DNA of 63,216 nucleotides, filler included, from Choristocarpus tenellus KU-1152 (taxonomy: Eukaryota > Protista > Phaeophyceae), in assembly GCA_964200185.2 (NCBI GenBank). It is 15 parts of 15 records of this genome, joined end to end, with 100 filler letters (N's around TTAATTAATTAA, not from the genome) between each part and the next. Parts side by side here need not be neighbours in the genome. Positions count along the whole stretch, not along the records: positions 50,588 to 60,015 come from CAXNAD020003681.1; 14 more parts are not named here. The stretch is one strand, 5' to 3'. The number at the start of each line of letters is the position of its first letter. Position 1 is the stretch's first letter. A model generated the notes under the pieces. The model was not told the origin of the DNA and did no database searches. It saw only the letters and a list, made by a program, of their open reading frames with translations. Positions 1 through 63,216 of the stretch are shown in pieces. The position numbers and the translations under genes are program-made.

Positions 1-2299
1 CTGATGGAGACTGCCACGCTCTCAGCTCTTTTTTTTTTTTCTCTTTTGATAAAGCGAAAAGCAAGACATTGACTGAGCTAAACATCAAGCTGACACCATA
101 CGTGGTTATCATCTGTGGACCCCCCTTGTAGCGTCGTTTTGAGGCCGTTGGATTTGAGTTGTACATCCTGGAAGGTGAGCATTGAGGGGCGCCTGTAACA
201 TTAGATCACTACACCGCCCCAATCAGGTGCGCTGAACTTGGCGTTGAAACATAGGTGGCTTTATCGAGGAAGATACAATGGGGGGTGGAGGTTACAGGCC
301 GGTGGACACCAATGTGAGAAGATTTCCACAATGTGCGAATACAGTAAAATGAGATGCCCTTACCTGACAAGACTGAAAAATATCACTATTTTTGCCATTC
401 TTCGGACCCACATGTACTGGGGACTATAATTTTTTGAGGGCCAAGTTGAGGGTCAGGAATTAGAGGAATGGGAAATGAGATAATGACAATGAAAGATCAG
501 GGAGATGGAGGATCTGGGGGAAGAGGTCGTAGCAGTGATGTACGAAGTGGACCAGAAGTAATGAAAAATCCTTTCAGGTTGAAGGAGCAATCGGGAGGAT
601 ACATGCAGAGATTGAAAAGGAATAAACAGGAAACAGCAATTGTAGTTGTTGGGAGGTCATTTGGACAGTCCGAAATCTTCCCCACGAGGAGTAAAACCTC
701 AGGGAGCAGGCTCCACTATGTGACGGAGTTGCTTGCACCACAAGGAGAGGATGATGAGGGATCTGTATAGGAGTCATAGACATGAGGTCATGTGAGGGGT
801 CCCATACCTGGTCCAGGATCAATCAATTTCAACAATGGATCGCGTGAGACCAGAAAGTGTGGATATTCAAGTCAACAAAATTTAGACCCTTCGGTTGGTC
901 TGTGTATGATGATAAGTACAACTCTTTCGGACCCTAAATTGGTCCGGAGGTTTGAGACTCTACACTTTGTCTAGATGCGTTGGACCAGTCAGTTAATTAA
1001 GGTATGCAGGACCCTTTGATTGGCTCAAAGTATCAGCATCTACGGATGCGCTAGGTATTTTGTACTTTCAGCTCTACGATGGGTCCAGGTACCGTTGGTC
1101 CAGGTGTTAGGGACTGTACAGTTGGTACATTTATTTCGGACGCCATAGTTGGACCACCTCTTTCGCACCCTACCTTTGATCTACTCCCTTCAGACCCTGT
1201 GGTTCAATTCTTTCGGACCCTATGTTTGGTTCAGGTGCTTCAGACACCAGGGTTGGTACATCTTTGTCTGGACCTGGCAACGGATTAAAGAAACTTCTAC
1301 AGAAGAGCCAAATCGATTGAGAGGAAGGTAGGGTTGCATTAATTTCAAGGATCCCCAGAAAAGGAAAACGATGCCATTTAGTACAACTGCAGTAAGAGTC
1401 TTTGCTGCTAATTGTGGGGTCCCATTGTTCGTGGAAAGGGGGCATATTAATTTTGCGAATACAATTGTGCACATAGAGAAGAAATATGGCTATAAATGCA
1501 AATGGGTCCAAGCGCGATTATGCATGGCCAGTTACGTTTCTATTGTTTCTCTGCTTTTTTGTGTACGAAATATAGCGGATACTTTCTTTTATCACGCAAG
1601 GATCTCCTCAGCCAAAACAAAACGTCAGTTGCGTGTTCTTGCACACAGTTTATATACAGACGAGTGATTCTAGGGTTTGCCACACAGCATAAAAAAAATT
1701 ATTCTCTTGTCCAACCATCCTCAACTGTATCTTCATTTTATTTCGTCAGGGGACTTAAACCCCAACTCATGGTCAGAGGTACTACTTACCACACTACTTT
1801 TCATACTAATATAGTACTGTAAGTAATTACTGTGTCCTATCAAAAAAATTACTGGCTCTATTCGTGCCCTAATCCTTGCTAGTTGGGTTCAGCCATTCCA
1901 CCGACTGTCTATCCACCTCCTCCCTCAAGTAAGTGCTTGGCCAGCCTGAATGATATTGCCACGTTGATCTTATCGCATTTTTGTGATATAGCGACAGAGA
2001 GGATAGTACAGGTTGAACAATCCGCCATACTTGCTATGTAGAATTTGCATAGAAACCAAATTTATTTTAAAAGAGAGGTGTCGTGTGTATAGAGCTCCAA
2101 CCCGTGAAATCAATGTACTGAACCAGTCTCTCTGTGTAAGTAAAACCTCTATTAATAGGGTGTATGTTAACCGTTTTTTCTGTGAGTTGTGGTCGCGAGG
2201 AAGGACTTACGAGAAATCGGAAGGGGAAATACGATATTACAGTAGTATATGGCGTCTACTGGATTGATTACTACTATTGCTTTGCAGCACCCGTGCCAT

Positions 2300-2490
2300 G
2301 TGAGCTTAGAAGAAGGAATCTGTACCTTTGAACAAAGGCATCCGTACCTGTAGGTGCACCTAGTACGGCGAATCCATTAGTGTCCGGAGCAGGGTTGATG
2401 CCTGCTGTGCCCAGGAGACCTTGGAAAGGTAACGCGTAGATCTTCTCGACGTGGAGGAGAACCGCAACACTTAAATCCTGCGGATCCACC
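2300..2490 (-). mobile_element. Divergent fragment of CRE-like non-LTR reverse transcriptase
   Basis: Translation LGTAGINPAPDTNGFAVLGAPTGTDAFV matches LSTAGINLAPNPSGFVTLGTQVGTDDFI of the element at 27286-27642. Confidence 0.7.
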
Positions 2491-3879
2491 TTGACTGATT
2501 GGTTGGAATGCTACATTGGAAGCAGCATTGATCCCTTATTTTTGATGGCTATGTCTCACAAAAAAATGCGTTTCAAGTAATGTCAAACGAGATGTACACA
2601 ATTCTATAACGTGGATCCCCAGAAAGAGACAAAAATCACGTATTTTTGTACAATATGAATAAGTTATTCACTCAATTTTGGTTCATTTTTTTTGTCGTCC
2701 TCTCTTTTGGAGATGAACCTTCATTTTGGGGGGCGTCTATTCTACATATAAAACATAAGAATAGAGTGCATTGCAGAGAGCTCCAAAAAATAGAATATGA
2801 TGCCATACGACCAAAATCTGTATACATCTCCAGGTTAGTATGACTCCATGATGAGAACTACCAAATGTTGTTCGGAGGTTCTTCACTGCCTCGCAGTTGG
2901 TGAGACAGAATAGGAGGGGATCTAGCAGGTCAACTTGTTACGCTCTCGACCTGGACTACTGTAGAACTCTTAAGCCCTGTTAATCCAAAGGGATAATAAT
3001 CTCTAGCAAGTCGCCATATAACATTGCAACGTAAGGGAGGAGCCGTGAGAAGACCTCTGGTAGGTTCTTAACAAGGGTACAACAATGCATGCTGTTAAAT
3101 GAATAAACTGTATTCTACCCATCTAGATTCAAGACCTATTCCCCACACTAATGCTGTAAAATGATGTCCAATACGGCTTGGCTCCATGACATTGGAACAC
3201 CAACCCCAAATTGGTCCATGCTACCTTGATGTTGATGCTGCGGGTATGTACAACCAATCAGCACGAAACACTGAGCCATATGTTCGTTGATAGTGCTTCT
3301 GATACACTATAGACACCACTGGTGGATTATGTGCTAGGGTAGAGAGCCAGTGACAGATATATATATATATATATTATATGTACTGACTCACAGTATTGAT
3401 TGGTTTTATATCATGTTCAAGATAAACTTTCTATACTTAAGATAAGTAAATAAGTGATTCATAGTAAATTAGTGTGGACGACAAACCCCACACTGTAGAA
3501 TAATATGGTAGTCAAGGCTAAAGTCTCACCCAAATGTTTAGTCATCGGAGTAGAGACCAAGTCCCTTGTATTTCTAACATTGTTCATCTACATCAAGCTG
3601 TTCTTTGTCCTTCATTAAAGCACCATAAAAGCCGTGGGTCCAGTGTGGGATAATTCAACACGCTGCGTAGCGAACCGAATATTCCAGGGACGTTGTGCGA
3701 AGCGACAAGACAGGTAGTGAGCATTGTTATTGTGTACAAGACATCTGCCGGCAACCCCATCAGGGTCACCAACCTCCCTATATTAGCTGGGAAGTAGGGA
3801 GTGGATTTCTTCGGTTTTGCGGTTCATTCTTAGGTCATCTGAAATGTTTGTAGCTGCGACTTTGCGCTACTTGACCCTG

Positions 3880-4270
3880 ACATAGTCTGTGAAGGGTCGA
3901 TTTGGACGTGGAGTCAAGGAAGGCTGCACCCATGTTCAAAGGATAGTGCGCGATTGCTTCAGCTGCCACGGTAAAACATTAGGAGACGGTGTGCCAACTG
4001 CATTAGCGCTTAACCTCTCCAATCGTGGAGGTGGATGGCAAAAACTGAATGATAACGCCCTTGCTTCAGGAAGGATGGTGAGTAGTAAAGCTGCTGGCAG
4101 AAAAGGGGCGCGGGAAGGGGCGCATAGTTTGTTACTTGTGTGGCAGAGATGGCCACGTGAGAGGTGACTGCCCCGACCTGGACAGGGGACGACACGCAGG
4201 TGCCTCTGCAAGAATGGGGGAAGATGAAGACCGTGATGGAAGATGCCAAAGGTGCAGGGGGATAGGACAT
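3880..4270 (+). mobile_element. Retroelement gag fragment with CCHC zinc knuckles
   Basis: CYLCGRDGHVRGDC (CX2CX4HX4C) followed by CQRCRGIGH, truncated at the gap. Confidence 0.65.
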
Positions 4271-4370
4271 NNNNNNNNNNNNNNNNNNNNNNNNNNNNNN
4301 NNNNNNNNNNNNNNTTAATTAATTAANNNNNNNNNNNNNNNNNNNNNNNNNNNNNNNNNNNNNNNNNNNN
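4271..4370. other. Artificial contig-joining spacer (N-TTAATTAATTAA-N, 100 nt); first of 14 (others start at 7294, 12106, 14860, 21992, 25102, 28397, 31268, 36344, 39530, 44004, 46951, 50488, 60016)
   Basis: The same 100-nt pattern occurs each time; TTAATTAATTAA places stops in all six frames. Confidence 0.97.
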
Positions 4371-5814
4371 AACTAAAAGCCGAATACAAAAAAAGGAGAA
4401 GAAAAAAAACATAGAAGATGGGCAAGACACAAAATTGACTGGGATAAAGTGTCGATATGTTTTTTTTTGTACTGTTGAGTCAATTTTGGGTCAAGCCCAT
4501 CCTCAATGAAAAGCTCCATCCCCAATTTTTCAAATCGGCTGTTGACGGAAAAGACAAACACCACCTCAAATACTACTGGTATATTATCCCGACCCCAACA
4601 GTAAATCCAGACATACAAGAAACAGAAATAATTGTGTCGTGGCTTACAATTCAGGATGAACAGTCCCTCTTTTCGTATATTTTTGGATACATACTACACC
4701 TTCATCAAGGGTTAGAACAAGACCACAACTATTATTAGTCCACCAGTCTCCCCTGTTGCAACGATGTACACAGGATGAAGCAATCGGCTTGGTCTCAGCT
4801 TCATAGTTTTCTTCTACGTATTGAAGGGTTAGAAAAGAGATTACACATACTAGTAAGTATTCGGCGTTTTATTAATGCAATTATCCTTCCTATTATTGTG
4901 TGGAATATTACAAATACACCATAAATTCTAACCCTGGACTCACACACACAGGACATGGCAGCAGTTACAATCACTCTTCATGCCTACGTGTCTTAAGCCA
5001 AGGCCACCAATACTGTGTTCTTCCAGAGATCGCAGATAATATTCCTGGTGACTTATTCTTATTCCTGCGTACAATGTAGGCCTACGCCCCTAACCCTGAC
5101 AATCAACGCATACAACACACACTATACTGAAGAAAGTGCCTTTGTAAATTGTGTGACTATGTAGCTGGTATCGTTTATTTGGAGAGGAGCGATGAAGAAA
5201 ATCACGTGGCAAGATGGACCGTTGGACCAAGACGGACGGTAACCGAGAGGATAACTTCACATTGGACAAGGATAGGTGTTAAGTGAGTGGACGATTCTGG
5301 CAGGGAGGGGCTTCTCAAAGGGACCCCTGGTGATTGGTAGACTTGAAGAGTCTATCTTCAGAGCCAGGCTCTTGAGTACATCCTATGGGAACTTGTCGCC
5401 CTCAAGATCCCCCTCTACTGAAGAACCATGATCATTGGAAAGAACCTCAAGGAGTATGGCAGTATGTTTTCTTGGCAATTAATTGTAGGTGTGATAAGGG
5501 GCAATCCTGTTTTTTCACGTGATGTTACTTACAAATGTGTATGGCATGATGTCCAACAGTTACTTTACAGTCATCCTTGTGACACAAGTTTGGTTTTTCC
5601 TCACGCATCTGTGAAGAGTAAGAGGGGATGTAAGTAAGTATGATGCCCAACAGTTCTATTTTCAATCAACTTCCATAGATATGTACCATAAATAAATGTT
5701 TACAATTATTACGATTATTTTTACAATTACTACTATTATATGTGTAAAAACCGATCCACTATTAGTTATATTTTCATCGCATTTATCATTATTATCACTA
5801 TCATTACTATATAT

Positions 5815-7277
5815 GTTATTATGCCCTTTGACATTGTCCAGATGTTTCAGAGAAAAAAACGTTGAAAAGTCAATTCAATATTAGAACAACACCCGAAAAA
5901 GTAACAGCTGCCATAAATGCAGTTTTTTTTCTATCACTAATTATCATCGTTATCTTCATTATTTTTTCTACCTACATTTTTATTTTTATTTTTGTTGTTA
6001 TTGATATCATTAGCACTATCATTGTTATTACTACTATTACTACTCACTTACAATTATTATGCCCTCTGATATTTTGTAGATGTGACAGGGAAAAAACCAA
6101 TGGAAAGTCAATTCAATATCAGAACCCCTGAAAAAGTAACAGTTGTCGTAAATGTGAAAGATGTTTTTCTATCATTTATTTGCTATTTTTCAACGAGCTA
6201 TCTATGCTACACCACTCTCCCCTCCTATGCCTCCAACCTAGCTTAGCCCTACACCTCAGGGTGAGGAGCTAGGGAAGCATCCCAAGAATCTGACAGGCCC
6301 TTCCTTGCCCATCTCCCTGGTGTCCCCAACTTAAGAACTCATGACACGTCTTGATAGAGCCACTTGTTGTGTTGTGACGGACACTATCTGTCGTAAACGG
6401 GATTTGGCAGCTCCTTTCCTGCTGTAGCCTCCCTCTCCCCTCTACTGTGTGCATGGCCAACCTGTCCAGAAAACGTTCTGCTTGCTTACCGAGGCGCCCA
6501 AAACATTCCATCGCGAAGTTGTTGAGGTTATAACTACGAGGACCAAAAAAGAACCCTCGTAGTGAGTGCACTTTCGCGCCCCAGCTGCAGCAGCAGCTAC
6601 ACCATTGCTGGTAGATGAGTGTGATAGGTAGGAGGCTGCTTGCACTTCTGCAAATGTGACATCCAGGAGGCGGCCTTTATCCTGGTAGGGGACTGATCCG
6701 GCATTCGCTAGTGCCCCAGCATGGAAGGCCAGATTAATCAGGAAATTCTAGTCCACTGTGAATGGGCTACCATCCTCTATAGTGCAAGGGATGCCCACTC
6801 CTTTGCAGAGTTGACCTAGACGCTTCACCATTGGTGTGTGTTGGCGAACCTGTCCTCCTGCCCTAGGGAAGGTACGAGCATGTCTAGTGTTCACATTTTG
6901 CCTCCTGGACCTGGCCACTGGGCACCTGTCAGATAGGGCCTCCTCCCTCCCTAGGGATCTGCTGGCGGCGAGACTAAAGTCTATGGAAGAGATCTGGCAT
7001 CCTGGTTCCAGGGGTTATGTGGAGGCCCATGCATTTGCCCCTTGTCCACACTGGCGCCGGTGGCAGGCCAAGGCTAGCGAGGAACTTTCCTTCCCTTGTT
7101 CTGCATCACCAGGTAAGTCAGCCAATTGCGTCCAGAAAGAGTCCAGCCGGATCCTGTTTAGAAGGTGGGTGATCTCGTGTTGTGCCCTCCTTGTGATCCT
7201 GGCATCATGGGCTGGCAGAGTGTGAACCTCTGGGGCAGGTGCAGGGGTTGTTGTTCCCCCCCAGGCTACCCAGGGCT
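5815..7277 (-). mobile_element. 3' part of CRE-like RLE non-LTR retrotransposon (degenerate), with duplicated 3' end and TAA-rich tails
   Basis: High similarity to 28000-28396 (WVAWGGTTTPAPAPEVH...RRAQHEITHLLNRIRLDSF). Zinc-finger CPVA..C..H, RLE-type LLDVTFAEVQAAS..K..HYEG and NNFAMECFGRLG motifs. 3' end ...CAGAGGGCATAATAA present twice. Confidence 0.85.
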
Positions 7278-7393
7278 CCAAGTATCTGGGGGGNNNNNNN
7301 NNNNNNNNNNNNNNNNNNNNNNNNNNNNNNNNNNNNNTTAATTAATTAANNNNNNNNNNNNNNNNNNNNNNNNNNNNNNNNNNNNNNNNNNNN

Positions 7394-7492
7394 CATTTGT
7401 AATAGGAAGATGCCATACAAGTACTCCATAGGAAGCCAAGCCCCAAATGGACAAACAGGGCAAAAGTCGTACCCTCTAAGATACTTTCAATC
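7394..7492. mobile_element. MITE family A, partial (one TIR)
   Basis: Ends TACCCTCTAAGATACTTTCAATC and matches the full copies. Confidence 0.85.
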
Positions 7493-7499
7493 CTATATA

Positions 7500-8518
7500 T
7501 CCTGTGGAGATAAGCTCCTGGAGCGTGCTGTAACAATTTTTGCAAGCACGAGAAGGTGAAGAAAGTCAAGTTGTGGATTAAGTCAGTACTCTCAGACCAG
7601 AAGAAAGTCAATAGGTTGGGTTCTGTCATCAGCCACACGCACAGGAGGGGAGAACGATCTATATGACTTGAGTTAATGTGAACGAGAAGTGGTGATACAT
7701 CTTCAAAGATTGGCAAGGTGTGCACCTGCACCCCACTGAGGACCGGCCCAAACCCCCACGGGCACAGAATATGCACTACAACACGAAGGCGGTGTTCCTT
7801 GCAGTTGTACATCGCCCTAGGAAGCTCTCCAACGGGGTGTGGTTCGATGGAAAAATTGGGATCTGGTCAGTCGTGGACACTATGGTTGTTCAGCACCCCA
7901 GCAAACACTGCTCCAAGGGTACCAGCATGCATGTGTCAGCCATGGTGGACGGGGAGAGGTATAAGAAGGTCCTGATCGAGGATGTCATCCCGGCAATCAA
8001 GGCCCGTAAGCCTAGACTGGAAGGACACAGCATCTTCGTGCAGCAGGACAGGGCAAAGCCACACACCAAGGGGGGATCATGGAGGCAATTGAGGAGGTGG
8101 CAGGGATGACATTGCCATAGAGATCCAGCCAGTCAACTTCCTCACCTCAACATCAACGACCTGGAATTCTTTCATTACATCCAGTTACTGAAGCAAGACG
8201 TGGGGGTGACCAACACAGAGGAGCTGATGGAGGCCACTATGGAGGCATTCGATGTGTACCCCTGAGAAACACTAGAGTGCATCTGGCAGAGCCTCTTCGC
8301 AGTCTACTTTGAAGTGTTGAGGTCCAAGGGCGACAACGTCTTCAAAATTCTCCATCTTAGCAAGGAAAAGACTGAGAAGGCGGACAAGCTCCCCCCAAAT
8401 GCCCTTTTAGATGTAGCGAAATACCATGGAATGGAGGGTTGGGGCACTTAGGAGTCGGAATCGTAGACATGTGTAGGCGGCCCCATTTTGGTTGAGATTT
8501 TGGTGGGCAACCTCTTTG
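7500..8518 (+). mobile_element. Tc1/mariner (plant-type DD39D-like) transposase pseudogene with 3' end
   Basis: Motifs VNEKW, KAVFLAVVHRPR..WFDGKIGIW, YKKVLIEDVIPAIK, FVQQDRAKPH, LNINDLEFFH, with stops and frameshifts. The terminus ATTTTGGTGGGCAACCTCTTTG-TA is shared with the 62.9-kb copy. Confidence 0.9.
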
Positions 8519-9699
8519 TATCTGTTTTCCATTGTAGTAACCTCTAGAAGTACTTTGCGGTCAGTGAGATATCCAGATGCGCTACCATGGACAACTAGGT
8601 TTTTCGATTCTTCAGGGCGATCGTATGGCGGACCTTTTTGTAGCTGGTCAATGGCATTGATGTCCTTGTGGTCAACCCTTTCTCTTCTGCACCTAGTCTA
8701 CTTTGGGATTCAAAACACCAACATCCGTTTGGGCACCATAGTTCTTCCTCTATACCCTTGATATGTTGGTGTTGGTGTCAAACACCTCAACACCTCGCTT
8801 TAAGTCCTCCTCAACCGAGAACCCCCTATTGCTACTTGGTACTTGCACCGACCAATCGAGCTGTGCTCTTCACATCAATGAAATCTGATCAGAAAAATTA
8901 GACGTAGAATATGGGCGAGGGGGGAAAATGCAAAACAATATAAAGGGAATACAATTGTAGTCCAGAAAGTGATACACATTGCGTCCATGGTGAAGTTTTG
9001 CCCTCCCACCATGAACCAGTTACACATATATTGTGACCAAAGAAGACACTTTTTTACTAGGATGGAGAAACTGCCTTCTTCTACTACCCACGAGACAAGC
9101 GAATTTCTACACCTCACCCAAACTCATAAACACCCTCACACTCTCCATTACGTGGAACACACAAATATACCGTACAACATGAAAAAAGGAGCTAGATCCC
9201 ACAAACTGCTCCAATTTCTCATCCTCCTTGAGAGGTCCTGACCTTATTAATAACTTGACTCTTTCTGACTCTCCTTATCCAGCATTTAATTTGAAAGAAG
9301 GATGTGTCTCGAGAGATTCAACTGTTATCTCTCCACCAGTATGTGACCGAGGTTGAATTCGGAAGGTGATGCTGGTTTCCCTCCACAACTATGGAAAGGA
9401 AGATAGGTTACTGACAACAGAACAGATAGGCGTGGGAGTGAGAGCGATCTATTGCCGTTGTGGCTCTTTTGGGGGGCCATTTCTTCATTGGGGTGTTGTG
9501 GTTTTGTAGGGTTTTTGTTATTTGGTCAATGAAATTGCTGGATAACCCCTTATCCTTGTTTCCCTTACATTAGATACTTTCAAAAACAAAAAGCATGAGA
9601 TACGTTGTAGTATTGTTGGTAATTCAGGCACCCTGAACATATGTACACTGTTATATTTGGCAAAGCCCAAACCAAACTACAAAACAAAGATGGAGAGCA

Positions 9700-10620
9700 C
9701 CAAGCAGGTGGGTCCTGAGGTGCTACTCGTGTGTCTGGGTGTGTTCTACACACATTGCACTTAGCAATCCATGCACGGTTGGAGACTCGCTCGATAATGG
9801 GCAAGTTGGGAATAGGAAGTTGGGAAGAGTGGCTGTCCGATCACCTTGTGACACTGGAGCTCCTCCTTAAGAGCCATGGCAACCTCTGTTTGCTCAATCT
9901 CAACTGCGGGTAAAACTAGGTTTGGGTCAAAAGGCGCTAGCTCCTTCTGGAGATTGCTCAAAGTATCTGGGGGGGGGGTTGCTGGCTGTCCAATTGGGGT
10001 CAATTTTATCATGTCACGATTTCGGATGATTTGGTTGCATACGTCCGATGGATAATGTAAATGCACTTTTCCTGATTTTGACCCAAATAGACACCCTGGC
10101 GTAGACCCCCCCCCCCCCAGATACTTTGGATCATTGTCAACCTTGATCTTCTCCCTTTTGAGTTCTCTTCCTTGTCCTTTTCCTCCCTCAACTTTTGGAC
10201 CTCCGCCTTCAAACGTCGCGATCTCCTCTTCAGTCACTGCTGGCTTCTCAGAGCATTGACCACACTTTTTGCGGCTTGAACATGAGCGTCAGCCTCGCCG
10301 TTCTCAGCACCTCTGCCTCTTTCGTGTCTCATCTTCCTCACAAAGCACTGCAGTCTCAGTAGCCTCTGGCGTGTTTTCTTCCTTCCTTGTCACAGTGGCC
10401 TCCATCATGGGGAAGGCTTGCTCGACTTTGCCTTCCACCTCTGCTTTACCTTCCCTCAATTCGATCTCCATCTCGACCCATCGTTTCGTGACCATGGTCT
10501 CAGTGTCGGCAGTCGCCTGCCTTGCTTCAAGCACAGCAGACGCAATAGTGGCAGAGCCCTCCTCCATCATCCGTGTAGCATCTTGAAACAAGCGCTATAC
10601 CTGTGGTGGCGATACCATGC
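9700..10620 (-). pseudogene. Degenerate charged/coiled-coil-like ORF with Cys/His-rich end, interrupted by MITE B
   Basis: ORFs 10304-10591 and 9761-10237. Removing the MITE and one CAAT copy restores in-frame KVDN|LQKELAPF. Several stops remain; product unknown. Confidence 0.4.
9957..10132. mobile_element. MITE family B, near-complete (~175 bp)
   Basis: TIRs CAAAGTATCTGGGGGG...CCCCCCAGATACTTTG, flanked by an ATTG/ATTG direct repeat. Confidence 0.9.
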
Positions 10621-10779
10621 TTGTCCTTGTAGGCTTCGTTATTCTTTTTAGCCCTCTAGTATCTCTTTCATACACCACCTCCTGGTTGCTACACATCTTC
10701 CTGGAGTTCCCCATTTTCAAAAACACTAATCTCAGCAACCACACGGACAATTAAGGTGCGGCTTATTGCAAAAGAAGCC

Positions 10780-11620
10780 TTTGTCCCTCTACATTATCGA
10801 TAGAGATTTTTTCGGTCAAATTTTGTATTCCATGATACTCAAGCGGAACACATCGAAGATGGTGAATAAAATCCCCACAATAAAATTCTAGGAAAACCGA
10901 TTGCAGAGAGAGTTCAGACATGAAGCGTAGGAAGATCTACAGTTTGTTTTGTACTCCAAATGGTAACCTCTGAAACTCATATTTCCCGTCTGGTGTGATG
11001 AATGCATTTTTTTGTCGTTTGCATACCAGTAGTTGTCAATAGGTTGATTAGATATGTAGACACCATAAATATTTTGAATCCTCCAAGGTGGATAATTTTT
11101 TCTTCCATGGATGGCAAAGGCCATGAATTACATATCAAATGTTTACCAATGAACCCTCTGAAAACTCACACAGAAACGGAGATCTCTATCATGTTTCGCG
11201 ACAATGAAAGCAGGGGATGCACCTGGGCTAGCTGAGGGTTCTATAATACGCTGTTTTTCCATAGAAGTTACACTTTGACGAATATTGTCGCCAATTCTTG
11301 GTGCCGCGAGATATGGTGGTGTACTAACCGGTTTAGTGCGTGGGAACAAACTGGGAAAAGAGTTTCCGTGCCTGAGGAAAGGTGTATCCTTTTTCTGTAT
11401 GTACAAGTGTAGTGAATTCAGATGTGATCACTGAAATTGAAGTATGATATGATGGATTTTCAGTCTGGCAAACATGTCTTGGGGGGGAACAGTTGGGAAG
11501 TGGTACATTTTGTGGGTTGCTGGAGTGAATATATCAATGTCCTTAAAGGATAGCTACTCTTTATCCCTACCCAGCACTGTCCCAAAAGCTGACATGATTT
11601 TGTAATCTAGTAAAGTTTAT
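10780..11620 (-). mobile_element. Ty3/Gypsy reverse transcriptase fragment (degenerate)
   Basis: IIEPSASPGASPAFIVAKHDRDLRFCV and PDGKYEFQRLPFGVQN match Gypsy RT motifs. Confidence 0.85.
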
Positions 11621-11883
11621 CTCCTCCCAAGTTAGGTATGACAACTGCTTGGAGAGGTATTGATTTGTCACCAAGTTCCAGTGGAAATTGAATAAAAACA
11701 TGGAGCAGATAGAGGTCTACCACCCGCTCCTTCTAAATTCAGAGCTCCTGCTGGAATCTTCTGAGTGGGTGCCTCGCAAAGAATGGGTTGGACCTGAATG
11801 CATTTAACCAAAATTACTGGATGCCAGTGGCTGTATCAACAGTATTATTCGATAGAGGTTCATTGTCAACATACCCAGGAATT

Positions 11884-12105
11884 GAGTTGAAGTATCTTAG
11901 GGGGTACGAATTTTGCCATGTTTGTCCATTTAGGACTTGGCTTCCCATGGGTTTCTTAATGACATTTTTCCATTCCAATATGTTTCGGAGTAGGTCAAAT
12001 ATATACGTTATGAAAAGGTATGTCTGGAACGAGGATACTGACACTTCCTAACAAACATGGTAGCCAAAATTAAATCAAAATCGCAACATTGGATTTTGGC
12101 CCCCA
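11884..12105. mobile_element. MITE family A, truncated by gap
   Basis: Starts GAGTTGAAGTATCTTAGGGGGTAC; collinear with 25964-26217. Confidence 0.9.
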
Positions 12106-13492
12106 NNNNNNNNNNNNNNNNNNNNNNNNNNNNNNNNNNNNNNNNNNNNTTAATTAATTAANNNNNNNNNNNNNNNNNNNNNNNNNNNNNNNNNNNNNNN
12201 NNNNNGGAGGGGGAGGGGAGGTGGAGGGGGGGGGGGGGGGGGGGGGGGGGGTGGAGGGGGGGAGGAAAAGAGGGTTTGAAAATTTCCTGGATTGATCACT
12301 GTCATTTTCGAAGCTCAAAAGGAGTTTTAAAAATGTAATTTTTACACAAGTGGGTGAGGCGTGTGAGCAAGAAGGTCAAAAAAGGTGAACAGTAGCTTGA
12401 AGCGTTCTCTCTGTACTATGCCTTGGGTGTACGCCCATTGTGACATAAGGCACATGAGTTAGTTCATATTCATACATACATACTCACACACACAACAAAT
12501 GCCTATTTTAACACTTACGTATCCATTTTTTTTTTTAATTGCAAACTAAATAAAATAAAATGACTTTACTGTATTAAATTTTTTATAATTATTAACAAAA
12601 GTAGTACCTTCTGCACATACCATACCATTTACCACTACTTTCTATATCTGTCTGTATCTGTATCTATATATGTTAAAAAAAAAAAACAAGAGCACACTAT
12701 AAAAAAAATGTATTTTGATAATGAAGGAGTTCCCCCCTACTGTAGCATTAATTTGAATACGTACTACAACACGAAAATTGATATCTTAAAAATTATGTAT
12801 TATATTTTTTCCTATGTAACCAATCAAATCAAAGTACTACGCACACACAATGGCATGAGACACGACATCTGTCAAAAGACATCAGTCATCAACTCCCCAA
12901 TCACTCTAACATTGAAAAAAACTAAAAAAATAACATTACTTGAAATTTCCCACACTTAAAAAAAATTAAACCAATAAAAACAAAAATAGCGATGGCTAAA
13001 AATTAACAATTTCTAACAAAAAATGCATACGCTATTTATCACACCAACCTCTACACTCTACTCACTACCCACTCAAAATAAAAATAAAAATAGGTAAAAA
13101 AAAGATATATGCAGATACCCCAAACCAAGTCAGCCGCAGTGGGGGAGAGGGGAGACATGGGTTAATAAACATAAGAAACTCAAGGTGAACACAAACAACA
13201 CTGATCCAATGAATCAATAAATCTAATCAATAAATCTCATAAACAAAAGAGAGAATGGCACGGAAGCGTTATTATTTCACTCTTGTCATACAGGAGGGAG
13301 TGCCTTTTTCACTATCTCTTACAGACTCTTGCACTATCCAATTTTTTAAAAAAAAAAAAATGTGAACAGTTATAAATAAATAATTAAATAAATAAATACA
13401 TACACATATATATTAAACGTCCTTCAAATTAAAAATAACCACTTACAAATAAAATGTCAACAGTGTGTGTAATGATTGATTCAATACACCAC

Positions 13493-14610
13493 CTCTCCAG
13501 TGGAGTCACCAAGGAAGAATTTATTCCTGTAGGAAAAAAGGATGACGCAGCCTCGGACAAGCACATAGAATATATAAATAAATATAAATATACACACAAC
13601 ATACACACACACTCACTCACTCACTCACTCACTCATAAATATAAATAAGAGAAATAGATATCAGATACTGCAAACCTCCTCTCAAACCCTAACCCTCACC
13701 TGCCGTATTACAAAAAAAAAAAACTTGTTCAAATAACCTACAAGCCATGCCCTACTTGACCCCAACAGGAACAGCAACGCCTTCGAGGGCAAGAACAGCC
13801 TTAGGGTTAGGGTTATGACTTATGACTTATGAGACAAAGATGATGAAGAGTAGTATAGTAGTGAAGTAGTCTAACACACCAAAAGCCTTGCTTACGCCTG
13901 CCCCTTCCTTGTGATGAGTTAGAGGGTTAAGGCAGAGCCTCTTTCTCGAAGATATTAAAAATATATATATTTGAGCAAAAAGAAAAAAGCTAAAAAAAGA
14001 TCTCATCAATCAATCAATCAACCAATCAATCATTATTGTAATAGGTGAGGTGACTTAACTATTGTAGTACCAAAAAACCTTGGATACTGCCTGGCTTCAC
14101 CAGTCAACCTTTATTGTTCACCACGTATCTTAAAATATATTTTTTATTATATTTATATATATACATTCATATTTATACATTTATTGGAGTTGAAGGCTCC
14201 CATTTGTGTAGGAGTACGCCATGCATACTGACTGGCTTCATCAAACACATTAAAAAATAAAATAATTCAGTTCTAAAAAAAAATAGAAAAAGGACAGCAA
14301 TTTAGTTCGTTTTGTTTCAAGCGTCTCATTTCTTAGTCAAAATGGAAATCAGATCTCTTATTTTATCTTCATCTTTACATGTACACATAAATACATAAAT
14401 AATACACATATACACATATACACACACACCTCTAAATTGGCCCCCAATTGACACCCCTGGTCAAGCAAGGGCAATAGCAACACCTGTCTCACCTTAGGAG
14501 TATCCCAAGCAGCAACCATATCTACACTCAATGCTGGTAGGAAACTCAGATACGATGGATCTGATGAGGGCACCTTGATCACCGGAGCAGGAGGTTGAAC
14601 GTCTGCCAAC
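13493..14610 (-). CDS. Internal exons of a host gene, possibly WD40-type (approx. 14610-14493 or -14430, 13799-13756, 13526-13493)
   Basis: Canonical AG/GT sites with compatible phases give ...VDMVAAWDTPK|AVLALEGVAVPVGV|KNKFFLGDSTGE. The WD40 call is resemblance only. Confidence 0.5.
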
Positions 14611-15955
14611 CTGAAAATATTTGTATTGACATATATATATATGGATACACATTTTTAGATTTCTGTCCTTATTTTACTGAAAAGAAATTTCTAAGAAATT
14701 TATGAACAAAAGAATAAAGATAAAATGTAAAGGGTGAAATGAAATTTAGTGCAGTCAGTATAATAAGTCAAGCCAAATTTATACTTTTTTTTTGTTTTAT
14801 CATCTCAGGAGGATTTATTTTTTTCACAGAAGGAAATCAGGGAAGGAGAGGGGGGTGGGNNNNNNNNNNNNNNNNNNNNNNNNNNNNNNNNNNNNNNNNN
14901 NNNTTAATTAATTAANNNNNNNNNNNNNNNNNNNNNNNNNNNNNNNNNNNNNNNNNNNNGTTGTTTGGCCGAAACGGACGCCCCCTCACAAACCACCCCC
15001 CACCCCCAGATACTTTGACTCATGTCAACCTGACCTCCCTCTACATCACCAGGGGGAGGACCATCAACCAGATCCTTGACAATATGACCTACACCCCCTT
15101 CACCAAGGGGAGGATTACTAATCAATTTGTCTCTTTTGTTACCAAAGGATGGCCTCTCACCTGGCACAACCCTGTCCTCACTTCTATCGCTAAAAGAAGA
15201 GTCATCAGATAGGGATGGGATGGAGGAGTGAGATGAACAAATAGACTGCACATCTAATGGTGGGCCACCTGCTTCGGGATTGGAAGACTTGTCCTCAGAA
15301 CAATGGTCTGGATATAGCCTTCCCCCCCCCCTTTCGCAACACAGGGGCAACCTTTCTCACTGAGGCAAGGCTAGAGTCCTTGGTGGACAGTCAGATCAGG
15401 TTACACATAGTAACAATAGCATTGGTCTGAGTAAGAACACGGTACTACACATAACGGGGATGATTGATCTCTGAACCCAGGAAAAACACTGCTGAGCCTT
15501 TCGGAAAGATTTACAGGTCTTAACTGAGACAGCAAAACCAGGTTGAAGAAATTGGTAGGTCAACAGAGGTGCAGGGGTGGCATATCACATTTCATACAGC
15601 GATTTACAACCAGGATTAGTCATGGTTGATTTGCAGGTGAGCAATTCACGGAATAAGTGAGCCAAAGTATATGAGAGGTACCCAGTTTTCAGCCTTTTTG
15701 CATTATAAGCCAGTTTTTCAATCTCTTCCAATTCATTCATATTTTTCTATGGATGAAGTGTTTACTTTGACTTGAGAGGGTTGATATATCTCTATTGTTT
15801 GAAGTTTTCAATACAATTTGAAAAATACCCTATACACATTTATAAAGAAAGCCAAATTTTCCACGTATTTACCCAGATCCTTACAATGCAACCCTGGGTA
15901 CCTCTCGTTTACTTTGACTCAGTGTTGAGCTTCAGTCCAGAGAGAGTCTGTCTTG

Positions 15956-16190
15956 GACCCAAAGCATTTAAGAAGGTAGGACTGTGTCCATATGGGGTTA
16001 TAATCCAATGCTGCGATTTTGATTCATTTTGGCTATTGTGTTTGTTAGCAAGTGTCAATATCCTTGCTGTGGACACACCTTTCACGGGCGTACACATTTT
16101 AGGTAACTGTATTCACACAGAAAACCGAAAATGGGCATAAAAAACCCATGTGAAGCCAAACCCCAAACGGACAATTGGGGATAAGTGGTA
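15956..16190. mobile_element. MITE family A variant (AAAGCATTTAAGA terminus), degenerate
   Basis: Internal sequence collinear with family A and with 41958-42212. Confidence 0.8.
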
Positions 16191-16199
16191 TGGAGGGAA

Positions 16200-16700
16200 A
16201 GGAGTGGAGCTTGGAAGTGGGCAGCTAATGAAGCCTTATCAATAATACCCAGCATTCATTCAGCAACCCCATTAAATTGAGGGCTGTCTGCCAGTGTGAA
16301 CTCTCCTACTTTATCCCATGGTCAAGGCAAATAGCACCAGAAAATCCCTCATAGAATACCTTTCATTATCAGACCGTACGCACATGACCCAAGAGGGAAT
16401 GTCATTAGCCCGGATATCGGCAGGTATTTCTCGAAGGCTGCAGCAGCATCCGACTTAAGAAGAAGGAAAAATAAGGAAGCAAAATGAGAATAGTCGTCCC
16501 GAATTATCATAGTGTAATGCTAACCACCTCGTGAAAGGATAACCCTCTTGCCACTTAGATTGACAAAAAGTCGCCCCAGTTTTCTCACCACCGCCTGTGA
16601 AGACGTATGCCTTTGCTCATTGATCAGCCAGCACATGCCTCCAAACCGCCCACCAATGTAATGTCCACTGAAGCAGGAGTGGACTTTATCAAAGCCTCAT
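16200..16700 (-). mobile_element. Ty1/Copia integrase fragment
   Basis: Minus strand reads FVNLSGK....SRGG*HYTMIIRDDYSHFASLFFLLLKSDAAAAF, followed by a RTV*NER motif region. Confidence 0.75.
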
Positions 16701-16704
16701 GAAG

Positions 16705-16830
16705 CCCTAGAGATTCCTAGAGGGGGGGGGGGTTAGCCCAGGTTGTCTATTGGGGACTTTACAACACACCAATTTGATCCCCGCTTCGTGGGTGACTTTC
16801 CTTTTAATTTGGTCCAGGCAGGGGGGTGTA
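16705..16830 (+). mobile_element. End of a further MITE-like family (related copy at ~43755-43890)
   Basis: Both copies begin AG(T/A)(A/T)TCCTAGAG(G)n and share ..CAATTTGATCCCCGCTT..GCAGGGGG. The terminus resembles family A. Confidence 0.5.
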
Positions 16831-16982
16831 AAAGAAAGGTGGGTCCAAATGAAAGAAATCGCCCTTATGTCTGATACATTCACTCATATGATATGAAAAA
16901 TTCAACGGGATCACAGAGGCCCAGAATGGATGCTAACCGCTCTCTATGATACTACAGGCCTGAACATGGCCATCAGAGTGGG

Positions 16983-17241
16983 AAGTTAAAGTATCTTAGA
17001 GGGTAGAGCCACGTCTGTTAGGGGGCCAAAATCCAATATTGCGATTTTGATGTCATTTTGGCCATCATGTTTGTTCGAAATTGTCAATATCCTTGTTCCA
17101 GACACACCTTTGATAACATATACATTTTACCTACTCCAAAATGTTTTGGAGTAGGTAAAATGTCATAAAAAAAAATGTGGGGAGTCAAGCCTGAAATGGA
17201 AAAATAGACCAAAACTCGTACCCTCTAAGATACTTTCACTC
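16983..17241. mobile_element. MITE family A, complete
   Basis: TIR AAAGTATCTTAGAGGGTA / TACCCTCTAAGATACTTT with a central hairpin. Confidence 0.92.
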
Positions 17242-17381
17242 TGATGGAAAAGGTTCATCTACCTCAGAGTGGGGAGCATAGTGTGTGTGCAAGGGGGCGA
17301 TGGCGACTTTTAAAGCAGTTTCAGCACTTTTAGACAATAGCGGCAAAATATGTTGATTGTGCAGGGTGTATTAACATACCC

Positions 17382-17637
17382 AAGCCCAAGTATCTTAGAG
17401 GGTAGAGCCGCATCTTTTTGGTGGCCAAAATCCAATGTTGCGATTTTGATGTAATTTTGGTTATCGTTTTTGTTAGGGAGTGTCAATATCCTTGTTCCGG
17501 ACACACCTTTTCATAATGTATACATTTTACCTACTCCAAAACATTTCAAAGCAGGAAAATGTCATAAAACCCCGAGGGAAGTCAAGCCCCAAATGGATAA
17601 ACAGGGCAAAACTTGTACCCTCTCAGATGCTTCACTC
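17382..17637. mobile_element. MITE family A, complete, TSD ACCC
   Basis: TIRs as above; ACCC at 17378-17381 and 17638-17641. Confidence 0.92.
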
Positions 17638-17641
17638 ACCC

Positions 17642-20400
17642 CCTGCCATCTTTTGTGGGGTGCCAATGAACACCACCTGCTTGCTGGACTACGCGATTGG
17701 TCACGAGGTCCAGGACGTGAAACGTGCCAAGGGGTTGATCCATTGGCATCCCTAGCATGATACACTGTCGCTCATGACTCCCATGTTTGTGTGTTGGGTT
17801 GGACTTGCAGTATCCAGGAGTGCTGAAAGTCGGTATGCCCATCAGAGACCCAACCTCTCCATATAGTGCGCGATAAGGAGAAAGTCCCTTGTTTGCAGCA
17901 GTGGTACTTCCGTTGAGAATGAACGCTGAATGATGATACACCTTTCCTCACGACCACATTTTCTCACCCAATCCTGCGGAGTAGATGCTGGCCCTTGCAC
18001 CAGTGTCAACCTGAGCGATATGACGTTTGGCCATGCCATTGTACTGAGGTTCTCCTGTTCTTATAATTTCCTGCATTGCACCCATTTCCATCATCAAAGT
18101 CTGAAATTCCTCACTTTGCCATTCACCCTGAGGATCACGTCAGACGTATCGAATGTGTTGCCCGCTGGGGATGACTTGGACCATGTGCCATCGCCCAAGG
18201 GCATTTACTGCATCATTCTTCTGCTTGAGTAGGTATATCATGATGAAATGCATAGCATCATCAACAATTACCAGGGCATACAGTGCTCCATCAAGAGATT
18301 GCTCTTTCTTAGGTCCGGTGAGGTCAATCAAAATATGGGTCAATGGTCGTTACAATGCGCTCCAGAACATACTTCCACGGGATGTGTAACTCTAACCCAA
18401 TAACCTTAAAACAACACTACGGGGTATTTCCACAGTTGATAGCCACGTGCGGGTGTCAGCCACTCTTCTCTCAATGCTTCACTTAGTGCTTAGCTCAAAG
18501 CTTGACTTAATGTTTTAGTTGAGAATTAAAGAGTGAATCAAGACGTACTTTGGTGACTGTCTAAGTATTATTTATTTGCATCATCCACCCGAATTCTACA
18601 GCCTACAAGTTGAAAGACATGTGCCAGCTGTTGTATATTTACTCAAATTACAAATCTTTCCTGCAACTTCTAAGAAATCAACATTTATTCTGTAAGGCCA
18701 CCTATGTGCTATGAATCTCGTATATTGCTCGCACTTGCTAGAACACGAGAAGAAATGCTCATGCTATTCGCCTGTAACAGTCCCCCTTAGCATGAACTAT
18801 AGTAGACGTGGGGATGGGATCTCTGATTCGAATTGCCTTAGCATAACCCACACACTTTGTTGTGACCAGATGTCCTGACAGCTTAATTCCCTGTTCACTT
18901 GCCGTGCAACGGAGGATTGGCTCACCAGCATGGTTCAAAATGCCATGAAAAACTTTAATGTACATGGGTGTAGATGAAAAATCTGCAACAGGAGGTGAAT
19001 CATCAGAGGGTCCCAACCTTTCAACTTCGGTGGTATGCATCAATCCATCCCACTAAAAAATTGGAAGACCCTCCCCATCAGATATGTAGTAGGCATCGTC
19101 AGTCCCCTTGATAGTGACTTCATCAGCCTTACAGGCAGAGTGTGAGGATAGGAGGTTGAATGCTAGATTGAGGACAAGAGCGACCGACAGACTCTAGAGT
19201 AACATGTACCCACTCATGATGGCCTACTTTGAAGTTAAGGCCAGGCATACCATGTCCCTTGATAGGTGATGATGTGCCATCGGCAACTATTATTTTGCGG
19301 CCTTCTGGACACGGTCTTTAGCTGTACATGTTTCTGCGATCATTAGTCACACTGTTGGATGTCCCCGAATCAAAGCACTATATCTCTAGTCCAAACACTC
19401 TTACCTTCTTGTGATCGACTACCGCAGCAAATGTAGCCTTGAACCTCCTTCCTCTTTTTTTCTTTGCTAGTTCCAGCCCTGGCCCAGCCAATACTTCCAC
19501 CTGTTTAGACAGAGTTGCCTTCCCCTGGCTACAACGTACAGCAGGTGTCCTTTTCCCCAAAGTTAAGACACAGTCCTTCGAACGGACAAGGACCGTCATG
19601 CTTGATTAGTCCGCAATTGAAACACCTTTCATGGGTCTTGATCTCACACCAGGCATGGGATCCTGTCGTATACCAGGGTTTGCATGATGACTAGTCGCGC
19701 TATGGCCACCTCCTCGGTTGACCTTCAGTATCCTCACCGTTAGAGTGCTCCCAGGCTCTCTGTGGTTCCCTGCACCTCTCGTTGGAGGGGAAAATATCTC
19801 GAATGAGCAGCCTGTGTGTAGTGCTCTCGTTCGTTCTCCATTACTGTGATGTTGTAGGTAGTGTTTGGTAATGTGATAGTCATCATCCAGACAACCCGGC
19901 ATAAGAATTTGTAGGACTTGTTCTGACATCTCGTGCCCCATCATAACCATCTGTCCAACCCAGTCCATCATAGTAGTGAAAGTGATCTGGGGTTCTGACC
20001 CCCGAGGCATCTTGACGTTCATTACCAACTTGTGCAGCCTAGCAATTTCCTCATCTGAATGGATGAGAATATGCTCCTTCAGTTGTTTCCACTCCTCGGA
20101 GAGTGAAGCTGCATTGCGGACAATACATCTATTGAAGCCGCTGGTGCTCCTTAACAGGACATGATATGCCTTCTTCGCCTTGACAAATTCATCTTCACAC
20201 ACTCCTTCCCCCTTAGTGAAGTTTATGTCATCCACTCGAAGCAGGTCCTCCGTATGCTCCAATGCTTGGTTGATATCACCTTTCGCCCAAGAATGCACAC
20301 GTCATGGTGAACCAGTCAGCATAATTGTCATCAGACAATTGAAGGAGTTTGGTATGAAGACCGTCTAAGGCCATGAGTGATGCTACCAGCCCAACCCACT
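17642..20400 (-). mobile_element. Degenerate Ty1/Copia internal region (gag, protease, GAG-pre-integrase, integrase)
   Basis: Gag LSDDNYADW...KKAYHVLLRST (19606-20370); protease-like FDSGTSNSVT; FHGILNHAGE..LR (18759-19043); integrase IDLTGP....LDGALYALVIVDDA (18140-18343). Confidence 0.85.
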
Positions 20401-23289
20401 CCAGCTCCAGCTGCACCTCCTTTAGCAAGAGTACGTTTGAATGGCGAATAAGTATGGTGAATAGCTTCGTGCAGGAAAGACTTGTCGCCACAAGCTACTG
20501 GTAGGTTACATGGTGAACATACACTGTTACTAATCATCCAACAGACTTGTGTCTTGGCCATCCGTTTCCTGATGTATGACCAAAGACTGAATCATTATAC
20601 TGTCATATACATTACTACTCTCTATATTGTACCGAACTAAAGATAAACGTACATGAAACTGTCATACTGTGTTATTTGCTTGTATCAGCACACACAACGT
20701 GAGCGCAACACTAGTTATTGGAACAGCCCTGGCAGAAATTGAGCAAGTCCTCAGGATCCTCACTGCTACATCACTATTTGACATAGCCACCTGCCATGGC
20801 AGGTGGGGGGTACAATGGGATAGTCAGTGGAGGGCTAGTATATGTTGTTTTCTGTAGTTGATACAACGAAGACCACATAATACACCTCTCATTGTATGCA
20901 TGGCAGAATGTAAGGGTAAGTGAGAATTACAAACCCAGTGATAGAACAACACACCACCCTGTACATGACCCCCATCCTGCACCTGTACATACACAGTGAT
21001 AAAAATGGTGCCACATGGAAAGATCAGGCGGTATGGACCACACACATTTGCTGTGGGAACAATATAATTAGAAGGAAAGACGACAGAAGTCTGTCTCACC
21101 CATAATGACTGAAGCTTCTCTGTGGTCGGGTTCAAGTTGTGGGAGCCATCTTTCTTATCGAAAATACTCCTCCAATGCATTGCAGGTCCAACATAGTTGG
21201 GGGCATCAAGAGGTCACTGGAGGTTGAGTGAAGTATCCTCACCGTGATACTTGGAGTTGTTAGAATCCCCCCCCCCCATCAGTAAATTATGACGGGTGAG
21301 TGAACGCCCTCTTGCACTCCATCCACAATTCCTGCCTGTTAGCTGTTTTTTTCTGTCAAGGTCTTCCCGCTAAGTTGCCAGTGCGCTAGCCATGAGAAGT
21401 TCAAAGAACTGTTCCGAAAATACTATGGCCAACAGTTAAGCGGTATTGGAGGTAACTTGCCTAAATCTAATCTTACAACTGTCATACTTTCCCTCCAACA
21501 TAGAACTCCTGGGCTCTTTTGTGGTGGTATTTGGGATGAGACATACAACCATTTTGGATTGTCCTCGTTGTTGAGCGATGCCTGGATGGCATCCCTCCTC
21601 ATGAACGCATCACTGACCAAATCTTCGCTCATTTGAGATATGTTGCTTATTTCATCCTCCCTTCCACTTCCAAACGGCTCCTTCATTTGCCAGACCCCCT
21701 TATCGCTCCATCCCATAGATCCTAAAGCGTCCCAATTTGATCGAAGTGACTGCGTCCTTGAAGTTGTGCTGCCAGCCAAATCAACCAATTTAGCCACAAA
21801 TGTCTCAGACTGCAATGAAGTTTGTGTCTCCTGAACCAGAAGGTGGCGTCAATGCTGCCACCTCTGAGAGTAGCCCTGTGTGTGATGATGGGGTAGTTGT
21901 TGTTAAAACCTAGGCTACTGATCTTTGTGTTCTTGGTACGATACACTACTATCAGTTTATATGTTATAGGCGAGTATAGCGAGTATTTCTTNNNNNNNNN
22001 NNNNNNNNNNNNNNNNNNNNNNNNNNNNNNNNNNNTTAATTAATTAANNNNNNNNNNNNNNNNNNNNNNNNNNNNNNNNNNNNNNNNNNNNCCCCCCCCC
22101 AGATACTTTGACCCAATGATGCCGTAATTGCGGCAGCTGAGGCAAAAACGTGTACCCGCATCCACTGTAAGAGATCTTTTGGGATCTCCCTCACAATTTT
22201 AATCTCAACACTTTAGGTGGAAAGTTTTAGGTATCTCAGTATGCGAGCAGAGGGTTTCCTCCATGAGTTGGCCAACCATCCACGCGGTAGGGGTAAGAGG
22301 GTCTTGTACATGGCCGACTGGCTGCCACAGGCATGTTGAGTACGTGATGACCAAGGACTCGACCATGTTAGAACTTTTTATCTATGGCCGGTCAGGTAAT
22401 ATTAATTTTGCACTTGGCCCGGCCACGTCATGGCCATGCCCTCCCAAATTCCCTCTGCTTCAATCTTGCATCCTATACTACCACTGAATGCGTCAATACT
22501 CTAAACATAATATATTACACATCATTTTCTATTTTGCGATTTTAACTATATTAATTTCATTAACATAGTAGAAATACATTGTTGGGTAGCAAAGGTGATC
22601 TTGATCCGTGTGTGTGGCAACATAGCCTTCAATATTTCCAGATTTTTTAATTGTTCGCATGGAAAGACCGGACAAAATTGACAGATGTACTTGTAGAACC
22701 CATAGTTTCATGGTCCGGACATGCCAGAAAAAAATGAATTGGTCCACAGCGATGGTTGTGGGTATGCAAGGGAAAAAGTTGGACTGGCCGAGCAGTGGAC
22801 ATGGACAGGTACAACATACGGTTGATATGGCCTGGGTATGTCAGAGAACGTTTGACCCAGTCCAGCGGCTGACATGGATCAATTCAATACCTGGTGGACA
22901 TGGACCGGAACATGTTAGTATTTGTGGGACCTGTCTGGCCAGCGGACATGGACTAGGACACATTAAATAATCGCAGGACTGGCTGAACAGTGGACGGGAC
23001 TTTTTCAATTTGCTGGTCTGATAAAAGTCCTGCTTGTTATCCTCTCGTCAATTTTTTTTTGAAGTCTCTTCAAAGTGGCTACACTCCTACTCTTCAAAAA
23101 AAAGGTTTTGTAACCTTTGATTTTGGTCTTTTTCCTCCCCACACACATTCGTCCACAAAATGTCAGAAGAGGAGTGACCATAATAATCAACAGGTTGAAA
23201 CAGGATGCAAGTGATACCGTAAATAACTACATACACTTAGTGATGATGAGACAATGCAAAACAAGGGAGGGAAAGTTCTTCGCTAGCCC

Positions 23290-24250
23290 TGGCCCACCAC
23301 TGGAGTCAGTGCGGACAAGGGGAAAATGCGTTGGCCTCCACATAATCCCTGGAACCAGCTCGCTAGATCCCTCCCATAGAGTTTAAACTCACTGCCAGCA
23401 GAGATCCTTAGGGAGGGAGAAGGCCCTATCCAACGGGTGCCCAGTGACTGGGTGCAGGAGGCAAAACATGGACACTAGATAAGTCCATATCTGCCGTAGG
23501 GCAGGGGGTCAGGTACATCAACACGCACCAATGGCGAAGTGCCTAGTTCAACTGTGCAAAGGAATGGGCATCCCTTGCACAATGGAAGATGGTAGCCCAT
23601 TCACAGTGGACCAGAATTTCCGCATGGATCTCATCTTCCATGCTGGGGCACTTGCGGACACCGGATCAGCTCCCTACGAGGACTAAGGCCTCCTCCTGGA
23701 TATCACATTTGCAGAAGTGCAAGCAGCCTCCCATCTGCCCCCGTCGTCCACCAGTGATGGTGCAGCTGCTACTGCAGCTGAGGCATGAAAGCACACCCTC
23801 TACGAGGGTTCTTTTGACCCTTGTAGTTTGAACCTCAACACCTTCACAGTGGAGAGTTTTGGGCACCTTGGTAAGCAGGCAGAATTTTTTTCTGGATGAG
23901 TTGACTACGCAAATGGGAGGGGAGAGGGGGGTGGGAGGATGCAGGAAGAAAGGAGCAGTCAAATTCCGTTTACGACAGATAGCGGTCGTCACAACACAAG
24001 TGGCTCTATCAAGATGTGTCATGCGTTTTAAGCTGGAGACACCTGGGAGATGGGCAAGGAGGGGCCTGTCAGATTCTTGGGATGCTTCCCTAGCTCCATG
24101 CCCTGTGATGTGGGGCTAAGCTTGGTTGGAGGCATAGGAGGGAAGTGGTGTAGCATAGATGGTAGTAAAATAGAAAATAGATTTTGGAGATATATCTTTC
24201 ACCTTTATGACAACTGCTACTTTTAAAGGGGCTTTGTTGAACTAGAGATG
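23290..24250 (+). mobile_element. 3' fragment of the CRE-like non-LTR element (zinc finger plus RLE)
   Basis: Collinear with the reverse complement of 6200-7070; RMDLIFHAG, LLDITFAEVQAASHL, TFTVESFGHLGK. Confidence 0.85.
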
Positions 24251-25034
24251 TCACAAACCAAAGATTCTCTTTGTTGTCAGGTATTGATTTTTGTGATTCC
24301 TTCTCGTAAGATTCTCGTTACTCCACAACTTCCTGCAAGTCCTTGCAGTCTTGCTCATGTCTAAACTTACCCTCGTTCTTCTTGGTCCGTCTGGACCAAC
24401 TTGCCCGTTGATTCTCTTCACCAAGCTTGCCTGAGTGAACGAAACTGATACAGAATCATACAATTCACACTGATCCTAAAATAAAACTAACCCTAACCTC
24501 AACTCATCCATCCACGTTAAAGTCTGTCCTTAACTTTTTCGTATAATATATAGTATGGGGTGTACAATATATAATAGTGTTTGTGCAAAATGAAATACAT
24601 TATGGTATTTTGTCGAGCAGCAATAAGAAAATCCACTACGAAAATAAGATTTCGCGAGATGAAATTCATTATCAAAAAGGAAAAAAATGCAAGAAATAAG
24701 AAACGCCACCCGAAGGTGACTTGCAAATTCAAACCATCTTCAGCACAGTTAGTGAATGCCCCGTGATGAAAGAGCAGTCTGCCTTAGCCTGTGTTAACTT
24801 CCGTCTATTTCGACCCTTCCCTGGACATTCCCCAGTGGTTGAGCGATGTAGGTAGGTCTTTGTCCGAATGGTATCAACTTCTATCGCTCATCCTCTCTAA
24901 AGCAAGTGGGGATCAAAGCACAGGCTGGGGAACGGATGTGACCGGTTGAATGGGTGTCGATGCATTGCTTTTTGGAATGAACAAGGTCCGTATTTCAAAG
25001 GAACCGAAGCAGGTTATTTGTTTAAGGCAGCACA

Positions 25035-25101
25035 GGGTCAAAGTATCTGAGGGTAGGGTGGCGGCGTCCGTTTTTGACCCTGGCTCAAAGTTTCTGGAGG
25101 G
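25035..25101 (+). mobile_element. Two adjacent MITE termini (GGGTCAAAGTATCTG and GGCTCAAAGTTTCTGG) at a contig end
   Basis: Shared TIR start motif; nested insertion. Confidence 0.7.
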
Positions 25102-25201
25102 NNNNNNNNNNNNNNNNNNNNNNNNNNNNNNNNNNNNNNNNNNNNTTAATTAATTAANNNNNNNNNNNNNNNNNNNNNNNNNNNNNNNNNNNNNNNNNNN
25201 N

Positions 25202-25268
25202 AATAATCGCGACATGAAAAAATTGACCCCAAATGGACAGCCGCCACCCCCCCCAGATACTTTGAGCC
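25202..25268. mobile_element. MITE family B, partial
   Basis: Ends CCCCCAGATACTTTGAGCC. Confidence 0.85.
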
Positions 25269-25800
25269 ATACACGCCAAGCACCAAGCTTTCCATCAAAG
25301 CTGTGGGCCGAATCTGGGGCAGGCGTTGGCTGCAATGATCATGGTCTTGGGGATATGACTCTTGCACTGCACAGTAGGGGACCCTGGAAGGTCACTATCA
25401 TCCTCATGCGGAAATGCCCTAATCCTTTCCCCATCAGTCATCACGTAAAACCAGGTTTCAGCCACATGGATCGTGTTCGCCATGGAGGCGTACACACCAC
25501 GTTTCCGGTCCACTTGATTGCAAACAAAGTCCATTCTACATACCTTTTGCACAATTTAAGCTAGGGTTTGATCCAGCGGCGATTCGGCATGGCCCCCATA
25601 TCATCCAACCACACCTGTTTAAGGTGGTTGTCCTATAATTCAGTCCCTTGGCGGTCATCTTCATTGTCACCTGACGCACTGTGGATGAGCGATTATCGGA
25701 GTTGATACTATGTATTGCGCCCATTTTGGTTGGTGTGAGCTCCTAACGTCGCCCACTACATGCCGCCACCCCTAGGTCATGTATGTGGCCATGGGCAAGC
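25269..25800 (-). mobile_element. Second DD39D-like mariner transposase fragment
   Basis: IHVAETWFY...VQCKSHIPKTMIIAANACPR...FDGKLGAW matches VHVDEKWFY...KSHIPKVMFL.AVARPR..FDGKIG.W. Confidence 0.85.
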
Positions 25801-25963
25801 TGATCGGCGACGTCCTCCCAGAGCCCTTGCATGTAATGCTCAGACACTCCAAACTCCGCTGTGAGGGCCGCCCCAACGTTTTATGGAATTTTATGCTCAC
25901 CAGGGATCATCGCGAGGGCGTGCCGCACTGCAAGCACAACCCTAGTATTCAGGGACAATTGGG

Positions 25964-26217
25964 GAATGAAAGTATCTTAGAGGGTACGAGTTTTGCCCTG
26001 TTTGTCCATTTGGGGCTTGGCTCCCCATGTTTTGATGACATTTTCCTACTCCAAAATGTGTCGGAGTAGGTAAAATGTGTACGTTATGAAAAGGTGTGTC
26101 GGGAACAAGGATATTGACACTTCTGACAAACACGATAGCCAAAATTACATCAAAATCGCAATATTGGATTTTAGCCCCCAAATGGACGCGGCGCTACCCT
26201 CTAAGATACTTTGGCTC
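25964..26217. mobile_element. MITE family A, complete (254 bp), TSD TGGG
   Basis: 18-bp perfect core TIR; TGGG on both sides. Confidence 0.95.
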
Positions 26218-26719
26218 TGGGCACGTTTCCTACGCGGGGGGGTCGACGGAGGGTTAACATGCCGACGTTCTGGCCCTCGGCGTCCCCAGTTCTGACCTCA
26301 AAATCACCCCAAAAGACCCCTACTTTGACAGCTTGAAGCAACTTGAGTTTGTACCTGATGATCCTCAACCCTCACCTTTTCCAAAACTGAGATTGTCAAC
26401 CCGACTTCATTCTGTGGAGTTATCGTCCGATTTGGCGCCGTTCTCACTCAACGAGCCCAGATATTTCGCACCACAAACTTACGGGATAGAGGTATTATAT
26501 TATTTTAACAATTCAATACTAGCATGCACCTTAAGTGCGATATCATACCGCGTCCAAGCCGCATCAGATCAGCCATCACGACATAATATGTTGGTCACGA
26601 GGAAGTGGCAGAGGCGTTTGCAAAGCCATGAGAGCTAGCCTACACCTCCCTAGATAGACTCCCTACCCCTAGAGTTCTGGACAATCCACACCAACTCCAG
26701 ACCATTCGCAATTGGGGAA

Positions 26720-28396
26720 AAGTGTCGCCCGGTCGCCCGGTTGCCTGCGGTTCTTTTTTCAGGAGGGCATCAGCTTACTGCACAGACTGGTGTCCCTACC
26801 TAGAGGAATTTTTCGGGGGAGTAGGACAATTTGGCATCGGGGTCCCAAATGGCATTGAACGTGCACTCCTAGATATCCGCCTAAGGAATGAGTGGGGAGA
26901 ATGAGTCATCAGTTTGGACGGAAGGAATGCTTCCAACAGCATACGTCGCTCAACTTTCGTCCGGGCCCTCCCAGAGACCCTACCAGGACTCCTACCTTAT
27001 GTCTCTAAGGTATATGGGAACACAAGGAATCTTCTTTTCCCCCTAGATGAGGGAGTGACGAAGATTCTACCATCGAGATCTGGGGCCCAACAGGGAGATC
27101 CACTGGGCCCCCTCTTATATTGCATGGCAACACACAAGGCCTTGCAACAGGTCCAATTAGTCTTTGGACCCCAAGAGGTTTCCTCTCGGAGCTATCTGGA
27201 TGACACGTCCATTTCTGTAAGGGGGATCAACCCTACCACCATAGCTGCTTTCGAGTAGTTAAAAGCTAATCTCCATGAGGTAGGCATGGACCTAAACATG
27301 GACAAGACCTTTGCCACACCTCCCCAGGGCCACCAACCCACGCCCTCGGAACTGGAGCTTCTCTCTACAGCGGGAATCAACCTAGCCCCGAACCCCAGTG
27401 GTTTTGTCACTCTAGGGACTCAGGTAGGAACGGATGATTTTATTCGAGCTCACATGGCGGAGGTGATCGAGAGCTCTGGGACGCGAGCTTTGGCCACACA
27501 CTTCAGTGAGATGGAGGACAAGCAGGTGGCCTGGCTTCTCAACTCCTGGTCCCTCTCCTCCCGGCTACGCTATCTTGTGAGGGTCATTCCTCCCCTCCTG
27601 GCATGCTCCACCGTGGAGCAAGCAGATAACACCTCCCTATAGACACTAGAGAGGATAATGGAGATAGCCGACTCGACAGAGGCGACGGATTTCTTCGAGG
27701 GAGGGTGCAACAATGGGTCTCTCCGCCTAGAGACTCACCAACAAGTACAGGCACAGATGCCTACAAGTGCGGGGGGTCTGGGCCTCTCCTCTATGAAACA
27801 CTGCCAACATGCGGCTTCCGTAGGATCACCGGTGGCTACTCTCCCCACCCTCCTAGCAAGGCAGCAAGGGCCTCATGGTGAGTCCTTCTCACAAGCTATC
27901 TGTACGAGCCCTACGATACAGGCCTTAGGATTGTCCATTCACACCCTCCTTTTTGCAGGTGTCCCCTCAGAAGACCTTGCGGAAATCATTGGCCAAGACT
28001 GGGTAACCTGGGGGGGAACAACACCCCCTGCACCTGCCCCAGAGGTACATATCCTAGCAGTCCATGACGCCGGGATCACAAGGAGGGCTCAACACGAGAT
28101 CACACGCCTCCTCAACAGGATCCGTTTTGACTCCTTCAGGACACAACTGACCGGCCTTCCAAATGAGGCACACCAAGGGAGGGAAAGCTCCTCATTAGCC
28201 CTAGCGCGCCACCGGAGCCAGTGTGGACAAGGGGGCAAACGCGTGGGCCACGACTCAACCTCTGGAACCAGCATGCAAGATCCCCCCTCTAGAATTCAAG
28301 CTCACAGTCAGCAGATCCCTAGGGAGGGAGGAGGCCCTATCAAACAGGTGCCCAGTGGCAGGGTGCAGGAGGCAAAATGTCGATACCAGACATGCC
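26720..28396 (+). mobile_element. CRE-like non-LTR retrotransposon RT region (pseudogenised)
   Basis: RPVACG, QFGIGVPNGIE, DGRNASNSIRR, GAQQGDPLGPLL, YLDD, LGTQVG, GGLGL, then a C-terminal CPVAGC..H. In-frame stops and a frameshift. Confidence 0.92.
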
Positions 28397-28496
28397 NNNN
28401 NNNNNNNNNNNNNNNNNNNNNNNNNNNNNNNNNNNNNNNNTTAATTAATTAANNNNNNNNNNNNNNNNNNNNNNNNNNNNNNNNNNNNNNNNNNNN

Positions 28497-31010
28497 CTTT
28501 GTGATGTAGAACGGTCTCCACTTCACGAATGTCGATAGACAGGGTATTGGTCCTGACATCCCCTCCAGTTCGGATCTCTCCCTGAAGCTGGCATAGACAT
28601 CCTCATCTTTCCCAGTCTGTATCCTGTTGCCACGTTGGTTGCACCATGTACGTATCGTGTTTTGTTGAAGTTTCGTTGGTCGATGATAAACATGTAATAA
28701 CGATTCATCCATAGTGTGAATGGGGGAAACGCGCAACGCTTGTAACCATGCGAGTTGCTCATGTGGAGTACCTCTGAGCGTGCTGTTGACATAGTGCATC
28801 CGTGCAGCAAACTCTCTTGTCCGTATGTGGGTCCATGTAGTGCATGCCCTGAGTGGAATCATGAGACGTGATCGGATCGTGGGAAATGGCAATGCTATTA
28901 CTCTCCCATACGGTGATGCCAAGAACATGTGTATCAGGATGCTGCACACTGAACTGTCGCGAGGAGCTGTCCCTTCCCACGTCGAATACCCTTGGTCTGC
29001 TATTTTGTCTGGGGTAACAATGGAACATGTAAGGCAGGTGTCAGTTGAGCACCAAAATATAAAGGATCATCTGAGCATCTGCTAATGAGTAAATTGTTCT
29101 TGGACATATAGGGGACGTGTTCACCCGGGGGCAAAGTTGTGGGTGTCACACCGTTGATGGTTGGTGAGTATGAACTTCCATACCTCTGGGCGGTGCCTTG
29201 TGGAGAGCACGGAACGGCGTGAGTGTCGGATGCGGGAGATGATCCTCCAGCGTCCTTGGCAGGTGCTGCGGAGGGACTCATCTGTTGCCGCATGTCTCGT
29301 ATGAATTCCGTGCGTTTCTTCGCGAATGACCTTAGTGTTTCGAGCTGATGTCGTATTTCTTGCTGTGACGGACAGAAGAGGTTGAAGCGTCGATGTCACC
29401 CCGTCATCCAGTATTTCAACATCAGGAGCGATGCTGACGAGGATGGAGTTGTATACCTGGCGGGTGTGCTCGGTGCTAAGATCTTTCTCTACACATGCTA
29501 GGAATGTCTTGACCTGGAGATCGGGTGTGGACTCACGTTGTTTCCGGGCCACCACAACTCAAAGCACGCTCGCCAATGGTGCAAATCTGCTTTCTCATCC
29601 AATAACCAAGAGGCAAGGTCGTTCCAAGTGTGACCACTTCCTTGCATCTCTCCTAGACCATCGTGGTTGACAAACATGGAGAGGAAGAGGTCCATGATCT
29701 GGTCTGTTTTGGATTTCTTCCACGAACGAGCGGCCTTGGTCTTGGGCAGCTTCTTTGAGTCCCTATTTCCTGAGTGGGACTTAAGTGAGGTTACGATATG
29801 AGTTGGTGGGTTTGTTTCCCTTGACACTCGATTTCGATGTTGATGATGTGAACGTCGGACGAGGTGGCATGCACAATATTTGTACATAAAGTGTTCCACG
29901 GAGTAGGGTCGTGTTGGGTGATACCCAACGTTCAACACGTCGACAAGGGGGTGTTGGATATATCGATAACCGAAACCACCCCGGTTAGAATATCCTGAAC
30001 AGGTGTGCATCGCATATGCGAGCACTCGCAAGCTACATCAAAAATGTTACGGATATATCCCATGAAGCATGTAGGATGAAGTGTGGATTGAGGTAGTTTG
30101 TCGTACAGCAGATTATATGCTTTGATTTGATTTTTTGGAAAACGGTTAACAAATGTTTGGTAGGTGTCACCCCCGATAATATTCGCGTATGTATGTACTA
30201 CAATTGACGTGTTCTGTCGTACGGTAAACTGTTGTGTAGGATGGGATTTTGGTGGAAGGAATACCAAACGTTTCATGTGGCGTAGGTCTACATATCTCCC
30301 CAGATGCACGTACCATTGTTTGTGCCTCCTTCTCTATAGGGGATATAAGATTGCGCTTGGGTCGTTGGAAAATCAAGGACTATGGATTAGAGGAGTGTGC
30401 CTTCAAATAAGTCGTTCTGTGAACTGCCACAACTATTGCCTTATACTTTGTCGTACGTCTAAGTATGATAAACATTACATGAGGCGAGTGGATGAAGGAA
30501 GAGCGAAACATGTGTTGGCATAGTTTCGGGATTGTAGGCTCAGGGATGGTATTGGGGGGTTGAGGCACAGGGTTAGGGTTGGGACAGGTGTTAGGGTTGG
30601 AATTGGAGACAGAAACAGAAAGGAATATTGTTTTTTTCCGATACATATTGGAGTCGACGTATCGGAGGACACAATCTTCGTCGTTAGGTTTCATCCTGCT
30701 CTTGAGGGGAGGGCATGTGCTTCACCAATTCCGAGCTATGGTGTAACTGGTGAACATCGCGTGTCCCCGATTTCGATGCAAATGTGTGATTTCGGAAGGA
30801 TATGGTGGCCATGTGCTTCGCTATGTCTAGTCTTCAAGCGCTAATCCCTTGTTGTGGCAATTACAGAACGCACTGGCTACATTGGAGTATGTCTAGCTGC
30901 GATGGAGGTCTGGCCTTACCCTTGTAATGTCCTGGGGTCTACCCCTCCGGAGTCCACAAGTTCATTGCCGTTGTTAGCCAGATCCCCTAGTGGCTGAAGG
31001 GTGGCCATTC
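28497..31010 (-). mobile_element. Degenerate, probably spliced ORF region ending in a Sola2-transposase-like motif
   Basis: YASFRERSE....IPCLSTFVKWRPFYITK at the contig end resembles the S.F..LRPF.V motif I recall preceding the CxC..H motif of Sola2 transposases. Putative first exon MATLQPLG... followed by GTAAGG. Catalytic part lost in the gap. Confidence 0.45.
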
Positions 31011-31210
31011 TACATATCTGTGGTGCGATGGGTATGATCCTCACGAAGAACTGCGACAACGAATCCTCTATATTGTTCAGACCCGTTGTTTTGTTGTTGA
31101 TTGAGTGAACGAGTGTGGAGTTAGTCTCAAAGGTGGTTTGGCGAAAGATTTTTTGTTATGCACTATAATATAATTCTTCAAATATGCAAATATATAAAAA
31201 AGATGCAAAT

Positions 31211-31464
31211 GGGTCAAAGTATCTGGGGGGGGGGGGGGGGGGGGGGTGGGGGGGGGGGAGGGAGGAGNNNNNNNNNNNNNNNNNNNNNNNNNNNNNNNNN
31301 NNNNNNNNNNNTTAATTAATTAANNNNNNNNNNNNNNNNNNNNNNNNNNNNNNNNNNNNNNNNNNNNCCAAACTGGGCCACCAAATCACGACAAAAAAGT
31401 GAAAATCGAAAAAAGGGTGAAAAACAGACGCCGGCATCCCCCCCCCCCCCAGATACTTTGACCC
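31211..31464. mobile_element. MITE termini with G/C tracts on either side of a gap
   Basis: GGGTCAAAGTATCTG(G)n at 31211 and (C)nAGATACTTTGACCC ending at 31464. Similar stubs at ~7278, 15021, 22114, 47071, 50646, 63201. Confidence 0.8.
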
Positions 31465-32134
31465 ATATTTTTTTATAGTTGAGGGAACGTTTTTGTTGTT
31501 GAAATCTTGCAAAGTCCTGTCGTATTACCGTATGTGATGGATAGATACTACGGTACTCATCCTGAACTGTTGTGTTGTTTTGTTTTTCGAATCTTCAATT
31601 TGTTAAGGGAACCTTTGTTCAACAGGTTGTGAACTTTTCTAAAATTATTGTATTAGATTTAATGTGTGAGTTATTTTCGTCAAGGGTGCTCAGGACTCTT
31701 GAACTTGTGTTTGTTGCGCTGTGTTGCTGTGTTGTCCTGTTCTGTCTTCCCTTTTGGCCTCTTTTTCCCATGTTAGCTATTGCTATAAATATAGATAAGT
31801 GTAGTATATATAGTCGTCAGAAAAATCCTTACATTTGCTTTCCTTGTTCATTTCCATTGTTGACTACATGCATTGGATAGTATCAATAACACTAATAGTG
31901 CATGCAATTTTCGGGCGACTTTGAATTATTAGCTCATCACTCAGTGAAAGCAATCCTGCTTTCAACCTTCTAGTGGTACTTGAAAGCAGCAAATTGTGCG
32001 CATTGATTGATTGTTCTGCATTTCTATTTGAAACTGTAAAAAAAGGTTATGGTTGAAGATATGGTGATGGACTCCACGCATCAATCCTATTAATAAAACT
32101 ATTCCTAACCTGGTTGCTGTTTTTGCTTCTATTT

Positions 32135-34918
32135 CTAAATCTCATCCATGACACTATTGATCATTTTTATTATTGAAGACATCCCTGGCTGAGTTTTCTG
32201 CTCTGTAGGGCTAGTATCCACAGCTCTCCTTTCTAGTGCCATTGCGTCAGTGCTCTCGCCCATAAAATTCAGCACGGTTTCAATCTGGTCCAGGCTGTCC
32301 ACCATGGTGTGCTGTTGATTTCCTCTAGGACCTCCTGAGTCTCGAAGCCGCAGCAGCTGATATGGGCGGCGAGGGAGTTGGCGAGCCTGTTGTGCTGCAG
32401 TGGGTCGGCCAATACCCAAACTTGCGTCTTCCCGTGGCCACACCTGACCATCTATTTCATAAATGTCTTTACCAGACATTACAGGATGCTTGAGAGTATA
32501 ACGCAAGGCAGCCAAGGCCATTCGGAGTTTTGCTGGATTCCTCTTGTTGTCAGCTGTCGCCTCGATTGAGGGCCCTAGCAACATGCTTGTGGAAATATTT
32601 CCTCCATCAAGGGGATGTCCCTCAAAACCTGACACTTCTGCAGCTGCTTCTATTGCTGCAGCAGTGACTTCCATTGTGTTGTTGCACTGATGGTCCCCTG
32701 AGATTTGTGTACCTGTATCAATGCTGGTTAAGAAGGTGGCATCTTCTTGACCTCGTGCGTCGCACTTTTGGTCAAGTGAACCGTTTGTAGGCCTCACTGT
32801 CTTGGTCACCTTCTCGTGGGCAGTAGAAGTAGGGTTGGACCTTGATGCTCCACCATTACCTTCAAAGCTGAAGATGGTCTCGTTCCCTGCAGCCCGAAAA
32901 GCAGAGGCTGAGGGCAAGGGCTTCTCCTGGACCATTGTTATACCTGTATCGCTGTATGGTCTGCGCCTGCTGAAACGTTTCCTCTTGATGTCTTTGCAAG
33001 GGGTCTCAGTGATCACCTCCAGAGGTTTTGTTGCCCAGAATCCGCGAGTCCTGTGGGAAAGCGAGCACGAAGGGCAAGGAGGGGTTACTACTGTGGTCTG
33101 AACAAGTCCCACCATTTTAGATAAATACACTACAATAGCTGGGAACTATGACATATATGTGCAGGTGTGCCAAATGCTTTGAAGTAGGAGGTTTGTATGT
33201 GAGGAGAGGTGGCATGAATTTGATGGAAGGGGACTAACCAGAACAGTGAAATAGTATCTCATTAGTTTTTCACATGAACGAGGACTTGGAGAACAGCTAC
33301 ACCCTCTTGTATATTCAAACTCTACTGCATTAAATCTCAACAAGAATTTTTAAGTTGCCTTTAAGCACCTGTCTGCCTCTTTAATTAAGGCTTCTACACA
33401 TAATCCGAGTGGGTCCTCTCCAGTTGGTCCAGCCAACGGATTCCCATACAAAATGACCTTCTCCAATTTATCAAGCAGTACCAAAGACATGATGTCCTCC
33501 TCCTGCGTGATGTAGTTAGATGCCAAGTCCAGGCATCTCAGTGAAGAGAAGGCCTGGCTAGCAGATGCTGCATCGATGTTGATTTTCGAAACATAATTGT
33601 ATGCAAGGTTGAGGTCCTGTAGCTCTGGCAAGGAAGACAGCACATGTAGCACATTGCCTTCACTCCCTAGTTGGTTTCGTTCTAGTGACAATCTATAGAG
33701 ATGGAGACGGCTCATATTCAGAGGTAGGTTGGTAAGGCCATTGCAGGTTAGATCAAGATCACGTAAACTTGGCAAGATTCCCAGTGACGCGAGTGATTCT
33801 GACGTGAGGCTGTTATAGGACAGATCAAGGCGCTGTAGAGCTCGATATCCCCTGACAGCTGCTGGGACGATATTGCTCAAGTTGTTGCATTGCAGCCGGA
33901 GTTCCTCAAGAATTGGTAGAGAGGAGAAGCACCCAAAATCCAAGCTATTATCGCCAGCATCTAGAGTTTCTAGGTTAACGAAGTACTTGAGATCTTCATC
34001 AACCACCCCCACCAATCCACAACTGCTGATATCCACCTTTCGAGCTTCATCTGGCATCTCACATGCACTGGCGTCCATCAGCATAAAACCGTTCAAGAGT
34101 TTGCGTTGTTTTTTCCTCATCACCTTGCCCAGAACCCTTTGCTTCGACCTCACGCGTTCGTCTGTGCCACCTTCTATGTCTATATTTACACCATAAGTAA
34201 GCCCTAGATCAGTCGTAGGGATCACCCCTCCTCCTGCTGCTGCGCAACGCGCACCTAAACGATTGCCCTTGACCACAGTACTAGTGGGAATAATCCCTGT
34301 GCGGGGCACGTGCAGATCATCCGGAGATATCAGCACAGATCTGAGCCACTTAAACTTTGCCCCTGATCCTAACGTTGCCTGAGTAATTCGTCTGGATGCG
34401 GAAAAGCAAGGAATTCACTAGTCAAGAGCAATTTGGGTTAGATGCAATTGGATATCAGGAGAGTCCCGACAAAGTTAAACTTCTAAAGTTCCTCTACTTT
34501 GGTATCCACAGGGGCAATGCTTTGTCAATGTCAGGATTGCATGCCTCGATTGTTTTTTCAGGTGAGAACCGTACAACAATTGGTTTGCTGTGATGTCGCA
34601 CTTACTCGTAAAACGTTATGTATATAGTCACCTGTACTGTTCTTGCTGACTAGTGTTTGTTGATTTCCATTTCTTGGTTCTGGCCGGACTGCCTTGGTCA
34701 TCTAGCACGTGCCTTCCCCCATCGTCGAGAATGAAGTATGTGGGGTCTCCAGCATCGAAATTCTTACTCACAGGAGTGAAGGTATCATCAGCACCGTATT
34801 TTGGTGGGGCGAAATGTACGTCGCTAAGAAATGACGCTTGAGATCCCTGAAACGAGGATACCAAGTCCTTGCAAGAAAGACTGCCGTCTCCGCCCTCCCC
34901 TCCACCATCAGCTCGCAT
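32135..34918 (-). CDS. XRRA1: XRRA1-like leucine-rich-repeat protein, 3 exons (34918-34632, 34391-33369, 33050-32135), ~741 aa
   Basis: Canonical GT/AG sites with consistent phase-2 junctions (2226 nt). LRRs LQRLDLSYNSL...LGILPSLRDLDLTCNGLTNLP closely resemble XRRA1 LEFLDLSFNSL...LGILPHLRVLLLTGNGLTSLP. Confidence 0.8.
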
Positions 34919-36779
34919 TGTTCTCCTCCCAGTATTGTACTACGTGGTACCAACTCTCGACAATACCTGCTATACACAATGAGTGAGTGCTCCTCTGACC
35001 TCATAACAACGGGCACTAGTCAAACGTTTCGTCTCTCTTCCCCCGAAGACCATCCTATAGACTATCCAGTATGATCGATTGTTGCGAAAGCCCTGAACTG
35101 TTAACGAGATCACACAAATATTGGACGGTATTGTTGCAACAAAATACTATAACCGTAAACAGTTTCCCAGTAGTACCCCCAAATTGGAATTTTATCCTTT
35201 TTTGATGAAGGGGACACCAAGTCTTTATGTACTTGTCATGCTGGGACCCGATCTCAATGACAAACAACCTTTTTTGTACCCAAAATCTAACCCTAACCCT
35301 AACCCTCCCACAATTTCCCTACCCCTTATCCTAACCCTAACTCTATATCTTATGATGCCTTCCTAGTCCATTTCGATCCATAGAAAAGGTTACGGTGAAA
35401 GGTTTAATGAACTTTGTTGATGAAGAACGTAATAGATTCCCCGACCGTTTTCTATGTTCTTCTGAGGATCTTCGGACGACTTGCCGGAAACTTCAAATGG
35501 AAGTAGTCCTAGGTGTCCACATATGACCGTTTCTCATCGGATTTGAGCTTTTTGGGTGACCCTTCCCGAGTGGAGGTTGGTGGGGGATTACGATTTTTTT
35601 CCCTGTAGGACTTCAAACTCTGCCTGCCCACCCTACGCCAATTTCTGCAAACATTCTGCCCGAGAGTAGATCAGTGAGCCCTAGTTCCATCACTAGTAGT
35701 GACATTAAATTTTCCGTGCCCAGAGTAGGAGGACCGTGACACTACACTATGACCTGTCCCCAAACTCAACACACCCTACCCTGAACCATCTGCTAGGGCT
35801 GCTGTGTCAACCAAGGCATCACAATATTGGAGCGGAATGGGCAGAGATCGAATGGCTTGAAGGATTTGAGGGTTGTGTGGTTAAGTTGAACACATACTGG
35901 GCTAAGTGGTCGGCTAGTTTGGGTCTGCCTTCCTCATCTACTTGGACAATATATGGGCAAAATTGCACACAGCCAACCACACTCTACTACCAAACACACG
36001 GGCCTGTACCCATTCAGACATACTAGGGTGAATTGTCCCATTGAAATAACAATCTGAAGAGAATTGGGACACAAACTACCTGAGGTTTTCTAGTAGTACC
36101 AACTCATTCCACAGGGGAAAGTGTAAAATTGTATAGACGTATGTCATCCAAAGTCTGTTCATACGCCTGGCATTCGCTTGCAGGAACAAGCACCTTCGTT
36201 ACCATGTTCAGAGAAGAAATTCTGGGACGGTATTTTGGAGAATATCGAATTCAGGTTAGTGACTGGCACACATTGTTTACCGTCCTTTGTTCGATTAGAC
36301 TCTTCCAACTCTATCGGACAGTTACGGTAAATTATTTATGGAGNNNNNNNNNNNNNNNNNNNNNNNNNNNNNNNNNNNNNNNNNNNNTTAATTAATTAAN
36401 NNNNNNNNNNNNNNNNNNNNNNNNNNNNNNNNNNNNNNNNNNNCTTTACAACACCATGATTCCTCTTCCTTCGTAGTCTATGTATCATATACAATGCATT
36501 CGATTCAGGTTTCAACAGTCTGAATCTGCCTACCTCTGGAGTACTTTCTTATTGCAACTGCTTACCTCCCAATCAAATGTCGACACTCTTAGTGACAATC
36601 AATGTTTTTGTGAAGGATGATGATGGCAGGTTGGAGACACAGGAAATGGACCGCTATGGAATAAGTGGGTCGCCAACAAGTCGGTACATACACATCCTGT
36701 ACCACTTTTTAGTCCTCGGCATCCTACACGTTTCCTCCAAACGGTACTTGTGCAATATAGACTAGTAGTCTATATTTTA

Positions 36780-36840
36780 TTATTATGCCCTCTGACATTT
36801 TGCAGATGTGTCAGGGGAAAACCAATGAAAACTATATACA
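36780..36840 (-). mobile_element. Very short 5'-truncated CRE-like insertion (3' end only)
   Basis: ATTGGTTTTCCCCTGACACATCTGCAAAATGTCAGAGGGCATAATAATA matches the 3' end at 6055-6110 and 51615-51670. Confidence 0.75.
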
Positions 36841-37189
36841 TATGTGTATATAAAGTAGTCTATATCGTTTATAGTGTAATAGTGAATGAAGTAATGTAAC
36901 TTGAACTTACAAGCGACTGACGTAGTGTAACTTGAACTTATAAGTGACTGAAGTAGTGTGACTGTCACAAACATGTTTAAACATATTTCTGACGTGTTTG
37001 ATGACGTATACATTAGATAACAAGGAAGAGCACACACCCCCACCTAGAGGATAGTGCTCACTCCGCTAATAAACAAATCCATACCACATACAGCAAAATA
37101 CTCTATCAGAGTAGCTCTCTTTTGCATAGGTTAAGGGGAATCCTGTGAGTTTCCCCTTCGCCAGGGAAATCTAACCTATAGGTTATGCT

Positions 37190-39430
37190 CATTGGTATGT
37201 AAGCGGACCCCTGTATGCTGCCACTATGGAGTGGAGCGCGGGGGCATACAAGGGAGAAGTGGGCAGAATGGCGGATGGCGCTGGTGAGCTATGCGGGCGG
37301 CAAGAGACTGTACTGCATCCTACACCAACATACCGCAATCCTGCACCTCCCACAGCTGATACATCATTCGAGGAACGCTGCGCGTAAGATGAATACGTCA
37401 GGCATCGCGAAGCCTTGTGGTTCCTGCTGGGACAGGCCACGAGGGGTGCTGCAGCTATGGTGGTCAGCTTGTATGGTCAACACGTGTGAGAGGAGGCAGC
37501 CCCGAGAGTAGGGCAGCCTGTCTCAAATTAGAGCAGATCTATGGGGGGCGTACTACTGTTCAGCGGCCCATGCAGCTCATAGCTCCAGAGATGAAATTGT
37601 GCGACACGTACTGCTCGTCAGTGGAGGACACTGCAGATTTCGTCATTCGTCTCGATCATATCTGGACAAGAGTACGAGCAGCTGGAGGCAGCCAAGATCA
37701 TGCCAAGAAATGAGCTCTGATCATAGGCATCAGGGACAGCATGCTGTAGGTACTTGCAGATGTGTCCGTGTGGAGGATGAGAGTTCCCCATGCAGCTTGA
37801 CAAGAAAGAAAGGAGCTCTGATCATCAGGGACAGCATGCCGCAGGTATTTGCTCAGATATGTCCGTGTGAGGACAAGATATCCCCATGCAGCTCGACAAA
37901 GGACGCACGGAGGACGAGAGATCCCCGTGCAGCTCACCAGAATACGCGTGAAGGGTTACATCCCGGTGCAGCTCAACAGAGGACGTGCGGAGGACGAGAT
38001 CCCCGTGCAGTTCATTACAAAACCTGCTATAAGCTACAGGAAGCTGAAACGGGCAATAGTATCATCATTGTCGTCCCAACAAAGTGGACCTGCACCTTCG
38101 ACACAAATGGGAAGTTGGAGGCTAAGCAGATATGGGATATGGTACAATCAGTAACTAAGCCTCCACCAGAAGGAAAGTAGAAGTTAACCTCGGGGAGCCT
38201 GGGAGCATTCTAGCCCCTGGGACGATAAACTCGTGGAAGAGGAAACAGAAGGTCAGCGGAGGAGGCGGACAAGGTACAACTGTCAACGTATATACCATAT
38301 CGCAACAGGGTCCCCTACCAGAGACGAGATCAGGACCAACAGAAGATGTTTAAACTGTGGACTGATCAAGCATATTGGTCCTTGGTTCTTTCGAAGGAAT
38401 ATGCTACAACTGTGGAGGTAAAGGAGACCTTCAGATCATTTGTCGCCAGAGGAGAGCGACACCGTCTAAACAGGCGGAGGAATGAACTAGACCAGGTACC
38501 CAGAGCACATCCTGGAGCAACAATGGATGAAAGGAATATTCATAGAGGGAGAGGTTTTGACATGGGGAAGAAATACTGTCAAGACTAAATCTTAATTTAA
38601 GACAAAGTCAACAGCTGAGGGGGCCACTGAATAGTTCAAGGCCAGGTTGGTTGCACAGGACTTCACTCAACAAGAGGATGTACAAGCCATCCAATTATGA
38701 TAGGCTTCAAGCCTGGGGAGTGAGTGCTACGGCAACAAAAGAAACAATGGACAATTGGGGCCTGGTCAGGTATGGAGATTCAGGCTGGGGGCAATGACAC
38801 TACATCAAGGCGGAAATCTGCCAGGCTGGAGCAGCGCCGGTGGATGGCCCGCACATGTCAAATGTGTGCCCAGGAAGAGGATAAGGAAATGGAAATGAAC
38901 CACTTCTTATCAACCCTTACGCAGCAGAACAACAAAGAAGTGTACTGCCTTATGGGTCTCATGGGGGAAGTAACAGCAAGTCCAGGCGAGCCATCCACAA
39001 CCAAGGAGGCCTTGAATGGGCCAGATGCAGATCAATGGCAGGAAGTCATGGAAAAGGAAATGGCAGGACTTTGGCAGAAGGGGACGTTTAGTGACAAAGC
39101 CCTACCTCAAGGAAGGAAGGCAATCAAGACACGATTTGTTTTCAAAATCAAGCACTCTGCAGACGGGACAGTGGAACGATATAAGGCAAGACTCGTGGCA
39201 CGTGGGTTTACCCAAAATGCAGGAGTAGGTTTCTTTGAAACCTTCAGCCCGGTAGTGGGATACGACACACTATGATGTGTCATATCAGTTGCAGCGTACA
39301 AAGGATGGAGCATAGACGCCCTGGATTTCACACAGGCCTACCTCAACGCAGATCTGCAGGAGGACATCTGGTTGGAGCTTCCTGATGGCCGCACTTTCAA
39401 GGCAGAAAAGGCAATCTATGGGCTGAAGCA
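37190..39430 (+). mobile_element. Degenerate Ty1/Copia element (gag and RT), cut by MITE A
   Basis: Gag KWAEWRMALVSYA; RT EPSTTKEAL...WQEVMEKEM...FVFKIK...VERYKARLVARGFTQ...ETFSPVV, LDFTQAYLNADL, KAIYGLKQ. Confidence 0.92.
37710..38020 (+). repeat. Degenerate ~36-40-bp tandem repeats inside the Copia element
   Basis: Recurring GAGGACGAGA(T)CCCCGTGCAGCTC, plus a duplicated GAGCTCTGATCAT..CAGGGACAGCATGC block. Confidence 0.75.
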
Positions 39431-39529
39431 GAGTGAAAGTATCTTAGAGGGTACGACTTTTGCCCTGTTTGTCCATTTGGGGCTTGGCTTCCCATAGGGG
39501 GTTTAATGACATTTTTCTACTCCAAAGTG
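39431..39529. mobile_element. MITE family A, partial, inserted in Copia RT
   Basis: Starts GAGTGAAAGTATCTTAGAGGGTAC directly after YGLKQ. Confidence 0.9.
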
Positions 39530-39667
39530 NNNNNNNNNNNNNNNNNNNNNNNNNNNNNNNNNNNNNNNNNNNNTTAATTAATTAANNNNNNNNNNNNNNN
39601 NNNNNNNNNNNNNNNNNNNNNNNNNNNNNGGAGATAATTTAAGCAAAGGTGGCTGGAATGATACATT

Positions 39668-39840
39668 GGCTCAAAGTATGGGGGGGGGGGTCTCCATCAG
39701 GGTGTCCATTCGGGCCCTGATCAGGAGAACTGCACTTACGTTATCCATCCGACGCGTGCAACCAAATTCACCCAAAAATCGCGACATAGAAAAATGGACC
39801 CCAAATGGACAGCTGCCCCCCCCCTCCACATACTTGGCTT
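39668..39840. mobile_element. MITE family B, degenerate, opposite orientation to 9957
   Basis: GGCTCAAAGTATGGGG... and internal CCATCCGACG..GCAACCAAAT. Confidence 0.85.
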
Positions 39841-39999
39841 TTGGAGTGCAAGATCTTCACTCTGTTCCTGGCAGTAATAACGGACGTTAGGACCATTAGG
39901 GCCCACGTACATGCACATTGTCGGTGGAACATTTATGACAGCTGTGGGATCTGCTCATCCATCCAATGATGCTACCAAATGAGACCTTTCGCGCACGCT

Positions 40000-41100
40000 T
40001 CTGACCTGAACTTTTCATCGTTTTCTGCATTGCACTGTCTACTGCGTCCTGTGCTCAAGAGAGACAAGAGGATAGGGAACATCCGAAATGGGACTGAAGC
40101 AGGAGAATCAAAGTATCATAGAGGGTAGAGCTGCATCCGTTTGGGGGCCATAATCCATTGTTGCCATTTTGATGTAATTTTGGTTATCATGTTTGTGATG
40201 AAGTGCCAATATTCTTGTTCTGGACACACCTTTTCATAATATATACATTTTTCCTACTCCGCAACATTTCGGAGTAAGGTAAAATGTCATGAAGAATGGG
40301 TGGGAAGCCAAGCCCTAAACGGACAAACAGGGAAAAACTCGTACCCTCTAAGATGCTTTCACTCAGGAGAGTAGACTCTAGCCTATGGGCTCCAGTGTTA
40401 GGCTGGTGGAAGTGTCTATGAGGTTGTGGATACCGCTATCATCGCCTAGTATCACATATGGCCTGACAAGGAAACATGTGCTCGTGCTTAGAATATGCAA
40501 GGAGTTCCAATTAGTGTGGCCTTTACAGGGCGAGCTGGACCTGTCACGGACAGATCCATGGGGCAAAGTGCCGCCGGTATCATGGCTAAATATGTGGGTG
40601 CTGTTGATGCACTGTTCCTTCGGATCAAACTTGTCTCCCTCAAATTTTATTCGACACCTTCGCGATTCTTCTCAGCCTATAAGAAGGGTTTTGGAATAAA
40701 CCTTGAGGAAACATGTTTCATGCAATGGATTCTCTCTGCACTAAGAATGCTTTCATGTTGAAACCGTGCATTCAATCACTCTTATTCTCCGACAGTTCTT
40801 GTGCTGTTAGCATTGTTATGAACAAAACATGACAGCATTGCATCTAACCGTGCCTCATCACGCCACTATCCCTCACAGACAGTGTGTGAAGCCATGTGCT
40901 GTTTCAGAGCAGTATATATGAACATCCTCGGGAGCATAAATGGTCGGGTTTGCATGAACGAGGGGTAAAGATTTGAAAAGTGGTTGGAGACCTTTCTCTT
41001 GGTTGATGCGACGTACCCATCCACTGATTGGGTGTTGACCTTCTCACCCTGAATGGATATGGATTGTGGCTGCGATGCCTTTAAGTATTACCACTCCAAC
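40000..41100. repeat. Unclassified dispersed element, copy 1 (inverted relative to 42585-43760)
   Basis: Long collinear reverse-complement match, e.g. CACATATGGCCTGACAAGGAAACATGTGCTCGTGCTTAGAATATGCAAGGAGTTCCAATT is identical in both. Confidence 0.85.
40105..40364. mobile_element. MITE family A, complete, TSD AGGA
   Basis: AGGA on both sides; the empty site is visible in the sister copy near 43655. Confidence 0.95.
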
Positions 41101-41832
41101 GCCAGGGTTAATGTGGTGGGAAAGGGGTTCAAATTGTTGATATTCCCATCTTTGTTTGCAAACATGGCTTCCTCCTTTAACGGTCTGAGATGAAATCTTG
41201 GGTCTCAGACATGTCCTAGAAGTTTGTTGATGTTCAAGTCTTTTATTATTATTGTCTACTTTGTCTACACGGTTACCGTTCCTAGAATAGTCTTTTTCAA
41301 GCACAACTGGATTGCCTAATCGAGATTGGAAGTGAGCTAGGTGAGGTCCGACCTCCACTACTCTCAGACTCTTAGATCTTACCATATGAGAATTCTAGAA
41401 CCAGTGCCCGATCCAAGAGCGTTCCCTTTTCTAGAACGTTCTTCTGGAACATTCTCATTCTACAGAGTTCCTACATTTTTCCGTCGCAACTCTTTTGTTG
41501 CCCTTTGCTGTCATAGTATTTCGAGTTGTATTGTTAACAGTTACACCAAGGTATCAACATATGAGTGTCCCTATTAAGACTGTAGAGCACTGAATACAAC
41601 ACAAACGCAAACACTCGATACTCATGGGGGTAATACCACCTGTAACGTGGGTCTGAATAGAGTTTAGTTTTGTGAAATGTGGAAATGAGATACTCGAAAT
41701 CTCGAGAAATTGGGAGGGAAGGCAAATATGCACGGATAGTTCATGAATCGACGCATGAATCGACGCGAGGTTTGTTTGTTCTTGAATTCTGGACTAACTC
41801 GTTAGCCTCGTGTAAGACATACATCCACTCCA

Positions 41833-42212
41833 GAGTCAAAGAGTTTAAGAGGGTAGGGCTGCGTCCGTTTGGGGTCCAAAATCCAATGTTGCAGTTTTGA
41901 CGTAATTTTGGATCTCGTGTTTGTTGGCGTCAATATCCTTGCTATACGTCCACTCCAGAGTCGAAGCATTTAAGAGGATAGGGCTGCGTCCGTTGGGGGT
42001 CCAAAATCCAATGTTCCAATTTTGATTTAATTTTGGCTATCGTGTTTGTTAGCGTCAATATCCTTGCTCCAGACACACCTTTCATGGTCGTATGCATTTT
42101 ATCTGCTCCGAAATGTTTCGAAAACCGAAAAAAGGATATATAAAAACGTGGGAAGCCAAGCCCCGAAAGGACAAACAGGGCAAAACTCCTACCCTCTTAA
42201 ATGCTTTGGGAG
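41833..42212. mobile_element. MITE family A variant with its first ~125 bp tandemly duplicated
   Basis: TCCACTCCAGAGTC(A/G)AAG occurs at both ~41825 and ~41950; right end TACCCTCTTAAATGCTTTG. Confidence 0.85.
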
Positions 42213-42265
42213 GAGGGAATTGATTGACTTGATGGGCGTCGGCATGCGACGCCCACGGCAGAAGT

Positions 42266-42444
42266 GGCTCAAAGTATCTGGGGTGGGGTGGCGTCTGTCC
42301 ATTTGGGGCCAATTTTTTCAAGTCGCGATTTTGGGTGATTTGGTTGCATACGTCGGATGGATAATGAAAGTGCACTTTTCCTGACTATGGTCCAAATGGA
42401 CACCCTGGTGTAGACCCCCCCATCCTCCCCAGATACTTTGGGTC
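42266..42444. mobile_element. MITE family B, complete
   Basis: GGCTCAAAGTATCTGGGG...CCCCAGATACTTTGGGTC; collinear with 9957-10132. Confidence 0.92.
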
Positions 42445-42584
42445 GGTTTTGGAGCCAGACACAAGTATATACAATATATCTTGTGCGACGTAGGGGCACT
42501 TGAAGGGACTCCTACAGATGCTCCAAGCACAGGATGCTCCAAGCACAAGCACGTGCCAAAAACTTGCTTGACGGAAATCCTGGT

Positions 42585-43760
42585 GCTGGAGTGGTAATAG
42601 TTAGAGGCATCACAGTCACAATCTAGACACATTCCAGGGAAAAGGGCCAAAACCCAATCAGTGGATGGGTACGTCGCTTCAACCAAGGCAGAGTGACAGT
42701 GTCTTAGAGGGTACGAGTTTTACCCTGTTTGTCTATTTGGGGCTTGCCTTCCTTCGCTTTTTTTTACATTTTCCCACTCTGAAATGTTTCCAGTAGGTAT
42801 AATGTATACGTTTTTGGAGTAGGTAAGATGTATGCGTCATGAAAAGGTGTGTCCGGAGAAGAATATTGACATTTCTTAACAAAGGCGATAGCCAAAATTA
42901 CATCAAAATCGCAACATTGGATTTTGGCCCCCAAATGGACGCGTCTCTACCCTCTAAGATACATTGACTCGGAAAAGTCTCCAACCACTTCTCAAGTCCT
43001 TACCCCCTCGTTCATGCAAACCCGACCATTCACACTCTCTAGGGTGTTCATGTATACTGCTCTGAAACAGCACATGGCCTCACACACTGCCTGTGAGGGA
43101 TAGAGGCGCGTTGAGGCACGGTCAGATGCAATGCTGTCGTGTTTTGTTCATAACAATGCTAACAGTACAAGAACGTTCGGAGAATAAGAGTGACTAAATG
43201 CACGGTTTCAACAGGACAGCATCTTTAGTGTAGAGAGAATCCAACACGTGATTGAGTGCTCGGTTTCAACAAGAAAACATTCTTAGTGCAGAGAATCCAT
43301 TGCATGAAACATGTTTCCTGATGGTTTATTCCAAAACCCTTCTTGTAGGCTGAGAAGGGTCGCGAAGGTGTCGGATAAAATTCGAAGGAGGCATGTTTGA
43401 CCTGGAGGAGCAGTGCATCATCAGCACCCACAAATTTAGCCATGATACCGGCAACACTTTTCTCATTAATCTGTCCACGGCAGGTCCACCTCACCCTGTA
43501 AAGGCCACACCAATTGGAACTCCTTGCATATTCTAAGCACGAGCACATGTTTCCTTGTCAGGCCATATGTGATACTTGACGATGATGGTGGTGCTCAAGA
43601 GGTCATAGACACCTCCACCAGCCCAACACTGGAGCTCACAGGCTGGAGCCCACTTCCCTGGTTCAGTCCCATTCGGATGTTCCCTATTCTCTTGTCTCTC
43701 TCGAAAGGGTGCAGCAGACAGTGCAATGCAGAAAACGATGAAAAGTCTCCAGCAGGCCCA
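42585..43760. repeat. Unclassified dispersed element, copy 2
   Basis: Reverse complement of 40000-41100, with a different MITE insertion. Confidence 0.85.
42691..42970. mobile_element. MITE family A, complete, imperfect TSD GGCA/GGAA
   Basis: GAGTGACAGTGTCTTAGAGGGTA...TACCCTCTAAGATACATTGACTC; empty site near 41000. Confidence 0.92.
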
Positions 43761-43890
43761 TAGTATCCTAGAGTGGGGGTTGTTTAGACCAAGTGGTCCA
43801 TTCGGGGCTTATTGGGGTGTTGTAAGATACCACAGTTTGATGCCCGCTTTGCTGATGATTTTTCTTCGGCTTTAGTCAATGCAGGGGGAT

Positions 43891-44003
43891 GGCAAAAAGT
43901 ATCTGAGGGGAGGTGGCGGCTGTCCATTTGGGGTCAATTTTTTCATGTCGCGATTTTTGGGTGGTTTGGGTTGCATATATCTGATGGATAACGTAAATGC
44001 ACT
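43891..44003. mobile_element. MITE family B, partial
   Basis: AAAGTATCTGAGGGG..CTGTCCATTTGGGGTCAATTTT. Confidence 0.85.
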
Positions 44004-47000
44004 NNNNNNNNNNNNNNNNNNNNNNNNNNNNNNNNNNNNNNNNNNNNTTAATTAATTAANNNNNNNNNNNNNNNNNNNNNNNNNNNNNNNNNNNNNNNNN
44101 NNNAGATAGAAGACCAGAAAAGGTTTGGGGGGGGTATAATTGATGAGGGAAGGGTTGTGTTGATCCCCCTCTATTGATTGCCTTTTCTCATTGGGCTTGG
44201 GGAAATTTGTGATTTGTCAACTTCTGCGATTCCGCAGGTAACTGAGTATTCTCCAGTCTTGCCAGAATATGAAGGTGGAGAAGTCTTCTCCAAAATGTAG
44301 TCTTTGGGCTGCCCTACAGGGGTCTAATTATGGTTGTGGTCTTGTCAACAGCACAGAGCATGACTAGCCCAATAGCATTATCAAGTTTGAAAAACTGACT
44401 GGACGGTTTACCGTGACACTATAACCAAAAACTAACTGGAAGATCAACTCGCTAATAGATAAGAAAGCAGTAGTCAAATACTGTTGAGCTGCATGTTATC
44501 ACATCCCAAAGAGTCTTATATAGTGAATCGGATCCATGTCACCTTCCATGGGCTATAACCCAAGGCTAACAACACCAACATCGTACAACCTACAACTTGA
44601 CCTGCTCCTCCTTGCCCTTAGAAGTCTCATGAGCTATTGCCGTGAATCTGCTCTCGTGGTCCTCAGTACGGTCCTACACACCTAAAGCCTTGACTATTCA
44701 CTATGATGGCAAGCATGCTGCCAGTTATAGCCTTGAACAGGCATGGTTGTCTGTATATTTGCAGGGTCTATGCAGAGAATTGCTTCATGAACATATTGGG
44801 GAGAAATCACCCTCCGCATGTTGATTTTGCTTCTATCGTCAGTACTGCACATCATAGTGCCAAACTGATCCACCAACTCCCCTGTACCTAGTTGACAGCA
44901 ACAATCTCCGATTTGTCAGGAGCATCAGCATTCTGTCACCATAAGCCCTATGGACATCCCTGCTACCATAAACGTTTTCGATATTCTCATACACTACCTA
45001 ACTTGGGAGACATCCATGGTCTATCCTTTTCTCTTGTGACTCTCGTTTCTAGGCAGGGTGGTCCAGGAATGAGTATACGGTAAGGTGTTTGTGAGCTGAA
45101 CGGTAGGGAGCAAACGAACAGGCATACCGTAAGATTGGTACTCTCAAGGAAACTTCCTTTTATCCACTACCTGAGCCCGTTCTTTTTTGGGGAAATTTTG
45201 GGGGCAACGTAAGAAGCAAGACCTTTATGACATCCTCAGCAAGCCAATGGATACCGTGGATTACTAACTCTAACCCTACCAAAGGACATGTTATTATTCT
45301 TGTGGGTGCTTTGTAGGAAGAAGCTTTCCCACAACACGAATACATAGGTGAGGCAGTAAACATTACATTCCTTGTGGAACACAGGTCAGGTAGGGCTTTC
45401 CAATGACTGCAATTCGCTCGGCCCAGCTCCATTACAGCATCATAGAAAATAAGCATGACTGCACGGTCCCTACGAGTTGTTGCCAACCAAAGTACGTCAA
45501 AGCATGCATTATACTCTCTGCAATGTATGCGCATGCGGACTATGAGCGGGACTTTAGTCTTCTGCAAGTACCTTGTTTGCAGCCGTTTTTTTCTCTTAGC
45601 GTTATTGTTGGTAGTAGCGCTATTTTGAAGTAAGCGATAGCTGGGATGCTCACTGAATCTGCCTAAACATTGAAGTAGTAAAATCACCTCGCCTTAGACC
45701 TCCGTCATTGGATTTGGACCCCTGCAGTGTGTTCAATTGGTAGAAGATATTCAGTGTTTTGGATGGTGTCAAGGACTGATTCCGATTTTTGCTACTAAGG
45801 TTAATCGCTTTATTACTTCTATTAATTTCCTTCCAAACATAAAGAGATGTACTTCAAGGTATAATCTCAGTAGTGGGAGAAGAAGAATGTAAAGCTCATC
45901 GGTCAAAGTTTGACTGTGTAGTAAGTACTACATAGACAAATTGGGGCTATAATTGAACTCCTCTGGAAACATACAATCTCAACGAAATACCAGCAGGATG
46001 GTAAACCTATCTTTCATGTCAATATCATTGTGAGAAGTGGGTGTATGAAACGTTAGTAGTCTCGTGCATTTGACCAGATTCTTTTTGCAATGATTACTAT
46101 GCTTCAGTCTTCCTTATACCACCACCAGTCAAAAGCGTGTATAAAAAAGGTACTACATTTGCTCGATAAAAAAGGTACAGTTAGTTCACACTTAAAAGAA
46201 GAGCTGAGGTCAAGATAAGGACTATCATCTTAGTGGGGAACGACCAAAACGAGATCACAGAGACGACGCAAATATTGACTTTTTTTAGAGGGTGGGGTGT
46301 GGTAGTGCACTTGATGATGGGTCCGTGATCCCATACTAGTTCAAAGTATAGTGCAAGGTACTTTCTTTTAAGTAGTATTGAATCTCTTGAGGCTAGGAAT
46401 AATGATGAGAATAGTTAGCTGTTGCTTCCCATCTTTCGGCAACCATCCCTGGACTTTGAGATGGCAGTGGTATAGCCGTAGGGACCTCAGTACTCATTTT
46501 GCCCTTCCAGAGTCAGGTTCATCTCAGCTTTTGTTGCTCTGCCGTATTATTTATCTGGAATAGGCATGCTTATACTTGAAAACAACAACGAATGAATTAT
46601 AACGGTTCTTTTCTTTGGAGTTTATTTTCGACATTAAAATAAGAATTGGTGGCAGAAAGGATTGGAACTCAACACTACTTTGCATGACTCGGATGTAGCA
46701 AGACTAGATACGTTTCAACACAAATCGCGAATCATCAAGATTTAAAATTGATATGACTGATAAGATTGGCATCAATCCTAATCGCACCCCTGGAAAAATA
46801 TGTATGCTACCTGATATCCAACCTTTTTTGGTATGGTGGCTTCGTGGAAATACGAGTACCTCTGCAATTGTTTAACCTCAATATCCGTGTGACATACAGC
46901 AATTCCACCTATAACAGGGGATCCTCAAAATTGAGGATGGCGCGGGACTANNNNNNNNNNNNNNNNNNNNNNNNNNNNNNNNNNNNNNNNNNNNTTAATT

Positions 47001-48843
47001 AATTAANNNNNNNNNNNNNNNNNNNNNNNNNNNNNNNNNNNNNNNNNNNNCCCCCCCAGATACTTTGAGCCTACTTCAACGTCAGAGGCTGTTGGGCCAA
47101 ATAGGGGCTGGACTCCCTATGGTGGTGGGATAAAGACAGTGAGGAGGGGTCCAGGAATAAGTTGTCCTCTACTGCAGCAGCGAAGACAGCCGGCATATGC
47201 AACCTCTAAGATGTGCTTCCAAGTAGCACATGTTTCTGTTGTCCGATCTTGTGTGATTTGCTCGTCTTTGTTATGAGTGAGTAATAATGAACAGAGTGAG
47301 AAGAGCTGTCTCTCCAGCTATTAATGGGATGCACGAACATACCCCAAGCAGCAGCAGCAGCACAACTAATAGAATGTGTCTGGAGTGCAGGGACCATGGG
47401 CTGTGTGTCCAGATGAACAGTTACACTTGTGACCTTCGGAATAACAATTCCAGACTTCTGAGCGCCTCCAAGATAGCTCGAGGGTGGGAGGTACATTGCA
47501 TGGCAGTCTGCAAAATATTACCCATGAACTACCCTGCAACATTTTGCAGCGCATGTCATTTCTTGGAGACACTTCTCCCTCTATTCATCACTGAAGTAAC
47601 ACCTTTGTCCGATTCATTGCTCCTGTGGAAGTATAGGTAGAAGGAGTCGCTTACAATAGGTAATCTAAGAGCAAGAGCATTGGCAGTGGTGTTGCAGTAG
47701 GTTCCTACCAAGAGGAGGACCACAAGTCAATACACTACATAGCTCCTCGATATGATACCTGTTAAAGACACACATGCTTAACACCTTCTCCTCTCCTCCA
47801 CCAAACAAATTACTTTGCCACCCTTATGTAAGTCATCCACAGCTGAACCTGCACATTTCTTTTTAAAAACGTTCAAGCGTAAACAAGCGTAAATTAAAGT
47901 ACCGCCTCCATGCATAGAAAACCAAGGAGGTTCCATTGTGGTGGCTGCTGCCTATACACTGGCCAATTTCTGGAACTGCTACCACTGAGAAAAAGTGGCT
48001 ACACAAAAGTCCATAGTATGGCATGATCGATAGGTAGGGCTGACCTTGTATGGAACACATAATTCTGTCAACAAGCATCATTTACCATCACACCATGCTG
48101 CCACCCTAAACTGCCAAAATGTTGTAACTGCTCTAATGTACCTCCCCCCCTCTACACCGTGCTTGAACTAAACCCAAAGATTGACTCAAGGCCGTGGGAG
48201 CCATGCTACGTGTCACTAAACTGTTCTAGTGCCTAGCCTTCAAAACTTCTCACTACCACAATGTATCATGACAGGAGACGACAGGTTTTCCCACCTCTTT
48301 TGCCACACTCACCACCCAAGGTACTGCTTGGCCATCTAGTAAGATCACGCTGTTTGGACATGAGCCTACAACCAACCTAGTCGGGAGCCTCCCACACAAT
48401 CCATATCAAACAGATTCTTTCTAAATTACTGCGCCAACGGCCCAGAGATGTCAGCAACCAAGATGGTGGGATATGGGAAGGTGGGTGACCACCGTGTGTG
48501 TGAGGAAGCATTACTATTTCACTGACTTGAGAGGACCCTACAGCTTAGCACGCTAGCCACATTGGGTAAAGCAAAAACACTGTTCAGGAGGATGCATACA
48601 GAGATTGTTCTGCAACATCTTGTGGGGGGGGTTTAGGGGTTTAGGGGTTCAGGGGTTCGGGAGGGGAAATGATGAAGGTTTTTCAACATATCCCATCCTC
48701 TTCGCAGGCATGAAGGGTCTTGACAAAGCTGGAGCATTGTGATGTGGTTGTGTCACTGACTAGTTGAGTAGTAGTAGCCTATTTGTGGATGCAAGGCACA
48801 AGGGAGAGCAAGGGTGTGTGGGTGGGACAGGTGGGGGGGGGGG

Positions 48844-48905
<62 letters not shown>

Positions 48906-49415
48906 GAGGAATTAATTTCATTTGTGTTTGATGAGCGGGTCATCTATGACAAATTACTGCATTGTATTTCATCCAGGCGACTGCAGTGTCCAATGGTGAA
49001 ATTCTCAAGTCATCAAGAAAAATGCTCTGATCCCCATTCACCTCACTCCTGAATATGACCGTTTGACTGCCTTCCCCCCTAAGACACTACAGAGAGCAGT
49101 TGTCCATGCAAGGTACCCATGTGAGCTTCGTGCAGGAATAATTATCCCCACAATGTGCTCAAACGCATTTGAAAAAAAGATAAACTGGCAACACTAACCC
49201 GGCAAACCCCACCAATCCACACACCCCAACCCCCTCAGCCTTTCTACCCTCCGACAAAATCCTACTGGGAACAAGATTGCTACAGCATACTCTTACACCA
49301 TGACCTGCATGGGGGGAGACAAGCAGTGCTCCACTGTGCTACCCCTACTGCGCGAGCAGTGAGGACAAAATGAACTTCACTAACCCTAACCCTAACCATT
49401 CTCACTTCTACACAG

Positions 49416-49634
49416 CACAAAAATATCAAGAATGCTGGTAGGCAACAAACTCCCTCTCTCCCTAATCTACTCGAGCACCACAGGCATTCCCGGTCGGGAA
49501 ATCTGACAGGGCCCCCAATAAGAAGAAAGAAGGTACTAGGCACTGTGCACAAGGGAAGATCCGACAACGGCATGAAATGCGGCTGCAACGAGACATTTGA
49601 GAGGCTTCCAACCTCCCCGTACAAAAAAATGTAA
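49416..49634 (+). CDS. Possible terminal exon of an unidentified plus-strand gene
   Basis: (TAACCC)3 plus a pyrimidine tract and ACACAG acceptor, followed by a 72-codon open frame to TAA. No recognisable domain. Confidence 0.3.
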   Translation, partial: HKNIKNAGRQQTPSLPNLLEHHRHSRSGNLTGPPIRRKKVLGTVHKGRSDNGMKCGCNETFERLPTSPYKKM

Positions 49635-49852
49635 CACAATATATGTATGTTGTATGTATGTATGTATGTATGTAGAGAGGTGCTGGTATGTGCTGTGGCC
49701 TTCCAGAGCGCCATCTCTGCTGTGCTACGGCTACGAGATTGTAGACTCCGAGGGAGTCAAAAGCAAGACATTCGCTTCAGAACACAACAAACCAAAACCT
49801 GATCACAATAAGAAAATACAGATGGGACACTTCCTACACAACCGTTGCGTCG

Positions 49853-49896
<44 letters not shown>

Positions 49897-50136
49897 TTTT
49901 TTTTTTTTCCTTCGCTTCGAAAACAAAAAATGGAGGCGATGCATTCAGTCACGACACTACTCTCGAATCGGGGTTTCATGCAAAGTGCGGAGGCATGAGT
50001 GCACACCACATGCACTTCAGAAGCAGATACGAAAATAGAGGCGGCGCGCATCAGTCCCATTGCCACGAAGAGGGGGTTTCCTGCAAAATGCAGAGGCATT
50101 CAACATATTCTACATTTTTTTTCCCCCGCCGTACGT

Positions 50137-50326
50137 TTAAAGTTTGGGCAAGACTGTAGAGGAATCATATTCAGGGGGCATAGAGACTTCGGCTTTCCTC
50201 ACCGAATACTATGGCTAGCAGCAGTACCAGAACAGCAAAGGGATTGAGTCCACCCCCCTCCCTGTGTCCCCCAGCAGCCTTCTTGCTGGCAGCTTCCGCT
50301 AGTTTTTCCTTTTCCTCCTCAGTGAG
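50137..50326 (-). CDS. 3' exons of a tail-anchored membrane protein, cytochrome-b5-like C-terminus (50326-50203, 50153-50137)
   Basis: CAG|LTEEEKEKLAEAASKKAAGGHREGGGLNPFAVLVLLLAIVF|GTGAG...CAG|VLPKL*: charged linker then a terminal TM helix. The haem domain is not in this contig. Confidence 0.5.
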
Positions 50327-50442
50327 CTGAGGTTTCCATGAAAAACAGACACGTTTGTAAGAATTCCAAGGAGGGGGGATAGATAACATAACATTGGCAT
50401 GGGTGAGGGAGATAGAGATAAAGAGGGAAAAAGAGGGGGGGG

Positions 50443-50482
<40 letters not shown>

Positions 50483-51109
50483 CGCTGNNNNNNNNNNNNN
50501 NNNNNNNNNNNNNNNNNNNNNNNNNNNNNNNTTAATTAATTAANNNNNNNNNNNNNNNNNNNNNNNNNNNNNNNNNNNNNNNNNNNNTTGCCCGAAACGG
50601 ACCTCCCCTTAAAAACCCCCCCCCCCCCCCCCAGATACTTTGACCCATTAGGGTATTTACAACTTAGTTATCCCACTATAGTCATACTAGAAATCAAGGC
50701 TACGAAATTTATTCCCTAAGTTCAAATTATGCTCAAAACCATGGAATTGAGCTAAAAAGACAATGCAGTTACTAAAAAGTTGTCATTCAATGAACCAGAA
50801 TCTAACAAAGAAACTCTTTCTGCTCTTAGTTCCAAATCATGCCATGGCTACTTCTTTGGTAGATGACTAAAACGAAACCACATTACACCAGCTACTGTTT
50901 CTCCTTCATGAAATTGTGCATTTAATAGTGAAAGAACAGTTGAAATGCCATCACTTAGGCCTGGACACAAGGTATTCCATCAATGCCTATCAAATTAATT
51001 ATTGTCCTAGATAAGAGACGAGGACAATAATCTCAGCAAAATATGCAACACTACATGCTGTAAAAAGTAACCCCTAACCCATGTGTAAAGTGAAGAAGAA
51101 AAAACAACA

Positions 51110-51675
51110 GTAAATGGTGAAACACCTGCACCAACTATGTAAGGGGATGAGCATCCCTTGCACTATGGAGGACAGTAGCCCTTTCATAGTTGACAGGAAT
51201 CTCCGCATGGATCTGGTGTTCCATAAGGGTGCTAGCGGACGCTGGAACTGCCCCCTACAGGTACAAAGGTCTTCTACTACATGGCACATTCGCAGAAGTA
51301 CAGGCAACCTCCCACCTTACCCACTCATCCACCAGCAATAATGGTGTAGCTACTGCTGCAGCTGAGGTGCGAAAGCGCACCCACTACGAGGGCTCTTTGA
51401 TTCTCGTAGTTATATGGAATCACCAGGGAGATGGGCACGGAGGGGTTTATTGGATTCTTGGGATGCCTCCCTAACTCCTCCCATGGCATAGGTATATGTA
51501 GATTGGAGACACGGAGGGCAGTAGTACAACATAGTGCTGAAGTAACAAATGGATTAGGGTTTTCCACATACATGGTATTTCACTTCTGAACAGCTCATAC
51601 TGACAATATAGTTTTAATTGGTTTCCCCTTGATACATCATCTCCAAAATGTCAGAGGGCATAATAATATATAATG
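51110..51675 (+). mobile_element. Internally deleted 3' fragment of the CRE-like element
   Basis: MVKHLHQLCKGMSIPC..RMDLVFH, KRTHYEG; ends CAGAGGGCATAATAATA. Confidence 0.85.
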
Positions 51676-51875
51676 AGAATGTTCAAGGTATGTAAAATTG
51701 TATCGTTTCGTTTTTTATTAGAACATGATAATATCGCGCGCTCGTGCAAAACCAAAATTGAAAAACTCACTAAGATGAGGCAATAAGTGCAGCCCAACGA
51801 GGCGATCACCTGTATCACAGAGGGGGATTATGTGCCCAACGATCGCTAGAGGTGGAATATCTCATACAGAAGGAG

Positions 51876-54800
51876 ATGGCATCCCAAGAAAGTATTTCGC
51901 CAGCGGACTACAAGGTCATTTTGCGGCGTCGGGCTCTGGCACGGCAGGACCAACTACAGCGCCTGAATCACATCGTAGCCGACAGCTCAATGGGTCGTAA
52001 GGAAGGGCCCTGTCAAATGAAGAATTCAATGCTTCCACAAGATCAAACGCTACTTTTAACAGAGGTGAGACCCTAGATCTTGGGGTCACATGACCAGTGT
52101 TTTATGTACCTTTTTTTCCACACCTAGCTCATTTCCCATGCGGGATGTACACTGACATTGTGGTAGTGGCAGGGGATGAGCAGGACGTATTCCCCAACCT
52201 CTAAATATTGATGGTAGAGGAATAATCTGGTGAAGCTGGTTGCATAGTGGAATTTACGGAGGGACGAGAGTGAGGACATTGTCGTGGCTGCAGTCTGATT
52301 CAACTACCAAGCAGCAGCATTTGACGAAACTTTGGTAAGACCGACCAACCGACCAAAGGTCAACCATTGCGGAAAGATGCAAATGGGTCAACACACCCTT
52401 TTCGGTTAAATATACATCACAAAATATGTTGGTATCGGAGACCTTCGCTCTCTTTATTTCACTTCTTGCTGTCATCCAGGCTGGAGGCGAATGTCGTAAG
52501 GTCGGGAAACTCCAAGGACCACTATGCTCTCATGATAAAAATAGCCAGATTCTGGGAGAAGGTGACCGCAATGGTGACGATTGCCGTGAAACATGGAATT
52601 CAAGGTTGATTGCTAGGCATGAGGAATCTCGCTGCTCGGTGAATGATGTGGACATGCCTGGCATGTCCAACACACTGTCGGAGGTGTTACACATCCCAAA
52701 CTGGAGCCGTCAACCTGGAGAAACGAGCATTTCCCATGCTGTTAGGCTCTACTTTTTTCATTTGGATGGCTCTGCGAGCCACGAGGACAACTGCAAAAAC
52801 GTTTTGAGAGAGGTTTGTTCAACTACTCCCTCCACAACTAAACAATACTCCCCTGAGATACTTTTTCAAAAAATATTTCCTGAAGTGGGCAATATGTACC
52901 GAAACAGGGACCCTGGGTACTGGGGAATCTATGCGCTTGCTATGTAGACAACTAATGAATCAAAATTGCATGAGTACTAGGGTTAGTTGTTCCATTCACA
53001 TCCTGTGCCAAGTCCAATGCTTGAATAATCACCTGTGCTGGACTGTAACATGTTTATTTTGATTTCTCCTCCCATGAGGTGCAGCTTTGGGTGAGGTTTT
53101 GCTTTCATTTGCAGCAACAAGTTGAGTGTTAGACGACAATACCCAGTTGAAAACCCTTAGGAGTCATTATCGTGAAAGGAAGTGCACCTTTCATTATCTT
53201 CAAATTTGCACCATACCCTGTGCTATAACCCTTGACAGCTCTACTTCCTAGACTCTTTTACTGTGTACCTTGTATTTCCAGCCAAGAATCAATGTACAGA
53301 GTGCCGTTATAAGGGTCCATTTCACTCTGTACATTAGACATTTTTTTGGGATGGGTAATTTGACTACATTCAGAGCAACATATATCTCGAATGATGAAGG
53401 GTTAGGGTTAGGGTTGAGATCCAAGCGTGATATGTGGTATCCATTGACTTGTGCTGTCTACTTTTCTATTGTGGTAGAAGGCTTAGGGTTAGGGTTTGGT
53501 GTGACTAGGGTGCGAGTGTTTATCTTCTGTGTTGCTTGCCACAAGGTCACTTGGGAGAGGTGTGGCAATGTCTCACACTAGATGTGGCAGTATTGACAAA
53601 GATAAATTGTTGATAGTGGGAATTATTGACAAAGATAAATTGTTGTGAGACGCCAAAGCAGTCTCAGCTTGATGTGAAAATATTCTCTTAAGTATGAGGT
53701 AATGAGGTCATTTTTCACTCTCTTTGTAGTTGCCTTCAACACGAATGCTGGTTTTTCCTAACCCTAACCCTAACCCTAACCCTAATCCTAAGGTTTTCCC
53801 CTTGTACTCCATGGAAGAACTTCAAAAAGGTGCATTACATTTGTCATGTTGAGATTTAGTTATCATTTTTGCTGTGTGCCTTTCATCCTTTTTCTTTCAC
53901 AAGAAGTTGAATTTATAATAGTAGAACGCTTACCTCCTCCCATGATAAAAGAATACCATGTCACTGGTGAGTTATGCTTTGCAAGGGAAGGCGGGGGGGT
54001 TGTGGTGGAATGTGCAAGTTGTAGCCATTTTTTTTTCCAGGTTGTTTTACCTTCTGTAATCCCTTCCATTGCCACATCAGTGCTGCTTGGACAGATCTAT
54101 CTCTCTATTTGATGCTTACGTGGAGACTTGATGGCTTGGATAGACAGCATAGTTGAGAGAACTGAGAACTGAGATGGTTTGTAGAAATCTGTTGTCTATT
54201 GTCACATTGATTGGTAGTAGGTGGCAATAATAGCATGTCTTATTGTTATTAGGAAGGCAGAACCCTGTATTGTCCAAATCCACATTCCACTGGAGTGATC
54301 TATTCATACACTGACGAAGTCGTTTGAATTTTTTGTTTTGTACCTCATTTCAATACATTCTTGAGGGTTTGGGTTACTTTTTTAATATATATTCTTGTCT
54401 TCGCCTTAGCCCAGGGGCCAGCCCAATCCATGGTCAGAGGCACTACACACTGCGCTGCTTCTCAAATTTGTATCTGTTATCTGTTTCACTACCTCACTAG
54501 CACTGCCTGTACTGCCTCTAGTTGTGCCTTGTATCCAAAGTGGTTAGCTAACCCTAACGCTATCCCTAACCCTACAACTCTCTCTTTCTAGACCACTCAC
54601 CGAAGTGAATTTACTCCCTGAATTTACCTTCTGTGTTCATCTGCACCTGTGTGACATCTGCACCTGTGTGACATCTGCACCTGTGTGACAGATTCTGGAG
54701 CATGTAGCCGTGGAGGAGCTCGATGTGCCAACTTTGAGGATGCGTCACCTGATTAAGGTTAGGGTTATAGGGTTAGGGTTGCTTTATTGCAGCTGGGAAA

Positions 54801-57800
54801 ACCTTCACTTCACCTTCTGGAATTTCTATCATGCTGAATGCATATTACATTGATGAGTGTGTTCATGTTCCTGTTCATGTTCCTGTTCATGTTCCTGTTC
54901 ATGTTCCTGTTCATGTTCATGTTCATGTTCCTCGCTACGACTGTGATTTCATTGCTCTGTATTGGATGTCTGTCTCTGTTTTGGATGTCTGTCTCTGTTT
55001 TGGATGTCTGTCTCTGTTTTGGATGTCTGTCTCTGTTTTGGATGTCTGCCTGTCTCTGTAGATTGAGGCGTTTTTGCGGGCTACGACTCTGTGTGTACCA
55101 CATCAACCACATCAATCCTGTCAATCCTGTCAATCCTGGCAATCCTGGCAACAATATGTGCGTGGAGCATTGTCCACTCCACCGGCAATGGATACAAAAA
55201 CCAAGGTGTGGAAGGCGTGTTTTGAGGCGATTACCAAGCGATAAGCACATGCACTGCTTTTTACTGTCAGTGTTAGGGTGTGTTAAGGTCAGGGTTAGGG
55301 TTTTGCACCTCTCTTGTGCGTCTATGTTAAGAAAAAATAATACGCAAATTGTTTACTGCAGTTGAGGATGCTGGGGTATGTACCTCTGTCTTGGTATAAA
55401 CTGTAGTGTGTTAATGTTACCCTATCCCTAACCCTAATTCTAGAATGATATTAGGATAGTATGGTAATGATAGTATGGTAATGGGTGACATCTGGAATTG
55501 AGTGTGTGACTGTGTGTGTGCCTGTTGACTTGTGTGTTTGCCAGGTCTGGCAGCAAATAAGTAAGGCTGAACTCGAATTTCGTATAGGCTTGTTTGTTGG
55601 CATGCTCAGGGCAGAGAGGCAGGGGAAGGAGGAGGTGGATGCAGCGGTGAGTGACTAGCTTTAAGCATGTACTTTTCCTTGCAGCAGATAAGGCATTTTC
55701 TGGTAGCATTCATAGGACGGACACCTGACAAGAGATGGATTTTGCTTGAATTTGATTGGTCATGTTCCATGTTGTAAAGATACTCTTTTGCTACAAATTC
55801 TCCCAGGCATATTTGCTTACATAATGTGTGTTAGGGTTAGGTTTGTTATCATAGTTTGACCATGATTTATTGTGGAGGGTTGGGGTGGTGTGTCCTAACC
55901 CTATTGAGACTAGTTAACCAATACCACTGAGTTTTATGAGGTCCTCTGACTTTCTAGTGTCACATGCCCTCAGAGGGCATAGTCCACGGCTGTGGTTAGG
56001 ATTAGGGTTAGGTTAGTGCGGAGTGCGTTTTGTTTATTGGTTAGGGTTAGGGTTAGGGTTAGGTTATCTATAGTCTATTATCTATAACCTATAATCTTTA
56101 CCGAGGCAAGTTATCTTTACCAATGTCCTTTTTTTTAATGTCTTCTTCTATCAGATTTAAATTGAAAATACCCTTGAAACTCAGTATGGTCAAACTTAAT
56201 ATAGTCAAACTCAATATAGTCAAACTTAATATGGTCAAACTCAATATAGTCAAACTTAATATAGTCACGATCTTTCCCCCTCTCCGTTCCCCCTCAATCA
56301 ATATTTTGTTGCAGCCCCTGCTGTTTCATGAAAGATCCGTGACTGTTTAGCATAACCCTAACCCTAACCTATTCTTGGCAAACAACAAATCTCTTACCTT
56401 TTGCAATGGGAGTATGCCCCACTGTCACTCACAAACTTACTGCCTTTTTTCCTTTGATGTATTGGTGAGAGTATTTACAGTTGGACTCTATACGAGTGGA
56501 AGTATTGGTGAGAGGTTATACTGCCAACGCAAGGGAGATCTTGCCCATGCAACGTCCTGCAAGAACAATTCTCCCCCCCCTCCTGTTCTGCATGGCATGC
56601 GAACTCCTGACTGTGCGGATGCTGGGTCCTGAGGTTAGCTTAGTGTGTGTTGTAGTGTGGAGAAAGTCCCTGAGGATGACCATGGTACTTAGAGCATGTT
56701 GACAATTGTGTAGTATTGTATAGAAAATGTATAGTATAGAAGTACTTGTTTCAATTCCTGTGCTGTGTACTTGCCACCTTGAAGAAGTTTGCATCTTTGC
56801 AGGAGAGGAGATGCCGTGGTTAGGGTTGGTATGTTCCTTGTTTGATTCTGGGTGAGTGAAAGTGTTAGGGTTAGGGTCTATGGATGATGTAGTCTGAACT
56901 TAGTGTTAGGGTTAGTGTCTGTGGATGATGTAGTCTGAACTTAGGGTTAGGGTTAAGGTCTATGGATGATGTAGTCTGAACTTAGGGTTAGGGTCTGTGG
57001 ATGATGTAGTCTGAACCTTTTCGTGTTAGTCCAGTCTGGCACACTGTACAGTATACAATATACAATATTCAACATCAAATATTCATTATTCAATATACAG
57101 TATACAGTATTCAAGATGATTGTTGACGTTAGTCATTTGAGCAGTTGGTATCTGATTTGTACACTGAGCTCGTGTCCTATTTCTAGGTTATTTCTAGGTT
57201 ATGTCAACACTGACAATTGAATGTTGGCATTTGCACCTGTGAGCGTTTTATTTCAAGAATGGTGTGATCCCAAAGTGCCCAATGTTGACACTTGACAAGA
57301 TGTTTTTGGGTTAGTTCTTTGAGCTGGATATGGTTGTGAGCAGTAATGACCTATTAATTGGCTGGTGATGAAACCTGTTCAAATTGCCATGTTCATATCC
57401 CTTGATAGGTAAGGGATAGGGCTTCTCACATGTCTTATTGTCAAGTAGTATCCAAGGATAAATTGGGAACATGTGAATCCAAGGTACAGATGATCTTGAG
57501 GTATAGCCTTTCATCCCTCTGTTGACATCCCTGTCGAAGAAATGCACTGCTATAATCTCTCTTGAATCTCTATTGTTCCTGCCATACCACCTTGACTTTG
57601 ACTTCATAATATCATCCCGTTGAGATATGTTCCTCTGTCATTTTTATACAAGTGGAGCTCTCATTGCATATTGGTTGGTGTTTCTGAGTGATGGTGAGGT
57701 AGGAGAGTAGGAACAGTGTGCACAAGAAGTATTGTTTGTAGAAAGATGATGACAGATGATGACAAGTACACAGCCTTTTTGTCACATCTCTGTCACAGTA

Positions 57801-59167
57801 CCATAGAATTGCCCTCCAGCCTCCCCCATCCCTTGAATATTTTTATTATAATTATTATGTTGCTATTGTTAGTGTTACTCTCAACCTCATTCCTTTATAT
57901 TTATCAAAAATTCAAAGTATCGTGACTGCCCACTGCTGGACAACTAACCCTAACCCTATCCCACTACTCCACGGCTAACCCTAACCCTCTGTCACCACTG
58001 GATGACTATCCCTTACCCTATCCCACTACTGCACGGCTAACCCTAACCCTCTCTCACCGCTGGACGACTGTCCCTAACCCTATCCCACTACTGCACGACT
58101 AACCCTAACCCTAGCTCACCACTGGACGACTATCCCTAACCCTATCCCACTACTGCGCGACTAACCCTAACCCTATCCCACTACTGTATGACTGCATAGG
58201 TGCGAAGTGCTGTTAGTAAGGTTGTTTCAGACTACGAAGCCCGTGCCAAGCTCTGGATGAACCCCTTGCAGAACTCAGATCAGTACCTCCGCCCTCTTGC
58301 ACACGAGTTTGTCACATGGTTGCGTCAAAACAGGGGCATGCTGTATCAGAGCAGTGCAACTGAAGGGTTGTTGAGGAGCATTGATAGGGAGTTAAGGACC
58401 ACCCTGAAGGGTCAGGTGTGTGTTTTACTCCTTGTGGTTTTTCCCGCTAGTATTGTGTCTCACCTTAGGGTTAGGGTTAGTCTCATCTTACCTTGCTTGC
58501 TTATGTTGGACACTGCTTTGTGATCCTATGAATGGTCTCTTGTTCGCAATTGCAAGTATGTGCTCTGCACGATCATATCCTTATTAGTGCAAATATCCAT
58601 GAGCCATTATCTTTGGTTAGGGTTAGGGTTAGGGTTAGGTCATTGTTCCCATTTCTGGTTGGATCCTGCTTGGAGAGTTACTTAAGTTAATTGTGTGGTA
58701 TATCTCACATGTTGTATTTCATGTAGGCGTGGCATCATCAATCATGGGCCATAGCCAAGAGACAGCAATTTTGTTTGGGGTGTGAGGTGAGGTTGTACCT
58801 GTACATAAGTACATAATGTGCACAGTAAATGCCAACAGTCCCTCCCTGTGTAACATTTCCTGTTCCCCTTCTATTGCTGAAATTTCTAATTTTCTTCTTT
58901 GGAAACAAATTACCAATGGTGTTTTCTAGACATCGTTTTTTACACACTACACAATACACACAGAATCTAAAAAAAAAAAAAAAAACAAGTTGTTCATGCC
59001 CTAACCCTAACCCTAGCTGTCTATTTATTTTTTTGTTTTAGGTGTATGAATCTCCTCACCATTTCTTGTTGGTGTTGAGGTCTCTCAAGGACCGTCTGAC
59101 AGACATGCCACTCCCATCGTACAATCCCTCCTGTGGGGATGAAGATCACCCATTCAATGTCACTCAG
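51876..59167 (+). CDS. Multi-exon hypothetical protein; exons 51876-52064, 52480-52812, 54692-54757, 55062-55205, 55545-55646, 56481-56633, 58200-58415, 59042-59167; 3' end missing
   Basis: All junctions are GT-AG and phase 0, and the joined frame is open: ...NVLRE|ILEHVAVEELDVPTLRMRHLIK|IEAFLRA...|VWQQISKAELEFRIGLF...|LDSIRVEVLVRGY...GPE|VRSAVSKVVSDYEA...KGQ|VYESPHHFLL. The first two exons are less certain. Confidence 0.7.
54638..55050 (+). repeat. Intronic short tandem repeats: 17-bp CATCTGCACCTGTGTGA x3, 12-bp GTTCATGTTCCT array, 19-bp TGTCTCTGTTTTGGATGTC array
   Basis: Directly visible. Confidence 0.9.
56177..56267 (+). repeat. 15-bp tandem repeat AAACT(C/T)AATAT(A/G)GTC x6
   Basis: Directly visible. 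Confidence 0.9.
56863..57016 (+). repeat. Minisatellite (~35-40 bp x4): (GTTAGG)n + TCT(A/G)TGGATGATGTAGTCTGAAC
   Basis: Directly visible; G-strand telomeric hexamers in each unit. Confidence 0.9.
57930..58190 (+). repeat. Minisatellite (~62 bp x ~4) containing CTAACCCTAACCCT
   Basis: Units CCCACTACTGCACGGCTAACCCTAACCCT...CCACTGGACGACTATCCCTAACCCTAT end ~10 nt before the acceptor at 58199. Confidence 0.9.
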
Positions 59168-59966
59168 GTACATGCAAGTGTGGTGTGGTGTGAATACCAT
59201 ACTTAGGGTTAGGGGTTGAACAACAGGGAGTGTGGAAGAAGTGCCAGTTGCTTTGATCCTGGAATAGAGCATGGAGTTCCAACTAAGTTGAGGCGATCAC
59301 GATGGAGCTACAATAACCAAAACATGTACATGATGGGTGTACTTGAATTTTTCCATTGTTGTTGGGGACTTTGATAACTCTCAGCACTGAGTACTGACTA
59401 CTGGCTTACACATACTCCTAGTCAATCCAACAACATTACATAGAAAAAATCTGACTTCTTTTTTTTTGCACTCATCATGAATGGTTAGGGTTAGGGCTTC
59501 TCATGAGGTGGGAAATCGGTAATCAAATCAGGCAGGATAGGTTATGTCATTTGTACATGCAATATGTGTCTATTGTGTCACTCACTGGATGGGGCTCTTG
59601 TTAGTGTGTATGTTTACCCAGGTGGACAGCAATGATAAGAAACTGCATAGTAGTGATCGTTAAAAGATATTTTGCAAGGTTTAGGGTTGGTGAAGTTTTG
59701 ACTCAGTGTGCTTGTCCTTTGTCTTGTGGGTGAATTTGTCCCATTTGCACCAGACCCACTTGTCTCATTTGTCTACCCCAGTTTCTTGTGTTCTGATATG
59801 TGTGAATACTCCCTTCCTGCAACCTGTTCCCCTCTTACCCTCAACAGTTTTTGGTGTTGTGATAGTCTGGTTCTTCCTTTGTATCAGAGTGATGCATCCA
59901 ATACACTCTAACCCTAACCCTACTCTATAACAATATCTCAAGGTGATGTTCTTTCAACCCCCCCCC

Positions 59967-60015
<49 letters not shown>

Positions 60016-60115
60016 NNNNNNNNNNNNNNNNNNNNNNNNNNNNNNNNNNNNNNNNNNNNTTAATTAATTAANNNNNNNNNNNNNNNNNNNNNNNNNNNNN
60101 NNNNNNNNNNNNNNN

Positions 60116-60170
60116 GCCCCACAAATGGACAAACAGGGGAAAAAAAGTATCCTCTAAGATAGTTTCACTC
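60116..60170. mobile_element. MITE family A, partial
   Basis: AAATGGACAAACAGGG...CCTCTAAGATAGTTTCACTC. Confidence 0.8.
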
Positions 60171-60345
60171 ATTGATATTCCCTCTTTCCACACAAAAAGT
60201 AACACTATAATGAAGCAAAGACTCTTTCTACCATTGTACTAAATGACACCCTTTTGCCTTTTCTTGGGGTCCTTAAAATCCAGCCCTGCCTACCTCTTGA
60301 TTGATTTGGCTCATAAATCCATACTAGAAGTATATACTTTCTGAG

Positions 60346-60663
60346 CTACAAGCTGAATGACTCAGCCCTGGTCTGCAGCAATGGCATCAGCAACCCCATC
60401 TTTGGCAGGGGTGTTACCACCAGTGAAGGATACTGCGGTGGGAAGAGTGACTGGTGAAGTGCATGTGCCAAATCTGTTGCTGAGGAAGATATTTCTTCCT
60501 CAGTAGTCAATGCCCCCATCCACTTCACCCGTCAAATGAGAGCACAATCATCAGGCTGAGCATTCCTCCACTTTTCATTATTGAATATGTTAAGCATCCG
60601 AGCCATACTTGCCTACCCAGTGCAGCTCTTCAGGGTTTCACCAGTTCTTGCTCAGGTACTCAT
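60346..60663 (-). pseudogene. Pseudogenised copy of the MBD4-like last exon
   Basis: DEYLSKNW*NPEELHWVGKYGSDA*...KWRNAQPDDCALI*RVKWM parallels 61902-61740, with stops and a frameshift. Confidence 0.85.
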
Positions 60664-61483
60664 CTGACAGCCTGGGAATGGAGAGAGACATGGTTTGGGA
60701 TTTCTACACAGTTTGGTAGGACAGAAGAAAAACGGATATTATCTAGACATGGTACTTGTGAAAATAGTATTGTACACAAAAATTATTATAATTTCCATCT
60801 AGAGAGGTTCTCCTTGATTACACATAGTAGAACGCTTTGTGCAAACCATTTCAGGAACGAACATCGCGTTCTGGGTTAGATGTCGAGAGTCCTTACAACT
60901 TGTGCTTCAAACGAGACAAAAGTAGTGGGGGAAATGAAGGAGACCAAAGCCACAAGGCTCATATCACACCATAGGAGAGAATGCCAAAAAAGGGGTAAGG
61001 GGGTAAGGTGCACAACTTCTTCCAGTACTACAGAGATTGGAACACAAACAGACACAGCCGAGAAAAGAGTAGTGCTGACGGAGTACAGCTGCAGTTCCAG
61101 CGACGGATCAATTGTCAACAGCACAATCAACGAAGCACTTTGCCACAAGACGGAGAGTCGACCCCTCACCTAGAAAAGAATGCCGGGTCCTAATGTAGAA
61201 GAGGACTTCACTGTACAACAGGGCAACGAAAAAAAAAATCTAACCTGGTTATACTAGTGTGCTCTGTTTGGTTTTCATTTTCACCTTAGTCCTTGGGGAA
61301 AATCAACGAAGAGATGGAAGCGACCTATCGGGACAAACTAGCGCCAAGGAGGCACCAAAATAGACAAAAGCACAAAAAAACGCACCCGCACGAAAAGGAG
61401 GTAGGACGGTTTTGCTCGCAGAGATGCCGCACACCGAGACCCTCGGCAAAGTTTGGGCAGCCTCAAAACAGATCCACTGCTTC

Positions 61484-61902
61484 CTAGGTTAATTCCGCAC
61501 CCCATTCGAAGGATACAGAACCGCCAAGTCGATTAAGGCCACTCTCCGGAGGCGCTGTTTTTGAAAAGAAGCGACTTTCGCTCTTCACCCTGGCAGGCGA
61601 AGAGTTGCAGGCGCCGCCATTGGCACCGCCTGCTTGCACAGCAGGGACCGCACAAGAAGTAGAAGAAGGCACAACAGCAGGGGGTGGGGATGGGGTGGAG
61701 GCGGATCCACCAACTACAGAGCTGGATAATTCTCGTTCTAGGGCGACCCCGTGCATCCACTCTAGCCACCAGTTCAGGGCATGATCGTTGGGCTGCACAT
61801 CTCTCCATGCCCTTTCAACAAACATCTTGTATGCATCTGAACCATATTTTCCCACCCAGTGGAGTTCTTCTGGGTTTTTCCAGGACTTTTTCAGGTACTC
61901 AT
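61484..61902 (-). CDS. MBD4: Last exon of an MBD4-like HhH-GPD DNA glycosylase
   Basis: CAG|(D)EYLKKSWKNPEELHWVGKYGSDAYKMFVERAWRDVQPNDHALNWWLEW matches the MBD4 C-terminus ([28 protein letters not shown]...W..V.PEDHKLNKY..W). Upstream exons not found in the window. Confidence 0.85.
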
Positions 61903-62874
61903 CTGGATTAGCAGGTTAGGGTTAGGGTTAGGGTTAGGGATTCTTGGGTTGAGGTTTGGGTTGCGAGGACACACACCCCTCTGGTTTAAGGTGACTGTTC
62001 CATGATTTGACCCTACAATCCCAGTATGCTCCATTCTCGAAGGCACTACGGATCCTACATCTGCACTCTCCTATCTGTCGTTGTAACCACAAAGAAACGT
62101 GGGAGGCCCAAATGAGGCGGCAATTCACTGCCAAGTGACGCAGTGGGGAGTACACCACAAGATTCGAGGGAGGAAGGTGGGAGGAAGCAAGGAAGTACGA
62201 AATAGGGGGGGACGGCAGAGAGTACGTGCATTACAAAAAAGCATCAACAATCAATAGCACACTGCCTCAGGACCTAAGAACTCAGCTCAGCACTGCAAAA
62301 AACTGCAGCGCCTGGACAAAGCAACTTCTTGCACCAGAACACGAGAGAGTCCTTAACAGAGACACCACAAGGATCAATCGCCAATAGTTAGGGGGGTATA
62401 TCCATAGCCAAATCTAATAAAGGCGTAATGCACTTCATTTTCAGTAACGTGATTAACCACTTACATGTTTATATTCACAGCAAGTGGAAGAGTTGAGAGT
62501 TTTTGTGTCCACCAGCTCACCCACCAATATTTCAATAATATAGGCTTAGTTTAGGATCAAGAGTATCCTCCTCTTCATTTTTCCCACTTTAGAGCTTAAT
62601 TTGTTTCTTCTAGTGAGGGAGTCAAGGGGTGAGGAAATACATCCGGTGTCTATTCCTATGATTTTAAGTGCTGCAAGGTTATGGACATCTACTGCTGCAT
62701 TCATCAATAACATAGCAAATAGGAGGGTTGTGACACTTCTAGAGATCTCACATATCAAAAAGACTACCACCTCTGTTTGGAATTAAACCCAATGTAACTT
62801 TTACAGACCTGATGAAGAAGCAAGATTTTTTCCCCACAAGTTCATATTTTAGGGGTGTATTATTGTGCAGACAC

Positions 62875-63200
62875 TAAAAGGTTGCCCACCAAAATCTCAA
62901 GCAAAATGGGGCAGCCAACACCTATCTATGACTCTGCCCCCAAAGCCCTCCAAAAATTCATTACAGCATTTCACCACATCCACCGGGGCATTAGGAGGGA
63001 GCTCGGCTTCTTTCTCAGCCTTTTCCCTGCTAAGATGCTGAATTTTGAAAACGTTGTTACCCTTGGACCCCAGCACCCGATAGTGTGTCCTTCCGGCTTA
63101 CGTATGCGGGCCTTGATTGCCAGGATGACATCCTCCATCATGAGCTTCTTATACCTCTCCAAGTCCACCGTTACTGGCACAAGCGCATTGGTGCCCTTGG
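62875..63200 (-). mobile_element. Internally deleted mariner fragment, same family as 7500-8518
   Basis: VDLERYKKLMMEDVILAIKARIRKPEGHTI and the shared terminus ATTTTGGTGGGCAACC. Interrupted by a MITE terminus at 63201. Confidence 0.85.
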
Positions 63201-63216
63201 GGGTCAAAGTATCTGG

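Follow-up and report, generated by a model that had tools for sequence, protein, structure and literature searches.

In zebrafish, complementary AC and GT repeats occupy opposite intron boundaries and are needed for splice-site pairing (PMC4691745). In fish, bridging is supported by co-occurrence across the genome, by minigenes, and by U2AF2 independence, and structured human introns carry G triplets at their start and C triplets at their end (PMC4691745). Here we examined the entire contig CAXNAD020003681.1 (9.4 kb) of Choristocarpus tenellus, an early-branching brown alga of the Discosporangiales. Positions count along the whole stretch of DNA analysed (the window, 63,216 nucleotides), of which this contig is one part. 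Introns on the contig carry tracts of TTAGGG (G tracts) or its complement (C tracts), a hexamer presumed to be the telomere repeat of this species.

These introns resemble the bridged (AC)m-(GT)n introns of zebrafish and lamprey (Lin et al. 2016, Genome Res, PMC4691745) in placing complementary simple repeats at opposite intron sides. In both cases the repeats keep one order throughout the gene and are predicted to pair into a helix, with the interior of the intron as its loop. Both repeat types were found on opposite sides of six of the seven introns, and five of the seven have perfect complements that equal or exceed the longest in shuffled controls. As in the human GGG...CCC class (PMC4691745), G lies 5' and C lies 3'. 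In contrast to the (AC)m-(GT)n case (PMC4691745), the Choristocarpus unit is a telomere hexamer rather than a dinucleotide, the tracts span just 11-29 nt and are often set back 50-185 nt from splice sites, and the sister genus Discosporangium does not share the polarity.

Three other systems are also comparable. The short internal hexamer runs recall interstitial telomeric sequences (ITSs), such as those of Caenorhabditis (PMC6800518), which are tied to silent chromatin and small RNAs, and those of the coccolithophore Calcidiscus leptoporus, where they are pervasive (PMC13518057). Like these ITSs, the tracts are intron-enriched, absent from exons, and not common to orthologous genes of related species. 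Unlike them, they reach 5 per kb of intron in a strict G-then-C layout; in the literature we found, order within introns was not reported for ITSs. As in intron-resident MITEs and introners (10.1101/2022.06.06.494994), inverted repeats enclose part of the intron and go with a lineage-specific burst, but the Choristocarpus pairs have no shared internal sequence, fixed termini, or observed target-site duplication, and the introns are ancestral. Finally, the G tract contains the UAGGG motif of hnRNP A/B intron looping, which likewise brings distant intron ends together. There, the same motif at both ends acts through protein dimerisation (PMC1326234), whereas the Choristocarpus ends are complementary, not identical.

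Gene model and tract inventory

The plus-strand gene of seven exons proposed in an earlier sequence-only reading was upheld. All exons are open in one frame, have lengths that are multiples of 3, and are separated by GT-AG borders. The deposited protein CAM9451935.1 covers exons 1-7 at 97-100%, and the exons were found on contigs of relatives at 42-78% amino-acid identity. Four of these contigs carry all seven exons, with identical boundaries wherever alignable.

52426..52812, + strand: exon 1 (last 37 codons conserved)
54692..54757, + strand: exon 2, 22 codons
55062..55205, + strand: exon 3, 48 codons
55545..55646, + strand: exon 4, 34 codons
56481..56633, + strand: exon 5, 51 codons, donor GTTAGC
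58200..58415, + strand: exon 6, 72 codons, the best-conserved exon
59042..59167, + strand: exon 7, 42 codons
59944..60015, + strand: probable start of exon 8 (proline-rich, C homopolymer reading; contig end)

The sole mismatch with the deposited model is the exon 5/6 junction, annotated at 56657/58221 and placed by the earlier reading at 56633/58200. Conservation among relatives supports the latter as the probable junction. The deposited model also has an upstream exon (51876-52066), which joins exon 1 at about 52480, and it terminates at a TAG within the intron 7 G tract at 59203..59214.

The gene is a brown-algal orphan. Pfam returned no family for any exon, a protein atlas search gave no result for the gene product, and database look-up of the 173-aa ORF of exon 1 found no record. 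The exon 6 alignment matched nothing in a scan of JGI metagenomes, and no Choristocarpus fragment was recovered when the C-terminal region of the Discosporangium protein served as query. Rfam detected no RNA family in the contig.

Every tract listed in the earlier reading was present where it had been placed:

53398..53415, + strand: intron 1 G tract, 18 nt
53483..53496, + strand: intron 1 G tract, 14 nt
53757..53785, + strand: intron 1 C tract, 29 nt, mid-intron
54548..54574, + strand: intron 1 C tract, two 11-nt runs, 117 nt 5' of acceptor
54757..54780, + strand: intron 2 G tract, including the donor GT
55272..55302, + strand: intron 3 G tracts, 8 + 12 nt
55420..55437, + strand: intron 3 C tract, 107 nt 5' of acceptor
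55830..55841, + strand: intron 4 G tract, 183 nt 3' of donor
55894..55903, + strand: intron 4 C tract, 10 nt, the sole out-of-order run
55994..56063, + strand: intron 4 G tracts, 19 + 25 nt
56353..56369, + strand: intron 4 C tract, 17 nt, 111 nt 5' of acceptor
56818..56994, + strand: intron 5 G array, five tracts (35-41-nt unit x4)
57944..58175, + strand: intron 5 C array, seven tracts (31-mer in 8.5 tandem copies)
58465..58480, + strand: intron 6 G tract, 49 nt 3' of donor
58615..58639, + strand: intron 6 G tract, 25 nt
58999..59015, + strand: intron 6 C tract; CTAAC branch-type A 31 nt 5' of acceptor, then a pyrimidine tract
59203..59214, + strand: intron 7 G tract, 35 nt 3' of donor
59483..59496, + strand: intron 7 G tract
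59908..59922, + strand: intron 7 C tract; CTAAC A 26 nt 5' of the probable acceptor at 59943

Tracts comprise 2 to 5 hexamer units (most runs 11-17 nt), and their starts and ends occupy all hexamer registers. The last partial 31-mer copy of the intron 5 C array is the acceptor region itself. Intron 2 (54758-55061) has, as described before, a G tract without a C partner, and this tract supplies the donor GT (AAG/GTTAGGGTTA). A cryptic-looking 3' splice site ends at 54591, 3' of the intron 1 C tract at 54548..54574.

Order of the tracts and its taxonomic range

Runs were scored when perfectly TTAGGG-periodic over at least 10 nt within introns 1-7 (6324 nt). This yielded 17 G-type and 15 C-type runs (32 in all), where 300 shuffles gave a mean of 0.04 and a maximum of 2. 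The resulting density was approximately 5 tracts per kb of intron, or 3.4 runs per kb for the locus. The telomere hexamer topped all hexamer tandem repeats in the introns (60 + 53 twelve-mers versus 12 for the next motif). The tracts were restricted to introns at this locus, and the 1.3 kb upstream of the gene contained zero runs (Poisson P 0.0015 at intron density).

Run order in introns 1-7 was GGCCC, GG, GC, GCGGC, GGGGGCCCCCCC, GGC, and GGC. The proposal that G tracts lie toward the donor and C tracts toward the acceptor was borne out by 50 G-before-C pairs against 2 C-before-G pairs, and all six introns with both types begin with G and end with C. Both reversed pairs originate from the 10-nt run at 55894, which had already been flagged as a minor C hit in intron 4. 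With arrays collapsed (20 events), C tracts were displaced 3' of G tracts by 0.52 intron length (p 3.5e-5, two-sided permutation test). The predicted reset at exons was also recovered, with an exon in five of six C-to-G gaps and in none of seven G-to-C gaps (Fisher p 0.0047). In six of the seven introns the distance between the donor and the first G tract is -1 to 184 nt; intron 1 is the exception, with 585 nt to its first strong G tract. The last C tract is 21-117 nt 5' of the acceptor. At this locus the tracts have a preferred orientation relative to the gene, unlike the unbiased expectation for ITSs. The G-then-C polarity at this gene is confirmed as real and lineage-specific.

Nine related loci contained 0 to 0.27 runs per kb, compared with 3.4 in Choristocarpus, and orthologous introns of the other related taxa had no telomere-type tracts. 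As orthologous loci of relatives lack them, the tracts are young and of recent origin, although their exact insertion points did not align. The introns themselves are shared with tract-free brown algae (all six positions in four contigs, and the covered ones in shorter contigs), indicating that they are ancestral and were not created by the tracts.

Discosporangium, compared over 19 kb and two genes, has tracts at lower density and without the Choristocarpus polarity. Its two-type introns also have both types at opposite ends, in the order C...G, with C tracts after donors (one 10 nt 3' of its donor) and G tracts before acceptors (140-380 nt 5' of five acceptors). One gene has 9 sense G tracts versus 1 C tract, and solo tracts are common. 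Where G...C pairs occur they straddle ancestral calpain exons, so they are not single insertions. One of these, calpain exon B, was assigned by family motif, frame, and splice sites, and Pfam and PDB searches gave no confirmation of it. A further tract 3' of the last exon of gene 1 is probably intergenic, and the contig ends in a 172-nt degenerate C-strand array.

The sequence-only reading had taken the order as a sign of a role in splicing. Its premise of a non-random order stands, as does its assumption of a stramenopile, but G...C is its own reverse complement. Any event that produces an inverted pair therefore yields G...C on either strand, and order alone is no proof of a link to transcription. 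The different layout in Discosporangium and the chance-level complementarity in relatives weaken the argument further.

Pairing capacity and competing explanations

Pairing capacity was assessed as the longest perfect complement between intron halves relative to shuffles. Perfect complements of 12-18 nt, at least equal to the shuffle maximum, were present in five of seven introns. Minimum free energy (MFE) folds of every two-type intron joined G to C tracts through helices of 4-17 bp; in intron 5, which has the longest loop, each side holds an array (5 tracts on the G side, 7 on the C side). By these models, each two-type intron could fold into a hairpin via its tracts. The arms have only the hexamer core in common. 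Extra complementarity beyond this core (GTTGTTCA / TGAACAAC, around exon 7) was discarded, being at chance level over ~500 comparisons by our own estimate.

The same tracts could also pair across exons. All exons are bracketed by complementary tracts, C upstream and G downstream, 183-449 nt apart. As these partners are closer than most partners within introns, exon looping would be at least as easy, and the uniform order means that tracts co-occur across exons too at this locus. The earlier pairing model is retained in part: complementary tracts do share introns and can pair, yet complementarity is at chance in the orthologous introns of related loci L001, L002, and L004 and of Discosporangium gene 1. 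Given this lack of complementarity in relatives, these introns do not require a bridge.

Our best guess, offered tentatively, is that RNA helices of G and C tracts bridge each intron, with splice-signal mimicry and a neutral origin in DNA not far behind in likelihood. Short interstitial telomere-type tracts multiplied in introns of the Discosporangiales, most densely in C. tenellus. In this gene they are sorted, which gives a pre-mRNA with (UUAGGG)n on the donor side and (CCCUAA)n on the acceptor side of the introns. Each C tract would pair with a G tract of the same intron immediately upon transcription, forming an uninterrupted helix of 10 to 18 bp in the introns measured and looping out 46-90% of the intron. 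The loop would bring the donor close to the branch and acceptor region. We infer that pairing occurs in vivo, that it benefits splicing, and that selection rather than mode of origin lies behind the order.

Bridging is favoured by the strict order in six of six introns, complements at least equal to shuffles, tracts near splice sites, the empty upstream region, and the absence of a transposon signature that would otherwise explain the pairs. The Discosporangium two-type introns, with tracts at opposite ends, also favour it, though their order is C...G. Against it stand the unpaired intron 2, the intron 1 G tract 585 nt from its donor, and the relatives without complementarity. In addition, the self-complementarity of G...C means that the order needs no RNA-level cause, and in introns 6 and 7 the sole C tract is at the expected branch point, which pairing would hide. 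Extending bridging to the whole genome seems rather unlikely to us. On that reading, C. tenellus would have recruited hexamer tracts genome-wide as paired intron bridges, with a G arm after the donor and a C arm before the branch site, so that long introns are partly structure-defined. Intron definition by RNA structure would then have arisen independently and recently within stramenopiles, with repeats derived from telomerase or slippage.

A doubtful but possible alternative is that each strand resembles splice signals and was kept or tolerated only where helpful or harmless, with complementarity as a by-product. (CCCUAA)n is pyrimidine-rich and includes CUAAC, an optimal branch-point sequence, while (UUAGGG)n includes G triplets and G/GUUAG, which could serve as a donor or U1-type site; UUAG/G placed after a C tract would give a cryptic 3' splice site. 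The previously suggested branch-point mimicry fits introns 5, 6, and 7, where the CTAAC A lies 26-31 nt 5' of the acceptor with no usable AG between, and the intron 5 C array is a tandem amplification of an acceptor-proximal 31-mer. It fails for introns 1, 3, and 4, where the last C tract, 107-117 nt from the acceptor and with intervening AGs, does not serve as branch point. Strict CTRAY motifs are moreover rare near the acceptors of relatives, so that a strong branch site is unnecessary. Donor mimicry by GTTAG, likewise suggested before, applies to intron 2, whose G tract stands alone and forms the donor, and to intron 5, which starts GTTAG. Counting against it, the distance from donor to G tract is mostly 35-185 nt.

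Base composition lends this alternative further support. Introns of relatives without the telomere motif show the same G-to-C skew gradient, with a G excess of about +0.1 to +0.2 on the 5' side and a C excess in the last fifth (skew about -0.07 to -0.2), and work cited in PMC4691745 treats G triplets as known intronic enhancers. Discosporangium, with the same kind of spliceosome, nevertheless tolerates the reverse layout.

Alternatively, and in our view unlikely, the order may have a neutral origin in DNA, each G...C inverted pair having entered its intron in one event. Such an event could be the insertion of an element whose terminal inverted repeats are telomere-like, or a two-ended, telomerase-healed break rejoined around filler DNA. 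Inverted pairs read G...C on either strand and would be lost inside exons, giving an apparent exon reset with no RNA role. Besides the self-complementary order, this is consistent with per-intron strings that resemble nested or serial brackets (GGCC, GC, GCGGC), a lineage-specific burst like that of a mobile element, and the rather narrow range of run lengths. There is also precedent, as two reports document that telomerase inserts telomeric repeats where breaks are repaired in mammals (PMC2246262, PMC7215372). In self-BLAST, however, introns matched one another solely through the hexamer core and through local tandem arrays, inner lengths range from 52 to about 1300 nt, and every hexamer register is used at tract ends. 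The flanks read held no target-site duplication, although a TTA/TAA duplication would hide inside the repeat. Two-ended healing predicts abutting G/C junctions, and none was seen. The common solo tracts and exon-straddling pairs of Discosporangium also oppose single-event entry.

We consider it improbable that the tracts were born from splice signals, with slippage or tandem duplication turning GGTTAG into (TTAGGG)n and CTAACC into (CCCTAA)n, later tandem duplication moving copies inward, and the likeness to telomeres a coincidence. Tandem arrays do run into the acceptor in three introns (that of intron 5 includes the C tract), in intron 2 the donor and the G tract form one continuous stretch, and tracts are intron-confined at this locus. 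Yet most donors are not GTTAG, most G tracts are well away from the donor, and this route does not easily account for tracts of 25-29 nt in the middle of an intron. Discosporangium tracts are unsorted, one being probably intergenic, and other brown algae have similar signals without tracts.

Equally improbable is a peculiarity of one gene, in which ordinary, randomly oriented interstitial telomeric repeats happen to be ordered here and nowhere else in the genome. The Choristocarpus evidence is one locus on one 9.4-kb contig, and Discosporangium followed no consistent rule, but six separate introns agree and both the collapsed-array permutation and the Fisher test speak against chance. At this locus a TIR transposon or MITE is disfavoured by the absence of shared internal sequence and fixed termini (self-BLAST; registers), and an introner origin of the introns is rejected on the basis of intron positions shared with brown algae that have no tracts.

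Implications for the Discosporangiales

Whichever explanation applies, the tract density is a warning for assembly, telomere-based scaffolding, and gene prediction in these genomes; the deposited model of this gene stops at a TAG inside a tract. If the order stems from the mode of origin of the pairs, it would represent an undescribed route of inserting inverted telomere-type repeats. If instead the tracts do pair and their order extends across the genome, introns defined by complementary simple repeats would be known from a second lineage after fish, and interstitial telomeric repeats would have an RNA role. Such a system would be young: neither the outgroup nor any other sampled brown alga has it, and in the sister genus the tracts are unsorted. 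The path from a repeat burst through sorting to function would then be observable by comparing two published genomes.

Gene model at the locus

The locus at 50588-60015 is the complete contig CAXNAD020003681.1 (9428 bp, 43% G+C) of assembly GCA_964200185.2 from Choristocarpus tenellus, and its sequence is identical to the deposited one. Choristocarpus belongs to the Discosporangiales, the order that diverged first among the brown algae, so the stramenopile origin implied in the sequence-only reading was correct. The sequence-only reading had placed a seven-exon gene here, a model upheld by brown-algal conservation and by the deposited protein.

Exons of the gene
52426-52812, plus strand, exon 1
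54692-54757, plus strand, exon 2
55062-55205, plus strand, exon 3
55545-55646, plus strand, exon 4
56481-56633, plus strand, exon 5
58200-58415, plus strand, exon 6
59042-59167, plus strand, exon 7

The exons share one open frame and the introns have GT-AG borders. Each exon length is divisible by three and every intron is in phase 0, so skipping of an internal exon would preserve the frame. All seven exons were found in four brown-algal contigs at 42-78% amino-acid identity, and their boundaries coincide wherever the sequences were aligned; exons 3 and 4 were aligned only in part. Exons 2, 5 and 6 have identical lengths in these relatives, as does exon 7 in most, and six further loci contained the exons wherever covered. 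Exon 3 is the least conserved (38-43% identity); at 55097-55151 it carries a 9-nt tandem repeat of about four copies, coding a QSCQSCQSWQSW stretch. The intron 2 donor reads GTTAGG in Choristocarpus and GTAAAT in the orthologous locus L001, while three other brown-algal relatives have a GC-AG intron (AAG/GCAAGA; L002:1201, L003:1583, L004:744).

The protein deposited for the contig (CAM9451935.1, 'unnamed protein product') is collinear with exons 1-7 at 97-100% match. Its exon 5/6 junction, 56657/58221, has the donor 24 nt and the acceptor 21 nt downstream of 56633/58200. The conserved residues that open exon 6 (VR.V) favour 56633/58200, and the deposited junction could reflect either an annotation error or alternative splicing. 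An extra upstream exon of this protein (51876-52066) was not confirmed in relatives. The gene is cut off by the contig end, with exon 8 and later exons absent. Because the contig stops before exon 8, the protein ends in intron 7, at a TAG (59204-59206) within a TTAGGG unit of the first G tract. Pfam searches of single exons returned no family, and the gene is a brown-algal orphan. A terminal C homopolymer (59958-60015, 58 nt) aligns with a proline-rich stretch of the relatives' exon 8, although it could be low-complexity sequence that was collapsed or miscalled; a second lies at the other contig end (50616-50632, 17 nt).

Order and position of the telomere-type tracts

All tracts of the sequence-only reading were present. 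Over their 6324 nt, introns 1-7 contain 17 G-type (TTAGGG on the sense strand) and 15 C-type (CCCTAA) perfect runs of at least 10 nt, against 0.04 in shuffles, and the telomere hexamer is far commoner there than any other hexamer repeat. No run of at least 10 nt occurs in the 1288 nt that precede the gene (Poisson P 0.0015 at intron density). Run orders in introns 1 to 7 are GGCCC, GG, GC, GCGGC, GGGGGCCCCCCC, GGC and GGC, with 50 G-before-C pairs within introns versus 2 C-before-G pairs. As had been noted, intron 2 (54758-55061) has no C partner. When every tandem array is treated as a single tract, C tracts are shifted towards the 3' end relative to G tracts by half an intron length (p 3.5e-5). 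The proposed resetting of the order at each exon also held, exons falling in 5 of 6 C-to-G gaps and 0 of 7 G-to-C gaps (Fisher p 0.0047). Tract order at the one Choristocarpus locus examined is not due to chance; that it is a peculiarity of this one gene we consider improbable.

From the donor, the first G tract lies at -1, 35, 49, 66, 183 and 184 nt in six introns, and at 585 nt in intron 1. The suggestion that GTTAG mimics the donor agrees with introns 2, whose donor is inside a G tract, and 5, which starts GTTAG. CTAAC as a branch-point mimic fits part of the gene. In introns 5, 6 and 7, 21-26 nt separate the end of the last C tract from the acceptor, and the A of CTAAC lies 26-31 nt before that acceptor with no usable AG between; in introns 1, 3 and 4 the last C tract ends 107-117 nt away. 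In intron 1, at 54564-54591, a C tract is followed 20 nt on by CTCTCTCTTTCTAG, which has the look of a model 3' splice site, with branch site, pyrimidine tract and AG; it lies 100 nt before the true exon 2 acceptor and is out of frame with it.

Tandem arrays running into their intron's acceptor
54638-54690, 17-mer, 3 copies
54955-55048, 19-mer, 5 copies
57929-58193, 31-mer, 8.5 copies

The intron 5 C array, within the third of these, consists of copies of the acceptor-adjoining 31-mer, the last partial copy being the acceptor region itself. Sequence immediately preceding the 3' splice site seems prone to tandem duplication in Choristocarpus. Amplification of the splice signals themselves is an improbable source of the tracts.

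Relatives and the sister genus

Runs of at least 10 nt number 3.4 per kb in Choristocarpus, 1.5 in Discosporangium mesarthrocarpum, and 0 to 0.27 in Sphacelaria rigidula, the outgroup Chrysoparadoxa australica and seven other brown-algal contigs. The intron positions are common to relatives and the introns therefore old; the tracts were thus inserted into pre-existing introns, within the Discosporangiales. Between Choristocarpus and Discosporangium, tracts in orthologous introns do not occupy corresponding places.

On its sense strand the Discosporangium orthologue has nine G tracts, two of them near acceptors, and one C tract, near a donor. A calpain gene adjoins it on the opposite strand, with one exon (L010:17825-17986) confirmed by Pfam; family motif, reading frame and clean splice sites point to a probable second at about L010:16915-16993, though neither Pfam nor PDB searches bore it out. 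In sense orientation the intron between the two has a C tract followed by three G tracts, and a C tract begins 10 nt after the next calpain donor. The three two-type introns seen in Discosporangium, too small a number for a test, all read C...G. The G-then-C rule is not followed in this sister genus. On the same contig (L010), a 172-nt degenerate C-strand telomere-type array (L010:1-172) occupies the end, inside the expected intron 3 of the orthologue, whose first three exons are absent. Either the contig stops at a genuine chromosome end, or the assembly broke at an internal array. Long trinucleotide runs beside the calpain exon (L010:17764-18126) would encode poly-Thr, poly-Leu or poly-Val by frame.

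Explanations for the order

Our analysis tentatively suggests that the tracts may form intron-bridging helices. Perfect complementarity between intron halves reaches 12-18 nt in five of seven Choristocarpus introns, against a chance-level 6-10 nt in three brown-algal contigs and the Discosporangium orthologue; the Sphacelaria contig, compared as 1.5-kb blocks, was likewise at 6-10 nt. Mimicry of splice signals without pairing, to which the CTAAC positions in introns 5-7 are relevant, is possible but somewhat more doubtful. The two are compatible, save that one tract cannot both pair and serve as branch site, a conflict that is real in introns 6 and 7.

A neutral inverted-pair origin, which we consider unlikely, would account simply for the order. 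The reverse complement of a G...C pair is again G...C, so the order is the same on both strands and would be expected of any inverted-pair process without a link to transcription. The order had been read as a mark of splicing; the order stands, and the link to transcription is not needed for it. C...G is a different DNA arrangement, and the G...C excess is therefore still a real asymmetry needing a cause. However, no signature matching such an origin was seen, and no mechanism giving variable unique spacers is known. Nothing points to a mobile element: introns share no similarity beyond the hexamer core and local tandem arrays, the stretch between paired G and C tracts varies from 52 to about 1300 nt, tract ends fall in all hexamer registers, complementarity past the core does not exceed our own chance estimate, and Rfam gave no match.

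No publication in our literature search described telomere-type repeats with an order inside introns, and the brown-algal comparative genome paper is silent on such repeats in introns. Interstitial telomeric sequences are enriched in Caenorhabditis introns (PMC6800518) and pervasive in a coccolithophore (PMC13518057); no polarity was reported for either, whereas the Choristocarpus tracts are ordered. A splicing-linked cause has precedents, since zebrafish AC/GT introns and human structured introns are known (PMC4691745), the latter opening with G triplets and closing with C triplets, much as G tracts come first and C tracts last in Choristocarpus. Introns of the same gene in tract-free relatives show an excess of G on the 5' side and of C over the last fifth, and the orientation of the hexamers therefore follows a pre-existing gradient.
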